Assembly: GCA_023140385.1 (NCBI GenBank)
Contig: JAGLLT010000039.1
Location: 34,381-98,380, forward strand
Source: Candidatus Omnitrophota bacterium
Lineage (GTDB): Bacteria; Omnitrophota; Gorgyraeia; JAGLLT01
Length of the DNA stretch: 64,000 nt
Direction of reading: 5' to 3'
The position numbers and the translations under genes were made by a program. Below are positions 1-64,000 of this stretch, one piece after another. A model generated the notes under the pieces. It worked only from the letters and a program-made list of their open reading frames with translations. It made no database searches and was not told the DNA's origin. The first letter of the stretch is position 1, and each line of letters opens with the position of its first letter.

Positions 1-1146
1 TTAATATTAACTGAAGCTGTTAAAACTAGAGCCAGCGATGTGCATATTGAACCTTTAGAGAAACAATTTAGAGTGAGGTATAGAATAGACGGGCTATTGC
101 ATGAAGTGCCGGGGCCGCCGAAGCATTTGCAGGGTTCGGTGATAAGCAGGTTGAAGCTTATGGCGGGCATTGATATCGCTGAAAAGCGCCTGCCCCAGGA
201 CGGGCGTATCAAAGTTAAGCTTTTAAATAAAGATTTAGATTTACGGGTTTCTACGCTCCCCGGCATATATGGTGAAAGTGTGGTTATGAGAATCCTGGAT
301 AAATCAAGCCTCTTAATAGGCTTGGAAGAACTCGGATTTTTTTCAGAGGATAGGAAGAAATTTGAGGAGTTGATTGAGATGCCGAACGGGACGCTTCTTG
401 TTACCGGCCCGACTGGCTCCGGTAAAACCACTACTCTTTACGCCGCCTTAAACTATATAAATAAACCTAATAAAAAATTAATTACCATTGAGGATCCCGT
501 AGAATATCAGATAAAGGGAATAAATCAGGTTCAGATAAAACCTCAGGTTGGCCTTACCTTTTCTGCGGGATTGCGCGCTATGTTAAGGCAGGCGCCAGAC
601 GTTATATTGGTTGGTGAAATACGTGATAAGGAAACGGCCTCCATTGCCGTGCAGGCCGCCTTAACCGGCCATTTAATTTTTTCTACTCTCCATACTAATG
701 ATGCCGCGGGAGCTGTCACCAGATTGATAGATATGGGAGTTAAGTCATATCTGGTAGCTTCTACTTTGCAGGCGGTTTTAGCTCAGCGTTTGATCAGGAT
801 GATCTGTCTGAACTGCAAAGAACCTTATCAGCCAAAACCGGAAGAGCTAAAGGCTATGAATTTAAAAGAGGAGGATATCGTTGAGGCTACTTTCTTTATG
901 GGTAAAGGCTGTGACGCGTGCGGCAATACGGGATTTAAGGGGAGGAAGGGCATTTTTGAACTGATGCTGATAAATGATATTATTCGAGAGATGATATTTG
1001 AGAGAAAGTCCAGCGCGGAGATAAAGACCAAAGCCGTTGAAATGGGCATGAAGACGTTGAGAGAGGACGGTAAGGTAAAGGCTTTAAAAGGATTGACAAC
1101 TATCTCTGAAGTAGTCAGAGTTGCCCAGATAGATGAAGTATCATAA
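1..1146 (+). CDS. Type II secretion / type IV pilus assembly ATPase, GspE/PilB family (5' end lies outside the window)
   Basis: Frame 1 is open from nt 1. Translation shows ASDVHIEP, Walker A TGPTGSGKTTT and the GHLIFSTLHTNDAAG segment, followed by a C-terminal CxxC...CxxC tetracysteine. Confidence 0.85.
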   Translation, partial: LILTEAVKTRASDVHIEPLEKQFRVRYRIDGLLHEVPGPPKHLQGSVISRLKLMAGIDIAEKRLPQDGRIKVKLLNKDLDLRVSTLPGIYGESVVMRILDKSSLLIGLEELGFFSEDRKKFEELIEMPNGTLLVTGPTGSGKTTTLYAALNYINKPNKKLITIEDPVEYQIKGINQVQIKPQVGLTFSAGLRAMLRQAPDVILVGEIRDKETASIAVQAALTGHLIFSTLHTNDAAGAVTRLIDMGVKSYLVASTLQAVLAQRLIRMICLNCKEPYQPKPEELKAMNLKEEDIVEATFFMGKGCDACGNTGFKGRKGIFELMLINDIIREMIFERKSSAEIKTKAVEMGMKTLREDGKVKALKGLTTISEVVRVAQIDEVS

Positions 1147-1163
1147 ATCAATGAGGGGTATCT

Positions 1164-2234
1164 ATGATTAATATAAACAAACTACTAATGGAATGTATAG
1201 ATAAGGGCGGGTCTGATCTGCATCTGACTGTGGGCAAGCCTCCCATACTCAGGCTGGACGGCCGCCTTGTGTCTCTGGATTTTCCTGAATTGAAACCGGA
1301 TGATGTAGAAAGCATGATGACTCAGATTACTGATGAAGAAAAAAGGCGCAAAGTTAGTGAGGTAGGCGGCTGTGACTTTGGTTTTGGTTTTGGCAAGAAC
1401 AGGTTTAGGGCATCAGTCTACCGCGGGAGAGGGGTAATAGGGATATCACTCCGGCTTATTCCCTCCGAACTACTTACTTTTAGTGAATTAGGATTGTCGG
1501 ACAAAGTAAGGGATCTGCTTTTTAGAACGAGGGGCCTGATTTTAGTTACCGGCCCGACCGGTTCAGGCAAAAGCACGACGCTGGCAACAATGATAAATTA
1601 CATAAATACAAATATTGACTGTCACATAATAACCATTGAAGATCCCATTGAATATTACCATCAGCATAAAAAGAGCATTATAACTCAAAGAGAGGTGGGT
1701 ATGGATGTGCCGTCATTCTCAGAGGCGATAATCAGGGGGTTGAGAAGCGACCCCGATGTTATCCTGGTAGGAGAGATGCGCGATCTGCCGACAATACAGG
1801 CAGCCCTTCTCGCGGCGGAAACAGGCCATCTGGTTTTTGCTACTCTCCATACTGTTAATGCCGCCCAGACGGTTGACAGGGTGGTAAACTCTTTTGCTAT
1901 TCATCAACAGGAGCAGGTGAGAGCACAACTTTCAGCCTGTATTCTGGCGGTCTTATCGCAAAAACTTTTACTGAGGAAGTCCAAAAAAGGGCGCGTTGCC
2001 TGTTTTGAAGTTATGGTGTCTACTTCTTCCGTACAGAGTCTAATACGGGAAAAAAAGACCTTTAGGATACCTTCTGAACTTCAAACGGGCTCAAAGTACG
2101 GCATGAAGCCTTTTGACTTTTCTCTTATTGAACTTTATCAAAATGGTATAATATCCAAAGATACGGCTTATAAAAACGCTTTTGACAAGGAGCAGTTTGA
2201 CACTATGTTTAAAGAGAGAGTGAATAGAAAATAA
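1164..2234 (+). CDS. pilT: Twitching-motility (retraction) ATPase PilT
   Basis: 356 aa with Walker A LVTGPTGSGKSTTLA and the PilT-type motifs GHLVFATLHT and AIHQQEQVRAQLS. The size matches PilT. A GAGGGG RBS lies upstream. Confidence 0.8.
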   Translation: MININKLLMECIDKGGSDLHLTVGKPPILRLDGRLVSLDFPELKPDDVESMMTQITDEEKRRKVSEVGGCDFGFGFGKNRFRASVYRGRGVIGISLRLIPSELLTFSELGLSDKVRDLLFRTRGLILVTGPTGSGKSTTLATMINYINTNIDCHIITIEDPIEYYHQHKKSIITQREVGMDVPSFSEAIIRGLRSDPDVILVGEMRDLPTIQAALLAAETGHLVFATLHTVNAAQTVDRVVNSFAIHQQEQVRAQLSACILAVLSQKLLLRKSKKGRVACFEVMVSTSSVQSLIREKKTFRIPSELQTGSKYGMKPFDFSLIELYQNGIISKDTAYKNAFDKEQFDTMFKERVNRK

Positions 2235-3958
2235 TGGCCGGAAAGCAGTTTAGAAGAAAACCGCTGGGCGAGATACTGTTAGACCAGGGTATTATATCCC
2301 AAAAGCACCTGGATGAGGCTCTGGATGAGCAAAAGAAGTCAGGAAAACTTTTAGGAAGGGTCCTTGTTGATTTAGGTTTTGTCAAAGAAAAAAGAATCTT
2401 AGAGGCCCTGGGTCTCCAGATAGGCATGAGAGTTACCGATCTGGAAAAGATGAAAATACCTGAAGAGATTATACAAGAAATTCCCGCTTCTTTGGCCCAG
2501 GTTTATAACGTTATTCCCGTGAAGCGGGAAGGGAATGTGTTGACGGTAGCTATCTCCGATCCGTTAAATATTAATGTCCTTGATGATTTGAGATTTGTAT
2601 TGAACTGTGAAGTGCAGGGAGCCATTGCCAGTGAAGATGTGATTAATGAAGCCATAGAAAAGTACTATGGGGGAAGCAAAAGCGATGAATCCTTAAGCGG
2701 CTTGGTTCGGGAGATAGAGGAAAACACCCCCGCGGTAATAACGTCAGAGGTAACGGAAACTCTGGATATAGCGGGCCTGAAGGAGCTGGCCTCTCAGGCG
2801 CCGGTGGTTAAGCTGGTTAATCTGGTTTTGCTGCAGGCGGTGAAGGATCAGGCCAGCGATATTCACTTTGAGCCTTTTGAAGATGAATTTAAGGTGAGAT
2901 ACAGGGTTGACGGAGTTTTATATGAGATAACCCATCCGCCGAAAAATTTGAGCCTGGCTATTACATCCAGAATTAAAGTAATGGCTAGTTTAGATGTAGC
3001 CGAGTCGAGGATGCCTCAGGATGGGCGCATTATGATGAGGGTTATGGGCAGAAGCATTGACTTGCGGGTTTCTACTTTGCCGACAATTTTCGGTGAGAGC
3101 GTAGTTATGAGAGTTTTAGACAGGAGTGTGGTAAGCTTGTCTCTGGATGAGATAGGATTGATGCCGGATCAAAAAGAAAAAATTATCACCCTAATACATA
3201 AACCCAACGGCATCATTTTATCTACGGGGCCTACCGGCTCCGGCAAAACAACTACCCTCTATTCGTGCCTGAGAAGCGTAAATAAAATAGAATTTAAAAT
3301 TATTACTACCGAAGATCCGGTAGAATATGATATCGCCGGCATTATACAGGTAAGCATTAAGCCCAAGATTAACTTGACATTTGCCACCTGCCTGAGACAT
3401 ATATTAAGGCAGGATCCGGATGTTATTATGGTAGGTGAAATTAGGGATAAGGAGACGGCCCAAATCAGTATTCAGGCCTCTTTGACGGGGCATCTGGTTT
3501 TTAGCACACTTCACACGAATGATGCCCCGAGTTCGGTGGCAAGGCTGATAGATATGGGCATTGAACCTTTTTTAATAACCTCCACCGTAGAGGCAATTAT
3601 TGCTCAGAGGTTAATACGAGTTCTTTGTCCCAAATGCAAAGAGCTTTATGTTCCTTCTGAATATGAGCTTTCTCAAATTGGCCTGGATCCGGGGAGGGTT
3701 GGAAGTAAGAAATTTTACCGGGCAAAAGGTTGCCGCGAGTGCAATAATATCGGATACAAAGGCCGCAGCGGGATATATGAGATACTGCTAATGAATGATA
3801 AAATAAGAGCCTTGATTATGGAAAAGTCACATAGCGCTCTTCTACGCAGAGCCGCGATAGAAGCCGGTATGCGCACATTAAGGGAAGACGGCCTGCTGAA
3901 AGTTTACGAGGGGTTGAGCAGCATTGAGGAGGTAGTCCGTGAAACCCAGGGTTATTAA
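2234..3958 (+). CDS. pilB: Full-length assembly ATPase PilB/GspE with N-terminal GspE_N (T2SSE_N) domain
   Basis: 574 aa. An N-terminal ~140-aa GspE_N-like domain is followed by SDIHFEP, Walker A STGPTGSGKTTT and GHLVFSTLHTND, then a C-terminal Cys4 zinc site. Confidence 0.85.
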   Translation: MAGKQFRRKPLGEILLDQGIISQKHLDEALDEQKKSGKLLGRVLVDLGFVKEKRILEALGLQIGMRVTDLEKMKIPEEIIQEIPASLAQVYNVIPVKREGNVLTVAISDPLNINVLDDLRFVLNCEVQGAIASEDVINEAIEKYYGGSKSDESLSGLVREIEENTPAVITSEVTETLDIAGLKELASQAPVVKLVNLVLLQAVKDQASDIHFEPFEDEFKVRYRVDGVLYEITHPPKNLSLAITSRIKVMASLDVAESRMPQDGRIMMRVMGRSIDLRVSTLPTIFGESVVMRVLDRSVVSLSLDEIGLMPDQKEKIITLIHKPNGIILSTGPTGSGKTTTLYSCLRSVNKIEFKIITTEDPVEYDIAGIIQVSIKPKINLTFATCLRHILRQDPDVIMVGEIRDKETAQISIQASLTGHLVFSTLHTNDAPSSVARLIDMGIEPFLITSTVEAIIAQRLIRVLCPKCKELYVPSEYELSQIGLDPGRVGSKKFYRAKGCRECNNIGYKGRSGIYEILLMNDKIRALIMEKSHSALLRRAAIEAGMRTLREDGLLKVYEGLSSIEEVVRETQGY

Positions 3959-3974
3959 AGAAAGGGTATAAAAT

Positions 3975-4135
3975 AACCAAGATATACCCAATGGGCACAA
4001 GCAAGAAACAATAACCAAATAATAACCAATGACCAAATTCGAATAACCAAACCAAGGCAGGAGCGAATGTTTGATGATTGGTTATTGAATATTGGTAATT
4101 GTTTGTATCTTGTATCTTGGTTATTGGTGATTTAA
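3975..4135. repeat. Intergenic array of ATAACCAA direct repeats (at least 5 copies) followed by inverted TTGGTTAT/GTATCTTGG copies, forming an imperfect long palindrome between pilB and pilC
   Basis: Read directly from the sequence. The left arm contains aataaccaa, ataaccaa and ccaagatatac. The right arm contains ttggttatt (x2) and gtatcttg (x2). Confidence 0.5.
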
Positions 4136-4185
4136 ACTTAAATATTTTCGACAATACAGGTGGAAAGACTAAGGAGGAGTAAACA

Positions 4186-5481
4186 TTGTCTAAGTTTGAG
4201 TATAAGGCTATAAATTCGAATGGGAAAGAGATATCCGGTTTTGTAGATGCCGTTAATACGCAGGAAGCTATCGGACGCATTAAGGATAAAGGGTATTATC
4301 CCATTCAACTTACTGAAACTGAGGATAAGTTCGTGTCTGAACCGGTGTCCACTTCCGGGGGGCATGTAAAAGCGCCTGTCAAAAAGGGCGGAGTGAGCAA
4401 AGAAATCGTAATTCCTTTTTTAGGTATAGGTGTTGTTAAGAGTCAGGATGTAGCCCTTTTTACCCGCCAGCTGGCCACGCTTATCGATGCCGGCTTGCCC
4501 CTGGTGAGAAGCCTGAATGTTTTGCATGACCAGTTGAAACTGGGGCCTTTAAAAGATGTCATAGAAAGCCTTTCCAAAGAAGTTTCGGCTGGAGGAACTT
4601 TAAGTGAAGCTTTGGCCAAGTATCCGAAAATTTTTAACTCCTTGTATATTAATATGATAAAGGCGGGTGAAGCCGGCGGCGTACTGGAGATAGTTCTGGA
4701 ACGGTTGGCGGAATTCAACGAAAAAAGTTTGGCCCTCATCGGAAAGGTTAAAGCGGCTATGGCCTACCCTGTTCTGGTGGTAGTTTTTTCTTCGGCTGTA
4801 CTTTTATTTTTAACTCTTTTCCTTATACCTAAATTTATGGATATTTTTGCTTCTATGGACATAGAAGAAATGCCGGTGCCGACAATGCTTATAATGAATT
4901 TTTCAAGGATGTTTAAAAATCCATTGTGTTTAGGTTTAGGCTTGGGGTTGGTGGCTGCTTTAATAATTTTATATAAAACCTTTTCAAAGATGAAAGGCTT
5001 TAAATTATTTATTGCTAAAATAAAACTGCGTGTGCCGGTGGCAGGGGAGTTGACGAGGAAGATTGAAGTTGCTATGTTCTCACGGACACTCGGCACCCTG
5101 ATATCAAGCGGGGTTCCTATTTTACAGGCCTTGAGAATTACCAGGGGCACAATGAGTAATGAACTTATATCCCAGGCTTTAGGCCGTGTGCACGATAGTA
5201 TCAGAGAGGGTGAATCTATTGCCGCCCCTCTTAAAGCAAGCGGAGCTTTTCCTCTTATGGTTGTCAATATGATTGATGTCGGGGAAGAAACAGGTTCCCT
5301 TGATAATATGTTGATCAAGGTGGCGGATATATATGATGGCGAAGTGGATACTACCATAAGCGCGCTTACCTCGATAATTGAGCCTTTTTTAATTATCAGC
5401 ATGGGCCTTATTGTCGGCTTTATCGTTATCGCGATGTTTTTGCCCTTAATTCAGTTGATGTCAAGTATTGGCGTGAATTAA
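4186..5481 (+). CDS. pilC: Type IV pilus / T2SS inner-membrane platform protein PilC/GspF
   Basis: TTG start with an AGGAGG RBS. The N-terminus MSKFEYKAINSNGKEISG is typical of PilC. The protein has two GspF repeats and three transmembrane (TM) segments. Confidence 0.85.
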   Translation: MSKFEYKAINSNGKEISGFVDAVNTQEAIGRIKDKGYYPIQLTETEDKFVSEPVSTSGGHVKAPVKKGGVSKEIVIPFLGIGVVKSQDVALFTRQLATLIDAGLPLVRSLNVLHDQLKLGPLKDVIESLSKEVSAGGTLSEALAKYPKIFNSLYINMIKAGEAGGVLEIVLERLAEFNEKSLALIGKVKAAMAYPVLVVVFSSAVLLFLTLFLIPKFMDIFASMDIEEMPVPTMLIMNFSRMFKNPLCLGLGLGLVAALIILYKTFSKMKGFKLFIAKIKLRVPVAGELTRKIEVAMFSRTLGTLISSGVPILQALRITRGTMSNELISQALGRVHDSIREGESIAAPLKASGAFPLMVVNMIDVGEETGSLDNMLIKVADIYDGEVDTTISALTSIIEPFLIISMGLIVGFIVIAMFLPLIQLMSSIGVN

Positions 5482-5512
5482 AGAAGAGGTTAATCGATGA
5501 TTATTGGCGTTG

Positions 5513-5541
5513 TTGAGTTAAGCCGGGAAATATGGTATAAT
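5513..5541 (+). promoter_or_regulatory. Candidate sigma70 promoter for the pseudopilin operon (TTGAGT-17-TATAAT)
   Basis: Read from the sequence: ttgagt taagccgggaaatatgg tataat. Confidence 0.4.
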
Positions 5542-5561
5542 TGTTTTGAGAGGATACTGGT

Positions 5562-5984
5562 GTGAAAAAGAGCGGATTTACTCTTATAGAGATGATGGTT
5601 GTGCTGATTATTATGGGCATTTTGGCGGGCTTGGTGACCAGTGCCACTATCAAAACTTTGCAGGACGCGAAGAAGAGCGAAGCGGAGGTAGTTATTTCAG
5701 CGGTTGCCTCAGCCTTAGCCAGATATGAGTCTGACATTGGCGATTATCCACCGGGGAACGGTTCAGGTAACGCTTTTTGGTACTACCTGCAGGATGATAG
5801 GAGCCTTGATGTTTCCTCGGCATGGAACGGGCCCTATATGACCTTTGATAATGATGATATATCAGGTAACGCGGTAAAAGACCCTTGGGGCAATGCTTAT
5901 AACTATAAGAACTACCCAGGGGTTCATAATCCCGCCTTTGTTGATATAGAGGATGGTTCCGGAGAAGATGTTAATAACTGGTGA
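5562..5984 (+). CDS. GspG-like major pseudopilin, paralog 1 (prepilin class III signal)
   Basis: KKSG|FTLIEMMVVLIIMGIL prepilin cleavage/methylation motif. GspG-like core with YESDIGDYPP...WNGPYM...DPWGNAYNY. Confidence 0.75.
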   Translation: MKKSGFTLIEMMVVLIIMGILAGLVTSATIKTLQDAKKSEAEVVISAVASALARYESDIGDYPPGNGSGNAFWYYLQDDRSLDVSSAWNGPYMTFDNDDISGNAVKDPWGNAYNYKNYPGVHNPAFVDIEDGSGEDVNNW

Positions 5985-6442
5985 GAAAGATGAAAAATAA
6001 AGGTTTTACCCTAATTGAGATGATAGTGGTTATGACTATTATCGGCATCCTGGCCGCTTTAATTTCGGCGGCGACCTTTAGGGCTATAGAGGATGCTAAA
6101 GAAAGTAAAGCGGCGGCGGCTATTTCCGCCGTAGAAGCGGCTCTGGCAATGTATGAATCTGACGTAGCAGGTTATCCTCTGCAAGCCGCCGGCGATAATG
6201 CCTTTAAATCCCATCTCCAGAATGATGATGGCGCGGTTGGCTGGAACGGCCCATATATGAACTTTATAGATGAAGACCTGGACAAGCCTGCCGCGATAGG
6301 AGGAACCAAGTATATGGATCCCTGGGGCAATGCCTACCAGTATAAATGTCCGGGTAATAATGGTGTTTATGATATCTGGTCTTGCGGTAATGACGGAGTT
6401 GATGATAGTGGCGGCGGAGATGATATTAATGCCTGGGATTAA
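5981..6442 (+). CDS. GspG-like major pseudopilin, paralog 2
   Basis: KG|FTLIEM N-terminus and the same GspG-like core. It ends ...GNDGVDDSGGGDDINAWD. Translation may begin at GTG 5981 or at ATG 5990. Confidence 0.75.
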   Translation: MRKMKNKGFTLIEMIVVMTIIGILAALISAATFRAIEDAKESKAAAAISAVEAALAMYESDVAGYPLQAAGDNAFKSHLQNDDGAVGWNGPYMNFIDEDLDKPAAIGGTKYMDPWGNAYQYKCPGNNGVYDIWSCGNDGVDDSGGGDDINAWD

Positions 6443-6471
6443 GGTTGTACTATTAAGATAAATGGTGGTTT

Positions 6472-6942
6472 ATGGTGAAAAAAGTCAGGATTAAAAGAAA
6501 TAAGCGCTTAAAAGGCTTTACACTTATAGAGATGATGTTTGTGATTGTTATTATCGGCATCCTGGCCAGTTTGATGACTACCGGAGCCTTCAGGGCTATC
6601 AGGGAGGCGAGAGAAGAGAAGGCCAAAGTTGCCATCTCGGCCATAGAGGCCGCCCTTGAGATGTACAAACTTGATGTGGGCTCTTATCCGGCGGGAGACG
6701 GCTCAGGCAACAGCTTTAAATCCCACCTGCAAAATGATGATGGCGCGGTTGGTTGGAGCGGGCCCTATATGAGTTTCAACTCCACAAACAACAGTATAAA
6801 TGATCCTTGGGATAATGCCTACCGGTATAAATGCCCGGGCACTAGTCACGGTAGTACTGAAAATCCCCTTGATATCTGGTCATGCGGCAATGATGAAGTT
6901 GATAACAGCGGCGGCGGGGATGACCTTAACACATGGGATTAA
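6472..6942 (+). CDS. GspG-like major pseudopilin, paralog 3 (long basic leader)
   Basis: Leader MVKKVRIKRNKRLKG|FTLIEMM. Its C-terminus is nearly identical to that of paralog 2. The upstream leader block is duplicated before 6972. Confidence 0.75.
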   Translation: MVKKVRIKRNKRLKGFTLIEMMFVIVIIGILASLMTTGAFRAIREAREEKAKVAISAIEAALEMYKLDVGSYPAGDGSGNSFKSHLQNDDGAVGWSGPYMSFNSTNNSINDPWDNAYRYKCPGTSHGSTENPLDIWSCGNDEVDNSGGGDDLNTWD

Positions 6943-6971
6943 GGCTGGACTGTTAAGATAAATGGTGGTTT

Positions 6972-7523
6972 ATGATGAGAAAAGTCAGGATTAAAAGAAA
7001 TAAATTCTTAAAAGGTTTTACCCTGATGGAAATGATGGTGGTAATTGCCATAATGTTTATTGTAGTTGCCGTAGCAATGCCCAACTTCTGGGGCGGCCGC
7101 GGTAGTAAGGAGCACAAAGGAGCCGCCAGAAGAATTGCCTCAACCTTGCAAGTTGCTAAAGGTTGTGCCGAGGCTCAGAATGTTGTTCATCACTTCCTCG
7201 CCTGGATAAACTCAGGCAACACTATCAGTATGGATATATATAAGACTACCTATGCAACCTTTCCACCCGCGAACAAGGTGGGTAAAAGCGAAAAAATGAC
7301 CCTGTCAGCCCCCTTTAATATATCAACTACCTTAGATGTTCCCAGTGATGGTAGTACCTGGGGCGCGTACTATATTAAATTCAATCCTGAGGGAAGCGCC
7401 GATGACGGTGACGCCGCCATCGGAGATGAGACCATCACTATCTGGAATACAGCTACCGGAAAGTCTATTGATATTACCATTTCAGAGGATACGGGCTGTA
7501 TCTCTATCGGAGATCTTTATTAG
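6972..7523 (+). CDS. Minor pseudopilin, GspH/FimT-like
   Basis: Leader MMRKVRIKRNKFLKG|FTLMEMM (a duplicated leader) followed by a hydrophobic helix and a 183-aa body. Confidence 0.6.
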   Translation: MMRKVRIKRNKFLKGFTLMEMMVVIAIMFIVVAVAMPNFWGGRGSKEHKGAARRIASTLQVAKGCAEAQNVVHHFLAWINSGNTISMDIYKTTYATFPPANKVGKSEKMTLSAPFNISTTLDVPSDGSTWGAYYIKFNPEGSADDGDAAIGDETITIWNTATGKSIDITISEDTGCISIGDLY

Positions 7524-7597
7524 AAGGAAAGGTTCTCTTGTATTTCTTTCCCTGAAATTTCAGCAAAATGATACAGTTATACAGCAAAATATTTTGC

Positions 7598-7627
7598 TTG
7601 ACAGTTATCCTTTTCTATTGTTAAAAT
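7598..7627 (+). promoter_or_regulatory. Candidate sigma70 promoter (TTGACA-17-TAAAAT) overlapped by the 14-bp perfect palindrome GCAAAATATTTTGC
   Basis: Read from the sequence just upstream of the PEP-CTERM gene. Confidence 0.45.
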
Positions 7628-7729
7628 AAACAAACGGGCTTTATATCTTATTTTTAACTTTCTATCTATCTTGCATGTTTGTTTAAAAGGGATTTTTCCG
7701 GCAAGATAACAAAGGCGGAAAGGAGTATT

Positions 7730-8485
7730 ATGAGAAGGTTTGTTCTTGCAATTTTATTATTATTTGTAGCTTTAAGCGTTTGTTCATTATCAAACGCCCA
7801 ACAGATTGCCCCCCGCAAATGGTCTCAACTGCCCGATATGGAGTGGGGTTTTGATGTATATTCAACAATTATGCCGTACGGTTACAGTAGTAATGTCGCT
7901 GATGACTGGCTCTGCACCAACGGACTGCCTATTACCGATATCCACTGGTGGGGTTCATACGGTGATTGGTCTATGGACGCGCGTCCGGAAAATACTATAA
8001 CCGGTTTTCAGATAGATATATTTGGCTATTATGCGCCGTACCCATTTTATATTCCTCACGCGAGATATAATCTTACTATAGAAGAAGTGAATGAGACCTA
8101 CTGCGGCTTACAGGAATATACAGGACACAGCGCATTTGAGTACTCTATTATACTTGATGAACCCTTTAATCAGGAAGAAGGAAGTACCTACTGGCTGATG
8201 ATAGCGGCTTATTTAGAAGATGGGACTTCTTATGAGTGGGGCTGGAAAACAACTGATCCTGATTCAAGGTATGGTTGCGGCGCGGTTAAATACACAGGAG
8301 ATAGTTGGGAGTGGATTCCAATTGAATACAGCGATTACGTAGATCCAAGTCATCCCTATTATGATTACGGCCCGGTTAATATGGCCTTTGAGCTGACTAC
8401 TATCCCTGAACCGGCCGCGATAATTATGCTGGGAAGTTTGGCTACCGGATTGTTCGGCATAGCAGGCATAAAAAGAAAAAGGTAA
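7730..8485 (+). CDS. Secreted Trp/Tyr-rich protein with a C-terminal PEP-CTERM sorting signal
   Basis: AGGAG RBS. N-terminal signal peptide MRRFVLAILLLFVALSVCSLSNA. The C-terminus IPEPAAIIMLGSLATGLFGIAGIKRKR* has PEP, a hydrophobic TM segment and a basic tail. Confidence 0.7.
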   Translation: MRRFVLAILLLFVALSVCSLSNAQQIAPRKWSQLPDMEWGFDVYSTIMPYGYSSNVADDWLCTNGLPITDIHWWGSYGDWSMDARPENTITGFQIDIFGYYAPYPFYIPHARYNLTIEEVNETYCGLQEYTGHSAFEYSIILDEPFNQEEGSTYWLMIAAYLEDGTSYEWGWKTTDPDSRYGCGAVKYTGDSWEWIPIEYSDYVDPSHPYYDYGPVNMAFELTTIPEPAAIIMLGSLATGLFGIAGIKRKR

Positions 8486-8566
8486 AAAAGGTTACACCTA
8501 TTTAATTCCTGACTCTAACTATAATAGCAGTCTATAAAATAGGTGTGGCCTTTTTTTCAGATAAAG

Positions 8567-9049
8567 ATGATTGATAAAGGTAAGTTAACGGGATTTACCC
8601 TGATTGAGCTTTTAGTTGTTTTGCTTATTGCCGGCGTAGTAACGGCAATAGCTGTTCCTTACTGTTGGGGCGGGTATTCAAGCGCGGAGGTTAAAGCAAG
8701 CAGTAGAACCATTGCTTCGACTTTACGGCGGGCGAAGATTAACGCCGAGGCTCAGGGTAAGCGGTACCGTGTAGACTTTACCCCTTCAGGCAGCTGTCTT
8801 GATATGGATATCTATACAGATTTAAGCAGTTCGACGCCTACCAAGGTAGGTAAAACAGAAAAAATAAAGCTAAGTTCCGCGTTTGTAATTACCACTACCT
8901 TTACTAATTCCAAAGCCCTCTTTACCCCTCACAGCACTTCCAACGGAGGCACCGTTAAAATAAAAAATTTAAAAAATGGTAAAAGTATTAAAATAACCGT
9001 CTTGTCGATTACCGCCAGAATAAAGGTTAAGGATTACGAGGAAGATTAG
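8567..9049 (+). CDS. Minor pseudopilin, GspH/FimT-like paralog
   Basis: KLTG|FTLIELLVVLLIAG prepilin motif. It is paralogous to the 6972 protein (WGG...RTIASTL...AEAQ...MDIY). The start could be GTG 8543 or ATG 8567. Confidence 0.6.
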   Translation: MIDKGKLTGFTLIELLVVLLIAGVVTAIAVPYCWGGYSSAEVKASSRTIASTLRRAKINAEAQGKRYRVDFTPSGSCLDMDIYTDLSSSTPTKVGKTEKIKLSSAFVITTTFTNSKALFTPHSTSNGGTVKIKNLKNGKSIKITVLSITARIKVKDYEED

Positions 9050-9158
9050 TATGCCGGCTTTGGCCGCCCCCGGAGATATATTTTACCCAAAAGCACCTTT
9101 TATTTAATTTGATATAATGGCCTATTTATGGTAAGATATATATGCAGGAGGAATACAA

Positions 9159-9557
9159 ATGAGAAAAAGTAAGGGTTTTACGCTTTTAGAGATTGTGATT
9201 GCCCTGGCCATTCTGGTGATAGGTTTGGTTGGTATTTTGAGCCTCTTTCCGGTAGGTTTTCAGGCCTCCCGCAGAGCCTGTATGCTGACAGAGGCCACCA
9301 TTCATGCTCAGCAGGAGATAGAGAATTTTAAGCGGTTGGGGTATAGTCATCTTGATACAACTTTTACTGATGGGGCAGCTTCTAAGGTTGACGGGACGGC
9401 TGGTTGGACTGACTTTGGCGATGGTATTGAGTGTCAAGTTACTGTTACAGAGATAAACCCGCCCGGCGGCCTCAAAAGCGTTGAAGTTGAAATTCGATGG
9501 AAGGAGAAAGGAAGCTTTAAAAGTGAGACATTTATTACGTATATTGCCGAAAAATAA
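9159..9557 (+). CDS. Minor pseudopilin, GspI/PilV-like
   Basis: MRKSKG|FTLLEIVIALAIL prepilin motif. The protein is 132 aa. Confidence 0.6.
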   Translation: MRKSKGFTLLEIVIALAILVIGLVGILSLFPVGFQASRRACMLTEATIHAQQEIENFKRLGYSHLDTTFTDGAASKVDGTAGWTDFGDGIECQVTVTEINPPGGLKSVEVEIRWKEKGSFKSETFITYIAEK

Positions 9558-10143
9558 AAAAGGCTTTACCTTAATTGAAGTTTTAATAGCCAGCGTCATT
9601 CTGGTGATAGTGATGGGAAGCATGACTTTGGTATTTATCGAAGCCAACCGCGCCTGGACCCAGAGTGAGGCCAAACTGCAGGTTTATCAAAACGCCAGGG
9701 AAGCCCTCAGTCGGATGACAAGAGAACTGGCCTGCGCCTATCAGAGTTCATCGTCTACTACTCTGGAGAAGTTTAACTGGGATGATAGCCAGAAAAAGCT
9801 TGCTTTTACCGCCGCCTTTAATGTTGTTTATGACACCGATGAGTACGATTTAACTAAATTAGGCTACTGGCTTGACACTACGACTATGACACTGAAGAGA
9901 TATAAGAAGGATTATGGCGGCGGCGGCGGCGGAACGTGGAACCCGATAGCGGAAAATATTAAAACTTTAGCTTTCAAATATTACGATCATAAATTAGATA
10001 TTTGGGTCAGCGTTTGGGATCCTGCTGGTGCTACTCCCAGAGATTATTTGCCCAGGGCGGTTGAGATTACCATAACTGCCGAAGATAAACAGGGAAGGTT
10101 TACCAGAACTTTCGTAGATACAGTTTATATACCGATGTCTTAA
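9523..10143 (+). CDS. Minor pseudopilin, GspJ/PilW-like
   Basis: KNKKG|FTLIEVLIASVIL prepilin motif, about 200 aa. GTG 9523 has a GGAGAAAGGA RBS and overlaps the end of the upstream gene. Confidence 0.55.
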   Translation: MRHLLRILPKNKKGFTLIEVLIASVILVIVMGSMTLVFIEANRAWTQSEAKLQVYQNAREALSRMTRELACAYQSSSSTTLEKFNWDDSQKKLAFTAAFNVVYDTDEYDLTKLGYWLDTTTMTLKRYKKDYGGGGGGTWNPIAENIKTLAFKYYDHKLDIWVSVWDPAGATPRDYLPRAVEITITAEDKQGRFTRTFVDTVYIPMS

Positions 10144-10232
10144 TTTAATTTTCCCATTAGCGTGAAAGAAAGCCCCGAAGCCGCTCTTCCTTAGCTTAAG
10201 CAGGCCGGTAAAAAAAATTAATTAAAAGTTGT

Positions 10233-10262
10233 TGATTAAATATAGAAGGTGTTGTACAATAT
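10233..10262 (+). promoter_or_regulatory. Candidate promoter upstream of pilMN (TTGATT-17-TACAAT)
   Basis: Read from the sequence. Confidence 0.35.
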
Positions 10263-10309
10263 TACGGCGGGATTTGACTAACTTGAACTTTTAATAAACT
10301 GGTATATTT

Positions 10310-11965
10310 ATGGCAACGATAAAAAATTTAATCGGATTAGATATAGGCGGCAGCTCTGTCAAGCTTGTTAAATTTAAAAAAGTAAGAAATAAAATTCAGC
10401 TGGAAAAAGCCAGGGCTATAGAGCTAAAAGACGCGAAGTCTCTTCCCGCGGCCATAGCCGCTTTATTGAAAAGCGAAAAGATTCACACCTCAAAAGTTGC
10501 CGTATCCATTTCCGGCCAGTCAGTTTTTACGCGCTATGTTAAACTGCCAAAAATTTCCCAGAAAAAAATTGAGCAGGTAGTAAAATATGAAGCTCAGCAG
10601 CAAATTCCTTTTCCCATAGACAAGGTTATCTGGGATTATCAACTATTCGAAAATTCAAAGTCTCCTCAGTTAGAGGTCTTTCTTTCCGCTGTAAAGAAAG
10701 ATATTATTGACAACATCTACCGCCAGGTTTCTCAGGTTAAAGGCCTGGATGTTGTTTCTATGCAGGCGGCTCCCGTCGCTCTTTACAACATACTTAAGTT
10801 TAGCGGTGAAGTTAAAAATGACGCTATCATTCTTGACTTTGGGGCGAAAATAACCAATGTTGTTATTGCCAAGGGCAAGCAGATATGGATTAGAAGTATT
10901 CCTATAGGCGGTGATGATTTAACAAAAGCCATAAGTAAGCAGATGAAGACGGGGCCTGAGCAGGCAGAGGCCATGAAGAGAAAAGAAGGCATTATCCTTG
11001 CCGGAGCTACGGGGGATGAAGAGTTGACCCCGAGGTCTGATCTTATTTCCAAGGCTATCAGCCCCGTACTTACAGACCTGTTAGCGGAAATTATGCGCTC
11101 TATCAGTTATTATAAGTCTCAGTTTGATAAAACGGCCGCTTTTCAGGAGATTCTTCTGACGGGGGGCGCTTCAAAGATTATGTGCGTCGAGAGATTTTTT
11201 GAGCAAAACTTAAAAATTAAAACCCGCAAAGTTAATCTCTTAAAAGGCTTTGTTGTCAACAAATACATGAAGGCAAACCTTGATGTCATAGAGGACAGGC
11301 TGGGAGTGGCCATGGGGCTGGGGCTGCCAGCCGTCCAAACACCTGTCATAGAGATTAACCTGATATCCAGAGAACAAAGAAAGCTGAAGGAGTTCGGCAA
11401 GAAAGAGTTTTACATAATTGCCTCTGAGATTGTGCTTTTGGGCATTTTTCTGATGTTATCTTTTTTCTGCTCTCAGTCGAAAGAGTTAAGCCAAAGAAAC
11501 CTGCTGGCCATAACCGGCGAGATGGATAAGTACCGCGGAAATCAACGCTCCGTTTACGCGCTTCACGATCAAAACAAAGATGTTGAGGCAAAGCTGGATT
11601 TTCTCGGCGGCCTTATTTACCGAAAGAGGTTCTGGCTTGATGTAATAGCCGAAATAAACGCTATTGTGCCTAAAGAAGCCTGGTTGACAAAGTTAACCAC
11701 TGATCTCAGCCGGGAAGCAATAATTATTGAAGGAAAAACAACGGGGCCGTTTGATACCGTTAAAAGCATAAAAGAAAATTTGTTAAAATTAAATTATTTT
11801 TCTGAGGTGGAAACACTCAGGGCGGACCGCCCCTCCCCTCAGGAAGAGGAAGAGTTAGAAGAGTATAATATTATATTTACATTGAAGTTAAAATTGAAGA
11901 AACCCTCCCCGGCTTATTATGATAGAGAGAAAGAAGATCTGATTGAAAGGCATATGGTGAAATGA
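10310..11965 (+). CDS. pilMN: PilM-PilN fusion protein (actin-like ATPase-fold PilM fused to bitopic PilN)
   Basis: An N-terminal IGLDIGGSSVKLV actin-fold segment of about 340 aa is followed by IEINLISREQRK, a TM helix and a PilN-like periplasmic domain. The reading frame is continuous. Confidence 0.75.
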   Translation: MATIKNLIGLDIGGSSVKLVKFKKVRNKIQLEKARAIELKDAKSLPAAIAALLKSEKIHTSKVAVSISGQSVFTRYVKLPKISQKKIEQVVKYEAQQQIPFPIDKVIWDYQLFENSKSPQLEVFLSAVKKDIIDNIYRQVSQVKGLDVVSMQAAPVALYNILKFSGEVKNDAIILDFGAKITNVVIAKGKQIWIRSIPIGGDDLTKAISKQMKTGPEQAEAMKRKEGIILAGATGDEELTPRSDLISKAISPVLTDLLAEIMRSISYYKSQFDKTAAFQEILLTGGASKIMCVERFFEQNLKIKTRKVNLLKGFVVNKYMKANLDVIEDRLGVAMGLGLPAVQTPVIEINLISREQRKLKEFGKKEFYIIASEIVLLGIFLMLSFFCSQSKELSQRNLLAITGEMDKYRGNQRSVYALHDQNKDVEAKLDFLGGLIYRKRFWLDVIAEINAIVPKEAWLTKLTTDLSREAIIIEGKTTGPFDTVKSIKENLLKLNYFSEVETLRADRPSPQEEEELEEYNIIFTLKLKLKKPSPAYYDREKEDLIERHMVK

Positions 11966-12744
11966 ATTTCTATATAAAACTGCTAAAAAAGAATTTGTTT
12001 GCCTTTATTTTTATGGGTGTACTTTTAATAGCTATTATTATTTCAGCCGGTGTTTTTACGGCGCTTCTGGCCGGCAAGGCTGGTGTTGAAAATAAGGTTA
12101 AAGGAGAGTTGGTTCTCCGAGAGAACCTTACGATGGCAAAGAAAGACGCTCCTACTCTTGAGTGGATTAGCTACCTGACGAAAAAGAATGAGGCGCTTGA
12201 TAAAATATATAACGGCCTTATGGAAAAAATTGACGGGCCGGCCGTAAAGATGCCCGTGGAAGTGATGGAGTCCTTAAAGTTTAAGGAAAAGATATTTGAA
12301 GTTCAAAAAGATCTTAGAAAAGAGGCCGCCGGCAAACAGTTGGAGTTTAAAGATAAGGCTGTATTCTTAGGTTTTAAAGAGTATGAAACCAAGATTCCGC
12401 GTGATAAAGAGGTTCCAAACCTGACTAAACAGCTGGAGATCATAGAAGAGTTGATATCATTGATGTTTGAAAGCGAAATTGAAACCATTGAAGATATCGA
12501 ACTTCTTAAGTTTAATGATGGAGCCATTAAGGAAAAGAAAGATGAATTTAGGTACCGGGTCTTTCCTGTAAGGCTGGAGATTACTTCAAGCGTTAAAAAT
12601 CTGGCCTGGTTTTTCTTCAGGCTGTCTGAGTCGGACTTTATTTTTATGCCGGAGGAGCTAAAGATAGACTCTATGCCGGACTTAAAAGATAGAGTTAAGG
12701 GTAATTTTGTTATTTCCACTATTATTTTTTTGACAGACAATTAA
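11962..12744 (+). CDS. PilO-like bitopic inner-membrane pilus alignment protein
   Basis: ATGA overlap with pilMN. The protein has an N-terminal TM helix and a coiled-coil periplasmic domain. It is called PilO-like from its size and position. Confidence 0.45.
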   Translation: MNFYIKLLKKNLFAFIFMGVLLIAIIISAGVFTALLAGKAGVENKVKGELVLRENLTMAKKDAPTLEWISYLTKKNEALDKIYNGLMEKIDGPAVKMPVEVMESLKFKEKIFEVQKDLRKEAAGKQLEFKDKAVFLGFKEYETKIPRDKEVPNLTKQLEIIEELISLMFESEIETIEDIELLKFNDGAIKEKKDEFRYRVFPVRLEITSSVKNLAWFFFRLSESDFIFMPEELKIDSMPDLKDRVKGNFVISTIIFLTDN

Positions 12745-12756
12745 CCGGTAGGGCGA

Positions 12757-13458
12757 ATGGAAAAAAATTTTATTGTGAATAATATAGAGAAAATTGTTTT
12801 TTTTCTGCTTTTTATCGCGGCGGCAGCGCTCTTCGGAGGCTATCAAAAAGGACTTTATCTAAAGGGTATTGATGTTCAAAAAAAGCTTGCGGGCTACAAA
12901 TTTATACCGCCGCCTACAAGCATAGAGGGCATAGACACGCATAAAGAAACTATTGTGGAGCTAAGCAAGACCGCTTCTTTCTCCGACTACGAAGCTTGTT
13001 TTGAGAGGCAGGCGTTTAGTAAGTTTTTCATTCCTCCTCCGGTGGTGCCGCTCTTTGAGTATGAAAGCTGTAGTCCCGTTTATATGGATATAGTCTATAA
13101 AGGCTATATACAGTCATTAGCCGGAGTAGTGGGACAGATTAAAGTTGATAAAAGAAGTTACTTTGTGAGGGAGAAGGAGCGGATTGCTGACTACACGGTT
13201 GTAAAGATCAGAAAAGACTACGCGGTAGTTGAGAATACCGCGGGTAAAGAAATCAGATTGCCCCTTAGAGAAAGAATTTTAGGGGATGATTATCAGGCAG
13301 TTTTGTTTGTAACCGGGACAGGGGAAACAGTTAACGTCAAAAGAGGGGATGTTATAGAAAACTTCAAAGTACTTGACATTACACCTACTTGTGTGGTATT
13401 ATACAATGAAGGTACCCACCAACGCCTGGTTATTAAGCTGGAAGCGGGAAAGCAGTAG
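12757..13458 (+). CDS. Hypothetical membrane-anchored protein (possible PilP analogue)
   Basis: N-terminal TM or signal-anchor segment. The assignment rests only on its position between the PilO-like and secretin-associated genes. Confidence 0.3.
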   Translation: MEKNFIVNNIEKIVFFLLFIAAAALFGGYQKGLYLKGIDVQKKLAGYKFIPPPTSIEGIDTHKETIVELSKTASFSDYEACFERQAFSKFFIPPPVVPLFEYESCSPVYMDIVYKGYIQSLAGVVGQIKVDKRSYFVREKERIADYTVVKIRKDYAVVENTAGKEIRLPLRERILGDDYQAVLFVTGTGETVNVKRGDVIENFKVLDITPTCVVLYNEGTHQRLVIKLEAGKQ

Positions 13459-13515
13459 ATCGGGCGCTTGCAGTTTAATAAATTATTAGAGAAATATAAA
13501 AAAGGAGTTTTTATA

Positions 13516-14622
13516 ATGCTCAGGATTAGAGTCTTATTTGTTTTGACAATAGTGAGTTTGATTGCAGTTTTAACTGTACGTGGTACTGCTTACGGTGAAG
13601 TAAAGGGTAAAGCTGAAGATCTTGCCAAAAAATTAGCCGAACGTAAACAGCTGCGTCGGGAAGAAAGCGAAATCCTTGTTGAAGGCAGGACCCAAAGGGG
13701 CATATACTACTTCAATAAAGGCTATTATCATGAGGCCATTCAGCAGTTTCACCTTGTGCTTGAGATGTCACCGGATAATAAAAAGGCAAAAAGCTACCTC
13801 AACAAAGCTATAGATAAACTGCAAATCGCCGCAAAAAAGCACTACAATAAGGGAAAGGCTTATTATAACAAAGGCTATATGCAAAAATGTATCGATGAGA
13901 TGTCTTTAATCCCTGAGGGGTACCCCTATTACGCGGAGGCCCGAGAGTACATTATAAATGCCCGGGAGGTGTTAACCGGCGGCAAGGTTTACGGAATAGA
14001 GAGTCCCAAAGCCGGAACTCAGCACGTTAAGGATGAAATGAAGCGGATGACAAAAGATAAAGAGCTGGTGATGCTGAGAAAAAAGGCTCATGAGCAGAAG
14101 CTAATGATGGACGTAGAAAGGTCATATCTGCCTCCTGAGAGGCGGGAGGAGATAGAAGAAGACGATGAGATAACACCGGAGGAGATTGCTGAAAGGAAGA
14201 AAGAGGAGGCTGAGGAGAGGCTAAGGGTTAAGATGAACAAAAATATAGTACCGGCGTTAAGTTTGAGCGATGCCGATATCCGCGACGTTATAAGAGAGCT
14301 TGTCAAACTGACAGGAGTCAATATTATACTTAACGAAGGCGCGCTGAAGGAGGCGTCCGGTGGAGAAACGCTTAGCATATCTTTTACTACCGTTACTCCA
14401 ATGGCCCTTTTGGATCTGCTTGATATCGCCCTTAAAACAACGAACTTAGCTTATAAGGTAGAGCCGTCGTATATATGGATTTCAGACAAGACTTCTATTG
14501 CCGAGGAAAAGATGGTTACTCGTACATATAAACTGAAGTACGGTGTACGAAGTATTCGTGATGTCGGCTTGATTCAGTTTGACGGCGGCGATGAAGAGAT
14601 TGAAGAGGACGAAGATTTTTAA
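13516..14622 (+). CDS. Periplasmic TPR protein carrying a secretin N0 domain and a truncated N1 domain (split-secretin N-terminal module)
   Basis: AAGGAG RBS. N-terminal signal peptide and TPR-like repeats. An E-rich linker is followed by the N0/STN-like segment DADIRDVIRELVKLTGVNIIL...LLDIALKTTNLAYKVE. After N0 comes MVTRTYKLKYG, which looks like the start of an N1 domain. The protein ends with an acidic tail. Confidence 0.6.
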   Translation: MLRIRVLFVLTIVSLIAVLTVRGTAYGEVKGKAEDLAKKLAERKQLRREESEILVEGRTQRGIYYFNKGYYHEAIQQFHLVLEMSPDNKKAKSYLNKAIDKLQIAAKKHYNKGKAYYNKGYMQKCIDEMSLIPEGYPYYAEAREYIINAREVLTGGKVYGIESPKAGTQHVKDEMKRMTKDKELVMLRKKAHEQKLMMDVERSYLPPERREEIEEDDEITPEEIAERKKEEAEERLRVKMNKNIVPALSLSDADIRDVIRELVKLTGVNIILNEGALKEASGGETLSISFTTVTPMALLDLLDIALKTTNLAYKVEPSYIWISDKTSIAEEKMVTRTYKLKYGVRSIRDVGLIQFDGGDEEIEEDEDF

Positions 14623-14664
14623 ATTCAGCTATTATCAACCAAAACAACCTGTAGAGTGCAAGCT

Positions 14665-15858
14665 ATGATAAAAAGAATTACTATTTGCGTTTTTCTAAGC
14701 ATCCTGGCCATAAATTCACTGTCTTTTGCCGAAGATAGTATGACCATTAAAGAGTATCTGGAGGAAGCGCTCCCGCTTCAAAAAGACAGAAAGATAGTCT
14801 TGGACAGGACTACCGGTATTCTCACCATAACAGATACCCCGACTAACCACAAGTTAATCAGGAAGCTTATCAAAGAGTTTGATGTCGGCCCTTCACAGGT
14901 TATGATTGAAGCCAGGTTCGTGGAGGTGAAGGTGAGTAACCTGGAGGAGTTAGGGGCAGAGTTTTACTGGTATCAGGCGGGTGAGCCGGAGAATGATAAG
15001 ATACTTGAAGGTTTGTCAGTGGGAGACGCGGCGCAGATTACTGATGATTTTGGTTATAGTGATCCTACTTATTACGCGACTACTCTCGATGGTATACAGT
15101 GGGGAAGGGCAGATGACTACGGAGAATATCAGCATTTTCCTCAATCGGGCTATGGAATGGACTTTTTTATCGGCAAGACAGGCTATCACGGTAACTACTT
15201 GAGGGCTTATATCCACGCGCTGGAGCAAAAAGGCAAGGCCAATACGCTCTCAGCGCCCAAGATAGCCACCCTCTCCGGACAGATGGCCAGTATGGAGGTA
15301 AGCCGGGTGTTTCCTTATGTCAGCGAGGTAGAGTTGGAGAACTTGGGGACGGCCGATCACCCTATCTGGTGCCTTAAAAAGACGGTAGAGGAGAAAATGA
15401 TGGGTATCTCGCTTGAGGTGACGCCGTATGTCGCCAAAGGCAGTAAATATATCACCCTTGACCTTCACCCCGAGGTTAACGTTATGCTTGATCAGAAGTC
15501 CATCAGGCCGCCAGTTACCACAAGCTACCTTACTTATTATTGGCATGGGAGTGACGAAGGTTATGAGCGATATACATATACCAGTACCGTTCCCGGCGTG
15601 CCTGATTCCGTTGGCTGGCCTACGGTTGACACCCGCTCTACCCAGACAACTGTGGTTACCAAAAGCGGAAGGACTATTATCTTGGGCGGGATGATAAAGG
15701 AGGAGGAAAAGGTTTACCGTAAAAAGGTACCTTTTTTAGGCAGTATTCCGCTTTTAGGCAACTTGTTTAAGTACAAATATATTGATAAGGAAAAGACAAA
15801 TCTCCTTATCTTTATCACAGCTACTTTAATTACTCCCGAGGGTAAGGAAATAAAATAA
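14665..15858 (+). CDS. Short secretin (N3 domain + secretin core), paralog A
   Basis: Signal peptide. N3-like segment TGILTITDTPTNHKLIRKLI...QVMIEARFVEV. C-terminal secretin signature VPFLGSIPLLGNLFKYK...NLLIFITATLI. Confidence 0.75.
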   Translation: MIKRITICVFLSILAINSLSFAEDSMTIKEYLEEALPLQKDRKIVLDRTTGILTITDTPTNHKLIRKLIKEFDVGPSQVMIEARFVEVKVSNLEELGAEFYWYQAGEPENDKILEGLSVGDAAQITDDFGYSDPTYYATTLDGIQWGRADDYGEYQHFPQSGYGMDFFIGKTGYHGNYLRAYIHALEQKGKANTLSAPKIATLSGQMASMEVSRVFPYVSEVELENLGTADHPIWCLKKTVEEKMMGISLEVTPYVAKGSKYITLDLHPEVNVMLDQKSIRPPVTTSYLTYYWHGSDEGYERYTYTSTVPGVPDSVGWPTVDTRSTQTTVVTKSGRTIILGGMIKEEEKVYRKKVPFLGSIPLLGNLFKYKYIDKEKTNLLIFITATLITPEGKEIK

Positions 15859-15859
15859 T

Positions 15860-17023
15860 ATGAAAAAGATAAAGAGTTATCTAATATTAATTTTTTCATT
15901 AAATATACTATTATCCGGCAGCTACTGCGCGGGTGAGACCATAAAGGATTATTTGGAGGAGGTTTTGCCTTATCAGGAGGGCCGAAGGATAGTTATAAAT
16001 ACGGCCACCGGAGTTTTGACTATTACCGACACGCCCACTAATCATAAACTGATTAGAATGCTGATAAAAGAGTGGGATGTCGGGCCGCGTCAGATTTCCA
16101 TTGAGGCTAAATTTATTGAGCTTAGAGAGGGTGTCATTGATGAAATGGGCATTGAGTGGTACGGGACAAGAAGTGATACTCAGTACCAGGTGGGAGTAGA
16201 AAGAAGAAGAAAAAAACATAATTTTTACATTGGTGACGGTCCCCAAAGAGGTACGAATGATGAGGGAACTCCGGTAACGGTTCCGCCTGCTTATGACGAG
16301 AATATCTCCGGCGCCGAAGAGGCCTTTGATTACAGGTATGACGCCTGGGCGTCTCCTCCATGGAGCGGTACAGAGTGGGGCGCGCCCAATCAGCCGGCAG
16401 GTGTTGGTTTGTGGGTAGGCAAAAGTTCTATGTCGGGCAGCGGTTTATTCGGCTACCTGAAGGCTTTGGAGTCGACAAGTAAAGTAAATGTTTTATCCTC
16501 ACCGAGAGTTACCACCCTTTCCGGCCAGATGGCTAATATTGAGTTGGCTGTGACAGCGCCTTACGCTTCTAGTGTAGATTTAACCGATACAGGCAGGTCT
16601 GCGTTTGGCCAGTATGAGACTTATGAAATTGAGGAGAAAAAGACAGGTGTTTTTTTAGAGGTGACGCCTTCGGTTGCCGAAGGCGGCAACATTATTACTC
16701 TTGATCTGCACCCTGAGGTAAGCGAGGTAGTAAGGAAGGTTCCCCTTTCAAGCAGTGATCAGTTTCCTGAGTATCTGGGCTGGCCAATTGTTGATACCCG
16801 CTCTATGCAGACAAGTATTACCATAAGAAGCGGAGAGACGATTGTTATCGGCGGTTTGATGAGGGATGATGAGGTAGTCACGGAAAGAAAGGTTCCTTTT
16901 TTAGGAAATATCCCCATTTTAGGGAATTTATTTAAGTATAAGTTAAAGAGCAGGGAAAAGACAAATCTGGTTATCTTTTTAAAGGCGACTCTGGTATCCG
17001 CGGAGGGTGAGGAGTTAAAGTAA
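15860..17023 (+). CDS. Short secretin (N3 domain + secretin core), paralog B
   Basis: Signal peptide. N3-like segment TGVLTITDTPTNHKLIRMLI...QISIEAKFIEL. C-terminal secretin signature VPFLGNIPILGNLFKYK...NLVIFLKATLV. Confidence 0.75.
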   Translation: MKKIKSYLILIFSLNILLSGSYCAGETIKDYLEEVLPYQEGRRIVINTATGVLTITDTPTNHKLIRMLIKEWDVGPRQISIEAKFIELREGVIDEMGIEWYGTRSDTQYQVGVERRRKKHNFYIGDGPQRGTNDEGTPVTVPPAYDENISGAEEAFDYRYDAWASPPWSGTEWGAPNQPAGVGLWVGKSSMSGSGLFGYLKALESTSKVNVLSSPRVTTLSGQMANIELAVTAPYASSVDLTDTGRSAFGQYETYEIEEKKTGVFLEVTPSVAEGGNIITLDLHPEVSEVVRKVPLSSSDQFPEYLGWPIVDTRSMQTSITIRSGETIVIGGLMRDDEVVTERKVPFLGNIPILGNLFKYKLKSREKTNLVIFLKATLVSAEGEELK

Positions 17024-17033
17024 GGTTAAAATT

Positions 17034-17333
17034 ATGAAGAAATTCCAAAAATTTTCAATTGTTATTTTTATATGTATGTTAATATTGCCGCTTTACCCGC
17101 AAGCTGGTTTTGCTCAGAACAAAAAGATTAAACTTACTACCTGTGATTTACACAAGGAGTATACCATTAAAGGAATTGTAGTTTACCGCTCCGGCACGCC
17201 GGATTTAGAGCAGATAAATGAGGAGCTTATAAAACGGGCCGGGAAGCTGAAGGCGGACTGTATTATCGGAGTAAGATATCTTGAGGCCATGGGGTATTTA
17301 TTTGGTTACGGAACTGCCGTTAAGGTGAAATAA
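17034..17333 (+). CDS. Small secreted YbjQ/UPF0145-like protein
   Basis: Signal peptide. The C-terminal ADCIIGVRYLEAMGYLFGYGTAVKVK resembles the YbjQ family. Confidence 0.4.
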   Translation: MKKFQKFSIVIFICMLILPLYPQAGFAQNKKIKLTTCDLHKEYTIKGIVVYRSGTPDLEQINEELIKRAGKLKADCIIGVRYLEAMGYLFGYGTAVKVK

Positions 17334-17463
17334 TTCCGCGCATAATCGCAATTCTTTTTAAATATCTATTATCCTGACATAAATCTCTGAAATTTTCTAA
17401 AGGTGCCGGTTGAACCGGTATAAATCTTTCCTATAATTATGAATGTCCATAGATAATTATTAA

Positions 17464-18297
17464 ATGATGGCTCTAAAAAAATATCTTGTTGTTCACCTAA
17501 CTGTCTTATTAGCCTGTAGTACGGTTTACGCCTTTGATGACCTTTCTTCCGGCCTAAGCGGCCATTATGCTTCAATGAACTTCTCCGTCCGCGCGACGAC
17601 TGTCGGAAAGGCCAGGGTAATAGGCGAGAAATCAGAAAGGTACTATAAAAGACTCTTAAAAAAATTAAGATACGGCGGTATGCTGAAAAAGAAGTGCCGT
17701 ATCTATATTTATAGTAACCATGAAGCATACATACAGTCTCTGCGTTCTGCCGGCATAAAGATACCGGCGTGGTCGGGAGGATGCCATTTACCGAGAAGGC
17801 ACTATGAGTTCGGATATCCTGTGGTCTGCGGATTTATAGAAAAGAGGCTATTAACCGAGGTTTTACCGCATGAGTTAACGCACGCTATATTCGCGGAATT
17901 TGTGTATGGTAAGAGAATTATAGAAAAACGCCTTTCTCCTTTGCCGCTCTGGATTGATGAAGGTATGGCCGTTTATATGCAGGAGAGGTCTGATTATAAG
18001 CAGGTAGTAAAACAGGCCGTCAGCGAAGGTGGTTATATCAGGTTGAAAGATCTCTTTATATTAAAAAGGTATCCGAAAGATGAAGCAAAGCTAAAGTATT
18101 TTTACGCCCAATCACCCAGCCTGGTTGATTTTTTGCTGAATAAGTATCCGGGCGGTAAGTTTATGTCTTTGGCCAAAAAATCGGTCTTTTCCGCCAAATC
18201 CGATGAAGAGATTTTAACTTCGGTTTATTACGGCAAAATAACAAGCATCAGCCAGATGGAGAAGCTCTGGATAAAGTTCGTTAAAGAGAGATATTAA
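17464..18297 (+). CDS. Secreted putative zinc metallopeptidase, peptidase-MA-like (HExxH...E)
   Basis: Signal peptide. HELTH motif followed about 30 aa later by WIDEGMAVY, a gluzincin-like third zinc ligand. Confidence 0.5.
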   Translation: MMALKKYLVVHLTVLLACSTVYAFDDLSSGLSGHYASMNFSVRATTVGKARVIGEKSERYYKRLLKKLRYGGMLKKKCRIYIYSNHEAYIQSLRSAGIKIPAWSGGCHLPRRHYEFGYPVVCGFIEKRLLTEVLPHELTHAIFAEFVYGKRIIEKRLSPLPLWIDEGMAVYMQERSDYKQVVKQAVSEGGYIRLKDLFILKRYPKDEAKLKYFYAQSPSLVDFLLNKYPGGKFMSLAKKSVFSAKSDEEILTSVYYGKITSISQMEKLWIKFVKERY

Positions 18298-18319
18298 AAT
18301 TTTTGCAAACTGTAGAAAA

Positions 18320-19120
18320 TTGAAAAAAACCATTTTTTTTATATTATTAATCGGTGTTTTATTATCTCAGCCGGCCGCGGCAAATGGGAAGAAAGCGGGC
18401 AGTTTGGGATTGCCCCAGGTTTTAAAGAGGATGCACTTTGTTATTTACCACAACGACCGCTCCTATGCCAATAAGGTGAGCTGGAAGGCGGAGTACAGCT
18501 ATAAAAAGATTTTAAGACATTTTAATGTTCAGGGGTTTCGCCCCTGGGAAGGAAAAGAAAAATGCGTTATATATCTTTTTGAAAACAGAGCTGAGTATAT
18601 AAAAAAATCCAAGGCCCCTGAATGGTCAGGCGGATGCGCCAGAGATAATCCTCCGCGCCTCTATATTTATAAAGGGGCAGAAGATTTGCTAAAAAATACA
18701 CTTCCGCATGAAATAACCCACCTGATTTTTCATGAGTTAATTCCCAGGAGCAAGATTCCCTTATGGCTTGATGAAGGAATGGCTCAATATGAGGAAGATA
18801 AATGGGGTTCGGGTGTTTTTAAGGATTATCTTAAAGATAGAGTGAAGAAGGGTATCTATATCAGTTTTGATGAACTTTTCAGTATGAAGCGTTATCCTTC
18901 CGGCGATGAGAAGATAAGCCTGTTTTACGCGGAGTCGGCGAGCATTATTGATTACCTGAGGAAGAAGCAGATTGCCAGCCTTTTCGGTAAATTTTTGTTG
19001 AAAATCAGGCGCGGGAAGCCGGTTGGTAAAGCCCTTTCGGAAACCTATTATCCCAAGTTTAAATATGGAGTTGCTGATTTAGAGAGAAAATGGAAAAAGT
19101 ACGTAGTAAACAAATATTAG
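18320..19120 (+). CDS. Secreted putative zinc metallopeptidase, paralog of the 17464 gene
   Basis: Signal peptide. HEITH followed by WLDEGMAQYEE. It aligns with the upstream paralog along its whole length. Confidence 0.5.
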   Translation: MKKTIFFILLIGVLLSQPAAANGKKAGSLGLPQVLKRMHFVIYHNDRSYANKVSWKAEYSYKKILRHFNVQGFRPWEGKEKCVIYLFENRAEYIKKSKAPEWSGGCARDNPPRLYIYKGAEDLLKNTLPHEITHLIFHELIPRSKIPLWLDEGMAQYEEDKWGSGVFKDYLKDRVKKGIYISFDELFSMKRYPSGDEKISLFYAESASIIDYLRKKQIASLFGKFLLKIRRGKPVGKALSETYYPKFKYGVADLERKWKKYVVNKY

Positions 19121-21789
19121 AAACCGGCGAAAAAAAGGCCTTTTTGTTAGATGGTACCTCGTTTTGTTATAGAGCCCACTATGCTATAAAAAGCCTGACT
19201 AATTCCAGCGGCAGGCCAACCAATGCTATTTATGGTTTTGTTGTAATGTTAAATAAGATTATTACTGATGAAGCGCCGGAATTTCTTGGTGTAGCTTTTG
19301 ATGTAAAGTCGCCAACCTTCAGACACAAGAAATTTAAAGAATATAAAGCTAACCGCCCGCCGATGCCGGATGAGCTGTCCGAACAAATACCGGTAATTAA
19401 AGAGGTGCTTAAAGCTTATCACATACCGATTTTTGAGAAGGCTGGATATGAGGGTGAAGACATTATAGCTACTCTGGCTAAAGACCTGAAGAAAAAAAGT
19501 ATAAAGGTTTACGTGGCAACCGGCGATAAGGATATTCTGCAGTTAGTTGACGATAATTTAAAAGTTTACAACACCAATAAAGACGGTTTGTTATACGATG
19601 GGGAGATGATAAAGGAGAAATATGGCGTAGGCCCGGAAGCGATTGTAGAGGTAATGGCGCTCATGGGTGATAAGGTGGACAATGTGCCGGGCGTTCCCGG
19701 CATCGGTTTAAAAACGGCGCGAAAGTTAATTCAAGAGTTTGGTACTTTAGAAAAACTATTAAACAGCGCCGACATGATAAAAAATGAAAGACTGTCCAGG
19801 CTTATCAAAGAGCATTCAGCTGACGCCAGGCTATCCAAAGAGCTGATTAAAATTGACTCAGACGTACCCATAGAGGTGGATATAGATAAGTTAAAAAGGA
19901 GAGAGCCGGATAAAGAGAAGCTCTTTATGATTTTTAAGGAGTTAGAGTTTCGAAGACTATTAAAGGAGTTTGCTCCCTCCGGCGGACTAAAGAAGGACTA
20001 TAATTTAATTACCGGGAAAAGAGAATTTGAGAAGCTTATTGAAAGCCTGAAAGATGCCGCTGTTTTTGCCTTTGACTTTGAGACTACCAGCCCTAATCCG
20101 CACGAAGCGGAACTTGTAGGTGTCTCTTTTTCGTGGAAGGAAGGAATCGCGTATTACGTACCCTTAATCGGCCTGGACAAGGGGCGCGAAGGTATTGTTA
20201 GGGACGAGGCCTTATGTTCTTTGAAGTCCATCTTTGAAGACGAAAAGATAAAGAAGGTTGGGCAAAACGTAAAGTATGAAACTATTATACTTACCAGGCA
20301 TAAGATTAACTTAAAAGCAATTTACTTTGATACAATGATAGCTTCTTATGTTTTAAATCCCTCTAAGTCTAACCATAATTTAGAGGATATTTCCCTTGAA
20401 TACCTGGGACACAAGATGATATCTTATCAGGACTTAACCGGTAGGGGCAAAGAGGCTGTCGCGTTAAAGGATGTGGCGCTGGATAAGGTTTGTGAATATG
20501 CCTGTGAAGATTCTGATGTGACCTTCAGATTGCATAATATCCTGAAAGATAAATTAAAAGAAAAGGGACTATTGAAGCTCTATGAAGAGATTGAATTGCC
20601 GCTGATAGAAGTCTTAGCCTATATAGAAATATGCGGTGTGAGCGTTGACAAGAAGAAGCTTGAAGTTATGTCCGGGAGATTAAAGAAGCAGCTGCAGAAA
20701 CTGGAAGATGATATCTTTTGTGAAGCCGGCGTAGAATTTAACATAAGGTCTCCCAAACAGCTTCAGGAGATACTGTTTAACAGACTGAAGCTCCCGGTGA
20801 TTAAGAAGACAAAAACGGGCGCCTCAACTGACGCGGAAGTTCTTAAGAGGCTCTCTTTAGATCATAGCCTGCCCGCTATGATATTAAAATACAGGGAACT
20901 CTCAAAGATTAAAACAACTTATGTTGACAGCCTGCCCAATCTTGTTAATAAACGGACGAAAAGAATACATACTTCTTATAACCAGACCGTAACCCAAACA
21001 GGCAGACTAAGCTCTTCGGGCCCCAACCTGCAGAATATTCCCATAAGAAGTAAGTTGGGCAAGGAAATTAGGGAGGCGTTTGTGCCGGTCTCTGAGGATT
21101 TTCAACTTCTTTCTGCCGATTATTCTCAGATTGAATTAAGGGTTCTTGCTCACCTTTCAGGGGACGGCAATTTAAAAAGAGCTTTTAGGGAGGGCATGGA
21201 TGTTCATACATATACAGCCTCTCTCGTATTTGAGGTTGGGATACAAGAAATTACCGAAGAAATGAGGGCCGTGGCTAAGACTGTAAATTTTTCAATTATC
21301 TACGGTATAAGCGCCTTTGGCCTCTCAAGAGAATTAAACATAGAAATGGCTAAGGCTAAAAGTTTTATTGACAATTATTTCAAAAGGTATCCGGGGGTAA
21401 AAGCGTATATTGACGCCCGGATAAAGGAGGCGGAGGAAGAGGGATATGTTACTACCTTATTCGGCAGGCGCCGGTATATACCGCAGATAAAAAGCGGGGA
21501 TATCTCTCAGGTCAATTTTGCCAGGCGTGTTGCTATTAATACGCCGGTTCAGGGAACGGCGAGTGATTTAATAAAAATCGCAATGGTTAATATATATAAT
21601 GAGTTGAAAAAAAATGGTTTTTTGTCCCAAATGATTATGCAGATTCATGATGAGCTTATTTTTGAAGCGCATAAAGACGAAACGGCTAAATTAAAAAAGA
21701 TGGTTAAAGAAAAAATGGAGCATGTAGTTGTGTTGGACATTCCCATAAAGGTAGATATCAAGGTGGGCAAAAGTTGGGCGGAATGCTGA
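19090..21789 (+). CDS. polA: DNA polymerase I
   Basis: 899 aa containing 5'-3' exonuclease, 3'-5' exonuclease and polymerase domains. Motif A DYSQIELR and the O-helix RRxAKTVNFSIIYG are present. Confidence 0.9.
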   Translation: MEKVRSKQILETGEKKAFLLDGTSFCYRAHYAIKSLTNSSGRPTNAIYGFVVMLNKIITDEAPEFLGVAFDVKSPTFRHKKFKEYKANRPPMPDELSEQIPVIKEVLKAYHIPIFEKAGYEGEDIIATLAKDLKKKSIKVYVATGDKDILQLVDDNLKVYNTNKDGLLYDGEMIKEKYGVGPEAIVEVMALMGDKVDNVPGVPGIGLKTARKLIQEFGTLEKLLNSADMIKNERLSRLIKEHSADARLSKELIKIDSDVPIEVDIDKLKRREPDKEKLFMIFKELEFRRLLKEFAPSGGLKKDYNLITGKREFEKLIESLKDAAVFAFDFETTSPNPHEAELVGVSFSWKEGIAYYVPLIGLDKGREGIVRDEALCSLKSIFEDEKIKKVGQNVKYETIILTRHKINLKAIYFDTMIASYVLNPSKSNHNLEDISLEYLGHKMISYQDLTGRGKEAVALKDVALDKVCEYACEDSDVTFRLHNILKDKLKEKGLLKLYEEIELPLIEVLAYIEICGVSVDKKKLEVMSGRLKKQLQKLEDDIFCEAGVEFNIRSPKQLQEILFNRLKLPVIKKTKTGASTDAEVLKRLSLDHSLPAMILKYRELSKIKTTYVDSLPNLVNKRTKRIHTSYNQTVTQTGRLSSSGPNLQNIPIRSKLGKEIREAFVPVSEDFQLLSADYSQIELRVLAHLSGDGNLKRAFREGMDVHTYTASLVFEVGIQEITEEMRAVAKTVNFSIIYGISAFGLSRELNIEMAKAKSFIDNYFKRYPGVKAYIDARIKEAEEEGYVTTLFGRRRYIPQIKSGDISQVNFARRVAINTPVQGTASDLIKIAMVNIYNELKKNGFLSQMIMQIHDELIFEAHKDETAKLKKMVKEKMEHVVVLDIPIKVDIKVGKSWAEC

Positions 21790-21806
21790 AGATAAGAGGA
21801 GTATGA

Positions 21807-22403
21807 ATGAAGGTTATCGGGGTTACCGGAAGTTACAAAAGCGGCAAAAGTACGGTAAGCAGGATGTTTTGGGAGTTGGGAGCGAGAATAATTGATGCTG
21901 ATAAGATGGGCCATGAAGCTCTGCTTCCTCAAAAAGAGACTTATGAAAGGGTAGTAACTGTTTTTGGCCGCGGTATTCTTGATAAGTCAGGCAGGATAGA
22001 TAGAAAAAAACTGGCTGCTATAGTTTTTAGTAATGCCGGCAGGCTTAACAAACTTAACAAAATAATTCATCCGGAGGTTATAGGGAGAATAAAGAATGAA
22101 ATAGCGGAAGCAAAAATAGAAGTGCCGCAGCCGGTTATTATTGTTGAGGCACCCCTATTATATGAAGCAGGCATAACGCGGATGATGAGTAAGATAATAG
22201 TAGTTGATTTAAGTTATGAGCGGCAAATAAAAAGGGCGTTTGAAAGCGGGATTGGTTCTCAAGGAGAGATAAAGGAGAGAATATCAAGCCAGATGCCCCT
22301 TGATGAAAAGAAAAGGCTGGCTGATTTTATAATTAACAATAATGGGAGCATGGAAGAAACAAAAAGACAGGTAGAAACTATTTGGAAAAAAATAAAGGAG
22401 TAA
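21807..22403 (+). CDS. coaE: Dephospho-CoA kinase
   Basis: P-loop GVTGSYKSGKST and the HPEV motif. The protein is 198 aa. Confidence 0.85.
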   Translation: MKVIGVTGSYKSGKSTVSRMFWELGARIIDADKMGHEALLPQKETYERVVTVFGRGILDKSGRIDRKKLAAIVFSNAGRLNKLNKIIHPEVIGRIKNEIAEAKIEVPQPVIIVEAPLLYEAGITRMMSKIIVVDLSYERQIKRAFESGIGSQGEIKERISSQMPLDEKKRLADFIINNNGSMEETKRQVETIWKKIKE

Positions 22404-22409
22404 GAAACT

Positions 22410-23696
22410 ATGGCAGTAAATCAGGAAGTAAGCCACAAAGATGAGTTAAACATTGAGAATTTGAAAAAGATGAAAATGACAGAATTGACGAAGCTGGCTT
22501 CTAAGTTGAATATCAACGGAGTCAGTAATCTGAAAAAGCAGGAGATGATTTTTAAGCTTCTTCAAGCAAGCGCCGAAAAGAGCGGGAATATGTTTGGAGA
22601 GGGAGTGTTGGAGGTTTTACCTGACGGTTTCGGTTTCTTGCGCTCTCCCAACTATAATTATTTGCCGTGTCCCGATGACATTTATATTTCACCTTCTCAG
22701 ATTAAGAAATTTTCGCTGAGAACCGGCGATGTAGTCAGCGGACAGATAAGGCCGCCAAAAGAGAGTGAAAAGTATTTTGCCCTTTTAAGAGTGGAGGCTG
22801 TTGATTTTGAAAGTCCGGAGAAGTCAAAAGAGAAGATACTTTTTGATAATCTTACTCCTCTTTATCCGCGGGAAAGGTTTATTCTTGAGACAACACCCGA
22901 TGAGATTTCTATGCGAATTATGGACTTGCTGACTCCGATAGGAAAGGGCCAGCGCGGACTAATTGTTGCTCCGCCCTACAGCGGAAAGACGGTTCTTCTG
23001 CAGGAGTTTGCCAACAGTATAACGATTAATTATCCCGATGCGGTATTGATGGTTCTTTTGATTGACGAAAGGCCGGAAGAAGTTACTGATATGCAGAGGT
23101 CTGTAAGGGGAGAGGTGATAAGTTCTACTTTTGATGAGCCGCCGGTTAGGCACGTTCAGGTGGCCGAGATGGTTTTAGAAAAGGCAAAAAGATTGGTTGA
23201 AAGGCATAAGGATGTTGTGATATTATTAGATAGTATTACCAGGCTGGCAAGGGCCTATAACTCGGTCGTACCCCACTCAGGCAGGATATTGTCAGGAGGA
23301 GTAGATGCTGCTTCTATCGAAAAACCCAAGAGATTCTTCGGGGCGGCCAGATGCGTTGAGGAGGGTGGAAGCCTGACGATTATTGCTACCGCCTTAATTG
23401 ACACTGGCTCTCGTATGGACGATGTAATATTTGAGGAGTTTAAGGGAACCGGCAATATGGAGCTTACTTTAGACAGAAACCTTTTTCATAGAAGGATTTA
23501 CCCGGCCATAGATATAAAACGCTCAAACACCAGAAAGGAAGAGCTGTTGTATGATTCGGAGGAGCTAAAAAGAATCTGGATACTCAGAAAAGCTCTTGGT
23601 GAAGCGACAAGCTTAGAAGCCCTTGAACTCTTGATAAACAAAATAAAGAAGACAAAAAGCAACGCCGAATTTTTACTGTCACTGAAGGATATTTAA
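22410..23696 (+). CDS. rho: Transcription termination factor Rho
   Basis: N-terminal domain and cold-shock-domain-like RNA-binding region. Walker A APPYSGKT and the typical Rho ATPase core. Confidence 0.9.
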
Positions 23697-23713
23697 AGAA
23701 AGGAAATAGTAAA

Positions 23714-23914
23714 ATGAAAGATAAGCTTCATCCGGAGTATAAGGAAAGCACTATTAGTTGCGCTTGCGGGAATGTGGTGCATACCCGTTCAACTAAGCAG
23801 AACATTAAGGTTGAAATTTGCAGTAAGTGTCATCCGTTTTTTACCGGCACTCAAAAACTGGTTGATTCGGCGGGCCGCGTTGAACGGTTCAGGAAAAAAT
23901 ACGGCAAGAAATAA
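23714..23914 (+). CDS. rpmE: 50S ribosomal protein L31
   Basis: MKDKLHPEY...CxC...[10 protein letters not shown]. Confidence 0.9.
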
Positions 23915-23916
23915 AG

Positions 23917-24978
23917 ATGTTTAAACAATTAGACACTTTATTAAAGCGCTTCGATGAGGTTCAGAAGCTTCTTGTTGACCCGGAGGTAATCTCTAACAGC
24001 CGCAGGTATCAGCAGCTTGCCAAAGAGAGGGCTCATTTAGAGCCGGCGGCGCTAAAGTACAGGCAGTTTCAGAAGAATGAGAATGATATCAGAGAGATAG
24101 ATGGCCTGTTAAAAGAAAAGCAGACGGAGAAAGACTTTTCTGAACTTGTTGTATCAGAAAAAAAAAGGTTGAACGAAGAAGGCCTGAAACTCAAGGAGGA
24201 ACTGGAGGAATTTCTTTTTGAGCGGGAGGAGGGCCTGGACAGGAATATTATTATGGAGATCAGGGCGGGAACGGGAGGAGAAGAGGCCGCTCTTTTTGCC
24301 GCCGATCTCTTTAAGATGTATTCGAAATATGCTCAATCCAAGGGTTATAAAGTTGACATTCTGAGTTCTCATCCTTCGGCAGGCGCCGGCTTTAAAGAGA
24401 TAATTTTTTCTGTTGAAGGCAGGATGGTGTATAAGATATTCAGATATGAAAGCGGTACTCACCGGGTGCAAAGGGTTCCGGCCACCGAGACCTCAGGCAG
24501 AATACATACTTCAGCGGCTACGGTCGCTGTTCTGTTGGAGGCGGAAGAGGTTGATTTGAAGATTGACCCGGGTGAACTGAAAATTGACACTTACCGTTCC
24601 TCGGGAGCCGGGGGCCAGCACGTCAACGTAACAGATTCTGCCGTACGTATTACGCATTTACCGACTAATACGGTGGTCAGTTGTCAGGACGAACGGTCCC
24701 AGATGAAAAACAGGGCCAAAGCAATGAAAGTTTTGCGGGCCAGGATTCTTGATAAGTTAGAAAAGGAAAAGCAACGTGAGATTTCAAAATCAAGAAAGTC
24801 TCAGGTAGGCACCGGAGACAGGTCTCAAAAAATCAGGACATATAATTTTCCTGACAGACGGGTTACCGATCACCGCATACATTTAACCCTTTACAGGCTG
24901 GAAAGCATACTGGAAGGCGACATGGAAGAGCTGATAACCGCCCTCCTTAAAGAAGATAGAAAGCGTTCTTTAAAATGA
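23917..24978 (+). CDS. prfA: Peptide chain release factor 1
   Basis: GGQHVN motif. RF1-type sequence of about 353 aa. Confidence 0.9.
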
Positions 24979-25793
24979 CCAAAAAAATAGTTATGATATT
25001 GTCTTTTATGTTTATATTTACATGCGCGGCCAGCATTCGGCTTTCTGCCGATAACTTCCTAGAGAAGCGCCGCCGTGCGTTATTAAAGGAGATGAGGGCC
25101 AAAACAGATGTAAAGCAAGAGGGAAGGATGTGCCGCTCAGAGAACTTCAATGTTATTACGGACAAAAAAAGTATCGAGGAGTTTGGCGTAAAAAATACAA
25201 AAAAATTTGAGGCTTCAATGCTCAGGATATGTTATATATTGGAAGAAGCCCACAGAATTACAAGAAAGATTACCGGTATATCTACTTCGGGCAAATATGT
25301 TATAAATATTTTATCACCGGAGATTTTCGAGAAAAAATGGGGAAGATCGGGGGATGACTTAGTATATTACAGCGGTTCACGTTTCTGGATGGCTATGCCG
25401 ATTGAGGTTATGCGAAATCCCCTTGATGATTCACCTGATACGATAGCCCGCCTCTGCAACACATTTGCCCTGATGTTTATTTATGGAAAACAGGGTTCTA
25501 GGTTTGATGCTGCTGATGCCTCAAGGTTCCGGGAGTATATAGAGGAGTTGGGCGTGAAGTTATCTTCATGGAATCATAGTTTGTCCTCCCAAGAAAAGAA
25601 AGGAATAGTAAGCGAGATAGATAAGGAGTACACCTTTTTATTTAAAAAGTACCCTGACCTGTTTAAGAAAAAAAGTGTTAATAAAAAGACTATGAAATGC
25701 AGGTGGTGCAAAAAAGAGATTAATATAACGGGCAAAAGAAGGGGATCGCGGATTAAATGTCCGCATTGCGGTAAGAGTGTTAACATAAAATAG
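24975..25793 (+). CDS. Hypothetical secreted protein with a C-terminal CxxC-X14-CxxC zinc ribbon, inserted between prfA and prmC
   Basis: Signal peptide. The C-terminus has CRWCKK...CPHCGK. Confidence 0.4.
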
Positions 25794-25794
25794 A

Positions 25795-26670
25795 ATGGGT
25801 AAGTTTTTGAGCAAAACATTAAGGGCCTGCCTGGAGAGCGCGGATGAGATTTTCAGAGATAACGGAATAAGAAATTCCCGCCTGGAAGTCGAGGTTCTTT
25901 TTTGCGCGGCTTTAAGAATTAAAAGGCTGAATTTATACATTGATGAGATTAATCTTGGAGATAACCGGTTTAACATAATAAACGAATGGATAAAAAGGCG
26001 GCTTGCGGGTGAACCCCTGGCCTATATAGTCGGCAGCGCCGTTTTTTACGGCCTTGAATTTAAGGTTGATAAGGGGGTTTTGATACCGCGTGCCGAAACT
26101 GAACTTCTGGTTGAAAAAGTCCTTAATATTATTAAAGACAGTGAGTTAAGCAAACCGGTCATCGCGGATATAGGAACAGGCTGCGGAAATATTGCTATTT
26201 CATTGACAAAATGGCTAAGTAGTTGTAAAATGATCGCTACTGACATTTCCGGCTTAGCGTTAAAGGTAGCCGGTGAAAATGCTAAAAGGTACGGCTTTGA
26301 AGGAAGAATTACCTTTTTAAAAGGTGATCTGTTTAAGCCTCTTGAGGGCTTTAAAGAACAAATAGATATCATAGTCTCTAATCCGCCCTATGTAAGTACT
26401 TGTGAATTAAATAAGTTGCAGCGTGAAGTTAGAGAAGAACCGCTTTTGGCGCTCGCGGGCGGCAGGAACGGTTTGTTGTTTTATAGAAAAATAATTAAAG
26501 AAGCCCATCTTTTTTTGAAACCATTGGGTTTTTTGGTGTTAGAGCTGGGCAAAGGACGCCTTAAAGGGGTTAATGAGATGCTTTCATCAGCCGGCCAGTA
26601 TAAAAAAACAGGGATTCTTAAGGATTATAGCGGCATAGACAGAATAATAGTCTGCCAAAAAATAAAGTAA
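25795..26670 (+). CDS. prmC: Release factor glutamine methyltransferase
   Basis: NPPY motif (IIVSNPPYV) and SAM-binding site DIGTGCG. Confidence 0.85.
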   Translation: MGKFLSKTLRACLESADEIFRDNGIRNSRLEVEVLFCAALRIKRLNLYIDEINLGDNRFNIINEWIKRRLAGEPLAYIVGSAVFYGLEFKVDKGVLIPRAETELLVEKVLNIIKDSELSKPVIADIGTGCGNIAISLTKWLSSCKMIATDISGLALKVAGENAKRYGFEGRITFLKGDLFKPLEGFKEQIDIIVSNPPYVSTCELNKLQREVREEPLLALAGGRNGLLFYRKIIKEAHLFLKPLGFLVLELGKGRLKGVNEMLSSAGQYKKTGILKDYSGIDRIIVCQKIK

Positions 26671-26677
26671 AGCAAAG

Positions 26678-27940
26678 ATGGATAAGGTTGTTATAAATGG
26701 CGGCAGAAGACTAGAAGGGCAGATTACGGTTAGCGGGGCGAAGAACGCGGTATTGCCGATTTTAGCCGCTACTCTGTTGACAGAAGATAAGTCAGTTATA
26801 AAAAATGTGCCCCGCGTGGTTGATGTCCAGACTATAATTAAGATAATTGAAGCTCTGGGTGTTCAGGTTAATAATGAGGGAGACAGGGTTGAAGTTATCC
26901 CCGGCAGATATACTTCATTTACGGCGCCCTATGAGTTAGTCAGCACAATGCGGGCGTCTGTATGCGTTTTGGGGGCTCTTTTAGCAAAAGTGGGCCGGGC
27001 AAGGGTATCTATGCCGGGCGGCTGTGTAATTGGTCTTAGGCCGGTAGATTTACATTTAAAGGGGTTAAGGGCGTTAGGGGCCAAGATAAAGTTCAACCAC
27101 GGATACATCGATGCTGTTTCTTCCTGCTTGAGGGGGGCCGATATCTATCTGGGGGGAGCCTTTGGTTCCAGTGTTTTGGCAACGGCCAATGTAATGATGG
27201 CGGCAACTCTGGCAAAAGGCAGGACTGTAATAGAAGGCGCGGCCTGCGAACCGGAGATAGTCGACTTAGGAAATTTTTTAAATAAAATGGGTGCCGGGAT
27301 TTCCGGGCACAACTCACCCGTTATAGTAATAGATGGAGTTAAGAAGCTTCACGGCGCGGAGCATACGGTTATTGCCGACAGGATTGAGGCCGGTACTTAT
27401 ATGATAGCCGGCGCCATTACTAAGGGTGATATAACCCTGAAAAATGTCTGTTTTTCTCATTTGGGGGCTGTAATAGACAAACTCAAAGAGGCGGGGGTGG
27501 ACATCTTAAAGGGTAATGGTTTTCTGAGAGTCAGACGCGAAAAGGAACTAAAACCCATAGATGTAACCACATTACCTTATCCGGGCTTTCCGACTGATTT
27601 ACAGGCGCAGATGACAGCCTTGATGGCGGTAGCCGGCGGAATTAGCATCATTACGGAGAAAATATACCCCGGACGCTTTATGCACGTCAGTGAGTTAAAT
27701 AGAATGGGAGCGGAAATATATATTGAGGGTCCCAGCGCCATAGTTAAAGGTGTTAAATCATTAAGCGGGGCGCCGGTGATGGCATCTGATTTAAGGGCGT
27801 CAGCGGCCCTGATACTTGCCGGACTTACGGCTAAGGGCAAAACAGAAGTTTCGCGTATTTATCATCTCGACAGGGGCTATGAGAAAATAGAAGATAAATT
27901 ATCCGTATTGGGAGCTGATATTTTGAGGCAAAAGGAGTAA
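26678..27940 (+). CDS. murA: UDP-N-acetylglucosamine 1-carboxyvinyltransferase
   Basis: The N-terminus INGGRRLEGQITVSGAKNAVLPILAATLL is typical of MurA. The protein is 420 aa. Confidence 0.9.
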   Translation: MDKVVINGGRRLEGQITVSGAKNAVLPILAATLLTEDKSVIKNVPRVVDVQTIIKIIEALGVQVNNEGDRVEVIPGRYTSFTAPYELVSTMRASVCVLGALLAKVGRARVSMPGGCVIGLRPVDLHLKGLRALGAKIKFNHGYIDAVSSCLRGADIYLGGAFGSSVLATANVMMAATLAKGRTVIEGAACEPEIVDLGNFLNKMGAGISGHNSPVIVIDGVKKLHGAEHTVIADRIEAGTYMIAGAITKGDITLKNVCFSHLGAVIDKLKEAGVDILKGNGFLRVRREKELKPIDVTTLPYPGFPTDLQAQMTALMAVAGGISIITEKIYPGRFMHVSELNRMGAEIYIEGPSAIVKGVKSLSGAPVMASDLRASAALILAGLTAKGKTEVSRIYHLDRGYEKIEDKLSVLGADILRQKE

Positions 27941-27985
27941 TATTTTTAATTTTCCGTCTTATGGCGGAGAGGAAGGAGTTTTAAA

Positions 27986-28228
27986 ATGTCAACGAGAATC
28001 AGATTAAAAAGAATTGGCACAAAAAAAAGAGCGGTTTACAGAATTGTGGTCTGCGACAGCAGGTCATCAAGAGATGGCAGTGTTATTGAAGAGCTCGGCA
28101 CCTACGACCCCAATCAGATGCCCGAATTGATTCAGTTAAAGAAAGAAAGGGCGAAATATTGGGTCGGGGAGGGAGCCGTCAGCAGTCGGACGGTAGAAAG
28201 TATTCTAAAAAAGCAGGAAATAAAGTAA
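27986..28228 (+). CDS. rpsP: 30S ribosomal protein S16
   Basis: MSTRIRLKRIGTKKRAVYRIVV...YDP. Confidence 0.9.
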   Translation: MSTRIRLKRIGTKKRAVYRIVVCDSRSSRDGSVIEELGTYDPNQMPELIQLKKERAKYWVGEGAVSSRTVESILKKQEIK

Positions 28229-28235
28229 TCTTTTA

Positions 28236-28934
28236 ATGCTGAAGATAGACGTTATAACTATTTTTCCGGAGATGTTCAAAGCGGTGACTGGTGAGTCGAT
28301 AATTAAAAGGGCCTGCCAGAAAAAAAAGATTAGGATAGAGATTTATAACTTAAGAGATTTTACGGATAACACGCATAGAAAGGTTGATGAACGGCCGTTT
28401 GGCGGCGGTCCGGGTATGCTGATAAGTCCCGAGCCTGTTTTTAAAGCCGTAAAAAAGATTAAAGGAAGAAGAAAAAAAACAAAAGTTATACTTCTTACTC
28501 CTCAGGGTGTTAAGTTTGAACAGAAAACTGCCGGAAGATTAAGCAGAGAAACGCACCTGATATTTATCTGTCCCCGCTATGAAGGAATTGATGAGCGGGT
28601 AAGGTTGAAGCTGGTAGATGAAGAGATATCTATAGGCGATTATGTGTTAACCGGAGGGGAACTACCGGCTTTGGTAGTAATAGATGCCATTACGCGGTTA
28701 ATTCCCGGTGTTCTGGGAGACAGTGAGTCGGCTATATCAGACTCATTTGAGAATAACCTGTTAGAGCATCCTCAGTACACGCGGCCGGCAAACTTCAGAG
28801 GATTAAAAGTGCCGGAGGTTTTACTTTCAGGAAACCACAGGTTAATTAAAGAGTGGAAAAGGAAACAGTCTCTTTTAAGAACAAAAAGAAAGAGGCCGGA
28901 TTTGTTAAAAAAAGAAAGGAACAATCATGAATAA
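28236..28934 (+). CDS. trmD: tRNA (guanine37-N1)-methyltransferase
   Basis: MLKIDVITIFPEMF...CPRYEGIDERV. This is the TrmD fold. No rimM gene lies between rpsP and trmD. Confidence 0.9.
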   Translation: MLKIDVITIFPEMFKAVTGESIIKRACQKKKIRIEIYNLRDFTDNTHRKVDERPFGGGPGMLISPEPVFKAVKKIKGRRKKTKVILLTPQGVKFEQKTAGRLSRETHLIFICPRYEGIDERVRLKLVDEEISIGDYVLTGGELPALVVIDAITRLIPGVLGDSESAISDSFENNLLEHPQYTRPANFRGLKVPEVLLSGNHRLIKEWKRKQSLLRTKRKRPDLLKKERNNHE

Positions 28935-29277
28935 GGTTGCGTTAATTGAAAAAGAACAGGTCAAGAAAGATATGCCGGCTTTTAAGGCGGGAGATACCGT
29001 TAAGGTGTACGTGCGTATTAAAGAGGACGAAAAAGAACGCCTCCAGGTTTTTGAAGGGATTGTTCTCGGCATTAATGGCGGGGGAGTCAGCAAAACCTTT
29101 ATAGTGAGAAAGATATCCTATGGTGTGGGAGTAGAGAGAACATTTCCGGTTTATTCACCCAATGTGCAGAAGATTCAGGTTATTAAAAGAAGCAAGATGA
29201 AAAGGTCGAAACTTTTTTATTTAAGGGATAGAGTAAGTAAAAAGTTTAAGGTTGAAGAAGAGTGGGGCAAGCGGTAG
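28927..29277 (+). CDS. rplS: 50S ribosomal protein L19
   Basis: FKAGDTVKVYVRIKE...RLQVFEGIVL. Confidence 0.9.
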   Translation: MNKVALIEKEQVKKDMPAFKAGDTVKVYVRIKEDEKERLQVFEGIVLGINGGGVSKTFIVRKISYGVGVERTFPVYSPNVQKIQVIKRSKMKRSKLFYLRDRVSKKFKVEEEWGKR

Positions 29278-29296
29278 GAGCCTGAAACCTTAGATA

Positions 29297-29911
29297 GTGA
29301 TTGGTAAAATGTACCTAAGAAAATCAATTGAGACTTATTTAAAAGATCTTTCCGCGAAAAAATCGGCTCCGGGCGGAGGCAGCGCGGCCGGCCTGACCGC
29401 GGCTCTGGGAGCCTCTTTGGCTTGTATGGTTCTTCAATTTTCCGCGAAAAACAACCGGACAGCCGCGTTATTGAAAAAAGCCGGGTTTCTCAGGAAGAAA
29501 TTTGCCTGCCTAACGGACGATGACATCACGGTTTATCAAAAAGTTTCTCTTGCCTATAAGCTGCCCAAATCAACCGAAACTCAGAAAGCAAGAAGAAGAG
29601 AACGGATTCAGCGGTCTTTAAAATCAGCCCTTTCTGTCTGTGAGGAACTTTGCGAATTGTGTTATGAAGGTATGATGATTACAAAGAGACTGCTTAGGGT
29701 CGGTAATGAAAAATTGATTTCCGATACGGGAATAAGTCTTCTTCTTTTTGAAGCGGCCTACCAGTCATCTCTCTATAACGTTAAAATCAACCTTAGAGGA
29801 ATTAAGGATATAAACTTGAGAAAAAAAGTTAGGCGAAACATAACGGCCTTAAGTAAAAAAGTATCAGCTTTAAAGATAGAAGTTGTAAAAAGAGTAGATA
29901 ACGTCTTATGA
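29297..29911 (+). CDS. fchA: Methenyltetrahydrofolate cyclohydrolase / formimidoyl-THF cyclodeaminase-like (FTCD_C family)
   Basis: KKSAPGGGSAAGLTAALGASLACMV motif. The gene is adjacent to folD. Confidence 0.65.
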   Translation: MIGKMYLRKSIETYLKDLSAKKSAPGGGSAAGLTAALGASLACMVLQFSAKNNRTAALLKKAGFLRKKFACLTDDDITVYQKVSLAYKLPKSTETQKARRRERIQRSLKSALSVCEELCELCYEGMMITKRLLRVGNEKLISDTGISLLLFEAAYQSSLYNVKINLRGIKDINLRKKVRRNITALSKKVSALKIEVVKRVDNVL

Positions 29912-30831
29912 GCGCTAAAATTTTAGACGGCAAGTCCATTGCCTCAAAAATTAAAGAGGAATTAAGGAAAGAAATAGAGTCTTTGATAAAAAAATATCAA
30001 AAGGTTCCTGTCTTAGTTTCTATTCAGGTTAGCCGGGACGCGGGTATTGAGAGTTATGTAAAAGCTCAAAAGAAGGCGGCTGACCGCCTGGGAATTGGAT
30101 ATCAGCGGCTGGTATTACCAGAAGACATTGACGCCGGAGGACTTGTTGAAAAAATCGAAGAACTAAATAATAGAGATGAGGTTACGGCTATTATCCTACA
30201 ACAGCCTTTATCCGAAAGGGTAATGGAGGAAGAAAGGCGGGGCAACATATCAAAAACAGCCTTTGAGCAGTTTATAGATGCCGCGAAGGATGTTGAAGGG
30301 ATGCATTTAAAAAATTTAGGAAATTTGTTTTACGGCTCTAAGTTAGAAACAGCTGGTTTTGGCAAACTCGCTCCCTGCACGGCTATGGCGGTTATGGAAT
30401 TATTAGATTCCCTAAATAGAGATCCGCGCGAAGAAAATTTACGCGGCAAAGAAGTGGTGATAGTGGGGCACAGCAAAATTATAGGCAAGCCTTTAGCCTT
30501 ATTATTATTAAATAGATTCGCGACAACCACTGTTTGTCATATTGCTACTTCAGAAAGAAATCATTTAGAGGAGCACGTCAAAAGAGCCGAAGTTTTAATT
30601 TCAGCGGTGGGGCAGCCCGGCCTAATAAAAGGCGGTTGGATAAAAGAAGGAGCGGTTGTTATTGACATTGGAACCAGCAGGATAAATGGCAAGCTTGCGG
30701 GTGACGTAGAATTTGATAAGGCCAAAGAGCGAGCTTCCTACATAACGCCTGTGCCGGGCGGAGTGGGGCCGTTGACGACAACTATGCTGATGAAAAACGT
30801 CATTACTTTATATCGTAAGGCCAATGATTAA
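29908..30831 (+). CDS. folD: Bifunctional methylene-THF dehydrogenase/cyclohydrolase
   Basis: ILDGK start and the C-terminal YITPVPGGVGPLT. It carries an insertion of about 20 aa relative to typical FolD. Confidence 0.85.
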   Translation: MSAKILDGKSIASKIKEELRKEIESLIKKYQKVPVLVSIQVSRDAGIESYVKAQKKAADRLGIGYQRLVLPEDIDAGGLVEKIEELNNRDEVTAIILQQPLSERVMEEERRGNISKTAFEQFIDAAKDVEGMHLKNLGNLFYGSKLETAGFGKLAPCTAMAVMELLDSLNRDPREENLRGKEVVIVGHSKIIGKPLALLLLNRFATTTVCHIATSERNHLEEHVKRAEVLISAVGQPGLIKGGWIKEGAVVIDIGTSRINGKLAGDVEFDKAKERASYITPVPGGVGPLTTTMLMKNVITLYRKAND

Positions 30832-31708
30832 AAAAATATCGGACATCCTGAAGAAAAAAGAACGGACTCTTTCCTTTGAGTTTTTTCCTCCGAAGACACA
30901 GAAGGGCCGCCTTAAACTGTTTGAGACAGTGCTTCTATTAAAAGACCTCCAGCCTGATTTTGTTTCTGTAACTTACGGAGCAGGCGGCAATACCAGAGAG
31001 CTGACGCTGGATGTAGTATGTGAGTTAGAAAAACGTTTTGGCCTTTCCGTAATGCATCATCTTACCTGCATCGGACACAGCTTGGGGGAAATAGAGAAGA
31101 TAATTAGCCAAATGCGGGAGAAAGGCATTTGTAATGTTCTGGCCTTATATGGTGATATTCCTCTTGATGAAGCTATGCCCTCTTTAGCCCTCGGCGAGTT
31201 AAAGTACTGTTATCAGCTTTGCCGGCTGTTAAGGTCTTACGGAGATTATTTTAGTATAGGCGTGGCCGGTTTTCCTGAAGGGCATATAAACTCTCCTGAT
31301 AAAGAAACTGACATAAAACATCTTAAGGCCAAGTTAACATCCGGAGGGGAGTTTGTAATAACCCAGCTTTTTTTTGACAATAACGACTACTTTGATTACG
31401 TTAAAAAAATAAGGAAAGCGGGCATAGCGGCGAAGGTTATCCCGGGCGTACTGCCTATAACAGATTATTATAAGTTATTAAACTTCTGCCAGCGATGCGG
31501 CGCCGGTGTTCCCGAGTTAGTTCATAGACTGTTTAAGCCTATAGCGGATAACAAGGAGACTGTTTATAAAAAAGGGGTTGAATTTACGCTGAAACAGTGC
31601 CGCCAGCTTCTTGCCGGCGGAGCGCCCGGCCTCCACTTCTTTACTCTTAATAAAGCTGATCCGGCTAGGGAAATAGTAAACGAGCTCAGGCGTTCAAAAA
31701 GTGGTTAA
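30824..31708 (+). CDS. metF: 5,10-methylenetetrahydrofolate reductase
   Basis: LSFEFFPPKT N-terminus and a TIM-barrel MetF pattern. Confidence 0.8.
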   Translation: MIKKISDILKKKERTLSFEFFPPKTQKGRLKLFETVLLLKDLQPDFVSVTYGAGGNTRELTLDVVCELEKRFGLSVMHHLTCIGHSLGEIEKIISQMREKGICNVLALYGDIPLDEAMPSLALGELKYCYQLCRLLRSYGDYFSIGVAGFPEGHINSPDKETDIKHLKAKLTSGGEFVITQLFFDNNDYFDYVKKIRKAGIAAKVIPGVLPITDYYKLLNFCQRCGAGVPELVHRLFKPIADNKETVYKKGVEFTLKQCRQLLAGGAPGLHFFTLNKADPAREIVNELRRSKSG

Positions 31709-31719
31709 GGAGTTATCAT

Positions 31720-32562
31720 ATGCGGGATGATAGAATAACTATACCTCATTTAGTTAAGATGAAAAAGGACAAGCGTAAAATTACTATGCTCACCGCCTAC
31801 GATCATCCTCTGGCTTTGTTGGTTGACAGGTGCGGAATTGACATTATTTTAGTCGGAGACTCGTTAGGCAATGTTGTTTTGGGTTACGATTCGACAGTAC
31901 CGGTAACAATGGAGGAGATGATACATCACGCGAAGGCCGTCCGCCGGGCGGTCAGCCATGCCTTTTTGATAGGTGATTTACCATTTATGTCATATAATAT
32001 AAGCCCCAGGGAAGCCGTAAGGAACGCCGGCAGGTTTTTAAAAGAAGCAGGGTGTGACGCGGTAAAACTGGAAGGCGGTGAAGAGACGGTGGACGCGGTA
32101 AGCCGCATAGTAAAGGCCGGTATACCGGTTTTGGGCCATCTGGGCCTTACCCCCCAGACTATTTCCAAGCTTGGAGGTTTTAAGGTGCAGGGAAGGGACG
32201 CGAAAGGGGCGCGTAAAATTATAAACTCCGCTTTAGCCCTTCAGGAAGCGGGGTGTTTTGGTATTGTGCTTGAATGTATACCTGATAAGGTAGCCGGAAT
32301 TATATCGGAAAAGCTTGATATTTTTACTTTGGGCATCGGCGCCGGGCCGCGGTGCGACGGCCAGGTTTTAGTGCTTCATGATCTACTGGGGCTTTACAGC
32401 GGATTTAAGCCGAAATTTGTTAAACAGTACGCTGACTTATCGGGCGATATACAGTCAGCTGTGACTGCTTTTAAAAATGATATAGAAGAGGGCAGGTTCC
32501 CTACGAAGGATTTTTCTTTTGCTATGAGTGATAAAGAGGCGCGGAAGTTAAATGAAGACTAA
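31720..32562 (+). CDS. panB: 3-methyl-2-oxobutanoate hydroxymethyltransferase
   Basis: KITMLTAYDHPLALLVDRCGIDIILVGDSLGNVVLGYDST is a near-canonical PanB motif. Confidence 0.9.
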   Translation: MRDDRITIPHLVKMKKDKRKITMLTAYDHPLALLVDRCGIDIILVGDSLGNVVLGYDSTVPVTMEEMIHHAKAVRRAVSHAFLIGDLPFMSYNISPREAVRNAGRFLKEAGCDAVKLEGGEETVDAVSRIVKAGIPVLGHLGLTPQTISKLGGFKVQGRDAKGARKIINSALALQEAGCFGIVLECIPDKVAGIISEKLDIFTLGIGAGPRCDGQVLVLHDLLGLYSGFKPKFVKQYADLSGDIQSAVTAFKNDIEEGRFPTKDFSFAMSDKEARKLNED

Positions 32563-33649
32563 AAGAATTTTTTTAGCCGCGACAAAACAGAATGACGGCA
32601 AGACATCTGCCAGCCTGGGGCTGATAAGCGCTTTTTCAAAGAAAACGGCCAATGTAGGCTTTATAAAACCGGTCGGACAGAGATATCTGATAGAAAAAGG
32701 GGAAAAGATTGACGAAGATTCTATTTTAATCAAAGGGGTTTGCGGATTAAAAGACGGCTTAAAGGATATGTCGCCTATAGCCGTTGAAAGAGGATTTACG
32801 GCAAGATATATCGAGGGCGGAAAGAAGCAGGTCTTAGCCGGGTTGGTAAAAAGGTCTTTTGAGCGTGTATCAAAAGATAAAAATCTGGTTATTATTGAAG
32901 GAACCGGGCACGCCGGAGTGGGCAGTGTTTTTGATCTGTCAAATGCCAGGGTTGCCAGCTTACTTAAAAGTAAGGTTATTATAATCTCCAGCGGAGGTGT
33001 CGGCCGGCCAATTGATGAAGTAATGTTAAGCAAAGCTTTATTTGATAGGGAGAAAGTGGATGTTTTGGGGGTTATCATAAACAAGGTTTTACCGGGTAAG
33101 TATAAAAAAATAAAGCGCTTAATCAATCTGGGCTTTAAGCGCAAAGGACTAAAAGTTTTTGGAATTATTCCTTATTATAAGATGTTATCCAGGCCTACGG
33201 TTGGCCAAATACTTGAAGAAGAAAAATCCATAAAATATCTCTGCGGCAAAAAAGGGCTGGAAAATCCGGTGGATAAGGTTATTGTAGGGGCAATGGAGCC
33301 GCATGAGGCGTTAAATTATATATCTGATAACAGTCTGATTATTACACCGGGCGACAGGGAAGACATAATGCTTACATGTATGAGTTCTCATCTGGCCTCG
33401 GGTGAAAGCGAAAGCAGTATATCCGGCATAGTTTTAACCGGAGGAATAAAGCCTCACAGGAGTATATTAAATTTAATAAAGAAAACGGATATACCTGTCC
33501 TCGTGGCAGAGGAAGATACTTATACGATTACCTCTAAAATTCATGATTTAATTATTAAGGTGAAACCCCGCGACGCGGAAAAAACTGAAATTATAAAAAA
33601 GATGGTTGAGCGGTATGTTGACATTGACTGTCTTTACAACTCTATTTAA
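32552..33649 (+). CDS. AAA_26 (BioD-like) + DRTGG domain protein resembling the N-terminal region of phosphotransacetylase
   Basis: FLAATKQNDGKTSASLGL P-loop-like segment and the PGDREDI (DRTGG) motif. Confidence 0.5.
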   Translation: MKTKRIFLAATKQNDGKTSASLGLISAFSKKTANVGFIKPVGQRYLIEKGEKIDEDSILIKGVCGLKDGLKDMSPIAVERGFTARYIEGGKKQVLAGLVKRSFERVSKDKNLVIIEGTGHAGVGSVFDLSNARVASLLKSKVIIISSGGVGRPIDEVMLSKALFDREKVDVLGVIINKVLPGKYKKIKRLINLGFKRKGLKVFGIIPYYKMLSRPTVGQILEEEKSIKYLCGKKGLENPVDKVIVGAMEPHEALNYISDNSLIITPGDREDIMLTCMSSHLASGESESSISGIVLTGGIKPHRSILNLIKKTDIPVLVAEEDTYTITSKIHDLIIKVKPRDAEKTEIIKKMVERYVDIDCLYNSI

Positions 33650-33681
33650 TCAAAATTTGATTATACTTTTATGGAAAAATT

Positions 33682-33710
33682 AAAAGCCCGCTTGGATAAA
33701 GCGGGCTTTT
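33682..33710. terminator. Bidirectional intrinsic terminator (aaaagcccgc-ttggataaa-gcgggctttt)
   Basis: Perfect GC stem flanked by an A-run and a T-run. It serves the + strand DRTGG gene and the minus-strand micro-ORF. Confidence 0.7.
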
Positions 33711-33738
33711 AAAAAGATAAATTAATTTTATTAAATTC

Positions 33739-33852
33739 TTACTTTTTTTTCTTCGCTGCTTTTTTCTTTACTACCTTTTTCTTTGTAGTTGCTTTTTTCT
33801 TTGTTGTCGCTTTTTTCTTTACTACTTTCTTTTTAGCCGCTTTTTTTGCCAT
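33739..33852 (-). CDS. 37-aa lysine/alanine-rich basic protein (histone H1 tail-like). Not in the six-frame track because it is shorter than 60 aa
   Basis: Minus-strand ATG at 33852 is preceded by a GGAGGTG RBS. Translation is MAKKAAKKKVVKKKATTKKKATTKKKVVKKKAAKKKK* with 18-nt periodic codon repeats. It has its own promoter and terminator. Confidence 0.5.
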   Translation of the reverse strand: MAKKAAKKKVVKKKATTKKKATTKKKVVKKKAAKKKK

Positions 33853-33899
33853 CTCCAACCACCTCCCCTTTTTTTACAATCCCTGTTAAATCCAAAATA

Positions 33900-33928
33900 A
33901 TTATACACTATAATTTAAAAAAAAACAA
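33900..33928 (-). promoter_or_regulatory. Candidate minus-strand promoter for the micro-ORF (TTGTTT-17-TATAAT)
   Basis: Read as the reverse complement of 33900-33928. Confidence 0.35.
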
Positions 33929-33946
33929 GACAGCTGAAATATTTTT

Positions 33947-33975
33947 TTGACAAAGCGGCTTTAATAAATTATAAT
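33947..33975 (+). promoter_or_regulatory. Consensus sigma70 promoter for the rnf operon (TTGACA-17-TATAAT)
   Basis: ttgaca aagcggctttaataaat tataat, about 50 nt upstream of the rnfC TTG start. Confidence 0.55.
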
Positions 33976-34024
33976 AGAAAGAATATTAGCGGGCTATAAG
34001 TTTTTTTGATGGAGGGTATATATT

Positions 34025-35338
34025 TTGTTAAAAACATTTACCGGCGGCATCCGTCTCGCGGGACATAAAGAAGCGACCGCGAACAGCTCAATAGAAATCC
34101 CATCTTTACCCGAGCAGGTTATTATTCCTCTTATTCAGTATGGCGGCAGGTTGTGTGAACCATTAGTAAAAACCGGCGAGAGAGTAAAGGCCGGACAGCT
34201 TATCGGTTTTTCTCAAGACTCTTTGTCGGTTGCTGTGCACTCGAGCATTTCAGGAAAGGTGGCGCGGATAGGCGAGTTTGCTCATCCTGATTTTGAAAAG
34301 GCCAGGGCTATTTTGATAGAATCTGACGGGTTAGACGAAAAGGCGCGGGAGGTTTCGGAAAAAGATTATCAAAGTTTATCGAAGGAAGAATTATTAAATC
34401 GTATAAGAAATGCCGGAGTTGTAGGGATGGGCGGCGCTTCTTTTCCGACTCATGTTAAATTAAACCCGCCGCGTAATAAAAAGGTTAACTTTTTTGTCGT
34501 AAATATGTTTGAGTGTGAGCCCTATATAACTACCGATTATCGTTTAGCAATAGAAAGATGCGAAGAAATTTTATCCGGCGTAAATATTTTTTTAAAAATT
34601 CTTGAGGTAGAAACCGCCTATATTGCCATAGGGGCTAATAAAAAAGAGGCTCTGGATATTTTAAAAGAGAAGACCGCTAAATTTGAGCGGATAAAGATAG
34701 CGGCCCTTAAGCCAAAATTTCCTCAGGGTGAAGAAAAGTGTTTGATAAAGGCGGTGTTAAACAAAGAGGTTCCCCGCGGCAAACTGCCTTATGAGGCGGG
34801 GGCTATTGTTTGTAATCCCCAGACTATAATTACGGTTTATGAAGCTGTTTGTTTAGGCAAGCCTTTGTATGAAAAGGTGATAACGGTTACGGGAAAAGGT
34901 ATAAAAAAACCGGGGAATCTGAAGGTTAGAATTGGAACACTGTTAAAAGATATTATAGAGTATTCCGGCGGAGTATTTGAAGAGGAGATGGAGGTAATCT
35001 TTGGCGGGCCTATGATGGGGAGGGCGCAGACTGATATCAATGTGCCCGTTGTTAAAGGAACGTCGGGAATAATTTTTCTTCCCGCGAAAAGCTTAGACCT
35101 TTCGAAAGAAAGCGCCTGCATCAGGTGCGGCAGATGTGTTGAAGTCTGCCCTGTCAGGCTGCTTCCCCTGGAAATTAATAAGTTAGTAAAGAATAAGAAG
35201 TGGGAAAGATTAAACGCTTATCATATTTCTGAGTGTATGTTGTGCGGAGCCTGTGCTTATGTCTGTCCTTCCAAGATTCCTCTTGTGCAAAGATTAAAGC
35301 TGGGGCAGAAGATTACTAAAAGATTGCAAAAAAAGTAA
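34025..35338 (+). CDS. rnfC: Rnf/Rsx electron transport complex subunit C
   Basis: The N-terminus GGIRLAGHKE...GFSQDSLSVAVHSSISGKV and the NADH/FMN domain are present. Two 4Fe-4S motifs are CIRCGRCVEVCP and CMLCGACAYVCP. Confidence 0.8.
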   Translation: MLKTFTGGIRLAGHKEATANSSIEIPSLPEQVIIPLIQYGGRLCEPLVKTGERVKAGQLIGFSQDSLSVAVHSSISGKVARIGEFAHPDFEKARAILIESDGLDEKAREVSEKDYQSLSKEELLNRIRNAGVVGMGGASFPTHVKLNPPRNKKVNFFVVNMFECEPYITTDYRLAIERCEEILSGVNIFLKILEVETAYIAIGANKKEALDILKEKTAKFERIKIAALKPKFPQGEEKCLIKAVLNKEVPRGKLPYEAGAIVCNPQTIITVYEAVCLGKPLYEKVITVTGKGIKKPGNLKVRIGTLLKDIIEYSGGVFEEEMEVIFGGPMMGRAQTDINVPVVKGTSGIIFLPAKSLDLSKESACIRCGRCVEVCPVRLLPLEINKLVKNKKWERLNAYHISECMLCGACAYVCPSKIPLVQRLKLGQKITKRLQKK

Positions 35339-35411
35339 TATCAAAAGTAGTATGAAAAATCGTAAGGAAACCGAGTAATTTTAAAGGAGTTATATTTATT
35401 ATAAGGAGAGA

Positions 35412-35576
35412 GGGAAATCCTAAATACTAAATCCGAAACACTAAACAAATCCAAATGTCCAAAATACAAAATCCAAAACAGTTTAGAACATTTAGATTTT
35501 GAATTTAGAATTTGTTTAGAATTTAGAAATTAGGGCTTAGAGTTTTTAAACGTATAAAGGGTAAATAGTTTTGACA
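35412..35576. repeat. Intra-operon repeat element copy 1 (imperfect long palindrome + conserved tail gagtttttaaacgtataaagggtaaatagttttg)
   Basis: It shares the gggaaatcctaaatactaa head and the tail with 37699-37888. Internal arms ctaaat.../...atttag are inverted. Confidence 0.6.
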
Positions 35577-35578
35577 AT

Positions 35579-36547
35579 ATGCAAGAAACCGAACAGGAAG
35601 GCGAAATGAGTTTAAATCTAACTACCAATGAACCGCCGTACTTAAAAAGTAGTGATAATACAAGAAAGGTAATGCTGACTGTTATCGCGGCGCTTCTTCC
35701 CGCGGTTATTGCCGGTACCTATTTTTTCGGGCCCAGAGCTTTTTTATTAATTGTCGTTTGCGTAAGTACCTGCGTGGTTTCAGAGTTTTTAATTCAGAGG
35801 CTAAGAGGAGTTAAGACAACCATCGGAGATTTAAGCGCCGTGCTTACAGGTTTATTGCTGGCTCTGGTTTTACCTCCCGGACTGCCTCTCTGGGCGGCTG
35901 TTCTGGGCGCTGTGGTTTCGATATTTTTAGGTAAGCAGATTTTTGGAGGATTGGGCGCGAATATATTTAATCCCGCTTTAATAGGCAGAGCATTTCTAAC
36001 GGCTACCTTTCCTGTTATGATGACCGCCTGGACTAAGCCCTTTAGCCTGGAGGCTGTAACGACGGCTACACCCCTGGGACTGATGAAGTTTGAAGGTGTG
36101 GGAACATCGGTAAGCGCGCTTCTTATGGGAAACACAGCAGGCTGTATAGGTGAGACATCGGCCATAGCTTTAATTCTGGGAGGAATATTTCTTTTATTCA
36201 GGAAGGCGGCCGACTGGAGAATTCCCCTGGGGTATTTGAGCGCCGTAGCTGCTTGCTCCTTCCTTTTAAACTGTTTTAATCCGTCAAAATATCCTTCCGT
36301 GAACTTTGAAATTTTGGCGGGAGGGCTTTTAATAGGCGCTATCTTTATGGCTACTGATCCCGCGACCTCTCCCATTACGAAAAAGGGAAGATGGATATTT
36401 GCCGTAGGCTGCGGGTTGATAACTATAATTATCAGACGCTGGGGAGGACTGCCGGAAGGTGTTATGTATTCTATATTATTTATGAACGCTTTAAGGCCGT
36501 TAATAGACAGATATACCAGGCCTGTTTGTTTTGGAGGCGCGCTGTGA
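35579..36547 (+). CDS. rnfD: Rnf complex subunit D (NqrB-like)
   Basis: Polytopic membrane protein with the FMATDPATSP flavin-attachment motif. Confidence 0.85.
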   Translation: MQETEQEGEMSLNLTTNEPPYLKSSDNTRKVMLTVIAALLPAVIAGTYFFGPRAFLLIVVCVSTCVVSEFLIQRLRGVKTTIGDLSAVLTGLLLALVLPPGLPLWAAVLGAVVSIFLGKQIFGGLGANIFNPALIGRAFLTATFPVMMTAWTKPFSLEAVTTATPLGLMKFEGVGTSVSALLMGNTAGCIGETSAIALILGGIFLLFRKAADWRIPLGYLSAVAACSFLLNCFNPSKYPSVNFEILAGGLLIGAIFMATDPATSPITKKGRWIFAVGCGLITIIIRRWGGLPEGVMYSILFMNALRPLIDRYTRPVCFGGAL

Positions 36548-37104
36548 AAAAAGGTTTGAAAATAACCCTGACTCTTACTTTAATCGCGGTTTTATCAGGA
36601 GCAATTCTGGCAGAGGTATATAAAGTAACCGTTGAAGATATTAAGGCCAATCAGAAAAAGGAGATAGAGGAGGCTGTTTTTAGTGTTTTACCCGGGGCGA
36701 AAGAGTATAAAAGAGAGACCCGCGGTAGCCGGGAGTTTTTTAAATGTTTTGACGATAAAGCGGAGTTGCGCGGTATCGCCTTTGTGGCGGAAGGCATTGG
36801 TTATCAGGATATAATTAAGGTTGTGGTGGGAGTGGACAGCGGCCTGTCTAAAATTACGGGAATAAGAGTAATTGCCCACAATGAAACGCCCGGCCTGGGA
36901 GCAAAGATAAGCGAGGGTTGGTTTGAGGAGCAGTTTAAGGGCTTGTCTGCCGCGGTAAGACTGGATTTGGTTAAAGGTGAACCGGATAAAAAAAATCAGA
37001 TTCAGGCAATTACCGGGGCAACTATCTCCTCGCAGGCCTTGGTGGATATTATTAATAAAGAGATAGAGGATATCAAAAAGCATAAGGTAGGCAATTGTGA
37101 CTAA
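36544..37104 (+). CDS. rnfG: Rnf complex subunit G (FMN-binding)
   Basis: GTG start overlaps the rnfD stop. N-terminal TM helix and the FMN-binding motif ITGATISS. Confidence 0.8.
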   Translation: MKKGLKITLTLTLIAVLSGAILAEVYKVTVEDIKANQKKEIEEAVFSVLPGAKEYKRETRGSREFFKCFDDKAELRGIAFVAEGIGYQDIIKVVVGVDSGLSKITGIRVIAHNETPGLGAKISEGWFEEQFKGLSAAVRLDLVKGEPDKKNQIQAITGATISSQALVDIINKEIEDIKKHKVGNCD

Positions 37105-37711
37105 AACTCCGGTAATATTAAAAGATTTTGCTAAAGGGCTCTGGCAGGAAAATCCTGTATTCCGGCTTTTGATTGGTATGTGCCCTACCCTGGCAGTGAC
37201 TTCTCAGGCGCAAAACGGCCTTGCTATGGGTTTGGCCACATCCTTTACCCTGATTGCTTCAAGTACCATTGTTTCCATTTTCAGGAAACTGATTCCTAAA
37301 GAAGTAAGAATTCCTTCTTATATATTAATTATCGCTACTTTTGTAACCATTGTTTCTCTTTATTTACAGGCCAAATTTCCGGATATAAGCAAGGACCTGG
37401 GCCCTTATATACCTTTAATAATAGTTAACTGTCTCATCCTGGGGAGGCAGGAGGTCTTTGCCTCAAAAAATCCGACACATAGAGCCGCGGCTGACGCTTT
37501 AGGGATGGGACTGGGATTTACTATTTCCCTCGTAGCCCTGGGGATGGTGAGAGAACTGCTTGGCTCCGGAACTATCTTCTCCTTTAAAGTTTTAGGAGAC
37601 GGTTTTAGGCCGTGGATTATTATGCTGACCCCTCCCGGAGCTTTTTTAAGCCTGGGACTGATGCTGGGAATGATAAATATTATTGACAGGTTGTTGAAAG
37701 GGAAATCCTAA
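37097..37711 (+). CDS. rnfE: Rnf complex subunit E
   Basis: NCLILGRQEVFASKN and LTPPGAFLSLGLMLGM match the RnfE/RsxE pattern. Confidence 0.8.
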   Translation: MTKTPVILKDFAKGLWQENPVFRLLIGMCPTLAVTSQAQNGLAMGLATSFTLIASSTIVSIFRKLIPKEVRIPSYILIIATFVTIVSLYLQAKFPDISKDLGPYIPLIIVNCLILGRQEVFASKNPTHRAAADALGMGLGFTISLVALGMVRELLGSGTIFSFKVLGDGFRPWIIMLTPPGAFLSLGLMLGMINIIDRLLKGKS

Positions 37712-37888
37712 ATACTAAGCACTAAATACTAAACAAATCCAAATATCCAAAATACAAATGACCAAAACAAAGACACTTAAGGTTTATAACATTTGAGCAT
37801 TAGAATTTTGAAATTATTTAGGATTTAGATATTAGGATTTAGAGTTTGTTTAGAGTTTTTTAAACGTATAAAGGGTAAATAGTTTTGG
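37699..37888. repeat. Intra-operon repeat element copy 2 (starts within the last codons of rnfE)
   Basis: Same head and tail as copy 1. The central region is a divergent imperfect palindrome. Confidence 0.6.
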
Positions 37889-37918
37889 CAGTACGAAAAA
37901 AGGTGTGAAGGTTAAGAT

Positions 37919-38506
37919 ATGATAAAAGAGTTGATTTTAGTTTTTGTCGCGGCCGTGCTTGTAAATAATTTTGTTTTAAAGTACTTTTTAGGCATATGCC
38001 CCTTTCTGGGTGTATCTGATAATCTGCACTCTGCCGTTAGTATGGGTTTTGCCACAACCTTTGTGATGAGCATTACCGCGCCGGTTGCCTGGTGCATCAA
38101 ACATTTTGTCCTTGATAAATTGGGCCTGCCCTTTCTTGAGTACGTTTGTTTTATAATAGTCATAGCTTCTCTGGTGCAGTTTGTGGAGATGGTTATAAAG
38201 AAATTTTATCCGGCTTTGCACCAGGCTATGGGTATTTATCTGCCGCTGATTACGACTAACTGCGCTATACTCTTTATGGCCCTGCAGTTGGTTTTACGCG
38301 AGTATTCATTATTAAGAAGTATAGTTTTTGGTTTTGGTTCAGGCTTAGGCTTTACACTGGCTATTACCATTATGGCGGGAATCAGGGAAGAGATAGAGTT
38401 TTGTGATGTGCCCCGCTGTCTTAAGGGGCCGGGTATTACCCTGATCATCGCGGGCCTGCTGGCCTTAATCTTTGTAGGTTTAGGCGGGTTAATTAAGGTT
38501 AATTAA
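37919..38506 (+). CDS. rnfA: Rnf complex subunit A
   Basis: LILVFVAAVLVNNFVLKYFLGICPFLGVS is a canonical RnfA N-terminus. Confidence 0.85.
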   Translation: MIKELILVFVAAVLVNNFVLKYFLGICPFLGVSDNLHSAVSMGFATTFVMSITAPVAWCIKHFVLDKLGLPFLEYVCFIIVIASLVQFVEMVIKKFYPALHQAMGIYLPLITTNCAILFMALQLVLREYSLLRSIVFGFGSGLGFTLAITIMAGIREEIEFCDVPRCLKGPGITLIIAGLLALIFVGLGGLIKVN

Positions 38507-38540
38507 ATTTTTAGCATAACTAAAAGGACTTAAGTTTTCA

Positions 38541-38819
38541 ATGGAGAAAACTTTATTATCAATGGCGGTGATGGGCGGTTTGGCAGCCCTTCTGGGAATA
38601 ATATTGAGTGCCGCCTACAGCAAGTTAAAGGTTGAGGAAGATCCCGGAGTTGAGAAAATAACTGAACTCCTGCCCGGCGTCAATTGCGGCGCCTGCGGTT
38701 TTGCCAGCTGTGAGGAGTTTGCCCGACAGCTTGTCAGGAAAGAAACGGATATTGAAAAATGCCGAATTACTTTTAGAAACAAAGAGGTTGTTATGAAGAT
38801 TAAAAATTTGACCCCTTAA
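38541..38819 (+). CDS. rnfB: Rnf complex subunit B, N-terminal domain only (membrane anchor + Cys-cluster, no ferredoxin domains)
   Basis: 92 aa. [17 protein letters not shown] matches the RnfB N-terminal cluster. No ferredoxin CxxCxxCxxxCP motifs are present, and no downstream remnant exists because the pyrR leader follows. Confidence 0.65.
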
Positions 38820-38830
38820 TCTTAAAAGAC

Positions 38831-38859
38831 TTGACAAAAAGAACTGATATGGTAATATA
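38831..38859 (+). promoter_or_regulatory. Candidate promoter of the pyr operon (TTGACA-16/17-TAATAT)
   Basis: Read from the sequence. Confidence 0.4.
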
Positions 38860-38875
38860 TCGTATAAGAGAATAA

Positions 38876-38991
38876 GTCCTTTTAATCCGGCCCGGCGAGG
38901 CTGGCAAGGGAGAAAAAAGATGTTAAGATTACGCAAAATGGGAATTAAAAAAACAAAACCTACCTCGCGGCAAGAGGCGGGTTATTTTTTT
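38876..38991 (+). promoter_or_regulatory. PyrR-binding attenuator (binding loop AAUCCGGCCCGGCGAGGCUGGCAAGGGAG) with a downstream GC hairpin + U-run terminator and an overlapping 37-codon leader ORF (38920-39031)
   Basis: UCC...GAGGCU resembles the PyrR binding-loop consensus. The hairpin cctcgc/gcgggtt is followed by ttattttttt. The element sits immediately upstream of pyrR. Confidence 0.5.
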
Positions 38992-39019
38992 GCCTTTTTA
39001 AAAAAACAGGATACGGGAT

Positions 39020-39571
39020 ATGTCTTTAAATGATAACAAGATAATTATGGACAAGGAGCAAATTAAGAGGGCTTTGTTTCGTATTAGCCATGAGGTTCTT
39101 GAAAAGAACAAGGGGACTAAAAATCTGGCTATAATAGGAATCAGAAACAAAGGGGCTTATCTGGCCGCGAGAATGGCCGATTATATTAAAGAAATAGACA
39201 GCAAGGCCGTTCCAGTTGGGATACTTGACATTACACTTTATAGAGACGATTTGACTACAATTGCCTGGCAGCCGGTAGTCCGTAAAACGGAAATTGATTT
39301 TGATATTACCGGCAAGAATATTATTTTAGTTGACGATGTCCTCTTTACGGGCCGTACAATCAGATGCGCCCTGGATGCCTTGATAGACTTTGGCAGGCCC
39401 AAAAATATACAGCTCGCTATCCTTATAGACAGGGGCCACAGGGAACTTCCTATACGAGCCGACTATGTGGGTAAAAATGTGCCCACTTCGTTAAATGAAA
39501 CGGTTGATGTTAGCTTAATAGGGGCGGACGCGGTAGATAAAGTAAGTGTCAGGAAGGTGGGTAAGCAATGA
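39020..39571 (+). CDS. pyrR: Pyrimidine operon regulator / uracil phosphoribosyltransferase PyrR
   Basis: PRTase motif [18 protein letters not shown]. The protein is 183 aa. Confidence 0.9.
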
Positions 39572-40512
39572 GTGATTGGAAAAAGCGCGACCTGCTTACG
39601 CTTGAGTCTTTGGATAAAGATGAGATCAATCACATCCTACGTACGGCCGAGTCTTTTAAGGAGATATCCACCAGGTCTATAAAGAAGGTGCCGGCGCTAA
39701 GAGGGAAAACCATTGCCTCTCTGTTTTTTGAAGCCTCAACGCGCACACGAACCTCTTTTGAGCTGGCCGCCAAAAGACTTTCAGCTGACGTAGTGAGTAT
39801 ACATTCGTCAAGCAGTTCTGTCTTAAAAGGCGAGAGCCTGATAGATACTGCCCGTAATATTGAGGCTATGCGCGTAGACGGAATTATAATAAGGCACTCT
39901 TCGGCCGGCGCGCCCCGCCTTTTATCCGCGAAGGTAAGTGTTCCGGTAATAAATGCCGGTGACGGAGCCCATGAGCATCCTACTCAGGGCTTACTCGATA
40001 TTTTTACCATAAAGCAGAAGAAAAAAAAGATAGAGGGATTGAAGGTGAGTATTGTCGGAGATATTTTGCACTCGCGGGTAGCCAGAAGTAATATCTGGGG
40101 ATTAAGCAAATTGGGGGCGAAAGTCTGCGTTTGCGGCCCGGCCACCCTCTTGCCGCCCTGCATTGAAAAGTTTCCTGTTAGGGTAGTCACCAACCTGAAG
40201 GAGGCCCTGGCGGGCGCTGATGTGGTAATCGCCCTCAGGATACAGCTTGAGAGGCAGAAGGAAAGGTTTTTTCCTACTTTAAGAGAGTACTCAAGGGAGT
40301 ATGGTATAGACAAGGAGAATATTAAGTTAGCAAAAAGGGATGTCTTAATTATGCATCCGGGGCCGGTTAACCGCGGCATTGAACTTTCTCAGGATGTTAT
40401 AGATGGGCCGCGTTCGGTTATCCTTGAGCAGGTAACCAACGGTGTGGCTGTCAGAATGGCTGTTTTGTATTTGCTATTACAAAAAGAGGAAACGAATGAG
40501 TCTATTAGTTAA
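39568..40512 (+). CDS. pyrB: Aspartate carbamoyltransferase catalytic subunit
   Basis: STRTR and HPTQ motifs. Confidence 0.9.
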
Positions 40513-41779
40513 AGGAGCGAGAGTAATAAGCCCCGGGGACAATCTTGATAAAGAGATTGATATTCTAATAAAAAAAGGTGTTATTGAGAAAATCGCGAAG
40601 GGCATAAAAGCTCCGAAGGCAAAAATAATTAACGCTAAAGGTAAAGTCGCTGTTCCCGGTTTAATAGATATGCACACCCATCTGAGAGAACCCGGCAGAG
40701 AAGATAAGGAAAGTCTGTATACCGGTTCACTGGCAGCGGTAGCCGGCGGTTTTACGGCAGTTGCCTGTATGGCCAACACTAATCCGCCTCTGGATTCTGA
40801 GCAGGATATGGAGTATATCTATACTGAAGCAAAGAAAATCGGTTTAGTAGATATCCTTCCTATAGCCGCGGTTACTAAAAATATGGAACAGAAGGAACTT
40901 ACGGAAGCGGCTAAGCTAAAGAAGGCCGGCGCTGTGGCTCTTTCCGAGGACGGGCACCCTATCTTAAATAGTAGTTTTATGAGGCACGCTCTTGAGTATG
41001 CCAATATGTACGGTTTAATTATTATCTGCCACTGTGAAGATAAAGCGCTTTCTGCCGGCGGCGTTATGAACGAAGGCTATATGAGCAGTTTGTTGGGATT
41101 AAAGGGCATACCCGCCGAAGCCGAAGCAATAATAGTTAGCAGGGATATTAATTTGGCCAGGAGAACATCCGGGCGTATTCATATAGCTCATGTCAGCTGC
41201 AAAGAGTCTGTCGCTTTAATAAGGCAGGCAAAGAAAGAGGGTGTAAAGATTACGGCTGAGACCTGCCCCCATTATTTTAGCCTTTCTGATGAAGAGCTAA
41301 AAGAGTATGATGCTAATTTTAAGGTTAATCCTCCCTTAAGGGCCAAAGAGGACATAGCCGCTATAAAGGAGGCTTTGGCTGATAACACCATAGATATTAT
41401 TGTCTCCGACCACGCGCCGCATCTGGAAAGCGAGAAGGAGCTGGAATTTGATAGAGCTCCTTTTGGTATGACCGGACTTGAAACTTCGCTGGGTGTGTCC
41501 TACGGCCTGGTTGAGGAAAAGGTGTTATCTTTAGGGGAGTTGGTAAATAAAATGTCGGTAAGGCCTGCCGGGATTTTTGGATTAGATAAAGGCTCTTTAA
41601 AGGAAGGTGACGCCGCCGATATAACCGTTATAGATCTTTCAACATCCTGGGTGGTTAAAAAGGAAAACTTTAAGTCTAAAGGCGGCAACTCCGCCTTTAT
41701 CGGTAAAGAACTAAAAGCCAGGGCAACCGAAGTAATTTTCTCAGGGCGCCTGGTAATGGAGAACGGAAAAGTTTTATAA
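40496..41779 (+). CDS. pyrC: Dihydroorotase
   Basis: [10 protein letters not shown] metal-binding motif. The likely start is ATG 40496 ([11 protein letters not shown]), overlapping the pyrB end. Confidence 0.85.
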
Positions 41780-41796
41780 ACACAGGAGGTAATTGG

Positions 41797-42087
41797 ATGA
41801 AAAAAGTTACGCGGACGATGGTTATTTTTGCTTTAGCCGGCGCCATTCTCGTTTCTAATCTGGGCTGTATCATGGGAACACAGAACAGAGTAAAATACAG
41901 GGAGCTCGCGGGCAAGCAAAAGGCTCAAGCTGAGGAGTGGCTCCATAGCGCTAACCTATTATGTAATGTTAAAGATTACAACTTCGCCCTGGAGTATTAT
42001 AAAAAAGTAATTACCTACTATCCGTATACCGAGTATGCTAAAAAGGCTCAGGCTAAAATCATAGAGATAGAGAAAATGACAGATTGA
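41797..42087 (+). CDS. Small lipoprotein (lipobox LGC), hypothetical
   Basis: MKKVTRTMVIFALAGAILVSNLGC signal peptide with lipobox. Confidence 0.4.
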   Translation: MKKVTRTMVIFALAGAILVSNLGCIMGTQNRVKYRELAGKQKAQAEEWLHSANLLCNVKDYNFALEYYKKVITYYPYTEYAKKAQAKIIEIEKMTD

Positions 42088-42094
42088 CCGGCCG

Positions 42095-43324
42095 ATGGAG
42101 ATAGTTGCTGACTTTCATGTCCATTCAAAGTATTCAAGGGCAACCAGCAAGAATATGGACATTGACCATTTAAGTATGGCTGCCGCGATTAAAGGAGTAA
42201 ACCTTTTAGGCACGGGGGACTTTACTCATCCTCAGTGGTTTTTAGAGTTAAAAAATAAGCTGGAGTTCAGGTCGTACGGTATCTATGATTACAAGGGTAT
42301 CAGCTATATCCTGACCGCCGAGGTAAGCAATATCTACCATAAGGCGGGCAGAACAAGAAGGATTCACAATCTTATTTTCGCTCCCGGCTTTAAGGTTGTC
42401 AAAGAGATAAATGCCGCGCTTGAGGAGTATGGCAGTTTATTCTCTGACGGCAGGCCCATATTAAAGCTTGACTCAAAAGAGATGGTTAAAATTATTCTTT
42501 CAATTAGTGAAGACTGTATAATCATCCCGGCTCACATCTGGACTCCCTGGTTTGGCCTGTTGGGTTCGAAGACAGGCTTTGATTCTCTTGAAGAGTGTTT
42601 TGAGGAGGAGATCGAAAATATCTATGCCTTGGAAACCGGTTTGAGCAGTGACCCGGCAATGAATTGGCGCCTGAGTAAACTTGACAGGTTTACCTTGATT
42701 TCAAATTCTGACGCTCATTCACCGATGAACATTGCCAGAGAGGCCAACGTTTTTAATTCAAAGTTAGATTACAGTGAGTTAATAAATATAATTAAGGAGA
42801 AAGACAATAAAAAATTTAGTTATACGGTGGAATTTTTTCCGCAGGAAGGAAAGTATCACTATGACGGCCACAGAAACTGCGGCCGGTGCCTGAACCCCAA
42901 AGAGTCAATAAGCTTAAACAATAAGTGCCCGAAGTGCGGCCGGGAGGTAACGGTGGGCGTTATGCACAGGGTAGAAAAATTGAGTGACAGGGAGGAGGGA
43001 TACAGCCGGGACAGCTTTATTCCTTTTAAGAACCTGATACCTCTGAGAGAAATAGTTTCTGAGGTAAAGAATATTGGAGTTAACTCCCGGACGGTTGAGA
43101 ATGAATATAAAAGTATCATCGGCAGATTTAAATCGGAGTTTAACGTTTTGGTGAGGGCTAAAGAAGAGGAGCTGCGTAGTTCTCTGCCGTATAAGATAGC
43201 TGAAGGTATAATGAGGGTTAGGCGGAGGCAGGTGGAGATTTGTCCCGGGTATGACGGTGAGTATGGGAAGATAAAGATTTTTAATGAGAAGGAGAAAAAA
43301 GAGGAGCAGTTAAGCCTTTTTTGA
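42095..43324 (+). CDS. PHP-domain nuclease with a C-terminal zinc ribbon, EndoQ-like (TIGR00375-type)
   Basis: N-terminal DFHVHSKYSRATS PHP motif. Further H/D motifs and CGRCL...CPKCGREVTVGVMHR. About 409 aa. Confidence 0.5.
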   Translation: MEIVADFHVHSKYSRATSKNMDIDHLSMAAAIKGVNLLGTGDFTHPQWFLELKNKLEFRSYGIYDYKGISYILTAEVSNIYHKAGRTRRIHNLIFAPGFKVVKEINAALEEYGSLFSDGRPILKLDSKEMVKIILSISEDCIIIPAHIWTPWFGLLGSKTGFDSLEECFEEEIENIYALETGLSSDPAMNWRLSKLDRFTLISNSDAHSPMNIAREANVFNSKLDYSELINIIKEKDNKKFSYTVEFFPQEGKYHYDGHRNCGRCLNPKESISLNNKCPKCGREVTVGVMHRVEKLSDREEGYSRDSFIPFKNLIPLREIVSEVKNIGVNSRTVENEYKSIIGRFKSEFNVLVRAKEEELRSSLPYKIAEGIMRVRRRQVEICPGYDGEYGKIKIFNEKEKKEEQLSLF

Positions 43325-43328
43325 TAAA

Positions 43329-44114
43329 ATGATGATGCATCAGGGAAACTTCAAAATCATTAGTAATGAAAAAACTGCCGGCGGCTGTTTCAGGCTGAGG
43401 GTTATGGCGCCGGAGGCCGCGGAGGAAGCGCGGCCGGGACAGTTTGTTCACTTGCGCGTACAGCAGGAAATTGATAAACCTTTTTTAAGAAGGCCATTCG
43501 CGGTTTGTGATGTAAAAGACAATGGTGTGCTTGAAATTTTATACAAGGTCAGGGGGCGGGGCACCTCCCTGCTTAGTGAAAAAAAAGAGGGAGGCTTGCT
43601 TGATGTAATCGGGCCGCTGGGAAATGGTTTTGATTGTAACGTCGAACCCAAAAGGGCATTAGTGGTGGCGGGTGGCATAGGAATAGCGCCTCTGATTTTT
43701 TTATCCCGCAAGCTCCTTGACGCGGGCAGAGAGGTTGTATTTATGAGGGGAGCGGTTACTGCCGGGGACGTCCTGTGCTGCCGCGAACTTAAAAATATGA
43801 AGCTAAAGGTAATTACGGCTACTGAAGACGGTTCAGGGGGTATAAAGTCTAAAATTACAGAGGTGCTCGAAAATTATTTGCGGAAAGAGAAAGATAAAGA
43901 GATGGAGATTTTTGCCGCCGGCCCAAGGCCTATGCTAAGGGTTGTTGCCCGGTTAAGCGGGGAGTATAAGATAGAGAGCCAGGTTAGTATGGATGAGATG
44001 ATGGCTTGTGGAGTAGGAGTTTGTTTGGGGTGCGCTGTAATGACCAGAAACGGTTATAAACTGGCCTGCAAGGATGGCCCGGTTTTTAAGGCAGGTGATA
44101 TAATTTGGGAGTAG
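43329..44114 (+). CDS. pyrK: Dihydroorotate dehydrogenase electron-transfer subunit
   Basis: FNR-like FAD/NAD-binding fold and a C-terminal 2Fe-2S CGVGVCLGCAV. Confidence 0.85.
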   Translation: MMMHQGNFKIISNEKTAGGCFRLRVMAPEAAEEARPGQFVHLRVQQEIDKPFLRRPFAVCDVKDNGVLEILYKVRGRGTSLLSEKKEGGLLDVIGPLGNGFDCNVEPKRALVVAGGIGIAPLIFLSRKLLDAGREVVFMRGAVTAGDVLCCRELKNMKLKVITATEDGSGGIKSKITEVLENYLRKEKDKEMEIFAAGPRPMLRVVARLSGEYKIESQVSMDEMMACGVGVCLGCAVMTRNGYKLACKDGPVFKAGDIIWE

Positions 44115-45028
44115 ATTTATCGGTTACATTAGGCAAGATTAAAATGGCCAATCCGGTTATGGTCTCCTCGGGAACTTTTGGCTGCGGCTCAGAGTACGGG
44201 GATTTAGTGGATGTAAACAGTCTGGGGGCTATAGTGACCAAGACGGTTACCTTGAAGCCGCGTTCCGGCAACCCGCCTCCCAGAATAGCGGAGTCCGCCT
44301 CCGGTATGCTAAATGCTATAGGATTAGAAAACATCGGCATAGACCGCTTTATTGAGGAAAAACTTCCTTACTTAAGAAGCTTAAGAGTACCGGTTATTAT
44401 TAGTATTGCCGGCGATACTGTAGAAGAGTATGTCTGTTTAGCCGAACGTTTAAATAAAGAAAAAGCTGCCGCCCTGGAGTTGAATATTTCCTGTCCTAAC
44501 GTTAAATCGAAAAAAGGGCGCATGTTCTCCCAGGACAAGGAGGGGGTTAAGGAGGTGGTGTCTGCCGCAAGGAGGCAAACTAAAGCTACCCTTATTGTTA
44601 AATTGTCACCCAATGTAACTGATATAAAAGAGATAGCCATGGCCGCGGAAGAAGCGGGAGCGGATGTTATTTCGCTGGTGAACACTTTTGGCGGTATGTT
44701 GGTGGATATAGAAAAAAAAGTTCCAAAATTGGGCAATGTTACCGGCGGTCTGAGCGGTCCGGCCATCAAACCCATCGCGCTTAGAATGGTTTACGAAGCG
44801 GCCTCTTGTGTTGATATTCCCGTTGTCGGCCAGGGGGGCATTATGAACTGGGAAGACGCGCTGGAATTTATTATCGTGGGAGCGGATGCTGTTTCAATCG
44901 GTACGGCAAATTTTATTGATCCGCGAAGTACCTTCAAAATATTAGAGGGTATTAAAAAATATATGGCTGCCGGAGGGCTTAAAGAGATAAGCCGGCTCGT
45001 TGGAACTTTAAAGATAAGCAGGGAGTAA
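44105..45028 (+). CDS. pyrD: Dihydroorotate dehydrogenase catalytic subunit (class 1B)
   Basis: TIM-barrel FMN enzyme. The motifs NISCPN and NTFGG are present. Confidence 0.9.
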   Translation: MGVDLSVTLGKIKMANPVMVSSGTFGCGSEYGDLVDVNSLGAIVTKTVTLKPRSGNPPPRIAESASGMLNAIGLENIGIDRFIEEKLPYLRSLRVPVIISIAGDTVEEYVCLAERLNKEKAAALELNISCPNVKSKKGRMFSQDKEGVKEVVSAARRQTKATLIVKLSPNVTDIKEIAMAAEEAGADVISLVNTFGGMLVDIEKKVPKLGNVTGGLSGPAIKPIALRMVYEAASCVDIPVVGQGGIMNWEDALEFIIVGADAVSIGTANFIDPRSTFKILEGIKKYMAAGGLKEISRLVGTLKISRE

Positions 45029-45029
45029 T

Positions 45030-45740
45030 ATGAAGTCAAAACTTATTGTGGCTTTAGACGTTGATACTATAAAAGAGGCTGAGAACCTTTTGAAGAAACT
45101 TCATAAGGAAGTAGAAATTTTTAAGATCGGCCCTCAGTTATTTACAAGATACGGCCCCCGGATTATAAAAACAGTTCATAAATTTAAGCGCGGGGTTTTT
45201 TTAGATCTTAAGCTTCATGATATTCCTAATACTGTTGCCAATACGGCTACCCAGATTACAAGATTAAAAGTTTTTATGTTTACGGTTCATACGCAAGGCG
45301 GTTCGGAAATGATGCGGAAGGCTCAGGGGGCTGCCGCGGAAGAGGCCGGGAAAATGGGGATAAAGCCCCCGGTTATTTTAGGAGTAACGGTGCTCTCAAG
45401 CTTTAATAGAAAAGACTTAAGGGAATTAAATGTAAGCGGCGCGGTTGATGAACAGGTTGCGCGCCTTGTAAGGCTGGCCAGGAAGGCGGGCATAGGAGGA
45501 GTGGTACTTTCACCTAAAGAAGCGGCCGGAGCGAGAAAGATTGCCGGCAGAGATTTTATTATTGTTTGTCCCGGCATAAGGCCGGCGGGCTATAAAAAGG
45601 ATGATCAGAAAAGAACAGCCGGTCCCAAAAAGGCAATTGAGAGCGGAGCTGATTATATAGTTGTCGGGCGGCCTGTAATTAAAGCGGCCAGGCCCGGGGA
45701 GGCGGCCAGGGAGATATTGGCAGAAATTAAAGGAGATTAA
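45030..45740 (+). CDS. pyrF: Orotidine 5'-phosphate decarboxylase
   Basis: LIVALDV...DLKLHDIPNT. Confidence 0.9.
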   Translation: MKSKLIVALDVDTIKEAENLLKKLHKEVEIFKIGPQLFTRYGPRIIKTVHKFKRGVFLDLKLHDIPNTVANTATQITRLKVFMFTVHTQGGSEMMRKAQGAAAEEAGKMGIKPPVILGVTVLSSFNRKDLRELNVSGAVDEQVARLVRLARKAGIGGVVLSPKEAAGARKIAGRDFIIVCPGIRPAGYKKDDQKRTAGPKKAIESGADYIVVGRPVIKAARPGEAAREILAEIKGD

Positions 45741-45746
45741 CCGAGT

Positions 45747-46316
45747 ATGACCGAGAAAGAAATTCTGGATATATTTATCGACTGCGGCGCCTTAATAGAA
45801 GGGCATTTTCTACTTACCTCGGGACTGCACTCAAAAAAGTACTTTCAAAAGAGTTTAGTCCTGCAGTATCCTCAATATACTGAAAAACTTTGCCGCCAGC
45901 TTAGTAAAAAATTCGCTTCCAAAAAGGTAGATGTGGTTATCGCTCCGGCCGTCGGCGCTATTGTTCTCTCTTATCAGTTAGCATCCATTTTTAAGTGCCG
46001 GTCTATCTTTACAGAAAGGCTTGACGGTAAGATGCTTCTGAGAAGGGATTTTAAGATTGCCACCGGCGAAAAGGTGCTTATCGCCGAGGACATTGTGACT
46101 ACCGGCGGTTCGGTTATGGAGTTGGTGGAGCTGGTTCGCGGAGAGGGGGGCGAAGTGATTGGAGTTTGTGCCCTGGTAGACAGGTCAAAGAAGAAAAATA
46201 AGTTTGAAGATGTAGAGTTCAAAAGCCTCCTCAGGCTGAATCTGAAAACCTACAAACCTCAAGAGTGCCCCATGTGCAAAAAAGGCCTGCCGCTCATAAA
46301 GCATGGAAGCAGGTAA
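45747..46316 (+). CDS. pyrE: Orotate phosphoribosyltransferase
   Basis: PRTase motif VLIAEDIVTTGGS. Confidence 0.9.
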   Translation: MTEKEILDIFIDCGALIEGHFLLTSGLHSKKYFQKSLVLQYPQYTEKLCRQLSKKFASKKVDVVIAPAVGAIVLSYQLASIFKCRSIFTERLDGKMLLRRDFKIATGEKVLIAEDIVTTGGSVMELVELVRGEGGEVIGVCALVDRSKKKNKFEDVEFKSLLRLNLKTYKPQECPMCKKGLPLIKHGSR

Positions 46317-46346
46317 AATAGCGTATAGAAAATAGCGTAGAGCGTT

Positions 46347-46467
46347 TAGCGGATAGCGTATAGAAAAAGCAAATATAAAATATTAAAAATCAAAATAACA
46401 TATAAAAAATAGCGGGTACGCCGGGTTGATGGGTTTGCTGTTTTTTTGCTTTTATACGCTATCCGCT
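46347..46467. repeat. Long hairpin element: ~24-bp arms agcggatagcgtatag(gaa)aaagcaaa / tttgcttttatacgctatccgct around a ~70-nt AT-rich loop, preceded by atagcgta direct repeats
   Basis: Read from the sequence after pyrE. Confidence 0.5.
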
Positions 46468-46561
46468 AGTACTTTGTAATCAAATAACTTGACAGTTATT
46501 TTGATAGACGTATAATGATGTTATTGCTTTAGTTGTTACTAATTTGAAAGGGATAGTTACA

Positions 46562-47437
46562 TTGCTTAAAAGTATGACCGGCTATGGGAGCGGTAAGGTA
46601 AGCACGGCTTCGGGGCTGGTGACGGTTGAAATTAGAAGTTTGAATTACCGCTACCTGGAGGTTATTGTCCGCCTGCCGGAAAACATTCTGTGTTTTGAAA
46701 AGAAGGTAAAACAGCTTGCCCAGCAGAAAATCAGGCGGGGACGCGTTAATATTAATTTAAATTTTGAAAGTCATAACGAAGATAACTTCAGGATTGAAAT
46801 TAATAAAAAGCTGGCCACCGGTTACTTAAATGGCCTCGAAAAGCTTAAAAAGGAGTTTAAATTCAAGGAGTCAATAACTCTGCCTCAGCTTTTATCTTTT
46901 CCCGATGTCCTGGTATACAAAAGAAAAAATACCTACCTGGAACGGGAGTGGCCGAGAATAAAAAAGGCTGTAGGGGCCGCCCTTGACAGTTTAATTAAGT
47001 CACGCGGCCTTGAAGGCAGGTTTATGTATAATGACCTTTATAAAAGGACGCGGATTATTGAGAGCTTGCTGTTGAAGATTGAAAAAAGGATACCGCTGAT
47101 GCTTAATAAATATAAAAAGCGACTTTTAAGACGTTTTCAGCGGCCTCATATGAAAACAGTAAAGAGCGAAAGGCTGGAGTCTGACTTTGCTTCTTTTGTC
47201 CAGGGCTGTGATGTTAGTGAAGAGATTACCCGCGTTAAAGCCCACGTAAAAAATTTCAAACAGGTCTTAAAAGCAAATGAAGAAGTGGGAAAGAAACTGG
47301 ACTTTATTGCTCAGGAGTTATCGCGCGAAGCCAATACCATTGCCGCCAAAACCCAGGATTTTACGGTATCCAAAAGTGTAATTGAGATTAAGGCTGAAAT
47401 AGAGAAGATAAGAGAACAGGCGCAAAACGTAGAATGA
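46562..47437 (+). CDS. yicC: YicC-family protein
   Basis: The [12 protein letters not shown]-terminus matches the YicC start when TTG 46562 is used, and an AAAGGGA RBS lies upstream. ATG 46544 is an alternative start. Confidence 0.7.
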
Positions 47438-47697
47438 AAAAAAAGGCCGGAGCGGGCTGCAGCAGACGCTTCATCAATATCGGTTTTGATAACGTAGTTT
47501 CTATAGATAAGATAGTGGCTATACTTTTACCCCAGGCGGCTCCGATAAAAAGGATTAGAGAAGAGGCGCGCCGGCGCAATAAACTAATAGATGCCACCAA
47601 TGGCAGGAGAACACGCGCCGTGATCATTACCAACAGTGATCATATAGTGCTTTCCGCTATTCAGCCCGATACTATAACCAACAGAATAGAAGGATAG
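47434..47697 (+). CDS. remA: DUF370 / RemA-like small DNA-binding regulator
   Basis: [10 protein letters not shown]...[29 protein letters not shown] aligns with RemA/YlzA. The yicC-remA-gmk synteny matches that in Firmicutes. Confidence 0.7.
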
Positions 47698-47714
47698 GTT
47701 CTTCATCTTTTGAT

Positions 47715-48284
47715 ATGCGAGACAGAGGCAGGCTATTTATAATATCAGCTCCTTCAGGGAGCGGTAAAACTACCTTAGAAAAGATGCTTTTACGCGCCGG
47801 GCTGAATTTGGAAAAATCAGTCTCTGTTACTACCCGCCGGCCGAGAAAGGGCGAAAAGAACAGCCGTGACTACTATTTTATATCAGAAAGTGATTTTTTA
47901 AAAAAGAGAGAAAACGATGATTTTCTGGAGTGGGCGAAAGTTTTTGACAGCTATTACGCTACGCCGAAAGCAAAGATTGAAGAAGCGCTTAACAAGGGGA
48001 AAAACGTAATTTTGAGTATTGACGTGCAGGGAGCAAAGCAGGTTAAAAGGAGTCATCCGGAAGCTGTGCTGATATTTCTGAAGGCGCCTGACGCTGAAGC
48101 CTTGCGGGCAAGGTTAACGGAGAGGCTGACCAATACGCCTCGAGAGATTGAAAGAAGGCTTCAGACTGCCGTGAAGGAGCTGGCTCAAAGCGGATTTTAC
48201 GACTACGTAGTTATAAATGACGATTTAAATAGAGCGTTTGAGGAGTTAAGAGGTATAATTCAGGATAACTTAAAGAGGTGTTAA
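47715..48284 (+). CDS. gmk: Guanylate kinase
   Basis: ISAPSGSGKTTL P-loop. Confidence 0.9.
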   Translation: MRDRGRLFIISAPSGSGKTTLEKMLLRAGLNLEKSVSVTTRRPRKGEKNSRDYYFISESDFLKKRENDDFLEWAKVFDSYYATPKAKIEEALNKGKNVILSIDVQGAKQVKRSHPEAVLIFLKAPDAEALRARLTERLTNTPREIERRLQTAVKELAQSGFYDYVVINDDLNRAFEELRGIIQDNLKRC

Positions 48285-48285
48285 A

Positions 48286-48489
48286 ATGATTGATGTATCA
48301 CTTGAGGAGTTGTTAAAAAAGACCGGGAGTTTGTATAAGTTGGTTAATCTGGCTTCCAAAAGAGCGCTTCAGCTAAATGAAGGGGCGACTGCCATGGTTA
48401 AGAGTGATGAAAAGATGAAGTATCCCGCCATAGCTTTAAAGGAAATTTTAGAAGGTAAAATAGACTATAAGGTCAAAAGTGGTAAGTAA
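48286..48489 (+). CDS. rpoZ: RNA polymerase omega subunit
   Basis: KYKLVNLASKRALQL is an RpoZ-like segment. Confidence 0.85.
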   Translation: MIDVSLEELLKKTGSLYKLVNLASKRALQLNEGATAMVKSDEKMKYPAIALKEILEGKIDYKVKSGK

Positions 48490-48621
48490 TATATAGGTTC
48501 TTTCTTGTTTAAGTTGGACGAAATAACCTGATTACAGCGATACCCTTACGGGCACAAGTTAAAAAACCGATTACATCGAGTTTATTGATTAATTTTTATG
48601 TTCTTAGAAAGGTAAGCTTGT

Positions 48622-49161
48622 ATGTCTAAAAAAGATAAAAAAGTGCTTGTTGGAATTTGCGGAGGTATAGCCTGTTATAAAGCGGCTGAACTGGTCAGGT
48701 CGCTAAGAAAGCAGGGCTATAGCGTAACCTGTCTGATGACTAAAGAGGCGGCTTGTTTTATTACCCCGCTCACGCTTCAGCATCTTTCCGGCAATAAAGT
48801 TTTTATTGACCTTTTTAAGCCGGCAGAAAATATTGAACCTGCTCATATCAGCCTGGCTGAGTGGGCCGGTAAAATTGTAATTATTCCGGCCACCTGCCAC
48901 ATAATAGCCAAGCTGGCCGCCGGCCTCTGTGATGATATTGTCTCCCTCACCGTTTTATCTTCATCTGCCCCAGTCTTGATTTGTCCGGCGATGCATGAGA
49001 AGATGTATAAAAAAGAGGTTACGGCCAAGAATATTGTTGTACTTAAAAAAAGAGGCTTTAAATTTGTCGGTCCCGTAAAAGGCGAGCTATTAAATGGAAA
49101 AAAGGCGATGGGCCGCCTTGAAAACCTCGACATTATCCTTAAAAGAATAAAGAGTCTGTAA
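48622..49161 (+). CDS. coaC: Phosphopantothenoylcysteine decarboxylase (stand-alone CoaC flavoprotein)
   Basis: KVLVGICGGIACYKAAELVR flavoprotein motif. Confidence 0.85.
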   Translation: MSKKDKKVLVGICGGIACYKAAELVRSLRKQGYSVTCLMTKEAACFITPLTLQHLSGNKVFIDLFKPAENIEPAHISLAEWAGKIVIIPATCHIIAKLAAGLCDDIVSLTVLSSSAPVLICPAMHEKMYKKEVTAKNIVVLKKRGFKFVGPVKGELLNGKKAMGRLENLDIILKRIKSL

Positions 49162-49162
49162 A

Positions 49163-49837
49163 ATGGCTTCCCAAACCCCCCTGAAGATTGTTATTACAGC
49201 AGGCCCGACCCGCGAACCCCTTGACGCGGTACGGTTTATGTCAAATTACTCAACCGGCACCATTGGCTATCAAATGGCAAGAGAGGCCATAAGGAGAGGC
49301 CATAAGGTTGTTCTTATAAGCGGGCCGGTCAGCCTTAAAGCACCTGAGAAGGCCATAGTGGTGAAGGTAGAGTCTGCCAGAGAAATGTATTTGGCGGTAA
49401 ACAAGCACTTTAAATTATGCCACTGCCTGATTATGTCAGCCGCCGTCTCAGACTACCGCCCCAAAAAAATTATTTCCGGCAAGTTAAAAAAGATAAGAAA
49501 GAACCTTTCTTTAGATTTAGTTCGTAACCCCGATATCCTTAAACAGCTGGCAAAGATAAAAAAAGATAGAATAACCGTAGGCTTTGCTCTTGAGGCCTCC
49601 AATCTTATCTCCAATGCTTCCAATAAGTTAAGAGAAAAAAACCTTGATTTAATTATAGCCAATAAAAAAACTAAAGGCCCAAGCCCCTTTGGAAAAGAGA
49701 AGCCGAGCGGTTTTTTTATAGATAACAGGCTAAAAGCCGAAAGATTTACCAAAATCCCGAAAAAAGCGCTGGCCGGCCTGATTATTGACAAAGTCGAAAA
49801 GTTATGGTATACTTATCACAGAAGTAAAAGGGGATAA
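49163..49837 (+). CDS. coaB: Phosphopantothenate-cysteine ligase (stand-alone CoaB)
   Basis: ITAGPTREPLDAVRFMSNYSTGTIG, the CoaB signature. Confidence 0.85.
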   Translation: MASQTPLKIVITAGPTREPLDAVRFMSNYSTGTIGYQMAREAIRRGHKVVLISGPVSLKAPEKAIVVKVESAREMYLAVNKHFKLCHCLIMSAAVSDYRPKKIISGKLKKIRKNLSLDLVRNPDILKQLAKIKKDRITVGFALEASNLISNASNKLREKNLDLIIANKKTKGPSPFGKEKPSGFFIDNRLKAERFTKIPKKALAGLIIDKVEKLWYTYHRSKRG

Positions 49838-49959
49838 GTGGGTAGGGCGAAACGCCTGAAAAGGTGAAGTTTGCCCTGGTAAAAGTATTAATTATGTCCT
49901 CTTTTGCGGGTTTAAGAAGGCATAGTAGATATAGACCAATGGGAAAGGAGGTGAAGAAG

Positions 49960-50373
49960 ATGAGAAAGGCAAAAGGTTTTACTCTTGTTGAGCTAATGAT
50001 TGTTATGGTCATTATAGGTATTTTACTTAGCTTACTGCTTCCAGGTGTATTTACCGCCCAAAAATCAGCTGTTGATACACAGACTGCCAGCAACCTGCGT
50101 CAGATAGGCATAGCTCTTTTTGCTTATGCTAAAGATAACAACGGGACTTTACCAAAATGCGCAGCAGATGCTCTAGACGATGTTCTGGTAACCGACTATC
50201 TGGATGATGCTAGCGTTTTTTTAAATGGAGATGGTATCGAAATGAATTATAAGCAAATCACCGGCCCTAACTTATACGCCCTGACTTCAGGTACTTGGCT
50301 AATGGCTGATGATGATACTAACGGAAGTAATCAGTGTGTTTGTGCTGATGGCCATGTGGCAGTAAGTAATTAG
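49960..50373 (+). CDS. Prepilin-type N-terminal domain protein with C-terminal ...ADGHV motif (DUF1559 / H-X9-DG-family-like)
   Basis: AAAGGAGGTG RBS. MRKAKG|FTLVELMIVMVIIGIL prepilin motif. The C-terminus is SNQCVCADGHVAVSN*. Confidence 0.55.
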   Translation: MRKAKGFTLVELMIVMVIIGILLSLLLPGVFTAQKSAVDTQTASNLRQIGIALFAYAKDNNGTLPKCAADALDDVLVTDYLDDASVFLNGDGIEMNYKQITGPNLYALTSGTWLMADDDTNGSNQCVCADGHVAVSN

Positions 50374-50408
50374 TAAGGTATTGGAGTGACGTGGTGATCT
50401 AAGATAAA

Positions 50409-50447
50409 AGAGCACTTAAGTGTTTTAAAATTAAGTGCTCTTTTATT
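50409..50447 (+). terminator. Intrinsic terminator (agagcacttaa / ttaagtgctct + tttatt)
   Basis: 11-bp perfect stem followed by a T-run. Confidence 0.7.
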
Positions 50448-50493
50448 AAGGGGGAGTAAGTTTAACCTTTAATTCAGATGAAAAGGTTGTAAG

Positions 50494-50904
50494 ATGTACT
50501 TATCAAAAAGGCGGGCGGGATTTACCTTAATTGAGCTGATGATTGTTATTACCATCATATCCATACTTATCGGGCTCATACTTACAGGCCTTTTTCAAGG
50601 GCAGGTACAGGCGGTTAAGATAAATGTTAGTAACAACTTAAGGCAGTGCGCTATAGGTATTTACGCCTATAGCAGAGACCATGCCGGCCAATGTCCGGGC
50701 AGTTGGGATGAGCTGACAGGCGGAAGTGCACCTTATCTGGATACCGTTAAGGTTACTAAAAATATTACCGGTGATGACTTTGTCCTTGACTGTGCCGGTG
50801 ATAATATGTATAAGATGGAATTAAGCGAGCCGTTAGCCAGTGATGTCAACGGAGCCAAACCAACCAATTTATACGTTTACGGTGACGGCCACGTAGGGCG
50901 GTAG
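50494..50904 (+). CDS. Prepilin-type N-terminal domain protein with C-terminal ...GDGHV motif, paralog
   Basis: KRRAG|FTLIELMIVITIISIL prepilin motif. The C-terminus is TNLYVYGDGHVGR*. Confidence 0.55.
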   Translation: MYLSKRRAGFTLIELMIVITIISILIGLILTGLFQGQVQAVKINVSNNLRQCAIGIYAYSRDHAGQCPGSWDELTGGSAPYLDTVKVTKNITGDDFVLDCAGDNMYKMELSEPLASDVNGAKPTNLYVYGDGHVGR

Positions 50905-50971
50905 TTGATTATTATACAGACTTTGAGAATTTTTGAATTCAAACTATGGCATAAAAAATGGTAGTTTATGA

Positions 50972-51014
50972 GAAGCTTTCCCTGCATCATAATCGGGAAA
51001 GCTTCGTTTTTTTG
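50972..51014 (+). terminator. Strong intrinsic terminator (gaagctttccc / gggaaagcttc + gttttttttg)
   Basis: 11-bp stem, 12-nt loop and a T-run. Confidence 0.75.
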
Positions 51015-51079
51015 CTTGACTTTTGTGCTTATAGTGATAGATTGTAAAAAAGTGTTGTATAAAAGTCTTTATAGACTTT

Positions 51080-51154
51080 GGCGGCGTAGCCAAGCGGTAA
51101 GGCAGTGGTCTGCAAAACCATTATTCAGCGGTTCGAGTCCGCTCGCCGCCTCCA
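51080..51154 (+). tRNA. tRNA-Cys (anticodon GCA), CCA-encoded
   Basis: Cloverleaf derived by hand. Acceptor stem ggcggcg/cgccgcc. Anticodon loop cuGCAaa. T-arm agcgg-ttcgagt-ccgct. Confidence 0.85.
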
Positions 51155-51462
51155 GCCGTCGCTCCTACGGAGCTATGGCTGGCAGGCCAGCCTACATTAA
51201 AGTTACAGCTGGCAGGCCCAGCCTGTATTGAAGCTATGATTGGCAGGTCAGTGTTTACGTTGAAGTTTTTTATCCGTTGCAATTGACATAGAAACAAAGG
51301 TGGGTTTGCGTTATATTTAACAGTAAAAGCGGGTTTAATTGTAGCTAGTAGTAAAAGCGGGTTTATCAGTTGAAGTTTATTTCTAAAGTAAAAGCAGGTT
51401 TATCTGTTATGGTTTATTTCTAAAGTAAAAGCGGGCCTGCCCGCCGTAGCTTTAGCGAAGGC
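51155..51462. repeat. tRNA-flanking modular repeats: a 38-nt post-tRNA block, ~31-nt decaying tandem repeats (ctggcaggccagcct...) and 37-nt tandem units beginning gtaaaagc
   Basis: The 38-mer gccgtcgctcctacggagctatggctggcaggccagcc is identical at 51155-51192 and 51550-51587. gtaaaagc occurs at 51351, 51388 and 51425 with 37-nt phase, and the tRNA begins one period later. Confidence 0.55.
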
Positions 51463-51549
51463 GGGCGAGTGGTGGAATGGCAGACACGTGGGACTTAAAA
51501 TCCCATGGCTGAATAAGCCGTGTGGGTTCGACTCCCACCTCGCCCACCA
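51463..51549 (+). tRNA. tRNA-Leu (anticodon TAA), long variable arm, CCA-encoded
   Basis: Acceptor stem gggcgag/ctcgccc. Anticodon loop cuUAAaa. Variable stem ggct/agcc. T-arm gtggg-ttcgact-cccac. Confidence 0.85.
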
Positions 51550-51732
51550 GCCGTCGCTCCTACGGAGCTATGGCTGGCAGGCCAGCCCGCACACCTTATG
51601 AACCTTTTTATCCGTTGAAGCTGGAAACAAAAAGGTGGGCTTAAGTTGTAGCTAACAGTAAAAGCAGGTTTATCTGTTATGGTTTATTTCTAAAGTAAAA
51701 GCGGGCCTGCCCGCCGTAGCTTTAGCGAAGGC
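51550..51732. repeat. Second copy of the tRNA-flanking module (38-nt post-tRNA block plus two 37-nt gtaaaagc units and a GC hairpin pre-tRNA block)
   Basis: 51640-51732 is nearly identical to 51378-51462. Confidence 0.55.
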
Positions 51733-51809
51733 GGGCGGTTGGCGCAGTTGGTTAGCGCGCCACGTTGACATCGTGGAGGTCACTGGTTCGAATCCAGTAC
51801 CGCCCACCA
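51733..51809 (+). tRNA. tRNA-Val (anticodon GAC), CCA-encoded
   Basis: Acceptor stem gggcggt/accgccc. Anticodon loop uuGACau. T-arm actgg-ttcgaat-ccagt. Confidence 0.85.
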
Positions 51810-51917
51810 CCCTACTACTCACAACATAATAGTTGTTCGAGTACAGTGCGCGGCACCGAACTAACTACGTTGAGTTTTGTAGTGGGTATTAACAGGGTTG
51901 GAATTTAAGGACTAATT

Positions 51918-53624
51918 ATGGATTTAAATGTACTAAGGCATAGCACTTCTCATATTCTGGCGCAGGCGGTGAAGAGCCTCTATCCGGGGGTTAAGTTGGG
52001 TATTGGGCCGTCTATTGAAAATGGGTTTTATTATGATTTTGATTTCAAAGAACCCTTGAGGCAGGATGACCTTTCTCGCGTTGAAGAGAAGATGAAGGAG
52101 ATTATAAAAAAGGAGTATAAATTCGAAAGGGAAGCCCTTTCTAAAGAGGAGGCCCTCAAGCTCTTTAAAGGCTTGAAGGAAGCCTATAAGCTGGAACTGA
52201 TAGAGGAACTTGGCGATGAGGAAATATCGGTCTATAAAAACGGAGACTTTGTTGATTTATGTAAAGGCCCGCACCTAGAGTCAACCGGCCAAATTAAACA
52301 TTTTAAACTTTTGAGCGTAGCCGGAGCTTACTGGAGAGGGAATGAGAAAAATGCTCAGCTTACCAGAATATACGGAACGGCCTTTGACACAAAGAGTGAG
52401 TTAAAAGAACATCTTAAAAGAGTTGAGGAGGCCAAAAAGCGGGATCACAGAAAAGGAGCCTCTTTAGGATATTTTAGTATGCATCAGGAGGTAGGGCCGG
52501 GCCTTGTTGTATATCATCCCAAGGGAGCTCTTTTAAGAAACATCATTGAAGATTATTTAAAAAAAGAGCATTTGGCGAGAGATTATCAAATGGTTTTAGG
52601 GCCGCATATTATGAAGTCCGACATCTGGAAGACATCAGGCCACTATGAGTTTTATCGGGAAAATATGTACTTTTTTGAGATAGACGGACAGGAGTACGCG
52701 GTTAAGCCTATGAACTGCCCCGCGCATATTCTGGTCTATGCCGCGAGGATTAGAAGCTACAATGAGCTACCGATAAGGTTTTTTGAGCTGGGCACAGTCT
52801 ACCGTCATGAAAAGTCAGGCGTCTTGCACGGGTTGATGAGGGCCAGAGGCTTTACTCAGGATGACTCTCATATCTTCTGCACCAAAGAACATCTGCGGGA
52901 TGAGATAACAGGTGTTATTGACTTTGTAAAAAGCACAATGAAGGACTTTGGCTTTAGCCAATATGAGTATGAGTTAAGCACCAGGCCTAAAGAGTATATT
53001 GGGAATTTAGAGGATTGGGAGGCGGCAGAAACGGCCCTGAAGAGCTCTCTTGACTCTGAAGGTGAAAAGTATGAAGTCAATGAAGGAGAGGGCGCTTTTT
53101 ACGGCCCTAAGATAGACATAAAAATAAAGGACTCACTCGGCAGGCCCTGGCAGTGCGCGACCATTCAGTGCGACTTTGCCCTGCCGGAGAGGTTTAATTT
53201 GGCTTACATTGGCAGCGACGGCAAAAAGTATCGGCCGGTAATGCTTCACAGAGTTATCTTGGGAAGCCTGGAGAGATTTATCGGAATTTTGCTTGAGCAC
53301 TATGACTTTGCCCTGCCGGTGTGGTTGGCGCCGGCGCAGGTGAGAATTTTAGCGGTTACCTCAAGAGCTGAAGATTACGCGCTAAGCTTAAAGGCGGAAC
53401 TCCGCGGCGGACTAAGGGTTGACGTGGACCCGCGCAATGAAACTCTGGGCAGCAAAATAAGAAGAGCTCAGGAGGAAAAGATTCCTTATATGTGTATCGT
53501 CGGTGATAAAGAAAAGGAGGCGCGCAAGGTATCGGTTCGAAAAAGAGGTAATGAACAGTTAGGAGTAATGACTGTCGAAGATTTTAAAAAAATAGTAATG
53601 GAAGACATTAGAAACAAGTCTTAA
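51918..53624 (+). CDS. thrS: Threonyl-tRNA synthetase (lacks the N-terminal TGS domain)
   Basis: It begins at the editing domain (RHSTSHILAQA). Class II motifs and a C-terminal anticodon-binding domain are present. An in-frame stop lies 4 codons upstream of the ATG. Confidence 0.9.
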   Translation: MDLNVLRHSTSHILAQAVKSLYPGVKLGIGPSIENGFYYDFDFKEPLRQDDLSRVEEKMKEIIKKEYKFEREALSKEEALKLFKGLKEAYKLELIEELGDEEISVYKNGDFVDLCKGPHLESTGQIKHFKLLSVAGAYWRGNEKNAQLTRIYGTAFDTKSELKEHLKRVEEAKKRDHRKGASLGYFSMHQEVGPGLVVYHPKGALLRNIIEDYLKKEHLARDYQMVLGPHIMKSDIWKTSGHYEFYRENMYFFEIDGQEYAVKPMNCPAHILVYAARIRSYNELPIRFFELGTVYRHEKSGVLHGLMRARGFTQDDSHIFCTKEHLRDEITGVIDFVKSTMKDFGFSQYEYELSTRPKEYIGNLEDWEAAETALKSSLDSEGEKYEVNEGEGAFYGPKIDIKIKDSLGRPWQCATIQCDFALPERFNLAYIGSDGKKYRPVMLHRVILGSLERFIGILLEHYDFALPVWLAPAQVRILAVTSRAEDYALSLKAELRGGLRVDVDPRNETLGSKIRRAQEEKIPYMCIVGDKEKEARKVSVRKRGNEQLGVMTVEDFKKIVMEDIRNKS

Positions 53625-53697
53625 GTTTTAAATTTTTGATTTGTACTTAAGACTTATAACTGACAGTCCGCGGCTGTCATAAGGAGGTGCGTGACTT

Positions 53698-54204
53698 ATT
53701 TCCAAAGAAGCGAGAATAAATGAGTTTATCAGGGTTCGCCAGGTAAGAGTTGTAGGCAAGGATGGTGAGCAGGCAGGTATAATGCTTATCGAGGATGCCT
53801 TGAAGACGGCGGAAGAGAATGGACTTGATTTGGTAGAGGTGGCTCCTTCGGCCGCTCCGCCGGTGTGTAGAATAATGGACTACTCAAAATATAAATATGA
53901 GCAGTCCAAAAGAGCCAAAGAGGCCAGGAAAAAACAGAAAGTTATTGAGATAAAGGAAATAAAATTTAAGCCGAAAATTGAAGAACATGATTATCAGGTA
54001 AAATTAGCCCACGCGATCAAGTTTTTGAAAAAGGGAGACAGGATAAAGGTTGCCCTGAGGTTCCGCGGCAGAGAGGTAACCCATCCGGAAATAGGCCGGC
54101 AGCTGCTTGATAGATTTGTTAATGATACTAAAGAGTGCAGTGAAGTTGCCAGGCGGCCTGCCCAAATGGGAAAAACTATTATTATGTATTTAGATCCTAA
54201 ATAA
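53698..54204 (+). CDS. infC: Translation initiation factor IF-3 with a non-canonical AUU start codon
   Basis: AAGGAGGTG RBS lies 8 nt before ATT 53698. Translation is (M)SKEARINEFIRVRQVRVVGKDGEQAGIM...PPVCRIMDY. The track ORF (53782) is missing the conserved N-terminus. Confidence 0.85.
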   Translation: MSKEARINEFIRVRQVRVVGKDGEQAGIMLIEDALKTAEENGLDLVEVAPSAAPPVCRIMDYSKYKYEQSKRAKEARKKQKVIEIKEIKFKPKIEEHDYQVKLAHAIKFLKKGDRIKVALRFRGREVTHPEIGRQLLDRFVNDTKECSEVARRPAQMGKTIIMYLDPK

Positions 54205-54298
54205 TTAATTTTAAAAGAACAAATGTAGAAAGCGAATTTTTTTATTTTTTTGTATTTTTATATTTGATTTTAGGTAAAAGGAGAAAGGATAAAATAGT

Positions 54299-54496
54299 AT
54301 GCCCAAGTTAAAAACCAACAAAGGAGTGGCCAAGCGTTTTAAGCTTACCAAGAGCGGTAAGGTTAAAAGGAACAAAGCCGGCCACAGCCATATTCTGGCC
54401 AAAAAAAGCAGAAAAAGAAAAAGGAACCTGCGGCAGGCCGGATTAGTGGATAAGAAGGATGAGAAGAAGCTTAAAAGGCTTATGCCTTATAGTTAA
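54299..54496 (+). CDS. rpmI: 50S ribosomal protein L35
   Basis: [24 protein letters not shown]. Confidence 0.9.
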
Positions 54497-54572
54497 GCGA
54501 AGAATAGAGCATAGAAGTCAAATGATAAGTGCCCGATGTCCAATTTTTGAAAAAAAGTAAGGAGAGTGTAGT

Positions 54573-54926
54573 ATGCCAAGAGTTAAACATGCGCCAGCAT
54601 CCGCAAAAAGAAGAAAAAAGGTTCTAAAGGCAGCCAAGGGTGCCCGCGGCGGAAGGAGTAAGCTCCTGCGTACGGCTAAAGAAACTGTTCAGAAAGGTTT
54701 GAGTTATGCCTACAGGGACCGCAAAGCGAAGAAAAGAGACTATAGGGTTTTGTGGATTACCCGAATAACGGCCGGCTGTAAAAAGTACGATATTTTGTAT
54801 TCCAGGTTTATCAAAGGTTTGAAAAAAGCCAAAATTGAGCTTAATAGAAAGATGCTTTCAGAACTGGCAGCTACTGATGATAATGCCTTTAGTAAACTTA
54901 TAAAACTGGTAAAAGAGGGTAAGTAG
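54573..54926 (+). CDS. rplT: 50S ribosomal protein L20
   Basis: MPRVKHAPASAKRRKKVLK... Confidence 0.9.
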   Translation: MPRVKHAPASAKRRKKVLKAAKGARGGRSKLLRTAKETVQKGLSYAYRDRKAKKRDYRVLWITRITAGCKKYDILYSRFIKGLKKAKIELNRKMLSELAATDDNAFSKLIKLVKEGK

Positions 54927-54932
54927 ATAATT

Positions 54933-55241
54933 GTGGATAAGGCTATAATTGTTGCTAAAATTAAGAGACAGCAGGCTGAAATCGCGGAGATGATAGCTCA
55001 GCTTGGAGAGGACAGAAGATTAAAGAACGTTCAGAAGATACTTGAGAAGAGGTATAGAGAAACAGGTCATTTGCTGGAGGCTTTGGGTGAAAAGAGCCAC
55101 ATTCCCAGGGGCGTTGTGGAACTGGATGCCGTAGATGAGCTGAAGAAAACTGATAAAAAGATTGAAAAGATTAAAGTTGGTTTAAAGAAAATAGAAAAAC
55201 TTGATAAAGAAAAAAAGAAAATTGAGAAGAGACTGAAATAG
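54933..55241 (+). CDS. Small coiled-coil hypothetical protein between rplT and pheS
   Basis: 102 aa, K/E-rich and helical. No recognisable motif. Confidence 0.3.
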   Translation: MDKAIIVAKIKRQQAEIAEMIAQLGEDRRLKNVQKILEKRYRETGHLLEALGEKSHIPRGVVELDAVDELKKTDKKIEKIKVGLKKIEKLDKEKKKIEKRLK

Positions 55242-56248
55242 TGTTAAAAGAATTAAAAAAAATTCAAAAGGAGGCCCTGGCAGGGCTGAATAAGGCCGGA
55301 GTTTTAGCAGAGATAGAAAAGATACGCGTGGGATATCTGGGCCGAAAAGGCAGGCTGACGGAGATTCTAAAGAGTTTGCGCAAGCTTCCGTCCGAGCAAA
55401 GGGCGCAGGTGGGTAAGCTGGCCAATGATATTAAGAATAAGCTTATGGCGGAGATAGAAGACCGGCTCAAAAAAATAGAAAGCCGGCCTCGCGGGGAGCG
55501 CGTTGACATAACCCTTCCGGGCATAGTTGCCGCCCATGGAAATAAACATCCGGTTACCCGGATTATAGATGAAATATGTGATATTTTTGTCAGCCTGGGG
55601 TTAAATGTTGTAGAAGGGCCGGAAGCGGAAAGAGAACGGTATAACTTTGAGGCACTGAATATTCCGCTTGATCATCCTTCCAGGGATGCCTTTGATACCT
55701 TTTATATTAAAGATGACCTGCTTTTGCGTTCCCACACCTCTCCGGTACAGATAAGAGTTATGGAGAAGGAAGAACCGCCGGTGGCCGTGATTGTTCCCGG
55801 CAAGGTATATAGACCTGATGCCGTTGATGCTACGCACTCATTTATGTTTCACCAGGTTGAAGGCCTGGTCATAGACAAAAACATTACTTTTTCCGACCTC
55901 AAAGGAACTCTTTCTTTTTTCGCGAACCGTATGTTTGGCGATTCAGTGAAGGTAAGATTCCGGCCTCATTTTTTTCCTTTTACGGAGCCGAGTGCCGATT
56001 TGGATATCAGTTGTATAATCTGCGGCGGCAAGGGTTGCCGCGTCTGTTCCCGAACCGGTTGGCTGGAAGTTATGGGAGCGGGCATGGTCGATCCTGAAGT
56101 TTTCAAAGCGGTCGGTTATAACTATGAAAAGTATAGCGGCTTTGCTTTTGGTATGGGCGTTGAGCGTATAGCTATGCTAAAGTACGGGGTTAACGACATC
56201 AGGTTATTTTTTGAGAACGACCTGAGATTTTTGAGGCAGTGGAGATAA
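55241..56248 (+). CDS. pheS: Phenylalanyl-tRNA synthetase alpha subunit
   Basis: Class II core with FRPHFFPFTEPS. About 335 aa. Confidence 0.9.
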   Translation: MLKELKKIQKEALAGLNKAGVLAEIEKIRVGYLGRKGRLTEILKSLRKLPSEQRAQVGKLANDIKNKLMAEIEDRLKKIESRPRGERVDITLPGIVAAHGNKHPVTRIIDEICDIFVSLGLNVVEGPEAERERYNFEALNIPLDHPSRDAFDTFYIKDDLLLRSHTSPVQIRVMEKEEPPVAVIVPGKVYRPDAVDATHSFMFHQVEGLVIDKNITFSDLKGTLSFFANRMFGDSVKVRFRPHFFPFTEPSADLDISCIICGGKGCRVCSRTGWLEVMGAGMVDPEVFKAVGYNYEKYSGFAFGMGVERIAMLKYGVNDIRLFFENDLRFLRQWR

Positions 56249-56254
56249 TTTTTT

Positions 56255-58333
56255 ATGCTGATAAGTTATAATTGGCTTAAAGATTTTACGGATATTAAGA
56301 TTACGCCTGAAGAGCTGGCCGAAAGGCTTACTATGGCCGGCATTGAAGTCGGGTCAATAGAAAAGCTTAAGGATGATTTTGTTATGGATGCCGAAATCAC
56401 CCCCAACAGGCCTGATTTGTTAAGCATGGAAGGTATTGCCAGAGAGGCGGCCTGTCTAACCGAAAGCAGTTTTCGTGAACTTAACGCGGAGAGCTGTGAG
56501 GTTGAAAATTCAGGCGAGCCCATAGGCGAGCCCATAGAGGTTAAAAATCAGGCGCCCGCTAAGTGCCTTAGATATAACGCGACCTTGATCAGAGATACTA
56601 AAATTAAAATATCGGACGAAAAGATAACCCGCCGGCTAAGCACTTTAGGCCTGAGACCGGTTAATAATATAGTTGATATAACCAACTATTTCCTTTTAGC
56701 CAGCGGACAGCCTTTGCACGCCTTTGACTATGATAAAATTGAGGGCTCAACGCTTGTTGTCAGATGGGCTAAAAAAGGAGAAAGCATTGCCGCGCTGGAT
56801 TCAAGGGAGTATAAACTTGACGAAGATATTCTGGTCATTGCTGATGAGAAAAAGCCGATAGCCATTGCGGGTATTATCGGGGGGATTGATACTGAGATTG
56901 GCTATGAGACAAAGAATGTACTGCTGGAGTGCGCTCATTTTGATCCCGTTGTTATAAGAAGAGCGGCCAGAAGGCTTGGCATCAGCACAGATTCTTCTTA
57001 TAGATTTGAAAGAGGAGTTTGCCTGAAGGCCATACCGGCTGTGGCTCGAAAAGCGGCTCTTCTTATGGCTCAGAGTAGCAAGGGCTCTATAAAGGGTAGG
57101 AGAGATATTTTTAAAGGCGGCTTGAAGGAGCGCTCGGGTAAGTTAAGAATAGATGAAATAAGCAGGATTTTGGGTTTTAAGATTAGCCTCGATAAAGTCA
57201 AAAGGATTTTAACGGCGCTTGGATTTGAAGTAACAGCCGCCGGCGAAAGATCTCTTACGCTCAAGATACCCTTTTTCAGGCAGGATGTTAGCAGAGAGAT
57301 AGACATAATAGAAGAGGTAGCCCGCGTTTACGGCTACGATAAAATGCCTACGACGCTTGCCGGAATATCACCAAAACAGATAATAAAGTACAGATCATCG
57401 GCCGGTATTAGCGAGTTCCGTAAATATAAGATTAAGAAAATTGTAGGAGATATTTTATGCGCTTGCGGGCTTAGCGAAGTTATAACTTATAGTATGATTA
57501 ACGAAAGGTCTTTAAGTAAACTTAATTACCTGCCCGATGAAATTGTTAAAGTCCAAAAAGCTCTGAGTGTGGAGCAGGAGATTTTAAGGCCCACATTAAT
57601 TCCCGGCATCCTGAATGTTTTAAGCTGGAATCTAAATAGGCAGGTTGAGGATTTAATGGTTTTTGAGTTAGGGGATGTGTTTTTAAATAAGGGCGGTAAA
57701 TTTTCTGAAGAAGCCGCTTTGGCGATAGGCCTCTCCGGTAGTAAGTTCACGAATGACTGGCGGGTAAAGTCCAAGCCGTTTGATTTTTTTGATCTCAAGG
57801 GGATAGTTGAAAACCTGTTTAGCCGCCTGGGGATAAAGGATATTGCCTTTAAGCGGGTTGACAGCGGCATTTTTGTTAAGGGCCACAGCGCTGTCGTAAC
57901 TATGGCTGACAAAAAATTAGCCGTCCTGGGCAAGATAAAGAACGTGGTACTTGATACCTTTGATATAGAAGATGAGGTATACGCGGCTGAAGTTTATCTG
58001 GAAGAGGTGCTGTCGTATGTGAGGTTGGATGATAAAGTGAAGCCTATACCGAAATTTCCGGCCGTCACACGCGATCTGGCGGTAATTGTAAAAAACGATT
58101 TATCTTCAAGCGAAATTATTGAAATGATAAAGAAGACGGGCAAGGGATTTATCAGAGAGGTTGCTCTTTTTGACGTTTATTCAGGAAAACAAATTCCCAC
58201 CGGCTATAAAAGCCTTGCCTACTCCATAAAGTACCAGTCAGAAAAAACAACCCTAACCGACACCGAAGTTGATAAAGTGCAAACAGAAATCCAAAAAACC
58301 CTGGTAAACAACCTAAAAGCCCAGATGAGGTAA
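56255..58333 (+). CDS. pheT: Phenylalanyl-tRNA synthetase beta subunit (short form, lacks the N-terminal OB-fold tRNA-binding domain)
   Basis: MLISYNWLKDF start. B3/4, B5 and C-terminal FDX-ACB domains are present. The protein is about 100 aa shorter than canonical PheT. Confidence 0.9.
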   Translation: MLISYNWLKDFTDIKITPEELAERLTMAGIEVGSIEKLKDDFVMDAEITPNRPDLLSMEGIAREAACLTESSFRELNAESCEVENSGEPIGEPIEVKNQAPAKCLRYNATLIRDTKIKISDEKITRRLSTLGLRPVNNIVDITNYFLLASGQPLHAFDYDKIEGSTLVVRWAKKGESIAALDSREYKLDEDILVIADEKKPIAIAGIIGGIDTEIGYETKNVLLECAHFDPVVIRRAARRLGISTDSSYRFERGVCLKAIPAVARKAALLMAQSSKGSIKGRRDIFKGGLKERSGKLRIDEISRILGFKISLDKVKRILTALGFEVTAAGERSLTLKIPFFRQDVSREIDIIEEVARVYGYDKMPTTLAGISPKQIIKYRSSAGISEFRKYKIKKIVGDILCACGLSEVITYSMINERSLSKLNYLPDEIVKVQKALSVEQEILRPTLIPGILNVLSWNLNRQVEDLMVFELGDVFLNKGGKFSEEAALAIGLSGSKFTNDWRVKSKPFDFFDLKGIVENLFSRLGIKDIAFKRVDSGIFVKGHSAVVTMADKKLAVLGKIKNVVLDTFDIEDEVYAAEVYLEEVLSYVRLDDKVKPIPKFPAVTRDLAVIVKNDLSSSEIIEMIKKTGKGFIREVALFDVYSGKQIPTGYKSLAYSIKYQSEKTTLTDTEVDKVQTEIQKTLVNNLKAQMR

Positions 58334-58581
58334 TAGAGAAAGTCCAACCTGACCGCTATTGCAAAAATGCTTGCTTTTGAGCTTGGATTGTGATATATTT
58401 AGTGTAGATAATAATTTCCCTGCTATGTACGTGATGAGCAGATAGACTTGAGCCAACACAGTTTGCCCGGGAACCTAACTTCATACTGCCCGCGGGCGGA
58501 AATGAGAAGGTACCCACTTAGTAGACCGGGTTCAAGCCTATCACGCACGCACGGCATCCGCGGGGATTTCTTTTTAGGCCT

Positions 58582-59913
58582 ATGAATCTATTTAAAAATC
58601 TCGAATCAAAAGATAATACCCCCCAGGAAAATTCGCCTCTTGCTTACAGAATGCGGCCCAGAGCGCTGGAAGAGTTTGTAAATCAAAAACATCTTTTGGC
58701 AGAAGGCAAACCGCTTCTTAGAGCAATAAAGGCGGACAGGCTGACCTCTATCATCTTATACGGCCCGCCCGGTACCGGTAAAACGGCTCTGGCTTCTGTA
58801 ATAAGCAAGGTTACCAACTCGCTTTTTTGCCGGCTGAACGCTGTAACTTCGTCAGTCAAAGAGCTCAGGGTGGTTATTGAAACGGCCAGGAAAAGGAAAA
58901 AGCTTTATAATCAAAAGACCATTCTCTTTATTGATGAAATACACCGTTTTAACAAAGCCCAGCAAGATGTATTGATGCCCGACGTAGAAGAAGGCAATGT
59001 TATACTGATAGGCGCCACCACTCACAATCCCTTTTTTAGTATAAATCCGCCCATAATTTCCCGCTCAGGTGTTTTTGAGTTAAAACCTCTCGGAGATGAT
59101 GATATTCTGAAAATTTTAAGTACAGCGCTAAGAGATAAAGAAAGGGGCCTGGGCAAAATGAAGATTAAGGTAACTGAAGAGGCCCTTAAATTGATGGTTC
59201 GGGCTTCGGACGGTGATGCCAGGCGGGCGCTTAATATCCTTGAGATTGGCGCTCTAACTACACTGCCGGATGAAGATAATGTTATCCACTATAGTAGGCA
59301 GGTTGCCCTGGATTGTATTGGGAGGAAGGTTGTTCTTTATGATAATAAAGAAGATGGACATTATGATACAATATCCGGCTTCATAAAGAGTATGCGCGGT
59401 TCAGACCCGGATGCCTGCGTATACTGGTTGGCCAAGATGATATATGCGGGTGAAGATGTACGTTTTATTGCCAGGCGCATTGTTATCTGCGCCGCTGAGG
59501 ACGTAGGCAATGCCGACCCGCAGGCTTTGATTTTGGCCAATGCCGCTATGCAGGCAGCTTTAAATATAGGCCTGCCGGAGGCCAGAATTCCTTTAGCCCA
59601 GGCGGCTCTTTACATAGCCTGCGCCCCAAAAAGTAACGCTTCCTATCTGGCCATAGAAAGCGCCTTAAAGGATGTGAGAGAGAAGCGTTTGCTTGAAGTG
59701 CCGGAGGGGATAAAGGACGCCCATTACAAAGGCGCCCGGAGATTAAAAAGGGGCGAGGGATACATTTACCCGCATGATAGGGAGCAAGAGGCCCTGGAGC
59801 AGAAGTATCTTCCGTGTAAAAACAGATATTACTTTCCTAAGGATAAAGGCCTTGAAGCCGGATTTAAAGAGCTGCTTGAGTTAAAAGAAAAACTAATTAA
59901 GGGCGGGGCATGA
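58582..59913 (+). CDS. rarA: Replication-associated recombination protein A (AAA+ MgsA/RarA)
   Basis: [10 protein letters not shown] Walker A and the [10 protein letters not shown] sensor region. Confidence 0.9.
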
Positions 59914-60959
59914 AAGAAAGATTTAAGGAGTATCTTTATAATGTTGCCGTAAGCGGACAAAAAGGCGCTTTGGCCTCCACCTTGAGGTTTACCCTGTTAA
60001 TTTTTTCATACCTTTATTGGGCCTGCCTTGAGCTGGTTATTTTTCTTTTCCGGGCACGCGTCCTGCCGCGCTATAAGCCCGAAGTTAAAGTTATCAGTGT
60101 CGGTAACATTACCATGGGGGGAACCGGCAAAACCCCCTTTGAAGAGTATTTAATAAAGCGATTTTTTATTTCCAAAAAGGTAGCCCTTATTTCACGCGGT
60201 TATAATAGTGATGAGTTAAATTTACTACAATATAATCTACCGGGCATAAAGATACTTTCCGGTAAAGACAGGGCCAGGTTGATAAAAAGAGCGATTAAGT
60301 ACTTTAAGCCGGATTTAATTGTTTTAGATGATGGTTTTCAACAATGGCGCGTTTCAAGAGATATCAATATTGTCCTTATTGACGCAACCTGTCCTTTTAG
60401 CAATCAAAGGCTTACTCCGCGCGGTTTGCTGAGAGAGCCGGTTGGCCATCTCAGGAGGGCGGATATTTTTGTGCTGACCAAGGCCGGTTTGGGCCAGGTT
60501 AATCTGCCGCGCCTAAAAGCCCTTTTAAAAAGGATAAAGCCGGAAGCTCCGGTTGTAGAGGCTGAACACATGCCCAGTTGTTTATATGAACCGCTTAAGG
60601 ACAAAAACCTCTCTTTTAAAGAGGTAAGAGGTAGAAAGGTTTTAGGTTTTTGCGCTATCGGTTCGCCCTCATCTTTTCGAGCTACCCTCAGCAGTCTGGG
60701 AGCGGAAGTTAGCGGTTTTGTTAATTTTATTGACCACTATCAGTATAAGAACGGGGATGTTGACAGTCTTATCAATAAAGCGCGCACCGCTAAGGTAAAG
60801 GCGCTGATAACCACTGAGAAGGATTGGATGCGCCTGGACGCGAATATGGTTTTTAGGCTGTCAAGAGAGTTTAAGTTTTACGTACTGAAAATAAAAATAG
60901 AGATACTAAAAGGGGAGGAAAGGCTGGATGAATACATATCCGGCATATCTGGCGGCTAA
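59910..60959 (+). CDS. lpxK: Tetraacyldisaccharide 4'-kinase
   Basis: VISVGNITMGGTGKTP, a P-loop typical of LpxK. Confidence 0.85.
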   Translation: MKERFKEYLYNVAVSGQKGALASTLRFTLLIFSYLYWACLELVIFLFRARVLPRYKPEVKVISVGNITMGGTGKTPFEEYLIKRFFISKKVALISRGYNSDELNLLQYNLPGIKILSGKDRARLIKRAIKYFKPDLIVLDDGFQQWRVSRDINIVLIDATCPFSNQRLTPRGLLREPVGHLRRADIFVLTKAGLGQVNLPRLKALLKRIKPEAPVVEAEHMPSCLYEPLKDKNLSFKEVRGRKVLGFCAIGSPSSFRATLSSLGAEVSGFVNFIDHYQYKNGDVDSLINKARTAKVKALITTEKDWMRLDANMVFRLSREFKFYVLKIKIEILKGEERLDEYISGISGG

Positions 60960-62895
60960 GTTTATTTTGTTTGTACTTAAATGCCTGCCGTTAAATTTTG
61001 CTTTGTTTCTCGGCAGACTTATGGGAAACATGGCCTACCTTTTTTGTGCTAAGCAGAAGAGAACCGGTTATTTGAATTTACGAGCCGCCTTTAGCTGTTC
61101 AAAGTCCCCGGCTGAACTGAAAAGAATTTTAAGGGGCTCATATAAAAACCTGGGCCGGATGTTGGTTGAGATAGCAAGATTTCCAAAATTAAACGAAGAT
61201 TGGGTTGATAGCTTCGTTTCTATAAAAGGGCTTGAAACCGTTAAAAAGGCGAAAGCTAAGGGCGGGGGTTTGATATTTTTGACGGGTCATTTCGGAAACT
61301 GGGAGCTTGCGTCCCAGGTACTAAGTATCAAAGGCTATCCTATGCAAGTGCTGGTCAGAAAACAGAAGCTTAACAGGCTTAATGAGTTGTTAAATAGCTA
61401 TAGAAGCGCTAACAACTGTGAGGTTGTCAGTAAGGGTGTAGGTGTAAAGGCTATTTTAAGAAGTTTAAGAAAAAATAATACCGTGGGAATGCTGGCTGAC
61501 CAGGATGTCCGCCAAAGCGGTGTTTTTGTGGAATTTTTGGGCAGGTACACCTCGGCTCCGTCAGGAGTGGCGGCTATCGCTATGAAGACGGGGAGCCCTA
61601 TTATCCCTTGTTTTCTTAAAAGAGGCGGGGGAGGCAGGCACACCCTGTTTATGATTGAGGAGTTGACGATTGACAGTCAGGGGCCTAAGGAGTCAGTTGT
61701 AAGGGATTGCCTGCAAGGTTATCACAATTTGCTTAGCCGCTATATTAAAGAAAGCCCCGAACAGTGGTTCTGGGCGCAGAAGAGGTGGAGGTCGACGCCT
61801 GCCCGGGCAGTTATTGTATTAAGTGACGGCAAGGCCGGCCATTTGAACCAGGCGAAAGCTGTTAGCCGCCTGCTGGGAGAGGAGCTTGAAAAAAGCGGTC
61901 TTCAGTCAAGACTGCCCTATGCCCGGGAAGACGGCTGTAAAATAATTGAAGCCGGTTTTAGACATAAGGCAGGCTCTGCTTTATTAAATGCCTGCCTGAC
62001 GCTTGCTTTTCTTCAGCCGCTGCGCCTTTTATTGCTAAGATTGTTTCTGACGAAAGAAAGTTACCGCGAGTTGATAAGCAGTTACGCGGATTATGTGATT
62101 TCCTGCGGCAGTAAGCTGGCAGGTATTAATTTAGCGGTTTCTAGGGAAAACGGCGCCCGGAGTGTTGTGATAATGAAGCCGCCGCTTAGAATTAATAACT
62201 TTGATTTAGCCGTTATACCTGAACATGACCGGCCCGGCAAATTCGGGAAATCGGGGAGAGTGGTTGTGACTGCCGGCGCTCCCGGCTTAATTAGCGCTGA
62301 ATCAATAAGGCGCGATAAAGAGACTCTAACTGCCAAGATAAGCCTGAAAGACGGCTCTATTCTTGGTGTTTTTTTTGGCGGAGACAGCCGTCATTATAGT
62401 TATGAGGAAATTCAGATTAAGAGGATGCTGGCTGAGATAAAGAGTATAGCCGCTGAGTGTAATTCCAATCTTTTGGCTACTACATCCAGGCGTACAGGCC
62501 GGGCGTTTGAGTTGTTGTTCGAAGGTTCGTTGGCGGGCTTTGGGGGCTGTAAACTTTTGGTGCTTGCCTCAAAGAATAATCCTCCTGAAACGATAGGCGG
62601 TATTCTGGGCTTATCGGATGTAGTAATTGTTTCTTTTGACAGCCTCTCTATGATTTGCGAGGCCGTAAGTTCTCAAAAGCGAGTTGTTGTACTTGTGCCG
62701 GATAACTACCAGTCCCTGAAAGACCTCAGTAAACACAAAAGACTGATAAGCAGTTTCACCGCGCGGGGCTTTGTAAAAACAGCGGAAGCCGGGAGCTTAA
62801 AGACGGTTGTTAAGGATTTATTCGCGGCAGAGGGAGAGATTAAGGCTCCTGATGACAATAAAAAAATAAGAGAGGCGCTGGCAGGATTAATATGA
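60928..62895 (+). CDS. lpxL: Fusion protein: lipid A lauroyl/myristoyl acyltransferase (LpxL/HtrB family) N-terminal domain + C-terminal ELM1/DUF1022-like (GT-B, LpxB-clan) domain
   Basis: The N-terminus has HFGNWE and LADQD motifs. The C-terminus begins VIVLSDGKAGHLNQAKAVSRLL, resembling the ELM1/DUF1022 start. The reading frame is continuous at 655 aa. Confidence 0.65.
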   Translation: MNTYPAYLAAKFILFVLKCLPLNFALFLGRLMGNMAYLFCAKQKRTGYLNLRAAFSCSKSPAELKRILRGSYKNLGRMLVEIARFPKLNEDWVDSFVSIKGLETVKKAKAKGGGLIFLTGHFGNWELASQVLSIKGYPMQVLVRKQKLNRLNELLNSYRSANNCEVVSKGVGVKAILRSLRKNNTVGMLADQDVRQSGVFVEFLGRYTSAPSGVAAIAMKTGSPIIPCFLKRGGGGRHTLFMIEELTIDSQGPKESVVRDCLQGYHNLLSRYIKESPEQWFWAQKRWRSTPARAVIVLSDGKAGHLNQAKAVSRLLGEELEKSGLQSRLPYAREDGCKIIEAGFRHKAGSALLNACLTLAFLQPLRLLLLRLFLTKESYRELISSYADYVISCGSKLAGINLAVSRENGARSVVIMKPPLRINNFDLAVIPEHDRPGKFGKSGRVVVTAGAPGLISAESIRRDKETLTAKISLKDGSILGVFFGGDSRHYSYEEIQIKRMLAEIKSIAAECNSNLLATTSRRTGRAFELLFEGSLAGFGGCKLLVLASKNNPPETIGGILGLSDVVIVSFDSLSMICEAVSSQKRVVVLVPDNYQSLKDLSKHKRLISSFTARGFVKTAEAGSLKTVVKDLFAAEGEIKAPDDNKKIREALAGLI

Positions 62896-64000
62896 GGGTT
62901 CTTCAGATTTTACCGGCTTTAGAAACTGGTGGAGTTGAAACCGGTACCGTTGACCTGGCAAAAGAACTTATTCGGCAAAACCACAGAGCGGTGGTGGTTT
63001 CTGCCGGGGGAAGCCTGGTTAGTGAGTTAATCTCATTGGGAGTTAAACACTATCAACTGCCGGTTAATAAAAAATCACCTCTGACGATTTTAAGAATGAG
63101 CGGCCTGCTTGCCGGGATAATAAAAAAGGAAAAGATAGACGTTGTCCACGCCAGAAGCAGGGTGCCTGCCTGGATTGCCTGTCTTGCCTGTTATAGAACC
63201 GGCTGTAGTTTTGTTACTACTTGCCACGGTTATTATAATACTCATTTTACAAGCCGCGTTATGGGTTGGGGCAAGAGGGTGATTGTAGTCAGCCGGGCTA
63301 TCGGACGCCACATGATAGACGACTTTAAGGTACCGCCGGAAAGAGTCAGGCATATAGCCCGCGGAGTTGACCTTGAGAAGTTTACCTTTAATCCCGGCTC
63401 TCTTAAAAGAACCGGCGCTTTTAAGGTAGGTATAATAGGCAGAATTACGCCTCTTAAGGGACATAAGTACTTTTTGAAGGCTATATCAAAGGTAGTCAGG
63501 CAACTGCCCCGTATAAGGGCGCAAATTATCGGTGAAGCCGCGCCCGGCAAAATCGGCTGTAAAGAAGAGCTCTTAGTTTCAATCAGGCAGTTAGGCATAA
63601 CAAACTATGTAGAGTTTTTAGGTAGGCGCTCTGACATACCGGCGGTCTTATCCGGACTTGATGTTTTGGTAATGGCTACTACAGCGCAGGAAGCCTTTGG
63701 GAGGGTTTTAATTGAGGCCGGCGCCGTGGGGATACCGGTTATTGCTACAAGAGTAGGAGGGGTGGTTGAGATAATTGAGGATGGTAAAAATGGAATTCTT
63801 GTTCCCGCCCGGGATTCGGAGGCTATTGCCGGCGCCCTTTTGAAAATATACCGCGACCGGCAATTGGCAGAAAGTTTTATCAAGCGGGCCCGGGAGAAGG
63901 TTGAAAGATTATACGATTTAAAGGAGATGTATAATAAAACCATAAAGGTTTATCAGGAGGCCATAGGTTCTTTAAAAATATTGGTTATAAAGTTTAGCGC
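62892..64000 (+). CDS. Glycosyltransferase family 4 (3' end lies outside the window)
   Basis: The frame is open to the window end. The GT4 E-X7-E region is EAFGRVLIEAGAVGIPVIATRVGGVVEIIEDGKNG. There is an ATGA overlap with the upstream gene. Confidence 0.8.
   Translation, partial: MRVLQILPALETGGVETGTVDLAKELIRQNHRAVVVSAGGSLVSELISLGVKHYQLPVNKKSPLTILRMSGLLAGIIKKEKIDVVHARSRVPAWIACLACYRTGCSFVTTCHGYYNTHFTSRVMGWGKRVIVVSRAIGRHMIDDFKVPPERVRHIARGVDLEKFTFNPGSLKRTGAFKVGIIGRITPLKGHKYFLKAISKVVRQLPRIRAQIIGEAAPGKIGCKEELLVSIRQLGITNYVEFLGRRSDIPAVLSGLDVLVMATTAQEAFGRVLIEAGAVGIPVIATRVGGVVEIIEDGKNGILVPARDSEAIAGALLKIYRDRQLAESFIKRAREKVERLYDLKEMYNKTIKVYQEAIGSLKILVIKFS

Follow-up and report, generated by a model that had tools for sequence, protein, structure and literature searches.

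The window analyzed in this study, i.e. the whole stretch of 64 kb, contains three tRNA genes on the forward strand, all with an encoded CCA end: tRNA-Cys(GCA) at 51080-51154, tRNA-Leu(TAA) at 51463-51549, and tRNA-Val(GAC) at 51733-51809. ARAGORN and Rfam agreed on all three (67.6 bits for tRNA-Cys in Rfam), as had been read from the sequence in a preliminary description of this DNA. The array is followed by thrS (51918-53624, + strand), which encodes a threonine-tRNA ligase of 568 aa, is the first gene of thrS-infC-rpmI-rplT-pheST, and served as synteny anchor. On the other side, a terminator-like hairpin of a pilin-like gene is followed by the sigma-70-type promoter of the tRNA array detected by promoter scan at 51016-51043 (+ strand; TTGACT, 16 nt, TG-extended TAGATT). 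A TTGACT..TA(A/G)ATT arrangement is also present 5' of tRNA-Cys in the relatives L003, L004, and L007. The 7-bp inverted repeat aaagtct-ttat-agacttt that had been noted next to tRNA-Cys was found abutting its 5'-end at 51062-51079 (+ strand); it lies outside the repeat family described below and is absent from the leaders of the relatives.

The Cys-Leu-Val-thrS array is kept in four relatives whose ThrRS sequences are 69-72% identical. Their spacers comprise 11-21 nt, with a single exception of 797 nt containing an ORF, and 12-116 nt. Since the relatives keep the array with short spacers, the tRNA genes are ancestral and the expansion is limited to the spacers, which are specific to the lineage of the window. 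One relative (L006) carries a single weak repeat unit of the type described below, which according to the covariance model begins at the CCA of tRNA-Leu. In the orthologous arrays of L003, L004, and L007 neither units nor a flanking duplex were found. The earlier suggestion of a joint amplification of tRNA genes and a promoter or processing cassette finds no support: the relatives hold the same array, and the only convincing promoter is that upstream of tRNA-Cys. A promoter or terminator role of the units themselves was rejected for this latter reason and because their hairpins are terminator-like only on the minus strand.

Each inter-tRNA spacer in the window is one ORF-less palindromic element with a unit at either end, the two units being inverted. 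The units at the spacer ends comprise 36-41 nt and follow the layout CCN|GCCTTCGCT-(optional variable hairpin P2)-AGCTAYGGC-N'GG-CAGG-CCNGC. Because paired units are inverted, the GCCTTCGCT end touches the tRNA gene at each spacer end. The outer stem P1 of the window copies includes the terminal three bases of the tRNA itself, CCA at the 3'-end and GGG at the 5'-end. A covariance model (R1) found four units in the 64-kb window at 58-60 bits (E about 1e-13), all of them at this locus. Unit copy 1 (51152-51192, + strand; 59.6 bits, E 2e-13) lies in trailer orientation and reads CCA|GCCGTCGCT-CCTACGG-AGCTATGGCTGG-CAGG-CCAGCC, so that CCA, contributed by tRNA-Cys, together with GCC pairs with GGCTGG in P1. 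Its part at 51155-51192 is the 38-mer GCCGTCGCTCCTACGGAGCTATGGCTGGCAGGCCAGCC, which had been reported behind the first two tRNAs and indeed occurs exactly twice in the 64 kb, with an exact duplicate at 51550-51587 and no match in any of 100 shuffles. The duplicate belongs to unit copy 3 (51547-51587, + strand; 59.6 bits), which equals copy 1 and shares its trailer orientation. Unit copy 2 (51430-51465, - strand; 58.5 bits, E 4e-13) lies in leader orientation and reads GCGGGCCTG-CCCGCC-GTAGCT-TT-AGCGAA-GGC|GGG on the + strand; its P1 takes in GGG, the first three bases of tRNA-Leu, and 36 of its 36 nt are identical to the unit of a Berkelbacteria locus (L032). Unit copy 4 (51700-51735, - strand; 58.5 bits) equals copy 2, has the same leader orientation, and takes in the GGG of tRNA-Val. 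Hence, tRNA-Leu is located between inverted units, which according to the predicted fold are able to pair over about 30 bp, and the covariance model placed no unit after tRNA-Val. No further copy was detected in the 64 kb with up to 3 mismatches, by short-word BLAST, or by the covariance model with filters off, and this lack of additional copies rules out a high-copy REP-like family in the window.

The two spacers, non-coding elements of 183-308 nt, are homologous end to end. Their termini are 100% identical over 38 nt and 81 nt, and their interiors share about 73% identity; identical ends with a diverged interior are signs of repeated renewal. The block of about 90 nt described as common to the regions preceding tRNA-Leu and tRNA-Val proved to be 86 nt long with 98% identity, 81 nt of it being exact. 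Behind unit copy 1, the outer part of the unit with its apex hairpin recurs in two tandem copies of 31 nt that are decaying (51193-51251, + strand; repeat family D4). These correspond to the decaying repeats of about 31 nt reported after tRNA-Cys and were recovered by Tandem Repeats Finder (period 31 x 2.7 copies, 51171-51251, 73% matches). The AT-rich interior of spacer 1 (TTTTTATCCGTTG ... AAAGGTGGG; 51256-51321, + strand; repeat families D2 and D7) is in global alignment about 73% identical to 51595-51656, which is part of the AT-rich interior of spacer 2 aligned at 51588-51656 (+ strand). At 51322-51423 (+ strand) tandem AT-rich repeats of 28, 37, and 37 nt follow, which start with AGTAAAAGC and, by comparison of the copies, are decayed versions of AGTAAAA plus unit; Tandem Repeats Finder gave period 28 x 2.0 copies at 51311-51365 and period 37 x 2.2 copies at 51350-51432. 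Spacer 2 holds one decayed 37-nt copy (51657-51693, + strand), identical to 51387-51423 by repeat comparison.

When the decayed AT-rich copies are compared with the unit beyond the first 12 nt, 8 of 25 positions are identical, 12 differ by a transition, and 5 by a transversion. The changes include 15 C>T and 5 G>A (P about 0.005 against shuffles). The AT-rich 37-nt repeats are tandem copies of the GC-rich unit that decayed by C>T changes, and this decay of the distal copies is another sign of repeated renewal. Of the 37-nt phasing proposed before, the period of 37 nt was recovered, but the tRNA does not begin one such period on; it starts 38 nt after the last gtaaaagc. This last gtaaaagc unit, taken for a further AT-rich copy, is actually the intact GC-rich unit, from which the decayed AT-rich copies descend. 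The mutually exclusive hairpins described for it are present.

The terminal inverted repeats of the spacer have arms of 21 nt that are 86% complementary. No target-site duplication was found at the level of the whole spacer, which has CCA at its left border, GGG at its right border, and no direct repeat. CCNGCC recurs on both sides of the unit core, where it is also an arm of the apex hairpin. The Correia/NEMIS elements of Neisseria are MITEs whose transcripts fold into hairpins cleaved by RNase III. The spacers resemble them as non-coding elements of 183-308 nt with terminal inverted repeats, which are co-transcribed with their neighbors and for which a long terminal duplex is predicted. They differ in that no transposase relative and no clear target-site duplication were found, only two copies are visible, and the ends are set by tRNA termini. 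ORF-bearing relatives of the element encode a GIY-YIG nuclease and not the transposase expected of an autonomous MITE relative. No remnant of a GIY-YIG ORF was found in the spacers, all six-frame scores being negative.

The unit family sits at tRNA gene termini in many bacterial phyla. A 21-nt core pattern of the unit, for which about 2 chance matches are expected by our own calculation, was found in at least 118 loci or genomes from more than 10 phyla. These include Verrucomicrobiota, Acidobacteriota, Alpha-, Beta-, and Gammaproteobacteria, more than 10 CPR lineages, Margulisiibacteriota, Dependentiae, Lentisphaerota, Kiritimatiellia, Planctomycetota, Nitrospirota, and Bacteroidota. Among the matches listed, 37 units are located within 80 nt after a tRNA 3'-end on the same strand and 14 before a tRNA 5'-end on the opposite strand, and the other two configurations do not occur, so that the GCCTTCGCT end points to the tRNA throughout. 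Leader-orientation units beside tRNAs were restricted, again among the matches listed, to tRNA-Gly in CPR bacteria and to tRNA-Leu and tRNA-Val of the window. One tRNA-Gly (L023) has units on both sides in mirror orientation, as found at tRNA-Leu in the window. Solo units without a partner are common, and many G/C-form units among the matches listed have no adjoining tRNA. One Margulisiibacteriota MAG carries units after tRNA-Glu, tRNA-Ser, tRNA-Leu, and tRNA-Tyr, three of them with identical P2. Up to 4 contigs with units were found in a MAG other than that of the window. The other idea of the preliminary description, a satellite-like element nucleating at tRNA ends, comes near to these data in that the units sit exactly at tRNA termini across many phyla. 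The spread across phyla, the link to a GIY-YIG nuclease gene, and the origin of the 37-nt repeats from the unit lay beyond its view.

A purely local event, namely unequal recombination between tRNA genes by which one spacer gave rise to the other, would account for the homology of the spacers over their whole length, AT-rich interior included, and for the lack of any other copy in the 64 kb. Local copying did occur, but it leaves unexplained what was copied, and the end units are common to more than 100 genomes of other phyla, often letter for letter and at the same position relative to the tRNA, which makes a merely local origin exceedingly improbable. An artefact of assembly or binning at repetitive tRNA genes might be suspected, as nearly all matches of the core pattern come from metagenome-assembled genomes. 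However, the repeats were recovered in a second assembly, a check that had been called for earlier: a region of 1,013 nt is identical in ENA ERZ23498471 scaffold_11119 and NCBI GCA_030638025.1, which argues against an assembler artefact. Moreover, some units are embedded in contigs from long reads and in closed chromosomes, 1-5 Mb in size (L097, L125, L030, L079), the gene context is coherent, and the sequences covary. The probability of an artefact is therefore negligible.

Unit length varies from 36 to 62 nt across the family. The flanks GCCTTCGCT and AGCTAYGG are conserved, changes in P2 are compensated, and in the minimal unit GCTAAAGC P2 is absent altogether. The flanking bases covary with the internal base of P1: among the matches listed, CCA occurs with T in 46 cases and CCC with G in 30 cases, with 1 exception, and the pair identities are A-U in 36, C-G in 26, and other in 3 cases. 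Overall, 96.5% of the cells are paired, whereas shuffles gave 87% and slid controls 16-50%. Other variants keep CCA:TGG fixed but show covariation between the three bases that follow CCA and their partner (GCC/GGC, CGC/GCG, ACC/GGT, CCC/GGG, TCCTGC/GCAGGA). Of 106 unit-like trailers, 65 contain a perfect helix of 6 bp or more that begins with the first C of CCA, versus 6 out of 71 other CCA-tRNAs. P2 occurs in 82 distinct sequences with 93% Watson-Crick pairs and only 2.4% G.T, and this Watson-Crick richness with scarce G.T pairs is the signature of a DNA palindrome. Non-Watson-Crick pairs are too few for G.T versus A.C to reveal a strand bias, by which selection on RNA could be told from selection on DNA, but their scarcity itself favors a DNA palindrome.

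Rfam searches of the whole window at the gathering threshold and of the locus at E values up to 10 returned the tRNAs and a distant 6S RNA only, and those of 18 unit-bearing loci tRNAs only. A literature search for sequence words of the unit retrieved only unrelated primers. A self-cleaving ribozyme that matures tRNA 3'-ends has a documented precedent in the HDV-like theta ribozymes of gut phages (PMC10879173), structured RNAs that start exactly at the tRNA 3'-end, just as the trailer units begin exactly after CCA. Nevertheless, such a role is highly improbable for the units. No ribozyme family matched at E up to 10 in the region 50900-51950 or at the gathering threshold in the 18 unit-bearing loci, and the predicted structures are plain hairpins, nested or alternative, without an HDV-like double pseudoknot. 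Furthermore, mirror copies lie antisense upstream of tRNA 5'-ends (14 versus 37 trailer units among the matches listed), the minimal unit lacks P2, and the base-pair composition is DNA-like. The units are also chromosomal, in contrast to the theta ribozymes of phages.

The unit family is genetically tied to a gene for an 80-aa single-domain GIY-YIG protein, which usually lies behind the same inverted unit pair. PF01541 is its sole Pfam domain (E 1e-12 to 1e-16), and no match was obtained in NCBIfam. The nearest solved structures to the family are UPF0213 protein BH0048 (E 5e-6) and SLX1. Among the matches listed, 20 out of 118 pattern-selected loci contain the GIY-YIG ORF. In the reverse test loci were chosen by GIY-YIG protein similarity alone. 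A same-strand tRNA is present upstream in 45 of 62 such loci (73%), with the ORF 90-150 nt downstream of the tRNA, and a unit was detected by the model within 320 nt upstream of the ORF in 54 of 70 (77%). The sequence just upstream of the ORF held 83 of 96 unit matches in 10.6% of the sequence. Both unit orientations were present at 23 loci, 22 of which show the same order as the spacers of the window. Literature keyword searches for GIY-YIG genes beside tRNAs yielded nothing on bacterial chromosomes. The 64-kb window itself contains no GIY-YIG gene, and a cognate nuclease in this organism is a candidate only.

Taken together, the spacers are best read as palindromic elements of a tRNA-end repeat family that represent the cognate DNA hairpins of the linked GIY-YIG nuclease, a reading to which we assign a probability of roughly 0.6. 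The element may thus be a tRNA-targeted variant of nuclease-plus-hairpin-repeat systems, for which mobility and cleavage are suggested by analogy. The units would serve the nuclease in the way NTS/SRM serve Ssn or REP elements serve RAYT. The nuclease might bind to the hairpin when the DNA is single-stranded or extruded, and its cut would lie a few bases 5' of the conserved C(T/G)TC, that is, at the junction of tRNA and unit. Through break repair, gene conversion, and slippage, units could subsequently be copied to further tRNA ends and form tandem arrays, in which the tRNA-proximal copy would be kept or renewed and the distal copies would decay. GIY-YIG enzymes hydrolyze DNA and are not known to catalyze strand transfer. 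As in addition the spacer as a whole shows no target-site duplication, any mechanism of copying is conjectural.

A more far-reaching version of this reading is a previously undescribed selfish element specific for tRNA termini across phyla. Its outer stem would be completed by the CCA or 5' GGG of the tRNA, its target would be set by base pairing, and a dedicated GIY-YIG nuclease of 80 aa, encoded behind tRNA genes and expressed by read-through, would propagate it. We regard this version as tentative, with odds somewhat below even. If so, Ssn/SRM would have a sister system whose landing site is universal and conserved, and such a landing site would explain why near-identical 36-nt units occur in Omnitrophota and CPR bacteria.

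NTS and REP elements are present in hundreds of dispersed copies. The units occur at low copy number, with four units in 64 kb at one locus, which counts against the nuclease-hairpin reading, as do the few tRNAs with leader-orientation units, the origin of almost all matches from metagenome-assembled genomes, the lack of a GIY-YIG gene in the window, and the mismatch with the SRM pattern given below. The closest parallel is provided by the Ssn nucleases, single-domain GIY-YIG proteins whose hairpin repeats are bound in the form of ssDNA, with cleavage a few nucleotides upstream (Chenal et al. 2025, PMC11893778). In both systems a single-domain GIY-YIG protein of very small size (80 aa in the unit family, 94 aa in SsnA) is genetically linked to a hairpin repeat that is oriented and 20-50 nt long, the non-palindromic flanks of the repeat are conserved, and most copies are without an ORF. 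The layout C(G/T)TC - hairpin - AGCTAC is also similar, as AGCTAC fits the 3' term RNCYNB of the SRM and CGTCGC of the window fits HGTCWY at 5 out of 6 positions. A cut a few nucleotides 5' of the motif, as made by Ssn, would coincide with the junction of tRNA and unit. By contrast, the unit adds an outer stem using flanking bases and an apex hairpin, and its hairpin is hypervariable in sequence, in contrast to the sequence-specific recognition of NTS. In addition, the units are located upstream of the gene, in the interval between tRNA and ORF, whereas Ssn repeats lie on both sides, and they are associated with tRNA gene termini, while tRNA is not mentioned in PMC11893778. The published SRM pattern HGTCWYN(0-2)YYVSBRHN(0-5)WNVSBRGN(0-2)RNCYNB had 0 matches in the 64-kb window, although the NTS positive control matched. 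It was found within 500 nt at 0 of 62 GIY-YIG loci and had 9 matches in 821 kb of unit-bearing loci, just one of which was near a unit.

A further comparison is that with REP/BIME-RAYT systems, which are discussed in PMC11893778. REP elements and the units are both extragenic palindromes found singly, as inverted pairs, or clustered in tandem. In both cases a single-copy nuclease gene is linked and a DNA hairpin is, or here would be, recognized, with the target possibly set by adjacent base pairing. However, the enzyme is a GIY-YIG and not an HUH/Y1 protein such as the IS200/IS605-like Y1 transposases, and REP elements are species-specific and not tied to tRNA ends, in contrast to a unit that is near-identical across phyla. 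A GIY-YIG gene among tRNA genes is known from phage T4, where the homing endonuclease SegB is encoded inside the tRNA gene cluster and causes the tRNA region to be preferentially inherited or amplified (PMC2330249; PMC13096335). SegB is a multi-domain dsDNA homing endonuclease of phages without hairpin repeats, whereas the protein linked to the units consists of the catalytic domain alone and is chromosomal, and the window is without a nuclease gene.

Ssn-like sites for an ssDNA nuclease beside tRNA genes could also have been domesticated for recombination control, such that incoming ssDNA from transformation or conjugation is cut when it recombines via tRNA homology. In Neisseria, NTS-gene-NTS arrangements lower transformation, and Ssn together with NTS reduces integration of NTS-bearing DNA (PMC11893778). 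The mirror units on both sides of tRNA-Leu in the window and of the tRNA-Gly mentioned above are in agreement with such a role, as is the chromosomal location of the units: the core pattern had 1 match in 2.9 million viral contigs, and no homologue of the GIY-YIG protein was found in 72,556 plasmids (tblastn, PLSDB). On the other hand, no sign of competence or of the nuclease is seen in this genome, the distribution is sporadic among close relatives, and tandem amplification, decay, and pseudogenised GIY-YIG copies at three loci (L045, L063, L075) look like selfish turnover and not like a function that the host maintains. We therefore consider domestication unlikely, and the least so among the alternatives.

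With the spacers regarded as cognate hairpins of a GIY-YIG nuclease, an odd local repeat turns into a testable general rule, namely a 36-41-nt DNA hairpin capping tRNA gene ends in many phyla. These include the little-studied Omnitrophota, CPR, Margulisiibacteriota, and Dependentiae, and the coupled gene is among the smallest nuclease genes known. The Ssn/SRM paradigm of 2025, whose biology is known from Neisseria only, would gain a second motif class with a clear genomic target and with it a handle on what nuclease-repeat pairs do. Pairing of the unit with CCA/GGG hints at a programmable, base-pair-defined site choice by a nuclease of roughly 9 kDa, which may be of biotechnological interest, e.g. 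for ssDNA tools. For genome annotation, a model of a recurrent intergenic element becomes available.

At the RNA level, the ends of both spacers are predicted to pair, with a closing stem (((.(((((.....(((((((((((.((((((((.(( and a terminal helix of about 32 positions. The fold energies are -99.8 kcal/mol for spacer 1 and -71.4 kcal/mol for spacer 2 (z -3.6 and -4.8), the whole region has a fold z of -6.1, and -91.1 kcal/mol were predicted for pre-tRNA-Leu. A duplex of at least 20 bp formed by flanking sequences was predicted for pre-tRNA-Leu and for both spacers. In the nuclease-hairpin reading, the window copies would be non-autonomous (no ORF) and share a transcript with the tRNAs, made from the single promoter that precedes tRNA-Cys. 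The spacer RNA would form a hairpin with a closing stem of about 30 bp, which host RNases would have to clear by an RNase III-type cut, followed by RNase P cleavage and trimming of the 3'-end. The apex hairpins GGCUGG-CAGG-CCAGCC and GCGGGC-CU-GCCCGC could prevent the unit from trapping the tRNA ends.

The same structures might instead be a processing cassette of the host, in which a leader/trailer duplex of about 30 bp is cut by an RNase III-type enzyme, similar to rRNA operons, or pairing of CCA protects the 3'-end. The long terminal helix predicted for each spacer and for pre-tRNA-Leu, the inclusion of the tRNA's CCA or GGG in P1 with covariation, apex hairpins providing an alternative fold that frees the tRNA ends, and intact tRNA-proximal next to decayed distal copies would all fit. 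In addition, an unrelated AT-rich trailer after tRNA-Leu/tRNA-Val of the relative L007 appears, by eye, to pair CCA with UGG. However, the orthologous arrays of relatives work with spacers of 11-21 nt and without units, solo units have nothing to pair with, and many G/C-form units lie away from any tRNA. Moreover, the unit occurs in both orientations to transcription, so that the RNA versions differ (UUC/UAC versus GUA/GAA loops), and a P2 with 93% Watson-Crick pairs and very few G.U is atypical of selected RNA helices. As the tight link to the nuclease gene is left unexplained as well, a host cassette is quite unlikely. The spacers also represent a natural experiment on how bacteria process tRNA precursors with 30-bp hairpins. 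Letter-for-letter identity across phyla together with a stem using the CCA/GGG of the tRNA could nevertheless mean a function for the host or at the RNA level instead of nuclease hairpins.

The tRNA-Cys/Leu/Val array of the preliminary description was confirmed: tRNA-Cys(GCA) at 51080-51154, tRNA-Leu(TAA) at 51463-51549 and tRNA-Val(GAC) at 51733-51809 were called by both ARAGORN and Rfam, each with an encoded CCA. A sigma-70-type promoter (TTGACT-16-TGnTAGATT, 51016-51043) precedes tRNA-Cys, and the array is flanked by a pilin-like gene on one side and by thrS-infC-rpmI-rplT-pheST on the other. The repeats reported in the preliminary description were recovered as well: the 38-mer is present in two exact copies and nowhere else in the window, the block preceding tRNA-Leu and tRNA-Val comprises 86 nt with 98% identity between copies, and tandem repeats with periods of 37, 28 and 31 were found. 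An assembly artefact is disfavored by a second assembly in which the 1,013-nt region is identical. The region is also recorded in the Omnitrophota MAG GCA_030638025.1, contig DAOWFJ010000038.1.

The repeat modules of the window are four copies of a palindromic unit that is associated with tRNA termini across phyla. A covariance model built on an alignment of 65 units detected two trailer units, located behind tRNA 3'-ends, on the + strand (51152-51192 and 51547-51587) and two leader units, located ahead of tRNA 5'-ends, on the - strand (51430-51465 and 51700-51735), all with 58-60 bits. This model found nothing comparable elsewhere in the window; the best match outside the array, at 38449-38488 (-) with 14 bits, an E-value of 0.096 and a mispaired outer stem (P1), is probably due to chance. 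The trailer units are of the T/A form and follow the CCA of tRNA-Cys and tRNA-Leu. The leader units are of the G/C form, their stem takes in the GGG starting tRNA-Leu and tRNA-Val, and they are identical in 36 of 36 positions to a unit from Berkelbacteria.

A scan of 185,579 species genomes (596 Gb) with the degenerate core AGCTAYGGCKGGCAGGCCMGC matched at least 118 loci, while by our own calculation about 2 chance matches are expected in 596 Gb. These loci belong to Verrucomicrobiota, Acidobacteriota, Alpha-, Beta- and Gammaproteobacteria, many CPR lineages, Margulisiibacteriota, Dependentiae, Lentisphaerota, Kiritimatiellia, Planctomycetota, Nitrospirota and Bacteroidota. The unit is a cross-phylum palindromic element tied to tRNA termini and not local to the window. 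From the flanks, the common unit reads CCN|GCCTTCGCT-(variable inner hairpin P2, sometimes absent)-AGCTAYGGC-N'GG-CAGG-CCNGC. Among the matches listed, 37 units lie on the same strand within 80 nt past a tRNA 3'-end and 14 on the opposite strand ahead of a tRNA 5'-end; neither of the two remaining arrangements occurs. It is thus invariably the GCCTTCGCT end that points toward the tRNA. Covariation links the triplet at the flank to the internal base (CCA-T in 46 cases, CCC-G in 30, 1 exception). In the 65-unit alignment, 96.5% of the cells are paired, compared with 87% in shuffles and 16-50% with the partner column slid; the P1 pair is A-U in 36 units, C-G in 26 and other in 3, and the pair in the apex hairpin U-A in 33, G-C in 25 and other in 7.

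All but two of the matches listed among the core-matched loci derive from MAGs. The two isolate matches, both in Salinisphaera orenii (L095 and L111), look like chance matches, since they lack both the GCCTTCGCT word and a nearby tRNA. The element may be largely restricted to uncultured lineages. At five Verrucomicrobiota loci (L009, L025, L043, L077 and L108) the unit stands behind a near-identical tRNA-Cys(GCA) 3'-end, and their P2 sequences (GGCCTGGCGGCC, CGTAGGGACG, GGCCTGCCGGCC, GGCCTGCTGGCC and CGTGAAGACACG) differ widely; P2 is hypervariable at what looks like one site.

Of the two alternatives in the preliminary description, the first had the tRNA genes amplified together with a processing or promoter cassette. 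This was not supported, because four relatives (ThrRS 69-72% identical) share the order Cys-Leu-Val-thrS with mostly short spacers: 11-21 nt between Cys and Leu, except for one spacer of 797 nt occupied by a LAGLIDADG-like ORF, and 12-116 nt between Leu and Val. The window spacers of 308 nt and 183 nt are homologous to each other from end to end, the left 38 nt and right 81 nt being identical and the AT-rich interior being about 73% identical with indels. On these comparisons, the spacers seem to have been invaded. In both, the ends are inverted repeats of each other, reading GCCGTCGCT-CCTACGG-AGCTATGGCTGG-CAGG-CCAGCC on the left and GCGGGC-CT-GCCCGCC-GTAGCT-TT-AGCGAAGGC on the right. The two spacers represent copies of a single element that has units at its ends and no ORF. 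In the predicted fold these ends pair to an interrupted ~30-bp helix closing the entire spacer; in an alternative predicted fold the helix prolongs the acceptor stem of pre-tRNA-Leu. The z-score of the predicted folding of the whole region is -6.1.

In one relative (L004) a free-standing LAGLIDADG-like ORF lies between tRNA-Cys and tRNA-Leu (3045-3725), and in another (L006) a LAGLIDADG-like ORF inside or beside the array is accompanied by a 199-aa HTH-like ORF after tRNA-Val (1685-2305 and 2685-3284). The LAGLIDADG-like ORFs match PF14528 (E-values 1e-9 and 4e-9), and in this clade endonuclease-type selfish genes seem to have landed repeatedly in the orthologous array. L006 also shows a weak covariance model match beginning at the CCA of tRNA-Leu. 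A third relative (L007) carries an identical trailer of ~50 nt behind tRNA-Leu and tRNA-Val (3794-3852 and 3930-3980). By eye, it starts with the hairpin CCAUGUUUUG-UGAAA-CAAAAUGUGG, in which the tRNA CCA pairs with UGG, and words resembling the unit (TTCGCC..GGCAGACC) come next. This trailer has the architecture of the unit with a mostly different sequence, and the covariance model matches it weakly (E-value 1.4).

Aligned with AGTAAAA plus the intact leader unit, the AT-rich 37-mers were conserved over their first 12 nt, and the remaining 25 positions comprised 8 identities, 12 transitions and 5 transversions. The changes were 15 C>T and 5 G>A (P ~0.005 compared with shuffles). On this alignment, the 37-nt repeats are decayed tandem copies of the unit. 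The 31-nt repeats behind tRNA-Cys likewise derive from the unit, in their case from the apex part of the trailer unit, and are decaying too. Each tRNA lies one period past the last 37-nt unit, as the preliminary description put it, because that last period is an intact unit rather than a copy of the AT-rich repeat. At 51322-51423 and 51657-51693 the C>T excess is strong and lies on the + strand, which is non-template for the tRNA operon; the bias points to deamination of cytosines in DNA exposed as single strands or hairpins. Renewal from the tRNA junction, either by break-induced conversion or by selection on the proximal copy, would fit, since proximal copies are intact, distal ones decayed, and identical tracts start at the tRNA junctions. 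Tandem unit copies also occur in other genomes, at nine loci (L026, L070, L077, L087, L108, L133, L147, L186 and L199).

The unit could be recognized as DNA or selected as an RNA helix. Across 101 units, 82 different P2 sequences were counted, with 93% Watson-Crick, 2.4% G.T and 1.1% A.C pairs; the unit is found in both orientations relative to transcription; and in some cassettes (L083) the trailer unit joins with its partner into a single long, perfect palindrome centered on CAGG. We regard these properties as those of a DNA palindrome, probably recognized as hairpin or cruciform, rather than of an RNA helix under selection. Effects on RNA, namely co-transcription, the ~30-bp terminal stem and apex hairpins that would free the tRNA ends, can be derived from the sequence as secondary inferences.

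A family of small GIY-YIG genes parked behind tRNA genes shows tight linkage to the unit family. In about 10 loci of Verrucomicrobia and Proteobacteria, an ORF of 80 aa beginning with MHYVY comes after the unit, and its sole domain is the GIY-YIG catalytic domain (PF01541, E-values 1e-12 to 1e-16). With an HMM of these ORFs, a gene or pseudogene was found in 20 of the 118 core-matched loci among the matches listed, and none in the 64 kb of the window. For the reverse test, loci were picked from JGI metagenomes by the protein alone; 564 of 600 candidates were confirmed relatives, and 80 were kept. A same-strand tRNA was located upstream in 45 of the 62 loci with enough upstream DNA, mostly 90-150 nt from tRNA end to start codon. 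In 54 of 70 loci the model detected a unit no more than 320 nt ahead of the ORF, and 83 of 96 model matches fell into the 10.6% of sequence that immediately precedes it. Where both senses occurred, the trailer-sense unit preceded the leader-sense unit in 22 of 23 loci. This is the order in the window spacers, where the next tRNA stands in place of the ORF. In the protein-picked spacers the three bases past CCA vary (GCC, CGC, ACC, CCC, TCCTGC) and their partner covaries, with CCA:TGG constant. Of 106 unit-like trailers, 65 had a perfect helix of 6 bp or more from the first C of CCA, versus 6 of 71 other CCA-tRNAs. The GIY-YIG family comprises at least 7,972 clusters (90% identity) at E <= 1e-10. 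No member was found in PLSDB plasmids, and viral contigs are virtually devoid of the unit core pattern.

No Rfam family matches the unit, and a literature string search for its words matched no paper in the library searched. The closest known system is Ssn, single-domain GIY-YIG proteins of ~94 aa (cd10448) with NTS/SRM hairpin repeats, which they bind solely in ssDNA form and cleave a few nucleotides upstream; its authors liken NTS-ssnA-NTS to an insertion sequence and draw an analogy to REP/RAYT (Chenal et al. 2025, PMC11893778). The unit layout of C(G/T)TC, hairpin and AGCTAC is similar, and by analogy an Ssn-type cut would land on the tRNA|unit junction. In contrast, the published SRM pattern is not matched by the units (0 in the window, 0 of 62 GIY-YIG loci), the unit has an additional flank-pairing stem and a hypervariable P2, and tRNAs are not mentioned in the Ssn paper (PMC11893778). 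A canonical NTS/SRM-type motif (TGTCATCCCCGCGAAAGCGGGGATCCAG), fitting the published pattern, lies between genes of a Desulfobacteraceae MAG, at 905-932 of L029; it is 64 nt from a G/C-form unit, so the two classes can cluster. The nearest solved structures of the 80-aa family are UPF0213 and SLX1. REP/RAYT and Correia-type MITEs each have one aspect in common with the unit system, but not the others. The same applies to T4 SegB in a phage tRNA cluster (PMC2330249, PMC13096335) and to theta ribozymes at tRNA 3'-ends (PMC10879173).

We infer that the units would be the cognate DNA hairpins of the GIY-YIG nuclease, that nuclease-induced breaks would let them spread and be renewed, and that the spacer RNA would be taken out through its terminal duplex. 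To the overall explanation we assign a probability of roughly 0.6.

Further observations concern the neighborhood. Directly upstream of the array, two adjoining small ORFs (49864-50904) carry an N-terminal methylation (prepilin-type) motif, and this pair, or a trio, is kept in the relatives. The ThrRS encoded by thrS (51918-53624) has just 568 aa, a length uniform throughout the clade, and with tRNA_SAD, tRNA-synt_2b and HGTP_anticodon as its only recorded domains, those usual at the N-terminus seem to be missing. A 6S (SsrS) RNA gene was found at 58414-58570 on the + strand (83 bits, Rfam RF00013). GC skew is positive in every 2-kb bin of the window (1-64000; 0.08-0.24), and all genes called in the stretch with inspected gene calls (~42-64 kb) are on the + strand.
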